A stretch of 53,815 bases of DNA from Chiloscyllium plagiosum (Eukaryota): NCBI RefSeq assembly GCF_004010195.1, contig NC_057738.1, positions 22,898,030-22,951,844 of the forward strand, read 5' to 3'. This document shows, piece after piece, positions 1-53,815 of this stretch. The notes under the pieces are model-generated. The model saw only the letters and a list, made by a program, of their open reading frames with translations, was not told where the DNA came from and made no database searches. The stretch's first letter is position 1; each line of letters begins with the position of its first letter. The translations under genes and the position numbers were made by a program.

Positions 1-332
1 AGAGAAAGTGAGGGCTGCAGATGCTGGAGATCAGAGCTGAAAATGTGTTGCTGGAAAAATGATTGCAGGTTAGGAAGGCGTTGCTGAGTTTGAGGGATTT
101 GACTGAGACAAGGTGGGGGGAGGGGAAATGAGGGAACTGGAGAAGTCTGAGTTCATCCCTTGTGGTTGGAGGGTTCCCAGGCAGAAGATGAGGCGCTCTT
201 CCTCCAACCGTCGTGTTGCCATGGTCTGGCGATGGAGGAGTCCAAGGACCTGCATGTCCTTGGTGGAGTGGGAGGGGGAGTTAAAGTGTTGGGCTACGGG
301 GTGGTTGGGTTGGTTGGTCCGGGTGTCCAGCA
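1..332 (-). mobile_element. Penelope-like element 3' fragment (GIY-YIG endonuclease C-terminus plus terminal repeat piece, family A)
   Basis: HPVAQHFNSPSHSTKDMQVLGL...RRLEEERLIFCLGTLQPQGMN; nt 2-58 match the termini at 17503 and 44743. Confidence 0.85.
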
Positions 333-382
333 ACACACTGAGAATAGGTTGCTTAGAAAGGCAATAGGGCACAAAACCTTTA

Positions 383-790
383 GAGAGTCATAAAGTCATA
401 GAGATGTACAGAATTAAAACAGACCTTTTGGTCCAACTTGTCAATGCTGAACAGTATCGTAAACTAATCTAGCCTCATTTGCCAGTATTTGACCCATATC
501 GCTCTAAACCCTTCCTATTCACATACCCATGCAGAGGTCTTTAAATGTTGTAATTGTACCAGCATCCACCACTTCCTCTGGCAGCTCAATCCATATGTGC
601 ACCACCCTCTGCATGAAAATGTTGCCCCTCAGGTCTCTTTTAGATTTTTCCCCTCACCTAAATCTCTGCCATCTAGTTCTGGACTCCCCCACCCCAGGGA
701 AAAGACCTTATCTATTTACCCAATACATGCCCCTCATGATTTTATAAACCTCTATAAGGTCACCTTTCAGCCTCTGATGCTCCAGTGAAT
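383..790 (-). mobile_element. CR1-clade LINE 3' end
   Basis: (GAGTCATA)n-type tail and 3' ORF2/UTR shared with the copies at 35508, 51100 and 52500. Confidence 0.8.
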
Positions 791-1339
791 ACAGGAGATA
801 AACAACATAGAAATCAAAAATAGAAATTTACAGTTCTGGTTTCAATAACTAGATTGTGCTCATGTTTTGTATCATGCAAGACTCTGAAAAACAGTTGTAC
901 TTAGCTGACTTTGTGTGACCAATTATTTTTTGTTCCAAAGTATACTCCCTAGTATAATTTTGAGGTTAATATAACAACAACTTGCCACTAATGTTTACTT
1001 TCTCTGAAATTTGCAAAGTAAATTACTATGGTTCTTACAGAATTAGTTCTTATCTATTCAAGTACACTGACCCTATTGTCCAGCACTTCTTGAAAAAAAA
1101 TGACCTTCATTGTGTAACCATCTAGGAAATGTTCTTAGTTGATGTTCAGTATATCTTTTACACAAGTGTTTCATTTTATTTCCACTGCAGTTCTGGGTTT
1201 AAAATATTCCTTTCTAATTACCAATAAAGCCCATTGTACTGGAATTACTGAGCAGGAATCTATCAATATTCTATGAAAAGGTTTAAAATGTTTTTCACTG
1301 AATGCAAACGGTAGCTTTTCTCGCTGTTTCTTTTCTTCA

Positions 1340-1748
1340 GCCTTGGTTTAGTGGTGTCACTCTTGCGTCTGAATCAGAAGGTTATGGGTTTCAGACCCAT
1401 TGCTGAAACCTGGTCATGTACTTTGATCTGGAATATTAAGGTTGTCTTGATGCAGTCCTGTACTGTAAGAGCAGCTGTATTTTGGATGGGGTGTAAAGCC
1501 AAATCCTTGTTTGCACACTGAACTGGGCATATTACATCCCTCAGCAAATTTCAAAGAGTAGGGATACGCTTAGCAATGGCCAACAATTAACACACAGTCT
1601 ACACCACTAACATCTCTGGTCATTGTTCCCTTGTTGTTATGAGAGCTTGTTCTGTACAGATTGATTACTGCACTTCCCTAGTACAATAGTAAAATACTGT
1701 GGAAAACGCAATATCATAAAAGGGGCTATGCAAGTGCAAATCTTCTTT
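1340..1748 (+). mobile_element. Old Deu-domain SINE (SacSINE1-like)
   Basis: tRNA-like head TGGTTTAGTGG...GGGTTTCAGACCC, Deu-like centre (TTTTGGATGGGGTGTAAAGCC...AAGAGTAGGG) and a tail ending AAGTGCAAATTCTTCTTT; recognised from memory of the consensus. Confidence 0.6.
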
Positions 1749-1940
1749 ACTACAATATGTTAAAGAATAATGATAAAGAAACCAATTATAATGCTGGTTT
1801 CAATCAAAAATGCCCAAGTTCATCTCTTTTGGCTTAAATGTCAGAGTTGATCAAGAATAATGGAGTCTTTTTTTTCCAACGTCTTTCACCCATTAATGAA
1901 ATTCTGCCCATCAGCTTCTGAGCACTGATTATATTTTTAA

Positions 1941-2162
1941 TGATTTGGAGATGTTGGTGTTGGACTGGTGCATACAAAGTTAAAAATCACACAACACCAG
2001 GTTATAGTCCAACAGGTTTAATTGGAAGCACTATCTTTCGGAGCGCTGCTCCTTCATCAGGCGGTTGTCACAACCATCTGATGAAGGAGCAGAGCTCCGA
2101 AAGCTAGTGCTCCCAATTAAACCTGTTGGATTTTAACCTGGTGTTGTGTGATTTTTAACTTT
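1941..2162. mobile_element. PLE-derived fold-back mini-element, family B, with a hammerhead core on each strand
   Basis: Inverted arms 1976-~2068 / ~2070-2162 plus a one-sided 35-nt tail; same family as 40319-40534; degenerate TSD TTATRTTYTTAATG at 1929 and 2161. Confidence 0.8.
2078..2106 (+). ncRNA. Minimal hammerhead ribozyme core (antisense partner at 2032-2060)
   Basis: CTGATGA-A-GGAGC-AGA-GCTCC-GAAA-GC-TA. Confidence 0.7.
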
Positions 2163-3522
2163 ATGTTCTTAATGTTACCGAAAAGTCAATGGGAGTGATG
2201 ATGTTCAGGAAAATATCTAAAAGTTGTGCCTGAACTGAGATTCAATGGTAGGTTGGGAACCTTTTCAAGATTGCCATACTTCAGCTAAAGTTAAATTCTA
2301 TTCCACATCGTGGCCTCATAACACTTGAAAAATATTGTCTGCAGTTAGCTTTTCATCAAACTCACTTTTGCACGGATCTGAAAGTGGCCTTAAAACATTG
2401 TCGGTCAAAAGGACCTGTGATTGTCAGAGATTGTGTGTCTGAAACCCTAACTGTGTTGCTTTCTCCAAGTCCTGCTCAGTCAATGTGCATTAACAAACTT
2501 CTGTTTTTATTTCAGATTTGTAACATCTGCAAATTCTGTTTCTGTATCAGTATAATGTGTCAGTTAAGTATTGCTATTCAACACATCATGAATTCATAAT
2601 CAAACCCAATCCTTTGAGCTGCAAAGGAAAATTGAAAGGAGAATTATTTGGGGCAGATCACATTACAAAATGGCAGTGCTGGAACAACATTTTCAAGGGC
2701 ATTGGACACAGTTCTTCCTCATCTGTCTTTTCACGAAACAGGAAGACAAAAACACGGCAGTAGAAGATTACATACAGTATTACAGCCATCAGGAGAAACA
2801 CGACACGTAAAGTTGTAGAGAAGGGATAATCAGTTAGGCGCCCTGCTTCTGGGCAGAATTGTCACGTCTAATAGGAGGGGAGAAGTAAAGTGGGTGAGAA
2901 ACTTGATTGAACAAGAAGCCAAAATTCAGACTCTTGAAGATGGGATAAACTTTTGAAATTCAGTTGACCTGCTTTAAAAGGTGAGCTAAACTTCCCAAAT
3001 TGGGAAATCTATTTGCATCTCATCAAAAGATCAACTAATATACCTCTTCCTGGGCAAGCTCTACCCAGCGGAGAAACACAGTCTACAATGTCTCAACTGT
3101 ATATGTACCTGATGAGCTAGACTTCTTCCTAGACTTCAGAGTAAGTAGTTGTTGCTTTGTCCTTCGAGAGACATGGAGTTAAACTGTTGCATAAGAGTAT
3201 TAGGACTCTGGAGCAACTTTGCAACAATGTCATGGAGCTGTACATTACTGAGTATAAATGGCACAGAGTGGGGAGACTAAGAAACTTTGAAAGAAGATTG
3301 CAACACTCTGGAATGAAAAAGTCTTGAGAGCACATGGACATAAACACATTGAGAAGATAGGTTAATCCTAACTTAATGTACGTATAAGTCAGAGCCTACT
3401 GTAACTATAATTCCATGTACAGTGTTTAGCATGAATGTTCAGTAAATAATGTTATTTTGAAGTCTTAGCCTGAAGATAATTCTTGACTTTGCTTACAACA
3501 GACCTGAGGAGTGAGAATAGTT

Positions 3523-3881
3523 TAGAATTCATAGAATCCCTGCAATGCAGAAAGAGGCCATTCGGCCCACTGAGTCTGCATCAACCATCCGAAGAGCATC
3601 CCACCCAAAAACAGCCCCCTACCCTATCCCCATAACTCAACATTTACCATGATTAATTCACCTAGCCTGATGTCCCTGGACACTGCAGGGTAATTTAGCA
3701 TGGTCAATGCACCTAACCTGCGCATCTTTGTACTGTAGGAGGAAACCGGAGCACCTGGAGGAAACCCTCGCAGACACGGGAAGGAAATGCAAACTCCACA
3801 CATACAGTTACTCAAAGCTGGTATCAAACCTAGGTCCTGGCACCATGAGGCAGCAGTGCACAGCACCACATCATTGTGCCA
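3523..3881 (-). mobile_element. HE1 / V-SINE
   Basis: Reverse complement of the V-domain GGGTTTCCTCCAGGTGCTCCGGTTTCCTCC with a tRNA-like head. Confidence 0.85.
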
Positions 3882-3884
3882 CTC

Positions 3885-4472
3885 TTCAGCAAAGGTGGAC
3901 AAAAGGATTGATTAAGAAAGGGAAAATAGAGGATGAGAGTAAACTTGTGAGGAGTACAAAAACTGATTGTAAACATTTCTATAGATATTTGGAGAGAAAA
4001 GATTTGAGAAGACAGATGTAGGTCCCTTACATCAAAATCAGGAGAATTTATAATGGGGATCAAAGAAATGGCTGACCAACTAAATACAGTAAATGCTTTG
4101 TTTCTGCATTCACAAAGGAGGGCATGAATAATATACCAGAAAAGGTGAGGAGCACAGTGTTTGGTGAAATAGAGGAACTGAAGAAAATAAATATCAGTAG
4201 GGAAATGGTTTTGGGGAAATTGTTAGGATTGAAGACTGATAATTCCCCAGGCCCAGTAATCTACTTTACAGAGTAGTGAAGGGATTGGGCCGAGAAATAA
4301 TGGATGCTTTGGTGGTCATCTTTCAAGATTTTGCTGACTCTGGAACAGATCCACACATTGGAGGGTAGCAAATGTAATCCCTCTATTTAGGAAGGGTGGT
4401 AGAGAATAAACCGGGAACGATTGACCATTCAGCCTGACATTAGTATTGGGGAAATGGAGGAGTCCATTAGAA
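3885..4472 (+). mobile_element. CR1 LINE ORF2 fragment (host element of a nested stack, resumes at ~6670 and ~7598)
   Basis: Decayed ORF2 (KIEDESKL...KTDCKHFYRY; WRVANVIPLFRKG). Confidence 0.7.
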
Positions 4473-6668
4473 AATAAGACCATAAGACCATTAGAAATAG
4501 GAATGGAATTAAGGACATTCAGCACATTGAGTCTACTCCGCCATTTAATCATGGCGGGTGGGCATTTCAACTCCACTTACCCGCACTCTCCTTGTAGCCC
4601 ATAATTCCTTGCGAGATCAAGAATTTATCAATCTCTACCTTGAAGATATTTAATGTCCCGGCCTCTACTGCACTCTGTAGCAATGAATTCCACAGGCCCA
4701 CCATTCTCTGGCTAAAGAAATGTCTCCTCATTTTCATTCTAAACTGACCCCCTCTAATTGTAAGGCTGTGCCCATGGGTCCTAGTCTCCCCATCTAATGG
4801 AAACAACTTCCCAGTGTCCACCCTTTCTAAGCCTTGCATTATCTTGTGAGTTTCTATTAGATCTCCCCTCAACCTTCTAAACTCGAATGAATACAATCCC
4901 AGGATACTCAACCATTCATCGTATGTTAGGCCTACCATTACAGGGATCATCCATTTGAATCTCCAGGGACGTTTCCAGTGCCAATATGTCCTTCCTGAGG
5001 TGTGGGACCCAAAATTGGACACAGTATTCTAAATGGGACCTAACTAGAGCTTTATAAAGTCTCAGAAACGCATCGCTGCTTTTATAATCCAACAATCTTG
5101 AGATAAATGACAACATTACATTCACTTTTTTAATCATAGACTCATCCTGCAAGTTAACATTAAGAATCCTGGACTAGCCTGGAATACTTTGGCTTTATGA
5201 ATTTTCTCACCGTTTATAAAATAGTTCATGCCTGTATTCTTTTTCCAAAAGTGGAAGACCTCACATTTGCTCATGTTGAATTACATCAGCCATTTTTTTG
5301 GACCATTCTCCTAAATTGTCTAAATCTTTCTGCACCTTCCCCACCTCCTCAGAACTACCGGTCTGTCCACCTAACTTCATATCATCGGCAAACTTCACCA
5401 GAATGGTCCCCAGTCCCTTCATCCAGATCATTAATATATAAAATGAACACCTTTTATCCCAACTCTCTGTCTTCTATCAGACAGCCAATCCTCAATCCAT
5501 GCCAGTAGCTCACCTCTAACACCATGGGCCCTCACCTTACTCAGCAGCCTCCCATGAGGCACCTTATCAAAGGCAATTTGGAAGTTTTGATAAAGAACAT
5601 CCACTTGGTTTCCCTGGTCTAACCTATTTGTTACCTCGTCAAAGAATTCTAACAGGTTTGTCAGGCATGACCTCCCCTTACAAAATCCATGCTGACTTGT
5701 TCTAATCTGACCCTGCACTTCCAAGAATTTAGAAATCTCATCCTTAACGATGGATTCTAGAATTTTACCAACAATAGAGGTTAGTCTAATCAGCCTATAA
5801 TTTTCCATCTTTTTTCTTGATCCTTTCTTGAACAAGGGGTTACAACAGCAATTTTCCAATTATCTGGGACTTGCCCTGCCTCTAGTGACTTTTGAAAGAT
5901 CGCAACCAACATCTCTGCTATTCCCTCAGACACCTCTCTCGGAATTCTAGAATGTCCAATTTTTAGACCTTTTAACTTTTCTAGCACTTTCTCCTTTGTA
6001 ATGGCTACCATACTCAGCCCTGCCCACGACTCTCCTTAATTGTTGGGATATTACTCATGTCTTCCACTGTGAAGACTGACGCAAAGTACTTATTAAGTTC
6101 TTCAGCTATTTCCTTATTTCCTAGCACTAGCCTTCCTGCATCAATTTGGAACGGCCCAAATTGTCTACTTTTGCCTCTCATTTGTTTCTTATGTACTAAA
6201 ATAAACTTTTTTCTATCATTTCTAACATTACTGGCTAGCTTACCTTCATATTTGATCCTCTCCTTCCTCATTTCTCTCTTTGTTATCCTCTGTTTGTTTT
6301 TATAGTCTTCCCAATCTTCTGATTTCCCAGTGCTCTTGGCCACTTTATAGGCTCTCTCTTTCCCTTTGGTACATTTCCTGACTTCCTTTGTCAGCTATGG
6401 CTGTCTAATTCCGCCCATCCCACCCCCTGGATAATCTTCCTTTTCTTTAGGATGAACGTCTGTATTGTGTCCTCAATTATACCCAGACACTCCTGCCATT
6501 GTTGCTCTATTTCTTCCCCGCCAGGCTGCTTCCAGTCAATTTTCATCAGTTCCTCTCTCATGCCCCTGTAATTACCTTTACTTAACTGTAACATTATTAC
6601 CTCTGATTTTGCCTTCTCTCTTTCAAACTGCAGGCTGAACTCTACCATATTACAATCGCTGCCTCCTA
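4473..6668 (-). mobile_element. CR1 LINE, 5'-truncated, frameshifted reverse transcriptase
   Basis: [68 protein letters not shown]; (CATAAGAC)n tail at ~4475. Confidence 0.9.
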
Positions 6669-6817
6669 AGAAAATCAGTATCGGTAGCGAAATGATTTTG
6701 GGGTAATTGATGCAGAATCATTCAGTTGACATGGATTTATAAAGCAAAATCAAGTTAGACTTCTTCTTGGACTTAAGAGTAAGTAGTTGCTGCTTTGTCT
6801 TTCTAGTGACATGGATT

Positions 6818-7485
6818 GCAAGTGACACCAAAATTAGACGTGTAGTGGACAGCGAAGAGGGTTACCTCAGATAACAACAGAATCTGGACCAGATGGGTCA
6901 ATGGGCTAAGAGGTGGCAGACAGAGTTTAATTCAGATAAATGTGAGGTGCTGCATTTTGGGAAAGCAAATCTTAGCAGGACTTATACACTTAATGGTAAG
7001 GTCCTAGGGAGTGTTGCTGAACAAAGAGACCTTGTAGGGCAGGTTCATAGCTCCTTGAAAGTAGAGATTCGGGTAGATAGGATAGTGAAGAAGACGTTTG
7101 GTATGCTTTCCTTTATTGGTCAGAGNNNNNNNNNNNNNNNNNNNNNNNNNNNNNNNNNNNNNNNNNNNNNNNNNNNNNNNNNNNNNNNNNNNNNNNNNNN
7201 NNNNNNNNNNNNNNNNNNNNNNNNNNNNNNNNNNNNNNNNNNNNNNNNNNNNNNNNNNNNNNNNNNNNNNNNNNNNNNNNNNNNNNNNNNNNNNNNNNNN
7301 NNNNNNNNNNNNNNNNNNNNNNNNNNNNNNNNNNNNNNNNNNTGGATGGGTATATGAATAGGAAGGGTTTGGAGGGATATGGGCCAGGTGCTGGCAGGTG
7401 GGACTAGATTGGGTTGGGATATCTGGTCGGCATGGACGGGTTGGACAAAGGGTCTGTTTCCATGCTGTACATCTCTATGACTCTA
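6818..7485 (+). mobile_element. CR1 LINE 3' part spanning an assembly gap
   Basis: WAKRWQTEFNSDKCEVLHFG...; ends in the CTCTATGACTCTAT tail. Confidence 0.85.
7126..7342. other. Assembly gap (217 N)
   Basis: Run of N. Confidence 1.
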
Positions 7486-7597
7486 TTTAAACAGTTGCAT
7501 AAGGGTATTAGGACCGTGGAGCAACCTTGCAACAATGTCATGGAGCTGCATATCATTGGTATAAATGGCACAGAGCAGAGAGACTAAGAAAGCTGAA

Positions 7598-8810
7598 ATT
7601 GTTCGAGGAGGTAACTAATAGAGTTGAGGGGGGGGGAACCTGTGTTTGTGGTTTATTTGGACTTACAAAAGGCTTTCAAAAAGTCCCAAAGAGATTAGTG
7701 TGTAAAGTTAAAGTCTGTGGGATTGGGCAGAGCATATTGAGATGGATAGGAAACTAGTTGGCAGACAAGAAACAAAGAGTAGGAATTAGTATGTCCTTTT
7801 TCGAATGATAGGAAATCATTAACGGTATGCTGCAGGGATCTGTACTAGGACTCAGCTATTCACAATGTATATTCATGATCTGGATGGGTGGACTAAATGT
7901 AACATCTCCAAACTTGCAGATGACACAAAGTTGTGTGGGAGGGTCAGCTGTGAAGACAATGCAGAGATGCTTCAGTGTGACTTGGATAAGCTGATTGTAT
8001 GTGCAAGTGCATGGCTGATCAATGTAATGCGGATAAACATGAGGTTATCCACTCTGGTAGCAGATTATTTTCTGAATGGCTATAAATTGAGACAGGGAAT
8101 GTGCAATGAGACCTGGGTGTCCTCATACACTCGTCACTAAAGGTAAATATGCAAATGCAGCAAGTGGTAAAGTAGGCAAATGGTATGTTAGCCTTCATAA
8201 TGAGAGGATTTGAGTACAGGAGCAGGGACGTCTTGCTGCAATTGTACAGTAACTTGATGAAATCACACTTGGAATATTGTGTGCAAATTTGATCTCCTTG
8301 TCTGAGAAAGGATGTTGTTGCCATCGAGGGAGTGCAGAGAAAGTTTATCAGACTGATTCCTGAGGTGATGGGAATGGAGTATGAAGAGAGTTGAATCAGT
8401 TTGGATTATATTTACTGGAGTTCACAACAATAAGAGGGGATCTCATAGAAACTTATAAATTCTACAAGACTAGACATGGGTGGTGCAAGAAGGATGTTCC
8501 TGATGGTGTGGGAGTCCAGAACCAGAAGTCACAGTCTAATGATATACGGTAAACCATTTCGGACTGAGGTGAAGGAGGAGAAATTTGTTCACCCAGAGGA
8601 TGGTGAGCTAATGGAATTCACTACCATAGCAAGAAGGCCAAACATGGAATGATTTCAAGAAGGAGTTATATATATCACTTGGGGCTCAAAGGATATAGAG
8701 AAAAGCAGGAACAGGCTATTGAATTGGATGATCAGCCATGATTGAAATGAATGGTAGAGCAGGCTCAAAGGGCCAAATGGCCAACCTCTGCTCCTATTTT
8801 ATCTGTTTCT
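7598..8810 (+). mobile_element. CR1 LINE RT to 3' end (continuation of the host element)
   Basis: FEEVTNRVE, YIHDLD...ISKLADDTKL and a typical CR1 3' UTR. Confidence 0.85.
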
Positions 8811-8957
8811 TAAAACAGAAAGAGAATCTTGATAATGTTCTTGGTAGGCTTGTGCAAAATCCATAGTTCAGAATCCCTGCCAGTACTGCCAGTGACAGCA
8901 TTTTGTCCCGTTTGCATATAATTATTGTGCTTAATTGGGTGACATCACAGGGTGTTT

Positions 8958-9283
8958 TTTATTCATGGGATGTGGGTGTTACTGGCTGGGCCAGAATTTA
9001 TTGCCCATTCCTAATTTTCTGAGGGCAGTTAAGAATTAACCACATTACTGGGGGTCACATGTTGGCCAAATAAGTTAAAGACAACAGTTTCCTTCCCTAA
9101 AGGACATTAGTGAACCAGATAGGATTTTTCTAACAATTAACAATGATTTCATGGTCATTATTAGACTCATAATTCTACATTTTTTTAAAAATTGAATTCA
9201 AATTCCACTATCTGCCATGGCTGCATTCGAATGTGGGTTTGCTGAACATTACCTGGATTTCTGGATTAAGAGTCTAACAACAT
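8958..9283 (-). mobile_element. tRNA-derived shark SINE (related copies at 13010-13295 minus and 41850-42030 plus)
   Basis: Shared blocks TTTCCTTCCCTAAAGGACATTAGTGAACCAGAT and TTGAATTCAAATTCCA...TCTGCCATGG across copies. Confidence 0.65.
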
Positions 9284-9727
9284 TTTCTTTACAGGCAGAG
9301 TGTTTCACCAAGTGAAACTCTCTGCATACACGTTGTGAACCTTTCTGGGGATTCAAGCCCCAAAACCAAAGAAAAATGGAAGAAATGAACAAATGTAAAT
9401 CTTCGCATTCAGGAAATACAAACTTACAACGGATAAGAAAACGACCTAATGAGAAGCTAAAAAAAAGGGTAGGCATTTTCTAATCAACCTGCTCAGATAT
9501 GTCATTACACACCTCTGGAGCAAGTGCAACTTGACCCAGGACCTCCTGATCACAGAGATATGGACACCACCATCACATAGAACCACATCCCCTGCCCAAC
9601 AAAAAAGATATAAAATTAATTTAATATAAATACCTAGATGCTTTAACAAGTGGATGATGGAATTGGCTATTTTAGAGAAATAAAAGACAATGGACTGAAA
9701 GACCCTCTTCATCTGAAACTATCTATT

Positions 9728-10092
9728 TTTGATTTGATTTGATTTATTATTGTCACATGGACCTAGGTACAGTGAAATGTTTTGTGTGCAGTACAGGCAC
9801 ATCATTCTATACAAAGTGTATTAGGCTAATAGAAGAGATCGAAGAATACAATGTTACGGCTGCAGAGAAGATGCACAAAGAGTGAATTGGAGATAGTGAG
9901 GACTGTAGACCCTGGGAAGTCAGAGTCGATGAAGTGTGGAGCTGGAAAAAGCACAGCAGGTGAAGCAGCATCAAAAGAACAGGAGAGCCGGCGTTTCAAG
10001 TTGGGAAAGAGCGAGATTGACATTAAATTCAAAATTTGAGAGGTCCATTCAGAAGTCTAATAAGAGCGGGGAAGAAGCTGTTCTTGTATCTT
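9728..10092 (-). mobile_element. LINE 3' end with (TTTGA)n tail, interrupted at ~9890-10000 by a PLE family A terminal fragment
   Basis: TTTGATTTATTATTGTCACATG tail also seen at ~36072; the insert resembles 17503-17605. Confidence 0.55.
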
Positions 10093-11650
10093 ATGATAAT
10101 TGTACATTCATTTCTAATGCAGAAAAGCTATACATGAAGAAGTGCAAATGTTATTAGATACAATTTGTACCATTCAACTTTTTATCATGGAAATCTTAAT
10201 TATTTTTGTGAGTCACCCGCATTGCCTGACTATCTTATCAGTAATTACTTAAACATAACTTCCAAGCATTAAAGGTGATCATTACAAATTCTTTATAGTG
10301 ACTTGGGTTCTTCTCAGTCCTGGTATCAAATGACCCCAATTTGTTTGCCTTACCATTTGGCAGCTGTTATTTCCTAGCTACTTCCGATTATGAATCTTCC
10401 TTGTTCAATCTCTTCTTAAAATGTTATTTTTAATCAACTTGTTCAGACAAGTTATAGTGTACCTCTAGGGCAGAAGGGACTTGCGCCTGCACTTGAGAGA
10501 CACCACCATTGCTTCAGTCTGCACCACAAGAATGCTCTAAATTTTTAATTTCTCTTTGTCATTGTTAATTTGCACTTTAAGACATAGTTATTTCCATGAT
10601 ATTAAATATTAATGACACTCTAAAGTGAGCTTTCCCGGCAATTCTATAAACTAATGAATCATCAAATGGCTGGACAGGTGGTTCACAACTTAAAATTAAA
10701 TGAGTTACAGAGACCTAAAATGTCTTGTGGTCTACTTTAATACTGGAGTTCTATTGGATATTGTTTGTCACAAATGTCTAACAAATGCTTTGTGTTGTAC
10801 TTTGGAAATATGAAAATATTCGTAAGGTTTACAGGCAGTATTTGCCATTACAGAAACTATTATACTTTCTTTCATTTAAACCCATTATTCTAGAACTCGT
10901 TTATGTTAATATAGCAAGCATTAAATTGGAGTAATTATTTCATTGACTGGGTAGATATGAAGGGGGAAACAAGTGTGTGGAAGAAGCTGTAAAACTAAGT
11001 AGTTAAAAACTTCATCCACAAAGAAAGGTGTCTTGGTTTCTGTCTCACTGATTCACGTGAATTTGATTTGTCAATTTGGATATATGAAAATTTTCCAGAT
11101 TGGTCATGTGCTGCATTTGTAAATTCTCTCTTCGATCATGCAGCTCCAAGTCTGAAACACTGATCTCTTTCTTGGACTTTTGATAACTTGGTGGTAGGTG
11201 AATGTTCATCACTGATTGATGGAAATCTGTGACCTGTCCTACAATCACCACATAGACTGCATGATACAAACATCACTTTCATCATTGATCTAAATAATAG
11301 CTGCTCTCAAAAAGTTACCCTTGATGAGTAGATGCAATACTGAATGAGTTATACGATCTCAGCTTTCTATAAACAATTGCAGTTAATACTTGATAACAAA
11401 AGCTTCATTAACAAATGTCCTACTATTCAAAATAGTTTGAATTACCATATCTCTATAATGCAATGATACCATGGCTGTGTATTAGTGACACAAAACAGCT
11501 CAAGATATCCATTAGCGTTTCTCTGCTGCATCTTCCAGTTTCACGGAAGGATTATAAAGTAAATGCTAGCCAACTTCTTAAAGCCATTCCTAAAGCATTC
11601 AGGTAAAACACCCACATAATAAAATGAGCTGCCAGAGGAAGTGATGGAAG

Positions 11651-11866
11651 AGTCATAGAGTCATAGAGATATACAGCACAGATACAGACCCTTCGGTCCA
11701 ACTCGTCACGTACAATGACAACGTTTAAAAGGCATCTGGATGGGTATATGAATAGGAAATGGGCCAAGTGCTGGCAAATAGGACTTGATTAATTTAGGAT
11801 ATCTGGTCAGCATAGACAAGTTGGACTGAAGGTTCTGTTTTCGTGCTGTACATCTCTATGAATCTA
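11651..11866. mobile_element. CR1 3' end with an inverted duplicate of its terminus
   Basis: 11651-11708 is the reverse complement of ~11814-11866. Confidence 0.7.
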
Positions 11867-11877
11867 CAAAATCGATT

Positions 11878-12250
11878 TTAATTGGATGGAGGACTGTGTT
11901 CAAATGGCTAAAAAGCATCTCCCTTCCTCTTTTCTCAAATTGTAAATTGCCAACATTCCAGAAGAGAATAAAGACACATTTCAAAGATATCCTGAAGCTC
12001 TCCTTGAAGCATTTCGGATTGACATGAATGGTCTGAAGCATTCAAAAATGAAGACAATTTGTCTATCAAACTGCAACATGCTTTCAGTCCTGTTTTAACA
12101 AGACAGACTGGAGGTAGAAAGGGAAGAGAAAACAATTGTCCAGATTCCTTACACCCTAGATCCCAATACCTTGTGAGACGTTTTGCCTCTGCGTCCAAAG
12201 ACATGTAGGCCAAAAATGGGCTTGTTCTGTCACATGAAGACTGCAGCAAA
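11878..12250 (+). mobile_element. RTE-clade LINE 3' relic
   Basis: HFKDILKLSLK and a terminal C2H2-like PKTCRPKMGLFCHMKT. Confidence 0.6.
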
Positions 12251-12306
12251 AACTCATGAGGTGAGTAGATGTCATCATAGAATTGAGAATTAGTCACCAG
12301 ATATAT

Positions 12307-12441
12307 AAAAACTGAAAGAACTGTGGATACTGTAAATCAGAAACAAAAACAGAAGTTGTTGGAAAAGCTCAGCAGGTCTGACAGCATCTGTGAAGTGAAA
12401 TCAAAGTTAATGTTTTGGGTCGAGTGACCCTTCCTCAGAAC
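12307..12441 (-). mobile_element. PLE terminal repeat, family C, degenerate hammerhead
   Basis: Minus strand CTGAGGA-A-GGGTC-ACTC-GACCC-AAAA (G of GAAA mutated); similar to 29012-29140 and 34110-34194. Confidence 0.65.
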
Positions 12442-13840
12442 CCATTTGGTCACGAGTTGGAGACTGACAAAAGCACTGGGGGTTAGAAATTAGTCTCAGG
12501 TAGCAACACATTACTGGCAATAGCCAACAGGCAATATTGAGTGGTCTGCTGATTTTCAATAGCCAACAATGCTGCAATTTTGTATTGAAGAAAGGTGAAC
12601 AATGTGCTGTAGACAATGTAGTGAGATTCTGGCATGTTACAATGAACTTAGTTATGAGTACACTCATCTGATAAAGGCCATTAGATCATTACAGAATTAA
12701 TATGAATGTTATTTGATTGGCCAGTATAGCTGAAAATGACTACCATGAACCAAATCTGATTTCTACTTCGAAACCAGCTGAAATCCAGAAACAGCCGAAA
12801 TGAGGAAATCACTAGGGCCAAGACATGTACTGTTGGCCATCAGGTAATTGGTATTCACTCAGGAAATTCTACCCACAGGTATTCCATAACCAATGTAGTT
12901 ATATTAGTCAACCAGTGCAGACATGCCGTGACATGCATCCAGACAAGTGAGAATTGAACTAAGATCTTCTGGCTCAGAGATAGGGACCAGGCCACCAAGA
13001 CCCCAATATTTATTGGCAGTTAAAGCCAAACACATCACTATTGGACTGGAATCACATGTAGGCCAGACCAGCAAAGGATAGCAGATTTCCTTCCTAAAGG
13101 GAATTAGTAAACCAGATGGGTTTTTATATTGTTTGAAAAGTCAATATGGTTGACATTAGATGAGCTTTTAACTCCAGACCCTTTAAGAATTTAAATTGCA
13201 TGATCTGCCATGGTGGAATTTGAACCCATGTTCCCAAAGCATTAGTCCAGAACTTTGGATTATGAGCTAAGTGACATTATCACTATGCTACCATCTGCCT
13301 GCCTTCACGCCATTGTAATCTGACATTTGGGAAAGACCAACTGCAATGTCTGGAAGGCCATGCAAGCTCAATACGGAACATAATAGCTGAAATGTATCCC
13401 CAAATTACTATTCAAGCTGGGTCTTGCATAAAGTATTGCAGAGATCCCCAAGTGCAAGTAAGTAGTCTCTATGAAGTCGTACATATAAAATATTGAAAGC
13501 ACCGAAAGCCGATAAAGTGCAATAAGCCTAATCTCACTTGCATGCCTGTAAGTCACAGCACTTCAGGTGCACAATACCAAAATATTTTTAAAATGCACCT
13601 GTTCAGGTGGAGTTCCAGACTAACATCTACTTCTGGATGAAAATGTCAGCCTATCCAATCTTTTCTCATGGTCAAAATTCCCCATTCCTTGCAACACTTA
13701 TAAATTTCCTATGTACCCTCTACACTGTGATCACATCCTTCCTCTAATTCAGTGACCAAAACATTAGTTAGGACACAGAGTACCACATTGATGTTGTATA
13801 GTACTAGCATAATCTTCCCTAGTCAGCCAATAAAAGGGAA

Positions 13841-14360
13841 GAAACAAAAACAGTAGGTCTGACAACATCTGTGGAGAGAAATCAGAGTTAAATTTTGGGT
13901 CAAGAGACCCTCAGAACTCAGTATTGGTTTTATGCAAAAGATAGGGTGGGGCAGAACGTGAGTGAGTGAGAGAGCGAGTGAGTGAGTGAAAGAGTGAGAG
14001 AGAGGAAAGAAAAATCAGTTGGACAGACAAATGAGTGGAAAATGATCTGACTAGGAAGGTGAATAGCTATTAATGGGGGCTTTTGTGGCTAACAATGGGT
14101 TGGGTGTAATGGGTGTATATGATAACAATGCCTTACTTTTGTGTGTGGGGTAAGGGCATTGGAGAGTCCAAGCCCTAAAATTATTAAATTCGATATTGAG
14201 TTCAGAAGGCTGCAGGGTCCCCAAGGGGAAAACGAGCTGCTGTTCTTCCAGCTTGCATTAAGTTTCACTGGAACACTGCAGCAAGCCTGAGATGTTGGCC
14301 AAGGAACAGGATGGTGTGTTAAATCAGCAGGCAACTGGAAGCTCGGGATCTTTTTTGCAG
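13841..14360 (-). mobile_element. PLE 3' relic (GIY-YIG C-terminus, (GAGT)n tract, family C terminus)
   Basis: Minus strand ELPVAC*FNTPSCSLANISGLLQC...KLEEQQLVFPLGTLQPSELNIEF. Confidence 0.7.
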
Positions 14361-14859
14361 ACAGAGAGTGAAGTTGGAGACAATGGTAACCATGACTGTT
14401 GATTGTTAGAAACAATGAATGATGGAGAAATAATATTGCAGCATAGGAAGCAACACACCACCATAATTCTGCTGTACACTTTAACTCTCCTGCAGTAACT
14501 GAAATCCATCTCTGCATTTGAGCAACCAAACAGAGTTCTGGGTGATGCTGTTTACTTGGTCATTTGCAGAATATTCTTTTCTATTTCAACCTGGTTTAAT
14601 TAAGAAAATATTTATACCTGGGTATCTGCAACTTAGAAAGTACATATGCACAGGTGCAATGAAACCAGTTAACCAGTCAAAAGATATAACTGTAAATGAA
14701 CTTTTAGCTGGGTTGAAAGGTGCAGGTACTAGACATTATACACTAAAAATTAATGTAGGAAATCTATAAACCAGTGATGTGTAAATTCAAAATCATCCAG
14801 AAATTACTAGGAATGTATAGAAATATTTCAAAGACTCGAGATGTGTTTAAAAACAGTAC

Positions 14860-14865
14860 TTTATT
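14860..14865 (-). terminator. Candidate METTL6 polyadenylation signal
   Basis: AATAAA on the minus strand ~555 nt after the stop codon, followed by a TGTTTTT tract. Confidence 0.55.
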
Positions 14866-15419
14866 CAAATGAATAGCAAATATCACAAGTTTATAAAACC
14901 TCCATCATCACATACTTTATAAAAGTGAAATAGATTAGAAGAGGTGTAGGACTTCCAAAAATTCCAATCAGATATCACGCAATACAATAATTTTAACTTT
15001 TTTTTGCAAATATAAGCGATTTCTAATTTTAATTAGTGAGATCTTTGGTCTCCTTGGACTCAGCTGAACCGTTTTGGCAGATAGTCAGCTCATTTATATT
15101 CAAATCAGTGCTGCACAGTCTGCCATTAAGCAGCCCACAAGAGTAGCCCTGGAGTTCCTCTCCCTTCTAACTTTCCTGAACCTGGGTAGTGATACATTGA
15201 GCCTCAACTCAGCAATGCTCACCCAGGCAGCAGAGCAGCTGAGATCACCATCTTATCCCTTGCTCCTACTTCAGATTTTTAAGAAACCATTCACATTGCA
15301 GTCTTGGCAGAGTGCCAGGAGTACATTTCTCTGTCTTTACATTCTGCTAGGGTTCCATATACAAGATGGAAAGGTCAAACATTGTAACTTAACTTCAAAA
15401 AGAGAGCAGCACTAACTGT

Positions 15420-15583
15420 TCAACAGGTTAAATCTATTCTGTTTCTATCTGGCTTCTTAAACTTGCACTGAAGAAAAACCCTTGGAACACAAAGACCTTC
15501 CTTCTTATTAACAGTTTCACGGAACACATATTCATTGACGAGTACTTCATATCCAGCAGCTGTCAGGAGTTGTGCCACGTATT
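15420..15583 (-). CDS. METTL6: METTL6 last coding exon
   Basis: TTCATTCTAG|; EYVAQLLTAAGYEVLVNEYVFRETVNKKEGLCVPRVFLQCKFKKPDRNRIDLTC then TGA at 15422-15420. Confidence 0.95.
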
Positions 15584-18500
15584 CTAGAATGAAAATATAG
15601 AAAAACGAGGAAAAATATGGACTGAAACAAACTTCTACAAGAATGCGACCTCAGTTGCAGCATTAAGAGATTAATAAATGTCTACATCTGTTGTTATTGT
15701 ATGCACGTACCTGTAAAATATATGTTTTTCTATATTACAGATAGATTAATATTGTTAAACAGAGGAGCAAATCTATTCAAATGGTAAAAGCAAATATTGC
15801 AGATGTTGAAAATCCACAACAAGAAACAAGTCCCTGAAGTACTCATGAGGTCCTGTAGCAACAGTGGAGAGAGAAACATTGTGTGTTGAAAATGACTTCT
15901 TCAAAACTGGAAAAAAAAAGGGTAGAAATGTGATTGGTTTAATGCTGTTAAAAGGCAGAAGTGGAAAGAAGAAAAGGTAAGATTCACCTAGAATGTGGGG
16001 AAATTTGTAAGTTAAAGATGTTGGCATGGATTTATTTTGACTATAATTTAATTAGGCAAGTGCAAAAAGCACCAAATGGATTGTTTTACTAAAAAGAAGT
16101 CATGATTGCTGTAATGTCATATAGAAAATCAATTTGAACTATTAATTACTTTGTCTTAATTGAATTCGAGCTTAAAAACTTGTTTTAAAGTCATGTATTC
16201 TTATTTTAAATCAATTTGAACATCTACAAAACATTACATCATCAATGTAAGCAATGTTGATTAAGGCATAAAATTACAAAGATATACTAATAAATTAAGG
16301 AAATGGACAAAACTGGCAAATAGATTTCAATGCAGGAAAATTAGAGGTTATTCACATTGGACCTAATGGACAGGACAGGGCACTTTCTGAATCGTGAAAA
16401 ATTCCTAGGAGTCTATGTACATCGCTAATTACCAGAGAAACAGTAATAAAGGGACTCCATAGGAAGCATTTGCCACAGTCACTAGCATCAGTCTGATAAA
16501 GTAATACCATACTTGATTTAAAACCTCACCAGGATTTGACCCAATATAGTAATAGTCAAAGAGGCTAAATAATATATCACAGGAAGGATCTGCACTGCAT
16601 TTTGTACCAAGTAAGAATGACCCCACGGGATGTGGGTTACTCCTCATCTCAGAACATGTGACTGTGACACGTACACAAACATTGAGTGGATGGCATATCT
16701 CCATTTCTCAAGTCATGGATAAGTTACACAGTTATTACTGGTACCAATGCATCAGGATATTCTGCATCATTCTGCTTCTAATTTGATTTACGCCTAAATA
16801 AATCCTGTCCATGTAAAGTGAAAGGTTCCAATGGGCATCCTTCACCAAAATAACAGTTCATGGGAAATAATACAAATTGATTATACGGGTCCACTGGCCA
16901 CAACAAATAAACAAACACACAAGTGGCATCAGTTTAGCTTAGTTATTATTGATAATAGTTTTTCTGTAGGTAAAATGTTTCAAGCCTGTGAAGTTAATGT
17001 TGTTACCATTACGAAGATTTTATGGGAACAAAGTTCTATTGATGGGAGTTTTCCAAAAAGGTTACCAAATCATAATGATTGACATTTTACAGCAAAGATA
17101 TTGCAATAGACCATAAGATATAACAGCAGAATTAGGCCATTTGGCCCATTAAGTCTACTCAGATTTACAGAAATACAGGTTCTCTCAAAGAGTTGAAAGG
17201 CTGAGGAGATATGGAGGATAAGGCCAGAGAGGAATTTGAATACAAAGTTGAGAATTTTAAGAGCAAGATGCTACTTGACCATAAGTTAATGTAGGTGAGC
17301 AAGTATAGATGAGATGGTTGAATAGGATAGTGGGTGTGGGCAGGAAGAGTTTTTTAAAAAAATCAAGTTTACAAAGGTTATAATGTGGAAGCTTAGCTAG
17401 GAGTGTATTAAATATTAAGTCTAGAGGTAACAAAGGTATTTTTGAGGATTTCAGCAGTCGATGAGCTAAAGCAGGGGTACAGTCAGGCGACGTTATGATG
17501 AGGAGAAAGTGAGGTCTGCAGATGCTGGAGATCAGAGCTGAAAATGTGTTGCTGGAAAAGCGCAGCAGGTCAGGCAGCATCCAGGGAACAGGAGAATCGA
17601 CGTTTCGGGCATAAGCCCTTCTTCCTGAAGAAGGGCTTATGCCCGAAACGTCGATTCTCCTGTTCCCTGGATGCTGCCTGACCTGCTGCGCTTTTCCAGC
17701 AACACATTTTCAGCGACATTATGATGAGGTGGTCTCACTGATCAAAGCCTCAAATTAGTTCCCAGGAAAAGGTATGGATTTAGTAACTAAAGAAAGGAGT
17801 CTGTCGTGTGGACTGAAAGAAAAATACGCTAACAATTCTTCCAAAAGTTAATCGACGGAAAGTGCTGCCATTCCATAGTGGAAGTCAGGCCACCTGTTTG
17901 ATAATTTAGAGAGAGTGAAGCGGTGGGGAGGGGGACGGGGACTGTAACTTTGTCACTATCACACACTGAGTCATTTGTAACTTTTGATGAAAAATCATTT
18001 TGGCAGGGGTGGACACTGATTTGAGGGAATCAAAATGAAAGTTAGACGTGGACTTTCAAGATCACAACAAATCCAAACACTCTGGAAAGGAAAAAAGGGG
18101 TAGTGGTGGTTTTCAAGGATGTTGGGAAAGTATTTTCTGTTGTCAGAAAGGGTGATGCTTGAAGGTTTGAAGAGGAGGAAGAGCTGTTAACAATATCAGA
18201 ATATATGGGAACATGGTAAGAAAGTATTTGGTAACACGATAAGAAGGGAAATTGAGTGGTCAGCTGTCTGGTGGAAACAATGCCAAAGGAGCAATAAAGT
18301 GGCTTCATGGACAAAATGCTAACAATCAAGACTAGAAGCAAGTAAATTTGGGAATGTCTGTTATCAAACAGTACCAGTTGTATTAAAAATGAGTTTGAAT
18401 CTCAGCTGGATTATGTGAAGAGTTATTCATAATAAAGATCAAATGGCAGGAACACCGATTATGCATGTTTTCAGCTGAAAGGACCCAAAACAGTGAGATG

Positions 18501-21500
18501 ACAGTGGTACTGCAGCATGATCATAATGTGCCCCAAGCAGAGCTTCTTTGAAAATGAGAAAATCCAAGTAATCTTGCATATTGGCTTCAAGATAGCTCTA
18601 TTCCTTAGTCTGAAATGCATTAACCACTGAACAAAAACCCCACAAAATCATACCATGCACATGGTACAAGACAATAAACAAATACAACAGGCAAACCAAG
18701 AAACTACAAAATCAAGAAGGTCACTTTTATAGAATTATACCGATGGTTTAGATTGTTTCGGATGGCACTGACCATTCCATAAGTAGGTCTCATCATTGCA
18801 TTATATTGTACAAGTAGGTTAATAAAGGAATATAGAAGTCATAAAGATTTTGGCAGCAAAGACACTGAGGAAGTCAACAATAGTAAAATGTAAGGAAGAA
18901 CATAAAAATACTTGGCTAAGGGGTAGCCCATGCAAAAAAAACGCAAGAGGCATGTTTATACATAAGATCAGAGAATCAGGAGAAAGACAGAGATTGAAAG
19001 TTAAGGGTTAGCCTAGAAACGGGATGAACCCAGTGCTGAGAGACACAATGTTCAAGGCTGATCAAGTTGTAACAACAGAAAAGTTGCTGAGGCATACCAA
19101 ATTATCAGTGCGGATAAGCATGTACTGAATTTTACTTAGGATTAAGAAAGGAATCACCATACAAGGCAATCAAGTACAAGTAGCAAAGCAAAATCAGTGA
19201 AAATAAACATGTAACTATTAGTATTTTTTATAGATTGGAGATTAATACCAGTTTACATTCAATTAGGTTATATCTGGTCTGTATATTGCATTCTATACTG
19301 AAGAATGATTGTATACAATAAAAATTTAAAATATTTCATATGACACATGAATAATAGTAACTGATGACTTTGGCTATTCAAGCAAGTTTTTTATAACACC
19401 ATCCTGAAGCACCAGCTGGAAGTAAGGCTGGTGACAGCAGGATCATGCTGGATGCAATATACAGGGCTAAATAGCATGCCAAGGCTCATTTTGCAGGATC
19501 CCAAATGATGAATAGACATGTACCAGAGCCTGCTGATAGTAACCCATTTTGAGTCACCAACTTCATAAAGAAAAATTTAAGAAATCTCCAAGTGTAGAAA
19601 CAAAGCAAGCATTGTCTGATACAACTATCATAACCATCTGATAGTCAATTACAAGCAGCAAAAACATGTTTTAAATAACAAATCTCACCATCTGAAAAGA
19701 AGAAAGATCTTGTTCCATCTTGACGAACATAAAAGTTTGATCCAAGTTTGTGACCATTTTTAAATCGGAGCATGGTGTGATCATACAGTCCATAATCTCT
19801 GAATAAGATGCTTCCACCAGGTTTCAGTATCTGTCACAGACACACAAGAAGCAAAGTCACAGCTAGTAGGTCTTTCATAATAATGCACCAAGTAGGCCTA
19901 CGGGAATAATTCAACTGTATTACTTTAATAGGTATCTTTCTCAGTGAATTAGCAAAAGCCAACACAAGGTCAGAAGATAGGGGTGCAAAATGTTTTATAA
20001 ATGAGACTATGTATAGCAACAAAATGTTAAAATTACTTCACTAACTTTTATTTTTCTCCATAGATAAACTTGATATCCCCATTGCTCACTAATAAGGTCT
20101 CCAAAGTCCAATTAACAAAGAATCCCACAGATATCATGTTGAATATTTTCAAGTTATAAAATGTACATGTTTATGGAAGCAGATAACAAAGCCAATATAG
20201 CAGATAATAATTTATTTCAAGTTCAATCTCACCACTTTGGCAGAAATTTTTCAAAAAGTTTTTCTGAACGCTCCCCAATTATATCACCATGTGTAAGATG
20301 ACAGCATGCCTACCATCAAATACTAACTTTATAGATATTTTCTAATGCTGGTTGCATCTTGTCAGGATGAATAGCAGAAAGCACGAAGATCAGTGTTACA
20401 ACATCCACAGAGTCTGCTGGTATATTCTCTAGTAAACTGTCCTTCGTTAGATCACACTGAAAGGCTTTACATCGTTCAGTATGGTACAAGTGATTTTGCT
20501 TTAAAAGAAACAAATGCAAGAATGGATAAGGAATCTGAACAGAATGTTCCCATTGATTACACTCAAAAACTTGATTAGTTTTAATATTTTTTAAAGCATT
20601 CTAACTGATATCTTAAAACAGGTCATGAATTATTTGGAACATCTGAAGAATTGTTAAACTTGGCAATACAGTACTTAATATCATTTAATATCAAACATGT
20701 ATATTTTATTTCATTGCTGTTTGTGGGATTCTGCTACACTGTAGCTTCTTCCATTGTAGTAGCAGCTACAGGTTGAATCTTACAGAGGTTGACTGAACTC
20801 AAGTTCTGTCCAGTTTTCTGGAGGGATTTTGCACTATCTCTTAATACACTTGCCTCATTAGCAACCTCTCTTAACCCGATGCCATTCCTCAACTCCAATT
20901 CCGGACCCATCTTACCAAGAGCCAATCCTAGATCATGGCTTGTCCTAGGATGGATGTGTTGTCCCACATCAACTAGCCACAAAATAACATGACCCTCTCT
21001 CACTGGTATCCTTACATACAGATGAGGAAGGACACCACTTCGACTGGGACAACACATCCATCCTAGGACAAGCCAAACAGAGACATGCACGAGAATTCCT
21101 AGAAGCATGGCATTTCAACCGGAACTCCATCAACAAACACATCGAGTTAGACCCCATCTACCACGGCCTGAGAAAAAGAACTAGAAATAACATCACTAAC
21201 CCAAAGAAATAAATAGAAAGCAGGAATTTTCAACACTGCTTCGCCTGGAGGCCCACTGAAGATGTTGCCTAGTAGGGTGATGAAACGTCAGGAAATGAAC
21301 CCTCCACCTCAGCGAGCAAACCTACATGCAGAATCCCAGATCATCTCAGCAGATATCCTGGAATTCACGGAACATAGAACAGTACAGTATAGGAACAGGT
21401 CCTTTGGCCCACCATGTCTGCGCCAACCATGATGCCATTCTAAATTAATCCCATCTGCCTGCATATGGTCTGTAACCCTCTATTCTCTGGCTGTTCATGT

Positions 21501-24490
21501 GCCATCTAAACATTGCTATTGTATTTGTTTTTAACCACCTCCCCTGGAAATACATTCCAGGCACCTACCACCCTCTTCATAAAAACATACTTCGCACATC
21601 CCCTTTAAAAACATTCTCCCTCTCACTTTAAACTTGTGTCCCCTGGTATTTGACATTTCCACCCTGGGACAAAAAGATTCTAACTATTCATCATGGGAAA
21701 AAGATCCAGCTATCCATCCGACCCATGCTGTTGCTCTAGCAAAAAGAATCTAAGTTTATCCAACCTCACCTTATAGCTATTCAGTTCTCCTCCAAGCAAC
21801 ATCCTGGTAACTCTCTTTTATACCCTTTTCAAAGCTCCGTATTCTTCCTAAACTGTGGAAAATAGAACTGCACATAATACTCCAAATGTGGCCTAACTGA
21901 AATTTTATACTCAATGAAAGCAAGCATGCCATACACATTTTTACCACTTTAACTGCTCGCAACTTTAGGGGCACTACGGAATTGTACTCAAAGATCTTCC
22001 TGTAATTAACACTATCAATTCAATGTAATCAATGTGTATCAATTCAACAGCACCCTTTACACTGTCCTATCTTTAAAGGCCTGTCATGTACCCAGACAAG
22101 CATCGCAGCTCTGGCGCTGCCTTGCACAATACCTGACTGGGGCAAATGTCACGGTAGACAGAAGTGTTGGAGAATGGGCACGCCGCCTTTACAGGCAGGG
22201 TCCTGGAGGTCCTTTTGAATGGGGTGATGCAAATGCAGGATTTCCTCTTCCTCGATGACCAGCAGTAAAAGGTCATGACACCAGACCATGCCAGCCTGGC
22301 CAGAAGTTGTTGCTTGGGTTAAAGCAGTTTCAACTGTCTGGAGGAATACACAGCATTGCAGGAATAAGGTCAATGTCTCTCTTCACTTAACCAGCCTAAG
22401 TATTGCCATGTTCTCTCCAATATCTTACATTTACGACCTCTGCTATTGTACCCCACCTTTCAACCACTCTCACTTGTTCATGCAACATCTTCCTTCACTA
22501 ACTGTCAAGTCCAATCCCCAACAGCAATAACCGTGCATGCCCTCTGTACTGCCTTATCACTCACTTGGGGCATATCCTCATCTACACCAAATGTAACAGC
22601 TGAGCCACTCATCTTTGTCTCTCTTAATACATCCTCTCTCTCATTCAAGGAGGAAAGACTCTAGAACGGTGAAATGCTGCCTGACATTCAGTTCCTCACT
22701 CCTTATGAAGACAGTGTAGTGACTCTGACAGTTAGCCAGGGAAATGTTATGGTAACCAATACACCAGGGGTGATAGTGTTAGTGTTTATCATCTCAACTA
22801 ACCTTAAATACTTCAGCAAACATGTAAAAATAAATCAAGAAATATATCACAACCAATTACAAACGATCTTGTGTGTACCTTCACAAATTCTATCGCTCGG
22901 GGAGAGAAATCACACGCATAAATGAAGACATTTAGATCGTCCTCTAAAAGAGGGAATAAGCAGTTCCCAACTCCACAGCCAGCTTCCAAGACAATTAGTT
23001 TTTGATTCTCAAACTACAAGAAAGAAAAATTTTGTAAAATTGCATATTTACAGAACATTAAATATTGCAAAAACATCAACTGCACTTCATGTCAGAAAAG
23101 TGGATATGTTCAGCAGGAATAGAAGAGATAACCAGAATATGCAGGCTGAAGAAACTGAGAAGGGGTTTCATGAGGATATTCGGATAGATGAAGGGTCCTG
23201 ACACCTGAGGGATAAATGCACTTGGGGACAAAATCAGAAGATCAAAGAACACAGGGTGGAATGCAAGGTTGAAAGCAAGGGTGGGGTGGGGGCAAGACTG
23301 AGAATAGATTTTAAATGGAATTTGAAATTAGCTATTTTGGAGACAGCTATTGGAAGTCAACAAGAAAGAAGCTTTAAGTAATAGGATAGGGTATGGGCAA
23401 TACAGTTTGGAATCAGCTGTGTTTTGTTTGAATGAACCACTAAGGAGTCAAGTCTTTCAATCACAAAAACAAAAATAAAAGAGGTGTGCTCTGACAGTAG
23501 AGTCTGACAATGTTCTACAGGCAGAAGTAGGTTATCATAATAGTGGATAAGGAATGGAGCTTGAAGTTTAACAAAATAGCACTACAATGAACTTTAGCAC
23601 CCTGTAAGCAAGTAGTTGAGAATGTGATGGTACTGCAGCTCAGAGTGCAGTGACAGAAGCCCCATAAAATGGATTCAGTTTTCTCAATGTACAATTATAG
23701 CAAATTCAGCCTCATGTACCTGTCAGTATTTGATGAGTGTTCTGTTCCAAGATGGGAATGACATTATTGATTGTTTAGAGATAAAGCTGGAGGATTAGCA
23801 TGTATATTGAAACAGATCTCAAACCTATAGATAATGTCTGTGTTGGTAGCTTATAAAAGAAAGTGCTGGCAAGGACAGGACCTTAGAAAATGCTGGGAAT
23901 TACGGAGGATTGGAAGGGGGTGAAAGAAGTAATTCCTGAAGATTATATTGGGCAAATAGAAACTGTACAAAGTGAAGCAGCTTCCTAGAGGTGATCAAGA
24001 AGGCAAGATATATGGAGTGATCGGCCACATTTGTAACCAAACTTTTTTTTAAACCAGTATGTTCTTTGCCATTTGCACTAGACTTACTCACAGCTGAAAT
24101 GGCAGTTCATTAACTCACAAGTCTGGGTTTCCTTCATTAAATATCACTTACCTCTCCACATGCTTTAAGTTCTTCAAATTCCCTGGTTGTCCAATGTCTA
24201 TCTTTGAAGAAGTTTGTGCTATTTCTTTTGTAAAATAAATCCCAGTTCTTCTGTGCATCACTTTCAAGCTTCTGTTGCTTAAAATTGGACACTAAGGTCT
24301 GATCTTTCATGAGCTTCTCTGCTTCTTCAGAGGTAAGGATTCTTCCCTTTTGCCCTCTGACTTGAAAAGGCATTTCTGGTCTGGAGGGTGTTACAGTTAC
24401 TACCTTATTGCTTAAAGACCAGTCGTTTATCCCTTCTGTTTGGTATGTCTGGATACCACAAAAAACATTTGTTTCCATGTCATCTCCCAT
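15420..24490 (-). CDS. METTL6: METTL6 tRNA m3C32 methyltransferase, complete spliced CDS: join of 24152-24490, 22879-23013, 20328-20498, 19689-19830, 15420-15583 (951 nt)
   Basis: Five GT-AG bounded exons splice in frame to a protein with KNWDLFYKRNSTNFFKDRHWTTREFEEL, the SAM motif LEAGCGVGN, LIFVLSAIHPDKM, LFRDYGLYD, YVRQDGTRS and RETVNKKEGLCVPRVFLQ. It is head-to-head with EAF1, as recalled for mammals. Confidence 0.97.
16600..17100 (+). mobile_element. Retroviral/Gypsy-type integrase relic
   Basis: SWEIIQIDYTGPL...FSLVIIDNSFS...ITKILW...GSFPKRLPNHND*HFTA follows the DDE integrase core pattern. Confidence 0.65.
17503..17714. mobile_element. PLE-derived fold-back mini-element, family A
   Basis: Perfect 88-bp inverted repeat 17537-17624 / 17627-17714, a ~33-nt one-sided tail, and TSD GCGACRTTATGATGAGG at 17487 and 17713. 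Confidence 0.88.
17625..17652 (+). ncRNA. Minimal hammerhead ribozyme core
   Basis: CTGAAGA-A-GGGC-TTAT-GCCC-GAAA-CG-TC. Confidence 0.75.
19689..19830 (-). CDS. METTL6: METTL6 coding exon 4
   Basis: 142 nt, GACAG|...G|GTGAGA; ILKPGGSILFRDYGLYDHTMLRFKNGHKLGSNFYVRQDGTRSFFFSD. Confidence 0.96.
20328..20498 (-). CDS. METTL6: METTL6 coding exon 3
   Basis: 171 nt, TTTAAAG|...AAA|GTTAGT; QNHLYHTERCKAFQCDLTKDSLLENIPADSVDVVTLIFVLSAIHPDKMQPALENIYK. Confidence 0.96.
20934..21337 (+). mobile_element. PLE 3' fragment, family D (GIY-YIG C-terminus), with a short 5' inversion
   Basis: [49 protein letters not shown]; ~20937-20966 is the reverse complement of ~21046-21075. Confidence 0.85.
21256..21289 (+). 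ncRNA. Minimal hammerhead core in the PLE 3' terminal repeat
   Basis: CTGAAGA-T-GTTGCCT-AGTA-GGGTGAT-GAAA-CG-TC (stem II weakened by G-U pairs). Confidence 0.6.
21370..22005 (-). mobile_element. CR1 LINE 3' end
   Basis: GAACATAGAACAGTACAG tail plus decayed ORF2 end. Confidence 0.75.
22170..22385 (+). mobile_element. PIF/Harbinger Myb/SANT-like ORF relic
   Basis: AFTGRVLEVLLNGVMQMQDFLF / PAWPEVVAWVKAVSTVWRNTQHCRNKVN fits the trihelix pattern F..LEVLL..V....LF...AW.EVA..V......R...QC.KK.N. Confidence 0.55.
22879..23013 (-). CDS. METTL6: METTL6 coding exon 2 (SAM-binding motif I), missed by the ORF track
   Basis: 135 nt, TTGTAG|...AAG|GTACAC; FENQKLIVLEAGCGVGNCLFPLLEDDLNVFIYACDFSPRAIEFVK. Confidence 0.96.
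24152..24490 (-). CDS. METTL6: METTL6 first coding exon (ATG 24490; ortholog-equivalent ATG 24373)
   Basis: RILTSEEAEKLMKDQTLVSNFKQQKLESDAQKNWDLFYKRNSTNFFKDRHWTTREFEELKACGE, then donor GAG|GTAAGT; probable acceptor TTTTTCTTTTGCATTAAG| with the exon starting at 24514. Confidence 0.93.
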
Positions 24491-25350
24491 TATGTTTGTA
24501 AAATTCCAGAGGGTCTTAATGCAAAAGAAAAATAAACTTTAGATTGTGATTTAAATTTCAAAACAGTACAATGCAATTGAAAGCTTCTCTGCAGGTTAGT
24601 GCTGCATTTAAAAGATAATAGAATATGATTTGCTTTTTTGTAAAGTTGTGAACATATAAACTTGTAGTGCACATGCTACACTTGTTTCATTACAGATATC
24701 TCGGGATGTTCCCTTGTACATGCTGTATACCTCAGACCAAGCCAGTCATTAGGCTGCATATCCAAGAGGAGCTAAAGTTATCAAGGGTACCACTTATTAA
24801 TAAGCATACTCCAAGGCAGTGCCACTTATGAGGTACTTGTAGATTTCAAAGAGCTCCAGTTATAAGTCCATGTATCTCGGAGAATGCCAGTTCAGAGTCT
24901 AGATCTAGAATCCTAAAATGACAACAACATATGATCATTTAGCAAGTTGTGTCCACACAAAAGTAACCGCATTCCCTTCCACACTTCCCCCACTTCCCTG
25001 TACAGATGCTAACACAATGCCCTTCAGAAAGGCATGACTGTATCTGCCTCAAGAATTCAGGTGAACACATTCCAGATCTTAACCATTAATTGGATAAAAA
25101 AGGATCTCCACATGCTGTCTTTGCTTCTTTTGTTAATTGCGTTGAATGGCATCCTCTGGCACTCAAAACTTCCATGAATGGGAACAGTTTCTCTGCATCT
25201 ACTTTGTCTGGACTCCTCAAGCTTCTGAGCATCTCCAGCACTGATTTTTCCTAAGGAAACCAACCCCAGTGTTTTCAATTTATCCACAGAAATGAACACG
25301 CTCACCCCTGGAATATTTTTTGTAAACTTTTTCCACACCTTCTCTCCAAA

Positions 25351-25576
25351 GGGGGCAGCATGGTGGCTCAGTGGTTAGTACTGCTGCCTCACAGCACCAG
25401 GTCCCAGGTTCAATTCCCGCCTCGGGCAGACTGTGTGTGGAGTTTGCACATTCTCCCAGTGTCTGCGTGTGTTTCCTCCGGGTGCTCCGGTTTCCTCCCA
25501 CAGTCCAAAGATGTGCAGGTCAGGTGAATGGGTCTGGGTAGGTTACTCTTCGAAGGGTCGGTGTGGACTTGTTGGG
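25351..25576 (+). mobile_element. HE1 / V-SINE with an internal deletion, inserted into an old CR1
   Basis: GGGCAGCATGGTGGCTCAGTGG...GGTTCAATTCC A/B boxes plus the V-domain. Confidence 0.88.
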
Positions 25577-25875
25577 AATCGAATAAAAAAAAAAGGTGCC
25601 CCAAATTGAACACAATACTTAACTGAGCTTGAAAGTGTGTGTTTTAAAATATCACCTTCTTGCTTTTGTGTTGTATGTCTTTACTTATTAAAAACTAATG
25701 ACCTGTTTTCTCAAATAATCGGTTTCGCAATGATCCATACAACCCATTATTATTTATTCACATAAAAAGGTCCCAGCCTCTGGTTCTGCACTCCATTAGA
25801 TTTGTATCTCTTTTGTAAAATAAATGTCTTTCCTTATCCTTTCTGTCAAAATGCATTAAGTCACACGTCTTCCCA

Positions 25876-26295
25876 TTTGTCATCTTCATTGTTGGCAATC
25901 ACTCACTCAAGAGTATGATTGTCCATCTAGGAAATTCTGTGATACTGTTCATGAATTCTGTAGGTCCTTGCATGGCTGATGAGCCCGATCCTTGAGTTGC
26001 ATTTCCTACTGCACATATGGCAGGTGTTTTGAGGAGGTGGAATTGGTCCTCAGCCTTGAGGTCTTTGGTATTCCTTTCTCTAGCTCATTTTTTATATTTC
26101 CTCTTGCCATTGGGTGTTCACTTCATGTAGGAGCTTCCTTCAATTTGGTTTCTTCTGAACAAGGGTCTCCCATGTGTTGACATCTTTGTTGCATCTCGAG
26201 GAAATCCTACAGGAGTCTTTGAAAACTTTTCTTGCCTTCTTCTCATTGAAATGTCTTCCTCGAGTTTCCCCGTTTCTCTCCTCAGTCGAAGCAAA
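25876..26295 (-). mobile_element. RTE-clade LINE 3' end
   Basis: RKVFKDS...CNKDVNTWETLV and terminal TCHMCSRKCNSRIGLISHART. Confidence 0.7.
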
Positions 26296-26879
26296 ACACT
26301 CAACACACAGTATAGTTTTACCTCCTTCATCTTTATTTCGGGCCCTGGAGGGAGAGAGAACAATCATCCATGTGCACAGAGACACAAGTTCTTGGTTCTC
26401 TCTGTAATAGCAGTTTCTTAATGAATTATATAGTCATTTTACAGGAAGGAGCATCCAGATAAGGCGACATACATATTGATTGGATAACCATTACAATAAG
26501 CGAGTGTCAATAGTAAAGATTAAACCATCTGCTGTTACACAATGAATAAATGACTTCACATAATGAATATTTTTTCCCCCTTGTTAGATGAAATTGCATA
26601 CTGAATGCTTCCAAATTGTTAAATGGCTCTACATAATGACTGCTTTTCCACCTTGTTAACCCATTAACTTTGCCTCCAGCACCCCATTGTTAACTGAAAG
26701 TTCTGATCTGATCTAAGTCAAGTTCAGCTGAACCTCTTGTTTCACAAAACTCAAAACTTAACTCTTTCCCTGCTTATACCCTATACATATTCTTAAGTGA
26801 AGATGATTTATTTTGGTAGCTGCATCCTAAGCACATCACCAACACACCAGATTTGATTTCAGATTATCATAGCCTGGAT

Positions 26880-27700
26880 GCTGGAGCTGATAGCTGCTTC
26901 AAGGATGTTGAATGTTAATATGCCTGTCCTCCCAAATGATGGAGAATCTGTCTCAAACAATATTCATGATACTTCTCAAGGATCTTGCCAGGAACAACAA
27001 CCACTCTACATGGCCTTCATCAACCTGATCAAGGGTTTTGGCTCAGTCAGTCAGGAAGTGCTATAGAAGATCTTATCAAAGTCCAGTGAAATTCTCAACA
27101 TCCTCCATGACAAATGTCAGCGATGGCCCTCATCAGTGATAATATGACAGAATGTGAGGTCAAATCAGGGGTCAAGCAAAGATGTGTCATCACGTCCACC
27201 TTTTTCTCCATCTTCTTCATTACCATTATTCATCTTGTCTAGAACAAGCTTCCCAGCAATCTAGACATTGTTTACAGGATGGACAGAAAATGTTCCAACT
27301 TCAACTAGTTGAAATCCAAGAAAAAAGAAATGGCAATTACTTCATTTGTGGAACTTCAGTATGCCTCAACAAGACTCAATTCCTTTACCAGCCTGTCCCA
27401 GGTCAAGTTCTCATTCATCTCTCCATTAAGATCAACTTAAAAATTCTCCTAAATATGGAATACTTTCCCAACTTGGGGAGCTACCTCTCATCTAAGGCTG
27501 ACATCAATGTGGAGATGCAACTTCACATCCAGTCTGTGAGTGCTGCCTTCAATGATCGTGACATCCCTACTGATACTAAGATCCTCATGTATCAGGCAGT
27601 CTACCTTCTGACTCTTCTATATGGGTGAAACTTGGACTACATATAGATGCCAACTCAAGACCTTTGAGAAGTACCATCGAGCTCTGAATCAAAACTGCAA
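26880..27700 (+). mobile_element. RTE-clade LINE RT relic
   Basis: PLYMAFINLIKGFGSV, GVKQRCVI, YFPNLGSYLS, TKILMYQAVYLLTLLYG. Confidence 0.78.
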
Positions 27701-28652
27701 TTGTATCTTTTATTGCATAGACTGCAGATTTTTCTGACAAGTCTACTGTGTGGCACATTATCAACCATGTATCAACCTCATTCCTCAACCCTCTTACCTC
27801 ACCAAAAACGTAATCAAATTTGCTGAACATAATTTGCCTTAAACTATTCCTTAATTAATGCATCCTCATCCAAATGACAGGCAATTTTGTTCCAGATTAT
27901 CATTTCTAAAAGTTTCCCTACCAGAGAGGTTAGATTAGCTTTTAGTTACTGGAGTTATCCTCACATTTTGACTGAGAAAGTCTGCAATATTTACAGTCCT
28001 CTGGCACCACAAATGTATCTATGGGTAACTGGAAGATTCTGACCATTACCTCTGCAATTAACACCCTTCTCTTGTGCAGTCCTTGCAATCCTGGTGATTT
28101 AATAACTTTAAGAATAGCCAGCCTTTCTAATATCTCTTTGTCAACTATTATTCATCTGGTGTATCAATTATCTCCACTTTCATATGACATCAGCAGTATC
28201 TTTTCACATGGTAAAGACAGAGACAAAGTTCTAATTTAGTACCTCAGGCAAGTCTTCTGCCTTCACTAAAATTGGTCCCACCTATCCTCTTTCCACCCTT
28301 TTACTATTACATTCATGCAGAAGTTTTTTTTTAAATTGTATTTTGTGCTTTCTGCTAGAATCATTGAGCTTTCTATATTCAACCTGGTTCTTTGTGGAAA
28401 TGCAACTGAGCAATATTATTTTTACAGACAGTCCACTATAATTTCACCTAGTTATCTTTGAATCCAGTTTAACTGGACAGATCAAATTGTACCCTAAATG
28501 AAACTAGTCCCCTTCTTATTGAGTATTTTTATTCTAGATCATTCCTTTTCCTTTTCCATGGATAACCCAAACTTCACAATGCTACAATCACTCTCTGCTT
28601 AATGCTCCCTTACTGACATCTGAGCTACTTGACCAACTATGTTCCAAGAACC

Positions 28653-28954
28653 AGATTAGATTAGATCAGATTAGATTACAGTGTGGAAACAGGCCCTTCG
28701 GCCCAACAAGTCCACACCGACCCGCCGAAGCGAAACCCACCCATACATTTACCCCTTATCTAACACTACAGGCAATTTAGTATGGCCAATTCACCTGACC
28801 CTGCACATCTTTGGATGGTGGGAGGAAACCAGAGCACCCGGAGGAAACCCACGCAGACACGGGGAGAACGTGCAAACTCCACACAGTCAGTCACCTGAGG
28901 CGGGAATTGGCGCTGTGAGGCAGCAGTGCTAGCCACTGTGGCACCATGCCGCCC
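28653..28954 (-). mobile_element. HE1 / V-SINE
   Basis: Near reverse complement of 32458-32772 with an (AGATT)n tail. Confidence 0.9.
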
Positions 28955-29011
28955 AGATCTTACAATACTTTTTTTTTTGTCAGGCTGGAAACTGATCAAA
29001 AAAATTCTTCC

Positions 29012-29140
29012 AAAAACCAAAAGAACTGCAGCTGCTGAAAATCAGAAACAAAAACAGAAATTGCTGGAAAAACTCAGATCTGGCAGCCTCTGTGGAGAGA
29101 AATCAAGAGTTAATATTTTTAGTCCAGTGACCCTTCATAA
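29012..29140 (-). mobile_element. PLE terminal repeat, family C, decayed
   Basis: Similar to 12307-12441. Confidence 0.55.
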
Positions 29141-29653
29141 TTCTTCCCCCTCATTTGTGCTTTACACCACCATTATTCCAGGATAATTATACTCTTCAAA
29201 AATCATTACTCTAAACAAAACTAAAATATTGCAGATTCTGGAAATTTGAAATTTAGAAAACTCTAAAGGGCTGGCAGAACCAGTCCTTAAAAATACAGCC
29301 TTGCAACAATTATTCTGGTTCCCATTCCACACATGCTGCTAGAACTGCTCAGTATTTCCGACATGTTGTGTTTTAAAACATAGCTCCACGGATTTTCGCT
29401 CCTCTCCCTGAATCTCAAACAGGCGGTTATGAGTCAGTGTATCTCAGAGGTTGCCAATTATCAAACCTAGCACAATGGGTAGGCCTTGAGCCACTTCAAG
29501 TTCGTTTCTTTTGCGCGAAAAAAAAAGCGCTATGGAAATATAAGTTGATGTCAGGCGCGACGTGACCGGGTCTGATTCGAGTCGGAACAGGAGGCCGGGA
29601 CATAAAACAAAGTACAAACGTCAGTCTCCGAGCCCGAATACTGTGTTCCTTAC

Positions 29654-29760
29654 CGAACAGGCAAAAAGAGCCCCCTCCGTCCCCTAGCGACCAACAGCCG
29701 GGAGACCTGGTCTCCGGGTGCGCGCTCCCAGTCTTCACCCGCACTACAATCAGTGCGCGC
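29654..29760 (-). other. METTL6: Putative non-coding exon 1 of METTL6 (5' limit uncertain)
   Basis: Strong minus-strand donor CG|GTAAGG at 29654/29653 inside the CpG island; the first coding exon is preceded by an acceptor, so an upstream exon is expected. Confidence 0.55.
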
Positions 29761-29944
29761 GGGCACTGCTCGCGAGCTCGGTACCTTTCGCTGTTTGAAT
29801 TTAACGGCCGTCGCGCGCGGTTCGGTCGGTCGCGTTTTTTTTTGTTTTCCAAACATCCGAAAGGAAAGAGACCGCAAGGCCGGCTGCTTCGCGGGGGGGG
29901 GGGAGGGGAGAAAGGAAAGAATCGATGGTTTGAAGCGTTCGGCG

Positions 29945-30047
29945 ATGAATGGTACCGCGCAGCCGGCGCTGGGCAAGGAAGAGCACGTGCTGAAACTGGG
30001 CGAGAGTTTCGAGAAACGGCCCAAGAGCTCGTTCCACACCATCCGCT
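29945..30047 (+). CDS. EAF1: EAF1 coding exon 1
   Basis: [34 protein letters not shown], donor T|GTGAGT, 103 nt. Confidence 0.96.
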
Positions 30048-33000
30048 GTGAGTGAGGTCGGGGGGGGGGGGCAGGGTGAACGGGGAAGGTAGGCCGGAGA
30101 GGCGGGCCTTGGGAGCCTGGGCCCAGGCCCGAATTGCAACCTCTGGCGGTGACATGGGCGGGGAAACCATAAGCGAAAGGGAGCGAGAGTGAGTGTGTTC
30201 TGGTACCGAGAGTGAAGGGAAACGGGCCCTCTCCGCCCCCTATGCTTACCCGGCGCCTCTGAGAACTCCTGGCTGCCGACCACGGCTTCCGAAGCCTGCT
30301 GTCACCCCGGGATTGACCGCAGAAGTCAAGTTTACGCGAAGCCCTCCAAAGCAAAAACACTACCTCTCCTTCTACCCCCCCAGACAGGGCAACTATAAAC
30401 GAGCAGGGATTAAAGACGCCCTGGGTTTAACGTTTGGTGTGATTGATGGGCCACCCAAGCGGAGACTTGCATTGCGATAGCGCCTCCCAGGCCTCGGGGT
30501 TCCCATCCCCCCCAGTGCCTTGCAGTGTTAGAAATCCCGTAAACAAACACAAAGCAATATCTCACCACCGGCGATGTATTAATTTCCAGCATCCGCAGTA
30601 TTCTGCTTTTCAATTGCTACTTTTGTTTTATGACTTCCCTATTGAGGGATTAAATATTGTGGCTTCTCCTTGTTCTTCATTTTAGTACTGGGGATAGAGT
30701 TTGTACAGCACGGAAAAGACCCTTCCACACATCATGTCATGCCGGTCATAAAGCATCTGTTCTAATTCCATTTTCCAGAACTTGGCCCGTATCTTATATG
30801 CTATTGCCTTTCAAGTGTCCATCTAAATAGTCCTTTAATGTCTAGGGTTCTCACAGAGTTCGAGATACCCACAACCTTTTGGGTGATAAAATAATTGTTC
30901 AGATTCGCTCTAAACTTCTTGTTCCTTATGTTAGAATTGTGCTCCCTGGTTATTGACCCATGTAGGGGGAAAGGTTTCTTTCTACCTACCTATATATCTA
31001 TCAAAATTAAGTTTGTACACCTCAATCACGGCCCTCTCAGCCCCCTCTGCTTTAAGCAAAACAACTCTACCGTATCGAGTGTCTTGTTGGATTCGCTCCA
31101 ATCCAAGTGTATCTCCTCGGTGTAGAGTCTGTTCTGAAATATAAATCTCCTAATACAGGTCACATCCCTCCCATAATATAGTACCAGAACTGCACAAAGT
31201 TTTCCAGCTGTGTCTTAATTAATGTTATTTACAGTTACATAATAACCTACATGATCTTGTGTTCAGTGTGTTGACTAATAAAGGCAAATAACCCATATAC
31301 CTTCATAACCAGCATACCCACCTGTCTTCAAGAATCTATCCACATGCACACCATGGTCCTTTGAGTCCTCTGTGCATCCTTAGGTCCTACCATTTGACAT
31401 GTATCTGCTTGCCTTGTTAGTTCTTCCAAAATCTATCACCTAATTTTTCAGGATTAAATTTGCCAGACCAGTTTGACTATGTCATCCTGTAGTCTCAGGC
31501 TTCTCATGATTTACCACACCACCAATTTTTATGTCATCTGTGAATTTACTGATCATACCTCCTAGATTCGTGTCTGGATCATTAATGTCCACAACAAATA
31601 GCACGGTCCAGCACTAGACCCTGTGGTACTCCACTGGACACAGGCTTCCAATCTTAAAAACAGCCTTTGACCGTCACCATCTGCTTTCTGTCATTTACCT
31701 GAGAAGTCCCCAGCTGACAAATAAATATAAGAATATATTTATATAAAAGTATAAATATAAAGTACTTTTTAAAATACTGCAGTGAACTGTCAGTCTAGGT
31801 TTGTGCTCTGTTGGCTTGAACCAATAATCTTCCACAAGTGATTACTGAGCCAAGGCCAACACATTGATCTGATTGATGTGTTTAAAATGAATTAGGGAGT
31901 TGATAGGGTAATTACGGAGAAGTTTTTGTTTCTTAGAGCAAACCCAGAGTACGGGTTTACACGCTTAAAATTACTGCTGAGGAATTTGGAGTAGAACCTA
32001 GAAGTCTTTTTCATGAAAGAAATTGTGGAAATCTGAAAGTTTTCCTTGCAAAGTACAAATTACAAATAGAGATCAATAGATTTTTGTTGGATCAGAGAAC
32101 CTTGAGATAGGGAATATAATTGAGTAACTAGAGATGAAATAGAGATTAAATAAATCATCTGTTTCAGTGGCAGAGTAAACTCAAGGCTGAATGGTGTACT
32201 CCTGACCTATGTTTGTAGTATGCTAAATATCTGTCCAAGAATATGTGAACACAGCAGTAATTCTTCTACTGTACTATAGGCATTTCTCATGATCTAACTT
32301 GCCGGGAGTATCTGAGACTGTTTCTATTTCAGACAGATGGAGAGTGTTTTCCATCTTAATTACAACAAATCATAGTGCATGCTTGATTTGTTTGAGCACT
32401 GGAATTGTTTTGGAATGCCCAGTTTTTTTTCCTCTCTATTTTTTTCCACTCTATTATGGGCAGCACGGTGGCACAGTGGTTAGCACTGCTGCCTCACAGC
32501 GCCGGAGACCCGGGTTCAATTCCCGCCTCAGGCGACTGACTGTGTGGAGTTTGCACGTTCTCCCCGTGTCTGCGTGGGTTTCCTCCGGGTGCTCCGGTTT
32601 CCTCCCACAGTCCAAAGATGTGCAGGTCAGGTGAATTGGCCATGCTTAATTGCCCGTAGAGTTAGGTAAGGGGTAAATGTAGGGGTATGGGTGGGTTGCG
32701 CTTCGGCGGGTCGGTGTGGACTTGTTGGGCCGAAGGGCCTGTTTCTACACTAAGTAATCTAATCTAATCTATATTCCTTACCTATGCTGACTCATGGGCT
32801 CCTTGTTGGACCGTAACTCCAAAGATGTTATGGACCATCTTCGTCCTAAATCAACTAGGAATGCTGTTTGCTATTGATAGACAAATGTTGTATACAAGAT
32901 GCTGGGCAACAACAGGGCTATATGTGTTTGTGGCATTATCATAGTCAAATCACTCAGATGCTGATTGCTCATCTTCATACACCTAAAAGTAGGAAGAGTA

Positions 33001-36000
33001 CAAATGTATGTGAACATAATTGATGGAGAGCCCTCCAAAACTTGTACTCCAACTCTCCCTTCATTTCATCTAACTATTGTACTTTAGTTTCACCATAAGT
33101 CTGCTTTGTTCTGCAAATCCCTGTGGAGGCTGTTGAAATTACAACACTTAAAAGACATCTGGATGGGTACATGCCATAGGAAGGGTTTAGAGGGATATGG
33201 GCCAAATGCTGGCAAATGGGATTAGATTAATTCAGGATACCTGGTTGGCATGGACAAGTTGGACCGAAAGGTCTGTTTCCATTGCTGTACAGCTCTATGA
33301 CTCAAGTGGACATAATTTTGCATTAGTAATAGAGTCCCTTTGCCAGAAGTATTTTCACAACTGGCTACATTGTACTTAAAAACAAATTTATCCCAATGAA
33401 ACACCATATTCTTAACTAACTTTGAAGAACTGAAGTTTTTCACTAATTGATAGATACTTAAAATGTCTCAATCATTTAATATAAGGCTGTTATTCAAGAA
33501 TATGAGTTCTGAAATTTCATACTACTTGCATTCTTATGCACAGTGTATAATGTTTTCTATAGGAGTTAAAACTAAAATATAGTTAAAATAGTTAAACAAA
33601 ATGTTTAATATAAGTTATCTGAAAAGGAGTAGTGGCACAATATAAAAAGCAAACATCCACAGAGCAAATGAGGTGATTTTATTAGCTATGTGTAACCATA
33701 TTTGGTCGATTAAAAAATTTTTTTTTTGGTATCTGATCTATGCATCTTTTTCCTTCAGATGATTTTAAACCAGCATCCATTGACACCTCTTGTGAGGGTG
33801 AGCTACAGGTTGGAAAAGGTGACCAAGTCACCATAACTTTACCACACATCCCAGTAAGTTTTCAGTTTTTTCATCAATGCTATTTATATTCTTGACCAAT
33901 TGAAATTGTTTTCATCTCATATAGGTTTTGTAAATCAAATATATTTATCAGAACACAGGTCACTATTGATTTCTCCAGCATCTCACCCATCCTACTCCTT
34001 TTTGACTATACCAATATTAACAGACTATCAAAAAGTTCAGCTTCAGTATGTGTAGCTTCAAAAAGAATATTGTCAAGTAAGGTGTCCAAGCCAACATTTT
34101 TATTTAAAAAATCCTGGAGAAACTTAGCAGGTCTAGCAGCATCTGGAGAAAAAGCAGAGTCGACGTTTCAGACCCAGTGATCCTTCTTCAGAACATATTT
34201 TAATTTGATTTTTTTTTAATCCTACTATGTCAAACATCCTTTCTTGGTCTTTGATTTTTTTCAAATTGCAAAATAAAAATGAATTGCAAATGTACTAAAT
34301 CGTGACTTTGGCTTGTTAGTTCAGTAGAATCACTATACTCCTTGAAATTGTAATGAGGCTTCCTCCATAAGGTCACTTTTGGACAGGTTGTTTGGGACAA
34401 ATGTGTGTTCCAAATGATTGTCATAAAATATCTTGAGTTGTTTCTCAAGCCGGGGATGGATGCCATGCAGCAAAAGAATAGTTGAGAAAAGTGAATAAAG
34501 TATGTCACTATATAAAGATTAATGCCTCCCTACTTTGTTTCATTTAGAACATAGAACATAGAACAATACAGCACAGAACAGGCCCTTCGACCCACGATGT
34601 TGTGCAGAACAGTTGTCCTAGCTTAAGCACCCATCCATGTACCTATCCAATTGCCGCTGTTCCTCCACCTCACTAAGAACCCTACCGTTAACCCTGTATT
34701 CCGCATTCTTATTTGTCTTTCCAAAATGGACAACCTCACACTTGGCAGGGTTGAACTCCATCTGCCATTCCTCAGCCCAGCTCTGCATAATATGTTAGCC
34801 AGTTTTCTATCCAATTGGCCAGATTTCCCTCTATCCCATGCCTCCTGACTTTCCGTATAAGCCTACCATGGGGAACCTTATCAAATGCCTTACTAAAATC
34901 CATGTATACTACATCCACTGCTCTACCCTCATCCACATGCTTGGTCACCTCCTCAAAGAATTCAATCAGACTTGTAAGCAAGACCTCCCCTTCACAAATC
35001 CGTGCTGACTGTCCCTAATCAAGCAGTGTCTTTCCAGATACTCATAAATCCTATCCCTCAGTACCCTTTCCATTACTTTGCCTACCACCGAAGTAAGACT
35101 AACTGGCCTGTAATTCCCGGGGTTATCCCTATTCCCTTTTTTGAACAGGGGCACAACATTCGCCACTCTCCAGTCCCCTGGTACCACCCTCGTTGACAGT
35201 GAAGACAAAAAGATTATTGCCAACGGTACTGCAATTTCCTCTCTTGCTTCCCACATAATCCTAGGATATATCCCGTCAGGTCCAGGGGACTTGTCTATCC
35301 TCAAGTTGTTCAAAATGTCCAACACATCTTCCTTCCTAACAAGTATTTCCTCCTTTAAAAATCTTCTTTAAAATTTGGTCAAAGTAATGGATTTTTTTGT
35401 CACCACTTCTAATATCTCCTGTGAAACATGTTAGAATGTTTTTCTATGTTTAAGCAATCAGTATAAATGCAAATATAAACAGATCACTTTGAGTGTCAAG
35501 GAGTGACTAGTCATAGAGATATACAGCATGGAAACAGATCCTTCAGTCCAGCACATCCATACCGACCAGAGATCCTAAATTAATCTAGTCCCATTTGCCA
35601 GCCTTTGGCCCATATCTCTGTAAATCTTTCCTATTCATATACCCATCCACATGCCTTTTAAATGTTGTAATTGTACCAGCCTCCACCACTTCGTCTGGTA
35701 GCTCAATCCATACGCGCAACATCCTCTGCGTGAAAAAGTTGTCCCTTTTAAATCTTTCTCCCCTCACCTTAAACCTATGCCCTCTAGTCTTGGACTCTCC
35801 TAACTTGGGAGAAAGACCTTGTCTATTTACCATATCCGTGCCCTTCATGATTTTATAAACCTCTATTGTCTCCAATGCTCCAGGGAAAATAGCCCCAGCA
35901 TTTTCAGCTCAAACCCTCCAACCCTGGCAACATTCTTGTAAATCTTTTCTGAACCCTTTCAAGTTTCACAACATCTTTACTGTAGCAGGGAAAGTAGAAT

Positions 36001-39000
36001 TGAATGCAGTATTCCAAAAGTGGCCTAACCAATGTCCTGTACAGCCACAACATGATCTCCCAACTACCGTATTGATTTGCTTTGACTTATTTTTGTCACA
36101 TGTACCTAAGTACAGTGAAAAGTTTATTTTTAAGATTTAGATTTTTTGTCACATGTACTCAGGTATAGAAGTACAGGAATATTGTGAAAAATGTATTATG
36201 TCAGCGTACATGGTGCCATCTTAGGCACCAAGGAACCGAAGTACAAAAAAATTTAGGAACAAAATAGTAAGAGAAATGACAGTTAAAAAGTTAAGCATTA
36301 CTGCATGGAATTATCGAAAAATAAAGAATTAACATAATAAGATTCATTTGAACTTCAGTAAGGTGTTCGACAAGGTTCCTCATGGTAGATTGGTTATAAA
36401 GTTTGAGTGAAGATTTGTAGCTCGGGTATCGTTGTTGTGGTTCTGTTTGCCAAGCTTGAAATTTTTGTTGCAAACGTTTCGTCCCCTGTCTAGGTGACAT
36501 CCTCAGTGCTTGGGAGCCTCCTGTGAAGCGCTTCTGTGGTGTTTCCTCCGGCATTTATAGTGGCCTGTCCCTGCCGCTTCCAGTTGTTAGTTTCAGCTGT
36601 CCGCTGTAGTGGCTGGTATATTGGGTCCAGGTCTATGTGTTTGTTGTTGGAGTTTGTGGATGCGTGCCATGCTTCTAGGAATTCCCTGGCTGTTCTTTGT
36701 TTGGCTTGCCCTATAATGGTAGTGTTGTCCCAGTCGAATTCATGTTGCTTGTCGTCTGCGTGTGTGGCTACTAAGGATAGCTGGTCGTGGCGTTTCGTGG
36801 CTAGTTGATGTTCATGGATGCGGATCGTTAGCTGTCATCCTGTTTGTCCTATATAGTGTTTTATAGATTGGTTATAAGTTTAGATCACATGGAATGCACA
36901 AAGAACTACCCATTTGGGTACAGAACTGGCTCAAAGGTAGAAGACAGATGGTGGTGGTGGACGGTTACCTTTCAGACTGGAGGCCTGTGACGAGTGATGT
37001 GCCACAAAGATCTGTCCTGGGTACACTACCTTTCGTAATTTATATAAATGATTTGGATATGAACATAGGGAATATAGTTAGTAAGTTTGCAAATGACACC
37101 AAAATTGGAGGTGTAGTGGACAGTAAAGGAGTTTACCTCAGAGTACAACAGGATCTTGATCAGATGGGCCAATGGTCGAGGAGTAACAGTTGGAGTTTAG
37201 TTTAGATAAATGTGAAGTGTTGTATTTCAGAAAAGCAAATCAGGAACGGACTAATGCACTTAATGGTAAGGTTCTGGGGAGTGTTGCTGATCAAAGAGAT
37301 AGAGCTCCTTGAAAGTGGAGTCGCAGGTAGATAGGATAATGAAGAAGGCATTTTGTATGCTTTCCGTTATTGGTCAGAGCATTGAGTATAGGAGATAGGA
37401 GGTCATGTTGCAGCTGTACAGGACACTATTCGGCCACTTTTGGGATAATATTATGTGCAATTCTGCTCTCCCTGCTATCGGAAGGATGTTGTGAAACTGG
37501 AAAGCATTCAGGAATGCGCTGCCAGAGGAATGGTGGAGGCTGGTACACTTATAACATTTAAAAGGCATTTGGATGGGGATATGAATAGGAAGCGTTTAAA
37601 GGTATATTGGCTAAATGCTGGTAAATGGGAGTAGATTAGTTTAGGATATTTGGTCAGCATGGATGAATTGGATCGAGGGGTCTATTTTTGTGTTGTACAT
37701 CTCTATGACTCCAGTTATCATTAAAAGTCTTTTGTAGTTTAAACTGGGAAAATAAAGGAATACTTAAAAGTTCAACAGGCTTTGATTAGTCCTCCGCTTA
37801 TCTCATTCTGCTATCTGTTCTTGATGCCACGGGCAGTACAGGCAGATCATGGCAAACAAGAACATACAGATCGTAGGATGCTTAGGCAGATTGAAGCATG
37901 CAAGTTATGTCTGCACAGGAGGTGCACAAAGTAAGATCAACATTAGATTTGAAATTCAGTGCACTGACCAATAAAGGCAAGCATACCAAAAGCCTTCTTC
38001 ACTAGCCTGACTACTTGCGACCACACTTTGAAGGAAGTATTAGTGAAAAGGATGCAGAGATGCTCAGTTTGAACAAGTTGAGTGCATGGATAAATACTTG
38101 GTATAATGTGGATAAGTGAGAGGTTATTCACTTTAGAAGCAAAATCAAGAAGGTGGACGTATCTGAATGGCAATAGATTGGGAGGTGCAATGAGACTTGG
38201 GTGTCCTTGTACACCAGTTGCTGAAAGTAATGATGCAGGAGCAGAAGGTGGTGAAGTCGTCAAATGGTATGTGGCCTCCATAGCGAGAAGATTTCATTAC
38301 ATCAGCAGATTACATTACTGTCTGCAATATTTGTCTCCTTATTTGAGAAAGGATGTTCAGGCTATGGAGGGAGTACAATGAAAGTTAATCAGATTGATTC
38401 CTGGGTTGGCAAGACTGACATATGAACAGAAATTGAATCAGTTAAGACTATATCCACTGGAGTTTAGAAGCTCGGAGAGGGGGGTTTCTCATCGACATCT
38501 ATAAAATTTTAACATGACTAGACCAGGTAAATGCAGGAAGTTCCTGGTGACAGGGGAGTCTGGAGTCAAGGGAAGGAAAATGGGGGTAGACAATTTAAGA
38601 CTAAGATGAGGAATTTTTCCACCAAGATGGTGAGCCTGCAGAATTCTCTGCCACAAAAAGCAGTTGAGGCCAAAACATTGAATATTTTCATAGCTGTAAT
38701 TCTTTGGGCTAAAGAAGTCAAAGGAAATGGGGGGGAAATTAGCAATGTGGCACTGATTTGGAAGATAACTATGATTGTGTTGAATGGTAAAGTAAGCTCA
38801 TAGGGCTGAATGGCCTACTATTGCACCAATTCTCTGTTTCTGTGGCCCCAGAAACTCTAAGAAGTTTTATTCTAAATATTTAATTTATTGGCTGTGTTAT
38901 GTAACGAAATATTCCTAATGAAGGATCTATGCCCGAAATGTGGATTCTCCTGCTCCTCGGATGTTGCCTGACCTGCTGTACTTTTCCAGCACCACACTCT

Positions 39001-42000
39001 TGACTCTGATCTCCAGCATATGCAGTCCTCACTTCCTCCTTATCTAGCTAAAGTTTGGATTTAGCGTAATTCTTGTTAGCTGTCTAAAAGATGGGATGTG
39101 ATCAGACAGTTTGGTAATCACAGTTTCAAGGAGCAAATTAGAGGACTACTAAAATTATGGCATGAATGTTCAATTGGAAAATATCAGATCTATCACCTGA
39201 TGTGGGGAAATGCATAGCCTCCACTTAGTAACTGACAAATTGAGAATTGAAACTGAAATTGAGAATTTAACAAATGGGGATTTGTGGTCTCATCGTGAAT
39301 CAGCATGCTGAATATTTAGTGAAAGTGATTCTTGAACATTAACAAGTTATTTAATGTATGATCAGTGAAATCTTGTAAAGAAAATAATTCTAGTCTGTTT
39401 CATATGTTCTGTTATTTACTGTAAATCTTGGTAATTAGCGTCATTAATATCATTGTAGGCAAGTCTACTTGATTTGAAGTGCTTAATTCTTCTTTTCATA
39501 TTGTTACTTAACTTTAATAAGGCTTGTCAGCCATCTTAATACACACATATTTCATTTCACTACATTTAAGTACTGAAGAGACAGGAATTTTGAGAATCAG
39601 TGCAGTATACTGTTCTTTTCAAATAGGGAATAAAGATTTTTTTTTTGCATTAAATTCTAACTTTGTTACAGTCTCTGGGTATAAGTTTGCTCGCTGAGCT
39701 GGAAGGTTCGTTTTTCACAATCAAAACAAACCTTCCAGCTTAACGAGCAAACTTACTTCCAGAACCTCAACCTGAACTACAAATCTTCTCAAAACTCACT
39801 TTATAACAGGCATTACTTGATTTAGATTATTAGATAATTCAATACTACTCAAAAAACCTTGATAATTTCAGGAATAGACTTGCTTAAATCAAATTTTAAT
39901 GTACAATGTTTGTATTTGAATATGCCTTTACCTTTCCATGAATGATGTATAATTACTCTCTCAGTAAATGCAAGAGTTTTGCTAAAATATATTAGAATAG
40001 TTGATGATTGCAGTGGTATTATTTTGTTAATTTGAACTCTGGTACAAGACAAAATAAGGCAAAGCAATAGTAATATCAGGTTTCTTGGTCACTAGGGGTC
40101 TACTCCACCAATGACTGTCTTCAAAGGTAATAAAAGGCCATATCAGAAGGATTGTGTACTTATTATTAACCATGATACTGGGGAGTTTGTGCTTGAAAAA
40201 CTCAGTAGCAGTATACAGGTAAAGAAAACCAGGTGAGAATACATATGTTTTAAAAGTATTTAAATAATTATTTTTGTGACTGTCGTATAGCATTTCGGAC
40301 AATACTATGCATTGGCTTAAAAATCACACAACACCAGGTTATAGTCCAACAGGTTTAATTGGAAGCACACTAGCTTTCGGAGCGACGCTCCTTCATCAGG
40401 TGATAGTGCTATAACCTGATGAAGGAGCGTCGCTCCGAAAGCTAGTGTGCTTCCAATTAAACGTTGGACTATAACCTGGTGTTGTGTGATTTTTAACTTT
40501 GTACATCCCAGTCCAACACCGGCATCTCCAAATCATGCATTGGCTTGTTAGTCGTTTTTTCTGATTTACTTTGTATAAAATGTTATTGTCTAAATATATT
40601 AATAGTAGTACATTAATATTTAATCATTGAATTTTATTGCATAGATATAGGCCATTGAACAATTTGTACCTGTGCCTGCTCTCAAAAATCATTTTTCTTT
40701 CTCTCCTCAATTCCAAACCCTTAAAATTTTTCATGTTCTCCTAAAATTACCCTTTTGTTCTTAAGTACTTATTGAAACAATTGGGCAGTGATCACTTCTT
40801 CAAAACTATAGATTTAGTGTCTTTGAAATAATTCATTTTCAAGATTTCTACATTTCAACACCTGCAATGGCTTGCGTTATAAATGTATAATTCTCAAGAG
40901 CTTGAAACAATTTGTAGCATATTGAGTCTTCACAATGTTAGATCCTTCAATATTTGTACAAATCCTTAAATCTTGTCAGGTTAAAGTTTCTGCCTTGTAT
41001 ACTACCAGCGTTTTTATTCAAAACTTTTAAAATATGGCTTTATCCTGGGGAATTTTACAGAAATTATGGCAGAAAACGTTCTTATGAGTGCTCATGGGAG
41101 GCAGGGTTTTCACAATGAGGTACTTGTTTTATTAATGAACACTACTCGAGTTATTCTTGAAAAATATGATTATGAATATTGGGTGAGGACACCAGCAGTA
41201 TTTGTGTTGAGGCTTAGGAACTACTTGCTCTCCTGGCACTTAAGTGCTTAGGCTCAGAGATAAATATGGCTACTGTGAAACTGGCCCATCCAGGGTTGGT
41301 CTCTTCAAAAGATGAAGCATGACACATAAGAAGGGAGGACATTTTTCATTATCACGATTTTGTTGTCCTTGACTTTTATAGAATAATTTTAAAGTTATTT
41401 TGATAATGTTATATAATTTCTTATTGCTATCAAATGATGCATGTCTAATCCTCCCTCAATGACCCAATTACCAATAATTGTTTCAGAGCTGAAGGGAGCA
41501 GTAAAATCCAGGCTCAATTGGAATCACAAGCAGTGCGAAGATCTCAGCCTTCCTCTCAGTTTAGAGCACCAAGTAAGCCATGTCCTGGTCCGAAAGCGTC
41601 TCCGACAAAGGACAACCCGTCACCTGAACCACAACTTGATGACATAAAAAGAGGTATACGAATGAAAGATCTTTGTAAATGGGCACATGAAACTTTTAAG
41701 AGCAGGAAAAGCCACTTGATGAATCAAATCTTACTACCTGGTGTTTATTTTAAGTCCTCCTCCTCCAAAACTATATATTGCTCTACAATTTATCTGTATG
41801 CCTTGCCTAATTATTTGTTTGTCCTCCTGCAGTTGTTTACAGTATTTTCATAGTTAACAATAGTGATATTGTTTCAGTGCTAGTCATCCAGAGACCCAGC
41901 TAATGGTTTGGGGACCTGGATTTGAATCCCAGATGGTGGAATTTGAAAACAGTACAAAACCTGGAATTAAAAGTCTAATGATGACCATTTTCGATTGTCA

Positions 42001-45000
42001 CTTACAAAAGAAAAAGACCCATCTGGTTTAAAACGTGCGTCATTCTGAGAGGCCTTGACAGGCTATGTCCTCTTTTTTTTCTACTGAGTAAACCTTGCAG
42101 GTGATTGTGTGGCTATGGCAACCGGAATTAAAAGTCCGTGTGCTGGCATGCTCACTGTGTAAACAGAAACTTACATAGCTTAGAGGGATAGTGTGGAAGA
42201 ATAGATATTGCAAAGATATTTCTTGTAGTGGGGGAGTATTGAACTGCTTAAGGTGATAAAATTTCTTCTCCAGAAGGATTTGGAATTCGAGAGTTATGGA
42301 GGTTAAATCACTGAAAGTATTTAAAGAGAAGATAGTTAGATTTTTGAAATACAGAGGAACCTCGATTATCCGAACAAGATGGGCGGACACTATTTTGTTT
42401 GGATAATTAATTATTCAGTTAATTAATTCAACGCCTCTACTCTGGGGTTCGGATTTTTCTGAAGTTTCCTTTTTCCTCGCTCTGCCTGCCTTGCTCCCTC
42501 TCTCTGTCTCAGGGTTTGTTTCTGAGCAGACACACACTTGTGTGTAAGGGACCTGCAGCGTAGCTGAAGTCTCCTACTGCCCCCACCCCCTCACCCAAAG
42601 CGTTCAATGGGATTAACACAGTGGGCACTTGCTAAGTCCACATCCCAGTCAGGAGACTAGGCAGCAGTACACCGCATGCGAGCCCCTGCGACGCCAACCC
42701 CCGTCACCCCACCCCACCCCCCCCAACTCTGCGCCACCCCAGGGCAGCTAGACTGGATGCCAACAGTAAGTCTGCTGCTGCCTTTGGGTGGGGGTGGGGG
42801 TGGGGGTGAGTCTACACACACACACACCTTTTTGACAAATTCCATCTTTGCCCTGTACAGGACAATGTTGGAGAGATTATTTGGGGAAGGGGGGTTCAGG
42901 GTACACCCCTGTGTAGAACTCCAGCGAAGGTGTCGGGACACAGAGAAAGGGCAGTCATTTGGAGACAGTGCCTGGGCTCCCATCGATGTCCGAGGTTGTT
43001 CTGTGCACCATTTCAGTAAGCCAGGTTCGTTTTTAATCATTGTAAACAAAAGACACAATCAGTGTTGAAACACCTCTTTGATGTAATATTTCTATCGGGA
43101 CCTTGAGATCTTCTTCGGATAATTTGAAATTCGGATAATTGATATTCAGGTAATCCAAGTTCCTCTGTACTGGGGAGTGGAGGACTATAATAAGCTGGCA
43201 CAAAAGAGGAATTGAGGCTTGGGACAGATCAGCCATGATCTTATTGAATGGTGGAGCAGGCTTGAAGGGCCAAATGGCCTACTCCTGTTCTAATTTTGAT
43301 GTACTTACATTCTTATTTCAGGGCATTCTGTAGATTTTGACAGAAACCACAGCTTAAGTCATTCATAGGTATGTATTGAAAAAAAAATGACCATATTGGA
43401 TTGGTGGCATGTCATAACTGTACTGAAGAAATTTCAGATGGCATTAGATAAGGTATTATGTAAGTGACTTGTTTCAAAATTGCTATGAAAGGTGTTGTAA
43501 CAGCATTGACAGAAAATTGATTGACTAAGAATAAACAGAAAGTGAGGGTTAGTAGGAATGCATTTGATACCAGAAGCATTAAAAATAATGTGTCTCATAG
43601 GTCAAAACAAATAAAGAGTTTGGTGGGAAGGTAGTTGTAAAAGACTGAAAGAGCTCTTGCATAGGTTGTTAGGCTGGCATTATTTGACACAAGTTATAGT
43701 AGAGAAATGTGTTCATAAAAACATATCTTGCAACATCTTTCAATAGTTTCTTTGAAGTACAAATACAAGAAAATGGTGATTGAAAAGACTAGTAATACTT
43801 TGAGTTTTATGAATTGGGGCATGACAAATAGTTACAGCACACTGGTTAAGCTACAGTTGGACACTGTACATTTTTGATCCTTAATATATAAAGACATTCT
43901 TGCCAAAGAGGCAAACTGCATAGATCTACCAGGATGAAACCAAGAACGAGAAGTTGATGTGATGGGGAAATACTTGGACAGCTTCTACTAGAACAGAGAT
44001 GAAGAAAAATAATTTTTAGTAGGTTTCTTGCATTATGAAGAATTTTGACTATTTCCTCTAATTGAAGGCTCATTGATGTAAAATTATCACTGAATGAAGT
44101 GAGAATTCTGAGAGCTTGCCTTGTGTTCCTATAGAAAAGAGCTGAGGCAGAGACTATTCTTTCTTTTGAGATATGGCAGTAACCATTTAAAGCTGAGGTA
44201 GATCCTTGGCTCTTCAAAGGGAGAATTGGCCAGATGGTGCTTTCTGGATCGCCCATTGAAAGGAGCAAGTACAGGCATGAGAAGCTTCATTCTGATCTGT
44301 AAACTTTGACTAGACCACCACCTAGCAGGAAAATACCATTTAGATCTCTAGATGAGAAAGCAAATATTAGCCAACTTCTTTTTACTTTTTTCACTGTTCC
44401 TCATACTGTACATTTTTGTAGTATATATACACAATGTTTTGTGTATTATAACATTGTGGCTAATCTGCATCTGAACTCTTTTTACCAAACTTGCTTCAAC
44501 ATCACTTAATATTTTTAATAAATAAAAGCCTCACAATAAAAGAAGTGTTTTACATTTTTTGAATGCCCTCAATAGACTTTTTTTTATTGGGAGGAATAGT
44601 TCCATATTTCTACTACCTTTTATATCAACGTGATATTATTTTGTTTGCAGTACAATGTAATCTTTTTAAGTTCAATGATATACTCAAGGGGTGTTGAATT
44701 TGATATCTGACCATTCTTGTGCATTGAAACTTTTTTTACTTGGAAAAAGTGAGGACTGCAGATGCTGGAGATCAGAGCTGAAAAATGTGTTGCTGGAAAA
44801 GCACAGCAGGTCAGGCAGCATCTAAGGAGCAGGAGAATCGACGTTTCGGGCATAAGCCCTTCTTCAGGAATGAGGAAAGGTGTGCCATGCAGGTTAAGAT
44901 ATGACGGATATGGAAAGACCCCACCACCAAGGATATATTTCCCTCCCCTCCCCTATCAGCATTCCGGAAAGACCACTCCCTCCGCGACTCCCTCGTCAGG

Positions 45001-48000
45001 TCCACACCCCCACCAACCCAACCTCCACTCCCAGCACTTTCCCCTGCAACCGCAAGAAATGCAAAACTTGCGCCCACACCTNNNNNNNNNNNNNNNNNNN
45101 NNNNNNNNNNNNNNNNNNNNNNNNNNNNNNNNNNNNNNNNNNNNNNNNNNNNNNNNNNNNNNNNNNNNNNNNNNNNNNNNNNNNNNNNNNNNNNNNNNNN
45201 NNNNNNNNNNNNNNNNNNNNNNNNNNNNNNNNNNNNNNNNNNNNNNNNNNNNNNNNNNNNNNNNNNNNNNNNNNNNNNNNNNNNNNNNNNNNNNNNNNNN
45301 NNNNNNNNNNNNNNNNNNNNNNNNNNNNNNNNNNNNNNCCCCCAAGTCCCCCCTCCCTACCTTTTATCTTAGCCTGCTTGGCACACCTTCCTCATTCCTG
45401 AAGAAGGGCTTATGCCCGAAACGTCGATTCTCCTGCTCCTTGGATGCTGCCTGACCTGCTGCGCTTTTCCAGCAACATATTTTTCAACTTTTTTTACTTG
45501 TACTATTTCTCTTAATTTGCACATGCCATCATTATGCTTCCACTATTTTGCTTTGTCATCTACAAAAATGTAGTTCAGTTCATCTGTAGATCTGCACGTG
45601 TTTTTGTGGTAATAAAAATATTGAATCTCTTTATTCGCAAAGAGAAGGTAAAGAAAATGTGTGTATGTTTGAATCTCATTTATTTTCACAAATGTAGTTC
45701 ATTTTTTTCCCTCTCACTGATAGCTCTACCATAGAGCATATTTTTTCTTCTTGAAAATGTCGGTCTCGTTCTATTTACTCAGGTGATCAGAAGTATATGA
45801 TGATCATAAGGTTACTGTTCATAGATTTTAGCAGTATGGTGTTATGTGATGTGAGGCATTGAAAGGGAAGACAAACAGATTTTCCAAAGAACTTCGTCAT
45901 TACTACAGTTCAACATTGTTGCCTTTATTTTCTTTTACTGGATTCCATCATTTTCATTGAGGAAAAATGTTTGCAGAAATAAGTCACAAGTGTTTAAAAA
46001 AAACGGATAAGCTACATTTCTTCAAAGAAAGCCAGTGAATTTAAAGCTTATATTCTATGTTAATAGCTTTCTCCCCCATCCTTCCAGAATTGAGAGCAGA
46101 AGTTGATATTATTGAACAGATGAGCAGCAGCAGTAGTTCTTCAGATTCAGGAAGTTCCTCTGGCAGTGACGACAGTTCCAGCAGTGATGTGGAAAATGAA
46201 GCTCACCCCTCCTCTACACCACCACAGATGCAACCCCAACAGCAACCTCCCTCCCAATCTCAAACCCATCCCCAGCAGCAACCACCACAGCCATACCAGC
46301 AGTACAGTAACAGAAATGCTGCGACAAATGGCACCAGCAGACCAGGAAGCAATCAACTTATGAGCACACTTAGTAAGTATGCAATGCTTAACTGCATTCT
46401 TAATTTCTTGCTGTTGTACAAGATATACGTTTGTTTCTTCTCTGCAATAGATGTTTGTAATTAGTTGCATTTCACTGAATAATTCAATATTAAGCTAAAG
46501 AAAAGCAGCTGCTGATAATATGAGCATTTCTTTTTCTGGCAAGGATGCCCAAACCTGTTGGTTTTTGCAGAGTATTACACTATGTCTGCAGTGATTACAT
46601 AGTTTCAAGAATATCCCAAAAGGCTGTAGATATCTCCACTTCAAATCAAAAAGCAAAAATGTATTTTCTGTTTGCAAATATTTGAGAATGAAAACAAACT
46701 TGTATCAAATTCTCATGTCTTACATCAGGTGTTCTCATTAATTCCCCACATAGGTTGTAAAAATTAGACTCCCATTAACTCCCATGAATTCTGGTATACT
46801 GGCTGGAAAATTGATGATGTTGCATGTTGTGAAGATATCCAGAATAATCATAAAATAATAAGTAACACCCAAATGTTTTGAAACCTATGCAGAATTTGCC
46901 ATAACTACTTAAAAATGTCAAGCTTATGTGAAAGGGTATTATTAGTTCTTCTAGAAATTTTGCAACCAATAGTCCAAGATATTGGAAGATGCCCAGATAT
47001 AGTATAAGATGCCAACCAGCTTAGTCCCAGGCACGTTCTACTGCAGTTACTTAATGTTATTTTGATTTTCAGTAGCAGTTACAATGAAATCCAGTTTTAA
47101 TAATAACAGTGAAAACGTCATGCATGGATTCCAGTTTTAAGATCACTCTTCTACTGGTCTATTTGTCCAACCTATGGGTGGAATTTCTACTCATTGGTGT
47201 GGCATTGATGAGAAAAATGAGAAAATATGGAGAATGGGAAAAAAAGCAATCTTGACATCAAAAAAATGATTTACAATATTCTCTTAAGCCTTAAATGCTG
47301 ACTTCAGAATCTAACCATTGAATGGCAACTACCTTATTTCCATGGATTTGCATTCTATTAAACTTCACTTTTAGGAAGGCACAGTGGCTAAGTGGTTAGC
47401 ACAGCTACCACATAGCACCAGGGACCTGGGTTCAATTCCAACCTTGGGTGACTGTCTGTGTGGCATTTGCACGTTCTCCCCGTGTCTGCTTGGATTTCCT
47501 GCCACAATCCAAAGACATGCAGTTTAGGTGAATTGGCCTTGCTAAATTGCCCATAGTGTTCAGGGATGTGTAGGCTAGGTGTATTAGTCAGAGGTAAATA
47601 TAGGGTAGGGGAAGGGGTCCGGATGGGTTACTGTTCGGAGGGTCGGTGTGGACTTGTTGGGCTGAAAGGCCTGTTTCCACACTGTAGGGATTCTAATTCT
47701 TCTCAGTATTCCGTTTTTGTATGCTACAAATTCTAGAATGGCTTTTGAGCATTTGTATCTTACCTGTAGTCAATATCTAGTTTGGTTTAGCATTTTACTC
47801 AATATTGCTGTATTGTCATATTTGATGTAGAGGGGTTCTACCACCTCTTCATCCATCTCCATAAGGGTGAGAGAGGCATGAATGCTGTTGCTAGTCTGTG
47901 GTCATAAGGACAAAGTGGTCTCAGTCTGTGTGAAAGTGCATATGAGCTCTCTTGGAGCAGATTATGATGCTCATGATAGGCTCTGGACTCCTCATTCTTA

Positions 48001-48725
48001 TTGGTTACGCTGAATTGTTTTCCCACTGATTCATCCTTTGTCACAAAAAATAGTTTGCAAAGGATATTGCTCCCTGTCAGCAATAAGCTGGGGTGGACAA
48101 GAGGGCATTATGTACTAGAATTTTATTTTTGATCAACCTCCTGAAACTTGTAGATTGAAAAGCAGCTGCATACAACTTATTGAGAGGCCTTTCTTGTAAC
48201 ATTCCAAAGAATACTTGCAGCATGGATTGGTTCATAAATTTCCTTATAATTCTTTGATAGTGTTGTCCATAAAATGTAAAGGATAAGGAATATTCCGTGG
48301 TTTAAGTTCTTTATTCTAATTATGGAATAGTTTATAATTTGAGTACTCTGGTGAACACCACATGGAAGACTTGAGCTTCTACTGCTACAGGCTCCACTTC
48401 TCTTTGCAAAATCTTTCCAGGGGCCTTTTCCAGCAACTTGACAGCTGATCTTTGACCTTCTGGTCTTTGGAAGACCAAATCTTTCTATTCAGTTGGGCAG
48501 ATTCCTATTGAAGCCTGGCTATGAAAGTGGATTCAGTTTCTGACTGCACCTCTCAGACAGGTGGCCCCAGCCATCTTATAATATTTCTTTATAGAAGAGG
48601 ATTGGCTGTAGAGTAAAAATAATGTGAACGGCTAAGTAAATGTTGCTTACTGCATGTAACATGGACTTTTATTTTTAGGAAATGACTTGCAATTGAGTGA
48701 ATCTGGAAGCGACAGTGATGATTGA
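29945..48725 (+). CDS. EAF1: EAF1 (ELL-associated factor 1), complete spliced CDS: join of 29945-30047, 33759-33853, 40096-40232, 41487-41653, 46088-46372, 48679-48725 (834 nt, 277 aa)
   Basis: Six GT-AG exons in frame: MNGTAQP...[27 protein letters not shown]...[22 protein letters not shown]...[28 protein letters not shown]...[16 protein letters not shown]; adjacent to METTL6. Confidence 0.97.
30693..31700 (-). mobile_element. Old CR1 LINE fragment
   Basis: CR1-type 3' end plus the RT KF(T)DDIKIG-like segment near 31540. Confidence 0.65.
32458..32772 (+). mobile_element. HE1 / V-SINE, full-length and apparently young
   Basis: Intact A box TGGCACAGTGG, B box GGTTCAATTCC, V-domain, CR1-like tail and (TAATC)n; CpGs retained. 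Confidence 0.93.
33122..33304 (+). mobile_element. CR1 3' end
   Basis: Same 3' UTR as 7343-7485. Confidence 0.75.
33759..33853 (+). CDS. EAF1: EAF1 exon 2
   Basis: TTCCTTCAG|; (Y)[31 protein letters not shown]; |GTAAGT; 95 nt. Confidence 0.96.
34162..34191 (-). ncRNA. Minimal hammerhead core in a solo PLE family C terminal repeat (~34110-34194)
   Basis: Minus strand CTGAAGA-A-GGATC-ACTG-GGTCT-GAAA-CG-TC. Confidence 0.65.
34545..35352 (-). mobile_element. CR1 LINE with large internal deletions
   Basis: [11 protein letters not shown]...[13 protein letters not shown]...NYRPVSLTS...[10 protein letters not shown] / [15 protein letters not shown]; (TAGAACA)n tail. Confidence 0.9.
35508..36068 (-). 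mobile_element. CR1 LINE 3' end
   Basis: EVYKIMKG...[11 protein letters not shown]...FFTQR. Confidence 0.85.
36400..36863 (-). mobile_element. PLE 3' fragment, family D, with a 14-bp TSD
   Basis: GIY-YIG C-terminus like 20970-21330; TAGATTGGTTATAA at 36386-36399 and 36864-36877. Confidence 0.88.
36473..36506 (-). ncRNA. Minimal hammerhead core in the PLE terminal repeat
   Basis: Minus strand GCA-CTGAGGA-TGTCACCTAGACAGGGGAC-GAAA-CG-TT-TGC (stem I GCA/TGC). Confidence 0.65.
38030..38842 (+). mobile_element. Old CR1 LINE 3' part
   Basis: [25 protein letters not shown] and a CR1 3' UTR. Confidence 0.75.
38911..39040 (+). mobile_element. Solo PLE family A terminal repeat with a mutated hammerhead
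   Basis: CTAATGA-AGGATCTATGCCC-GAAA-TG-TG, followed by the family A arm and tail. Confidence 0.7.
39672..39800. mobile_element. PLE family D fold-back remnant with the centre deleted
   Basis: TAAGTTTGCTCGCTGAGCTGGAAGGTT / AACCTTCCAGCTTAACGAGCAAACTTA inverted arms plus a one-sided tail matching the end of the 36400 element. Confidence 0.65.
40096..40232 (+). CDS. EAF1: EAF1 exon 3
   Basis: CTAG|; [45 protein letters not shown](R); |GTGAGA; 137 nt. Confidence 0.96.
40371..40399 (-). ncRNA. Minimal hammerhead ribozyme core
   Basis: Minus strand CAC-CTGATGA-A-GGAGC-GTC-GCTCC-GAAA-GC-TA-GTG (stem I CAC/GTG). Confidence 0.78.
40416..40444 (+). ncRNA. Minimal hammerhead ribozyme core
   Basis: CTGATGA-A-GGAGC-GTC-GCTCC-GAAA-GC-TA. 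Confidence 0.75.
41487..41653 (+). CDS. EAF1: EAF1 exon 4
   Basis: TTTCAG|; [55 protein letters not shown]; G|GTATAC; 167 nt. Confidence 0.95.
42352..43167. mobile_element. Non-autonomous Tc1/mariner (pogo/Tigger-like) DNA transposon, 816 bp, inside a CR1 3' end
   Basis: TA|CAGAGGAACCTCGATTATCCGAA ... TTCAGGTAATCCAAGTTCCTCTG|TA; subterminal TTCGGATAATT repeats; no transposase ORF. Confidence 0.85.
44840..44867 (-). ncRNA. Minimal hammerhead ribozyme core
   Basis: Minus strand CTGAAGA-A-GGGC-TTAT-GCCC-GAAA-CG-TC. Confidence 0.75.
45082..45338. other. Assembly gap (257 N)
   Basis: Run of N. Confidence 1.
45398..45425 (+). ncRNA. Minimal hammerhead ribozyme core
   Basis: CTGAAGA-A-GGGC-TTAT-GCCC-GAAA-CG-TC. 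Confidence 0.75.
46088..46372 (+). CDS. EAF1: EAF1 exon 5 (Ser/acidic and Gln/Pro-rich region)
   Basis: CTTCCAG|; (E)[33 protein letters not shown]...[15 protein letters not shown]; A|GTAAGT; 285 nt. Confidence 0.95.
47378..47700 (+). mobile_element. HE1 / V-SINE
   Basis: A/B boxes, partly deleted V-domain, CR1-like tail. Confidence 0.85.
48679..48725 (+). CDS. EAF1: EAF1 last coding exon
   Basis: TTTTTAG|; (R)[14 protein letters not shown] then TGA. Confidence 0.95.
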
Positions 48726-49951
48726 AGTTCTAAGAAAATGGACCACTACCTCCACGATGACCTACCATGGAGATGACATTGCTGTAGAAATTTGCTCAAC
48801 CATTAGCTAGATTAGTTATTTTCTGTAAAAACATGTGCCCTTTCTGCAGTTTTAATATCAGATGTGAGTATTGGGTAATTAATGGAGTGCTTTTAACTTT
48901 AAATATATGTTTAGCTGGGTTTTTTTTTAAAAGTTAAACTAGAATATTTCAGTTTATTTATATATTTTGTCAGGTATTCCAATTTTTTTCTGAAAACTTA
49001 TTGATCAAAAATATTTTAAATGGAATGTATGTCAAGCTTATGTATTCAGAATTGAACAGACAGCTGAGTATAAACATTTTGATTATGTATAAAGGCATTG
49101 TTTACCTTGCATATTGCTATGAATCATAAAAGTTTATATATGTATCACAACACATCACACATTGCAGAAACTAAACAATTCTCTGGGAGAGTCCTGCAAA
49201 TACCAAGGTGTGTTTGAAGTGACTGATATTTAGCTGGTAGTTTATATTGGTTATTGATATGAATCTTTAATGGATACTAATTTGAACTTTAATACTGAAG
49301 TCTTTAGTAAGGAATATAATTTCAACAAAGACGTTCTTAATTAGTAGCAGAATTGCTCATTTTAAAAAAAAATTGTGTAAAGGGTGCTGGACTGGGTTTT
49401 AATTTCCAAAAAAGCCTTTTAGGCACGGTGATCTAAACATAAAACAACAATGTGAATGAAATCCATCTGGAACAGCATTAATGTCTTATCATTTAATGGA
49501 AAATGAAAAGCTATTTTAATTGTGGCTATCTTGCAATGTTTGTGTTTCCATATAAAATGGACATTTCTTACTGTTTAAGCAGTTCAATGAAAAATTCTAT
49601 AATCGACATCCATAATATTTTGTTTTTGAATTTCACTCACTTGAATATTTTTAATTTTGTGTGCATAAAGTAGAGAACATTACTGTTTGCGTCTGATTTT
49701 GTCTTCTCGCTGTTCACAATCACAGTCAATTATTCCTAATCCTAATGAATGGTTGAGTGATCTGCTCCCGGATCTCCACAAGTAACACTGAGTAACCAGT
49801 CATTGGATGCTATGGGGTGGGGTTGCTTTCGGTGATTTATCTTACTGTTTTTGCACCACTTCCTCCTAGCAATGCATCTAAGATAAGACCATCATCTGCA
49901 GAATATATGGCTTGTCCATGAATATCACTCTCTAGATTTTCAGCTGGGACA

Positions 49952-49957
49952 AATAAA
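49952..49957 (+). terminator. Candidate EAF1 polyadenylation signal (another AATAAA at 51755-51760)
   Basis: First AATAAA I could see after the stop, within AT-rich, repeat-poor 3'UTR-like sequence. Confidence 0.35.
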
Positions 49958-51099
49958 GTGCCCATGCATTGCTATAAAATGGTAATTGTTTTCCAAACTT
50001 GAGTGATTGTCCTTTCAACGTGGAAGTAGTGAAAGCATACAGTAATATCTTATTTATTTAAGAAATTCATAGTTAATGTTTTTATCATGATTGTGTTAGA
50101 CTGTAAGTCAGATACTGAAAGCTTTAGTGTGCCAAATCAAAAAGCCGTGAATGGAATAGCATAACTGTTGGTGTGAAATGTTGCAAGGTGCATTATGCTT
50201 TACTAAATACTAAATTTCAAAATGAAATGACTAATTGGAGGGAACACCCTTATTTCCTCATACCATTGAAAGGTTAGGATCAGGCTTCTTCTGTTGTTCT
50301 CCATTCACCTTTGTCTTTCCCTATCTTTCACATGGTCTTTTATTTTCTCTCTTTCCACATTAAATTGTGTCTTGAACCCATTTTGGGTGACTGTTTCCTA
50401 GCCATTTTTCTTTGAACTTATTCTACATTTGTATTGCCCTTCAAGGGGAGAATTTAGTCACACTTGCACTGTGTCTTCTGGACTCTGCAGACTTCCTTTT
50501 TCTAGAGAAATTAAACCTACTCCCTTTTATCAGTAAGATTTTAATAACAAGTGTTTCTCTATCTTCCTAAATGTCATAATATTGTTCCAGTGATCACAGG
50601 AACTGTACCATGGATAACTTTATTGAAGAGACTGGCAAATCTAAAGTTATTGATCAATGTAATCTTATGTCATTTTTGCAATAGCCATAAATGGATTCAC
50701 AAATTTATCTTTATTCAGCCATGATGTCTTTTGTTCATTAAAATTTAAATGTCTAACTAGTGCCAGTGACAAATGCATGTTAATTTCACCACTAAGGCAG
50801 GATTAGTATTTAAAGTAATATCTCAGGATGAGACCAAGTAGGTTAATAAGCATTGCTTATCCATATTTATTGTGTTTATTTCTTAGTTTTACCCAACACA
50901 ATGAGGGTTACACTAAAATGGAGTAAGTATCTGTGTCGGTTTGAAAACTAAAGATTGAATAGGTTTACTGTTTTAATTATGTGTCCTGACTGTTAAGTCC
51001 TGATTGGGCTGTAGGTAAGCATAAGCTATCCTTACAAAATATTTAAAACATTTAGAGTAACTTTTATACTTTGCAGATTTAAAAAATGTTAATCTTTTA

Positions 51100-51552
51100 C
51101 TAGAATCATGCAGTATGAAAACAGACCCTTTGGTCCAATTAGTCCACGCCAACAATGTTCCCAAACTAAACTAATCCCACTTGCTTGCATTTGGCCAATA
51201 TTCTCCCAAACCTTTCTTATTTGTGTACTTATCCAAAAGTCTTTTAAATGTTGTAACTGTACCTACATACACTATTTTCTCTGGCAGTTCATTCCACACA
51301 CGAACCATTCTGTGAAAAATGTTGCTCCTCATGTCCTTTTATAAATCTTTCTCCTTGCACCTTAAAAATATGCCCCTTAGTTTTGAACTCACCTGCATAA
51401 GGAAAACACACTTATTACTCAGCTTATCTATGCCCCTCATGATTTTATGAACCTTTCTAAAGCTACCTGTCAATCTCCTATGCTTCAGTGGAAAAAGTCT
51501 CAGCTATCCAGCCTACTCAAACCCTGCACTCCTGGCAACATTCTGGTGAATC
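51100..51552 (-). mobile_element. CR1 3' end
   Basis: Same family as 383-790. Confidence 0.75.
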
Positions 51553-51554
51553 CA

Positions 51555-51703
51555 CACCAAAAGAGCTGTGGATGCTGCACATTGCTGGAAAAACTCAGCA
51601 GGCATGGCTGCATCTGAGAGAGAAATCAGAGTTAACGTTTTGGGTCCAAACGTTAACTCTGATTCCTCTTCACAGATGTCACACTTGCTGAGTTTTTCTG
51701 GTA
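51555..51703. mobile_element. PLE family C fold-back remnant with the ribozyme core deleted
   Basis: AATCAGAGTTAACGTTT...AAACGTTAACTCTGATT inverted arms extending to GAAAAACTCAGCA / TGCTGAGTTTTTC. Confidence 0.65.
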
Positions 51704-52497
51704 AAATTGCACAAATTTAAACCGGATACTTGAATAATTTGATTCACTTCACTAAATAAATTTATGTGTTGTATTCAGAGTATAAGCAAGTTGATAATGA
51801 TGGTTGTGACTTGTGATCTTTGTTTATCCATTTTAAATGTGCAGCTGGTTTTTAAAAAAGACAAATCAGTAGTTACCCTATTAAACGGTTGATTTAGCAG
51901 CTCACATTATACATTCTTAGAATATATTGAGCACTGCTAACAAAAAACATTTTGTCAAATCTTTTTGATCTTGCACTCATCAGGACAGTTCACAAGAATT
52001 AGCAATTTGAGGGAACGTGACATTTCTACTGTATGCAATACATTGGTTTGCAAGTGAACTCTGATTAGCAGAGGTGTTGCTATGGATAATGCAACAGTTG
52101 CTGATTGACAGTTAACTGCCAGTGTTTGAAATTTAAATCCAAGCAAGGTGACTTATTAATCAAGGCATTGCCTTGAGAAATGAACCAAAGAAAAATAATT
52201 TTGGATAGCTATGCAAAGTTGACTGTAGTTTGCATGGTACTAGGATCCACATATTAATCAAATTGGGTAAGGATTTGGTTATAGCTTTGTGATTAGAAAG
52301 AGATTTTTATATTTTTAAACTGTTCAAAACTGTTCAAATTCTCCAGCTATAAGGGTAGCAATTAAAATGCCTATAAATAGTTTAATAACCATATTTAAGT
52401 TACAGCAGGAATGCAAATCAAAGACATACAGGGTAATTGGTTATAAAACTAACACCTTGTGGTCCTGAAATATGTTATGTAAGTTCAAATATGTAGA

Positions 52498-52890
52498 CTT
52501 ATAGAGATAGACAGCATGGAAAGACCATTTGGTCCAACTCATCCATGCCAACCAGGTATAGAGTCATAAAGATGTACAGCATAGAAACAGACCCTTTGGT
52601 CCAACCTGTCCATCCTAACTTAACCTACTCCCATTTGTCAGCACTTGGCTCATTGCCCTCTAAACCCTTTCTATTCATGTACCCATCCAGATGCCTATTA
52701 AATATTGTAATTGTACCAGCCAACACCACTTCCTCTGACTGCTCCTTCTATACACGCACCACCCTTTGCGTGGAAAAAGTTACCTGTTAGGTCCCGTCTA
52801 AATCTTCCCTCTCTCGCTTTAAATCTATGCCCACTAATTCTGGACTCCCCCCGCCCCAGGGAAAAGACCATATCCATTTATCCATCTTAC
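52498..52890 (-). mobile_element. CR1 3' end with a tandemly repeated terminus
   Basis: Two successive copies of the ATAGAG...ACAGCAT..AAA..GACC.TTTGGTCCAAC terminus. Confidence 0.75.
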
Positions 52891-53029
52891 ATTTAAACTT
52901 GAAATTTATTTGCGTCTTCAGACAAAACATCCAGCCCCTGTAGAAACCCAAAGGACAACTGACTCCAAAATGAACGTGCAACAACGTTGCTGTATCGTAA
53001 TTCCGAGAATACTGAGCACACGTGCAATA

Positions 53030-53800
53030 ATACAGCCGCCGGGTGTGTTTTGGGAGTTCGGCTCCCCGCCTCGCTGCCATTCGGATTGGCTGGCGGCGTG
53101 GAGGAGCGTGAGGAACGCAGTGCGGCGGCAGCTTACAGTGACGGAGCTGCACATCGTCCGTACCTCAAGCGGCCATTCCCTTCCCCCACCCCACAGGCCG
53201 CAGAGCGAAAACAAAGAGCGGGGCGCGCGCCATGGGCCGCGCTCTCCTTTGAGGCCGATGCAGCGACAGAGATCGCGCCTGAGACGAACGGACCGGAGTG
53301 ACTCGTAAACGCACCACCGCATCCATCACCCCCCGGCCCCCACACCGGAGGAGGAGGCGGCGGGCGGCCATGGAATTCCAGCAGTTCGTCGACATCGCGG
53401 ACAAGTGGTGCTACAACACCCCGTTCGAGCTGATCGCCACCGAGGAGGCCGAGAGCCGGCTGGATTTCTACGCGGATCCCGGAGTTTCCTTCTACGTGCT
53501 GTGCCCGGACAGCGATTTCAGGGATAATTTCGTGAGTGAGCGAGAGCCCCTGCATTTCCCCCCTGGGAGCTATATCTTCCCTCTATCCCTTCCCGCTGCT
53601 CCCGGTAGGAATTCGGGCTTGTCCTTGCTGCGACACTTCGCGAGTCCACGGGCTATCGGGCCCCTCCGTCCGACACCTCCCCCTCATCCTCATCCCTCAT
53701 CCTCATCTTCTTTTACCCTCGAATCTCTCCCCCCCGCCTCCCCCAATCAGAAATCCACCCGAGGGACTCCGCGGCCGACCCGTTGACTCTAATTTCCATT
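53030..53800. promoter_or_regulatory. CpG island / MTURN promoter and exon 1
   Basis: GC/CpG-rich block with an inverted CCAAT (ATTGG ~53085) upstream of the ATG. Confidence 0.8.
53370..53531 (+). CDS. MTURN: Maturin, coding exon 1 (gene continues beyond the window)
   Basis: GGCGGCCATGG Kozak context; MEFQQFVDIADKWCYNTPFELIATEEAESRLDFYADPGVSFYVLCPDSDFRDNF matches the recalled maturin N-terminus; donor TTC|GTGAGT; 162 nt. Confidence 0.94.
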
Positions 53801-53815
53801 CCACCCTTTATCGTT

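What the first reader, a model, noticed from the sequence alone, without database searches (positions are those of the whole stretch)
17487..17729. Ribozyme-bearing fold-back mini-retroelement: perfect 88-bp hairpin, tail and TSD, no coding sequence
Seen: a perfect 88-bp inverted repeat with a 2-nt loop. Its right arm starts a minimal hammerhead core (CUGAAGA-A-GGGC-UUAU-GCCC-GAAA-CG-UC), there is a ~33-nt tail on one side only, and a 17-nt flanking duplication with one mismatch. The same arm forms the termini of a PLE with ORF remnants at 44743-45485. Established: Penelope-like elements carry minimal type I hammerheads in their pseudo-LTRs and often show an inverted 5' pLTR with a short tail. 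Inference: this ~210-nt unit was inserted as a single event and consists only of two fused terminal repeats. It is either an extreme truncation product or a self-propagating non-autonomous, retrozyme/MITE-like family that looks like a DNA MITE but moves through a PLE RT/GIY-YIG.
Basis: partly seen in the sequence, partly recalled or inferred. Interest (0 to 1): 0.78.

Follow-up and report, generated by a model that had tools for sequence, protein, structure and literature searches.

The report
Fold-back stub of Penelope retroelement
This perfect DNA hairpin is one of thousands of mirror-image stubs of a Penelope-type jumping gene in this genome; each was likely made separately, when both cut DNA strands copied the same short start of the element's RNA, so it is an ordinary, probably dead insertion whose joints likely record where that RNA begins.

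Summary
In detail: 88-bp perfect inverted repeat, 33-nt one-sided tail, 17-bp duplication, minimal hammerhead core; a related organism has the empty site. The self-propagating reading is not supported. The exact junction occurs 809 times, but among 7,707 such fold-backs with many other junctions; its copies mix three arm subtypes in about the general proportions and carry the tail on either side. Best reading: a run-off product of a Neptune-like Penelope element. 77 of 83 two-arm insertions pair one long with one short end, as twin priming at two RNA sites predicts. 5' ends pile up just before the hammerhead with excess non-template G (3,444 versus 2,280), a likely cap signature. A roughly threefold peak of ends at the ribozyme cut site hints at cleavage in vivo. 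This copy's ribozyme is predicted to be locked in the hairpin. The architecture is in print; the mechanistic read-out was not found in my searches. This scan has already reported the same thing many times on other DNA of this and other genomes.

The parts
17487..17503 (.). Left copy of the 17-nt target-site duplication; its last 5 nt also match the element RNA beyond the tail
   Evidence: single copy at the empty site in organism C
17504..17536 (-). Tail: the RNA stretch between the short and the long reverse-transcription start site (inferred), present on this side only
   Evidence: tail = stretch between two RT start sites in PMC11167929
17537..17624 (-). Left arm: inverted copy of the element's pseudo-LTR end; hammerhead core incomplete on this strand
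17622..17626 (.). Junction: 3 nt (17622-17624) that fit both arms (microhomology), then the 2-nt loop (17625-17626), which is the first two bases of the hammerhead core
   Evidence: sequence compared with the parent ends at 44860-44875 and 45390-45405
17625..17652 (+). Minimal type I hammerhead core (4-bp stem II, ACGU palindrome instead of stem III); predicted cut between 17652 and 17653; predicted to be sequestered in the long hairpin
   Evidence: sequence; descriptor in PMC4209133; folding
17627..17714 (+). Right arm: sense copy of the pseudo-LTR end, ending at the short start site
17713..17729 (.). Right copy of the target-site duplication; first 2 nt overlap the arm end
44743..45489 (+). 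Longer insertion of the same family: tail plus inverted arm, endonuclease-linker remnant, assembly gap, sense pseudo-LTR; 15-nt duplication at 44728-44742 / 45486-45500

Best explanation
The hairpin is a single insertion of the hammerhead-bearing end of an abundant endonuclease-positive Penelope-like element, one of thousands that were likely made independently, likely by twin priming and run-off. Steps: (1, inferred) the element's RNA starts, capped, at the A four bases before the hammerhead core; (2, shown as a footprint) the target is cut with a stagger of about 15 nt; (3, inferred from footprint plus in-vitro work on a relative) each cut strand primes reverse transcription inside the RNA, one at about +94 and the other at about +130, which leaves the tail on one side only; (4, inferred) both cDNAs run to or near the RNA's 5' end, so neither can exceed about 130 nt; (5, inferred) their 3' ends anneal through a few complementary bases (here 3 nt) and fill-in gives the head-to-head palindrome. 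Longer insertions would need an RNA that reads through from an upstream copy. This copy is predicted to be a dead end: no coding sequence, no upstream promoter part, ribozyme buried in an 88-bp stem on one strand and broken on the other.
For: Empty site in organism C. 7,707 fold-backs with up to 24 nt between the stem-II motifs, about 34 different junction strings in the first 50 places (counted by eye); the exact junction is 809. Exact-junction copies: tail left 16, right 10, unclear 5 of 31; arm subtypes 12/11/3 against 55/19/6 in general arms, p=0.11, no variant private to them; a subfamily with a different core base shows the same junction geometry (C1:14778684). 3' ends are bimodal, 74 and 65 of 142; 77 of 83 two-arm insertions pair one long and one short end (p about 1e-17); duplications 12-17 nt in 60 of 64. 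5' ends: 15 of 101 at -4, 49 of 101 at -4..0, 14 at -5 to -22, 18 long; similar in a partly overlapping sample anchored further downstream (13 of 100 at -4, 13 long). Base before -4: G 3,444 against A/T 2,280 where 28.7% G is expected; at least 4 of 30 inspected show a lone G found in neither target nor arm. Parent carries RT and GIY-YIG motifs. Hairpin -193 kcal/mol, stem II probability 5e-15.
Against: No RNA evidence for the start site: single-cell poly(A) reads showed no place where many molecules begin (such libraries are poorly suited). In 9 of 30 G-cases the G can come from the opposite arm and in 8 from the target duplication, so the cap signal is partly entangled with microhomology. 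The -4 position is also the edge of ribozyme stem I, so a structure-related stop is not excluded. PMC11167929 looked at a Penelope/Poseidon element in vitro and did not show both strands primed in one event. No intact full-length parent was recovered (gaps of N), and both Pfam hits are below cut-off. Samples come from the start of contig C1 and from loci picked by several patterns, not at random. A twin-primed copy of a hairpin RNA could in principle rebuild the same unit with the tail on either side, so re-mobilisation of some hairpins is not excluded.
Confidence: 0.75

Rival explanations
1. Self-propagating non-autonomous family: a master hairpin RNA is copied as a unit by the Penelope RT/endonuclease.
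For: 809 places share the exact junction, each inspected copy with its own flanks. Two cDNAs made from a hairpin RNA would be complementary through the arms and could rebuild the unit. Two earlier scan notes claim occasional copying of whole hairpins (unchecked).
Against: Only 10.5% of 7,707 fold-backs; arm subtypes mirror the general population, with no private variant; tail on both sides; the junction is the top microhomology beside the common 5' end; the unit lacks the sequence upstream of the inferred start and its RNA would be one stiff duplex.
Confidence: 0.08
2. Self-priming: one cDNA (or an antisense template, as proposed in PMC3846280) folds back at its 3' end and copies itself, giving the palindrome without a second priming event.
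For: The junction can be read as a 3-bp fold-back of one cDNA; head-to-head palindromic junctions were interpreted this way in PMC3846280 (passages).
Against: Self-copying of a cDNA made from a sense RNA puts the tail on one fixed side of the asymmetric loop, but both sides occur, 16 and 10; in this copy the cDNA that reaches -3 is the one without the tail, so it could not template it. A 2-nt loop is a poor primer, yet this junction (8 of the first 50) outnumbers the 5-nt-loop version (5 of 50). Many partner arms stop far apart, leaving no palindrome at the joint.
Confidence: 0.07
3. Independent insertions by twin priming, but the common 5' end is a reverse-transcriptase stop at the folded ribozyme (edge of stem I), not a capped transcription start.
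For: -4 is the last base that can pair in stem I (4 bp in the minor GAAU subtype, 6 of 114 cores); no RNA start site was seen; a second family also joins a few bases before its core.
Against: It does not explain the excess G; stem I is weak in the main subtype (106 of 114 have a U-U mismatch); the site matches an initiator consensus (recalled) and pseudo-LTR promoters with initiators are described (PMC2377424, PMC3846280; passages).
Confidence: 0.1

Closest known systems
Insertion units of endonuclease-positive Penelope-like elements with inverted pseudo-LTR, 30-40 nt tail and short duplication (PMC3846280; PMC8557442; passages read)
   Same: Head-to-head inverted end, tail on one side, duplication of variable length, hammerhead in the pseudo-LTR.
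   Different: Nothing lies between the two ends; such minimal products are the bulk of insertions here, with sharply clustered 5' ends.
Internal initiation at two adjacent RNA sites by the anole Poseidon element PAc (PMC11167929; main text read)
   Same: Two start sites that define the tail; both target strands cut and extended; uncut RNA is the main template (most arms here run through the cut site).
   Different: Parent here is Neptune/Nematis-type by its linker motif; start sites appear to lie before the likely start codon, not inside the ORF; 2 nt or more of target/RNA overlap in 26 and 29 of 64 ends (inflated by the search method), whereas the paper reports no homology; a minor peak at the cut site, whereas the paper saw no RNA ends there.
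Minimal type I hammerheads of metazoan Penelope-like elements (PMC4209133; Results and Discussion read)
   Same: Core boxes, extra base before stem II, G-C closing pair, palindrome in place of stem III; the paper notes pairs of motifs 100-700 bp apart on opposite strands.
   Different: Here the two motifs abut, one is broken, and the intact one is predicted not to fold.
Non-LTR retrozymes (bioRxiv 10.64898/2026.07.22.740005; part 1 of 5 and passages read)
   Same: Short, non-coding, type I hammerhead, Penelope-derived.
   Different: Retrozymes are head-to-tail tandem units with a ribozyme in each; this is head-to-head, with one intact core.
LINE-1 twin priming and cap-derived G (as summarised in PMC4859970; passages read)
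   Same: Inversion from two priming events; untemplated G at full-length 5' ends.
   Different: Both priming sites are fixed and internal, near the RNA's 5' end, so the two cDNAs copy the same stretch.

Membership tests
Endonuclease-positive Penelope-like element insertion | Parent ORF with reverse transcriptase | tested here: met
   RT core motifs joined to the same tail and arm in L135 and a DKG motif 952 nt upstream of an arm in L318; RVT_1 E 5.7e-4 on L075, below cut-off; 2 of 3 pieces gave no Pfam hit
Endonuclease-positive Penelope-like element insertion | C-terminal GIY-YIG endonuclease with two cysteines between GIY and YIG | tested here: met
   L172 ORF; Pfam GIY-YIG E 3.6e-4, 21.2 bits against cut-off 22.6
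Endonuclease-positive Penelope-like element insertion | Inverted pseudo-LTR, 30-40 nt tail at one end, variable duplication | tested here: met
   empty site
Neptune/Nematis clades | CX2-5CxxC linker before GIY-YIG (absent in Penelope/Poseidon, PMC8557442) | tested here: met
   C-X4-C-X2-C in window frame P0002 and L172
Neptune/Nematis clades | Placement in an RT phylogeny | not tested
   no intact RT recovered
Minimal type I hammerhead | Core boxes, stem II, palindromic 15.1-16.1 region, NUH | tested here: met
   17625-17652 on +; stem II probability 0.98 in the parent context; no Rfam hammerhead match
Minimal type I hammerhead | Stem I of 4-5 bp | tested here: not met
   2 bp in this copy; 3 pairs with a U-U mismatch in the main parent subtype; 4 bp in 6 of 114 cores
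Minimal type I hammerhead | Self-cleavage | not testable with these tools
   indirect only: about threefold peak of ends at the cut site for the family; predicted unable to fold in this copy
Non-LTR retrozyme | Head-to-tail tandem units, each with a complete hammerhead | tested here: not met
   head-to-head, second core broken
Self-propagating non-autonomous family | Copies share one junction and one arm lineage | tested here: not met
   tested on 30 of 809 exact-junction places and 45 arm positions only
DNA MITE | Symmetric terminal inverted repeats and fixed-length duplication | tested here: not met
   one long and one short end in 77 of 83; duplications 11-22 nt

The most novel reading that the evidence does not exclude
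These stubs are a fossil record of the Penelope reaction: insertion is normally twin-primed from two fixed RNA sites, the capped transcript from a pseudo-LTR yields only strong-stop-like cDNAs of about 94 and 130 nt (which is why tandem copies are needed to move the ORF), and a few percent of templates had been cut by the minimal hammerhead, which would be genomic evidence that these weak ribozymes cleave in the germ line.
Probability: 0.45. Interest if true: 0.62.

Novelty: new member of a known kind. Interest (0 to 1): 0.36.

Why it matters
The locus itself is an ordinary, probably inert insertion. The population of such stubs bears on three open points about Penelope-like elements: how the inverted pseudo-LTR and one-sided tail arise, why partial tandems are needed, and whether the minimal hammerhead cuts in vivo. 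It gives exact positions to test. For annotation, it shows that a MITE-like shape with hundreds of identical junctions can come from recurrent retrotransposition and need not be a family.

Tried and rejected
Rfam scan: no hammerhead family; microRNA look-alikes are hairpin artefacts. Full-length parent: two extended loci and 30 ORF-start loci were all truncated, deleted or gapped. PDB sequence search with the L172 ORF: no match. RNA: no RNA holder listed on record; of two raw-read runs one gave 2,154 laid reads, nearly all from stubs inside host transcripts with no start or end peak, and the other none; inconclusive. First duplication finder failed on many pairs and was replaced. The +27 control pattern is contaminated: about half of the first 100 listed look like a one-base deletion in whole arms (by eye, contexts not fetched). 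DNA MITE and retrozyme readings rejected (membership table). Assembly artefact rejected: flanking duplication, empty site in organism C, contigs of organism B running into the insert from both flanks. Literature searches for Penelope with palindromic/non-autonomous/inverted/tail (25), UCON13 (30), inverted pLTR (32), promoter/initiator (38), twin priming (45) and shark plus hammerhead (70) listed no paper describing these stubs, twin priming or a cap signature in this class; the library lacks most subscription papers and Repbase/Dfam were not available. PMC2718515 gave no passage on caps; one search found nothing. Supplements were not read; Figures S1-S2 of PMC11167929 may already show 5' end clustering. 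Look-ups of scan notes by sequence (39) and nearby (74) returned nothing.

Full report
Observation. The arms 17537-17624 and 17627-17714 are 88 of 88 complementary around a 2-nt loop. A 33-nt tail lies on the left only, and a 17-nt duplication with one mismatch frames the unit. On +, 17625-17652 reads as a minimal type I hammerhead of the kind described in PMC4209133 (Results and Discussion read); Rfam has no matching hammerhead model. A contig of organism C runs from 17492 straight to 17719, the empty site with one copy of the duplication, while contigs of organism B run 20-25 nt into the insert from both flanks. So this is one real insertion.

Parent. The same tail and arm end the element at 44743-45489. 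[quoted passage not shown] Pfam hits are weak and below cut-off: GIY-YIG E 3.6e-4, RVT_1 E 5.7e-4, with 3 of the 5 pieces scanned giving nothing. The C-X4-C-X2-C linker marks Neptune/Nematis rather than Penelope/Poseidon according to PMC8557442 (passages). No intact copy was recovered. An exact 28-mer of the ribozyme region occurs 39,995 times.

Family or recurrent product? But 7,707 places have two opposed stem-II motifs within 24 nt, and the first 50 hold about 34 different junction strings, the exact one 8 times (by eye). Among the window copy and the first 30 of the 809, the tail is left of the loop in 16, right in 10, unclear in 5 (by eye one more on each side). Their arms fall in three subtypes, 12/11/3 with 4 unreadable, against 55/19/6 with 21 unreadable in general arms (p=0.11); variants shared by both arms of a copy are common in general arms. 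The junction is a 3-nt overlap between an arm that reaches position -3 and one that stops at +2 to +4 (positions counted from the first C of the core). A recurrent microhomology joint explains it. A caveat: twin priming on a hairpin RNA could rebuild the unit in either orientation, so some re-mobilisation is not excluded, and two unchecked scan notes claim it.

3' ends. Of 142 arm ends, 74 stop at the short site and 65 about 36 nt further. Of 83 two-arm insertions, 77 pair one long with one short end, 3 long-long, 2 short-short, 1 other; the loci were picked by several patterns, none of which fixes both ends. Duplications are 12-17 nt in 60 of 64 (mode 15). PMC11167929 (main text read) showed in vitro that a Poseidon protein cuts and extends both strands and starts at two internal RNA sites that bound the tail. 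The long-plus-short rule is what both strands priming on such an RNA, one at each site, would leave. Self-priming, proposed in PMC3846280 (passages), cannot give the tail on either side of the loop.

5' ends. In 101 arms anchored on the ribozyme, 15 begin at -4, 49 at -4 to 0, 20 at +1 to +8, 13 at -5 to -11 in a decay that chance matching would give, 1 at -22, and 18 continue far upstream. A partly overlapping set of 100 anchored downstream of the cut site gives 13 at -4, 13 long and 3 at +28. The template base before -4 is C; genome-wide it is replaced by G 3,444 times and by A or T 2,280 times, 60% G against 28.7% expected. In 30 inspected G cases, 9 can take the G from the opposite arm, 8 (one a duplicate locus) from the target duplication, at least 4 have a lone untemplated G, and the rest have it in filler (by eye). 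Untemplated G at full-length 5' ends is read as cap copying in LINE-1 and SVA (PMC4859970, passages). The site fits an initiator consensus (recalled), and initiator-type promoters in pseudo-LTRs are described (PMC2377424, PMC3846280; passages). I infer a capped start at -4. RNA reads did not test this usefully; their loose ends at the matching position only repeat the genomic cliff.

Mechanism. An RNA starting at -4 carries its priming sites at about +94 and +130. Both cut strands prime, both cDNAs run off the 5' end, their ends anneal on a few bases, and a palindrome of about 170-220 nt with one tail results. Only an RNA reading through from an upstream copy can give the long insertions (13-18% of arms), which fits the known partial-tandem organisation (PMC8969392, passages). 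The footprints are shown; the steps are inferred.

Ribozyme. In this copy the RNA of either strand folds into the long hairpin (-193 and -188 kcal/mol; stem II probability 5e-15), the - strand core is broken, and stem I has lost its outer pair. It is predicted inactive. For the family, arms starting exactly at the cut site number 526, against 111 one base later and 298 one base earlier; corrected for what each pattern can capture, about 1,456, 444 and 825, and about half of the last look like one-base deletions in whole arms. Internal changes contaminate 6 of 30 inspected loci in both the cut-site and the +29 sets (by eye). So a local peak of about threefold remains, a few percent of arms. It is not proof: of the 24 true starts only 9 are blunt, and the rest overlap the purine-rich partner by 1-2 nt. 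Fold-backs joined near the cut site are rare (168 for one arm subtype). PMC11167929 saw no RNA ends at the cut site and PMC4209133 found low activity in vitro.

Standing. The architecture is known; retrozyme and MITE membership fail (bioRxiv 10.64898/2026.07.22.740005, part 1 and passages). My searches listed no paper on these stubs, on twin priming or on a cap signature in this class; supplements and repeat databases were not seen. The scan has reached the same reading many times (57 findings in at least 17 genomes; many in this genome); these are unchecked notes, not support. My twin-priming and run-off reading was noted before I saw them; the long/short count and the cut-site test were prompted by them. 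Verdict: real, ordinary in kind, new member of a known kind; interest 0.36, carried by the population signal rather than by this locus.

Noticed in passing
window 40307-40546 and 1940-2165: A second, sequence-unrelated family gives the same architecture: opposed arms with a minimal hammerhead (5-bp stem II, AGCU palindrome), joined a few bases before the core, tail on one side, 12-nt duplication at 40307-40318 / 40535-40546. Only 8 such cores were seen in the fetched DNA.
   Followed up: partly
window 17749-17889: The right flank differs from both organism B and organism C at 10 listed places, 8 of them A/T there and G/C in the window, mostly outside CpG, while the left flank is about 1% from B (12 differences were not shown). 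Looks like a GC-biased conversion cluster beside the palindrome; a paralogous contig is not excluded.
   Followed up: partly
two-arm insertions: Target duplications overlap the element RNA by 2 nt or more at 26 of 64 short ends and 29 of 64 long ends (2 and 5 nt in this copy), suggesting that priming often uses a few bases of homology; the search method inflates this.
   Followed up: partly
window 2-58, 9947-9997, 38907-39044: Further pieces of the same family: a tail plus very short inverted arm joined to endonuclease-region sequence at the window start, an old partial arm, and an older single sense arm with tail that begins at about the same -4 position.
   Followed up: no
L147:3738-4040, L160:1560-1640: The likely start codon lies about 35-40 nt past the tail, but its frame is open back into the arm, so the true start is uncertain.
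   Followed up: no
L126, L160, L172, L175: Copies with ORF-start sequence are mostly internally deleted circular-permuted or tandem pieces in which the N-terminus is fused to the 3' end of the ORF, as template switching between copies would give.
   Followed up: no
window 39661-39755: Another short inverted repeat picked up by Rfam as a hairpin look-alike; similar sequence flanks L014.
   Followed up: no
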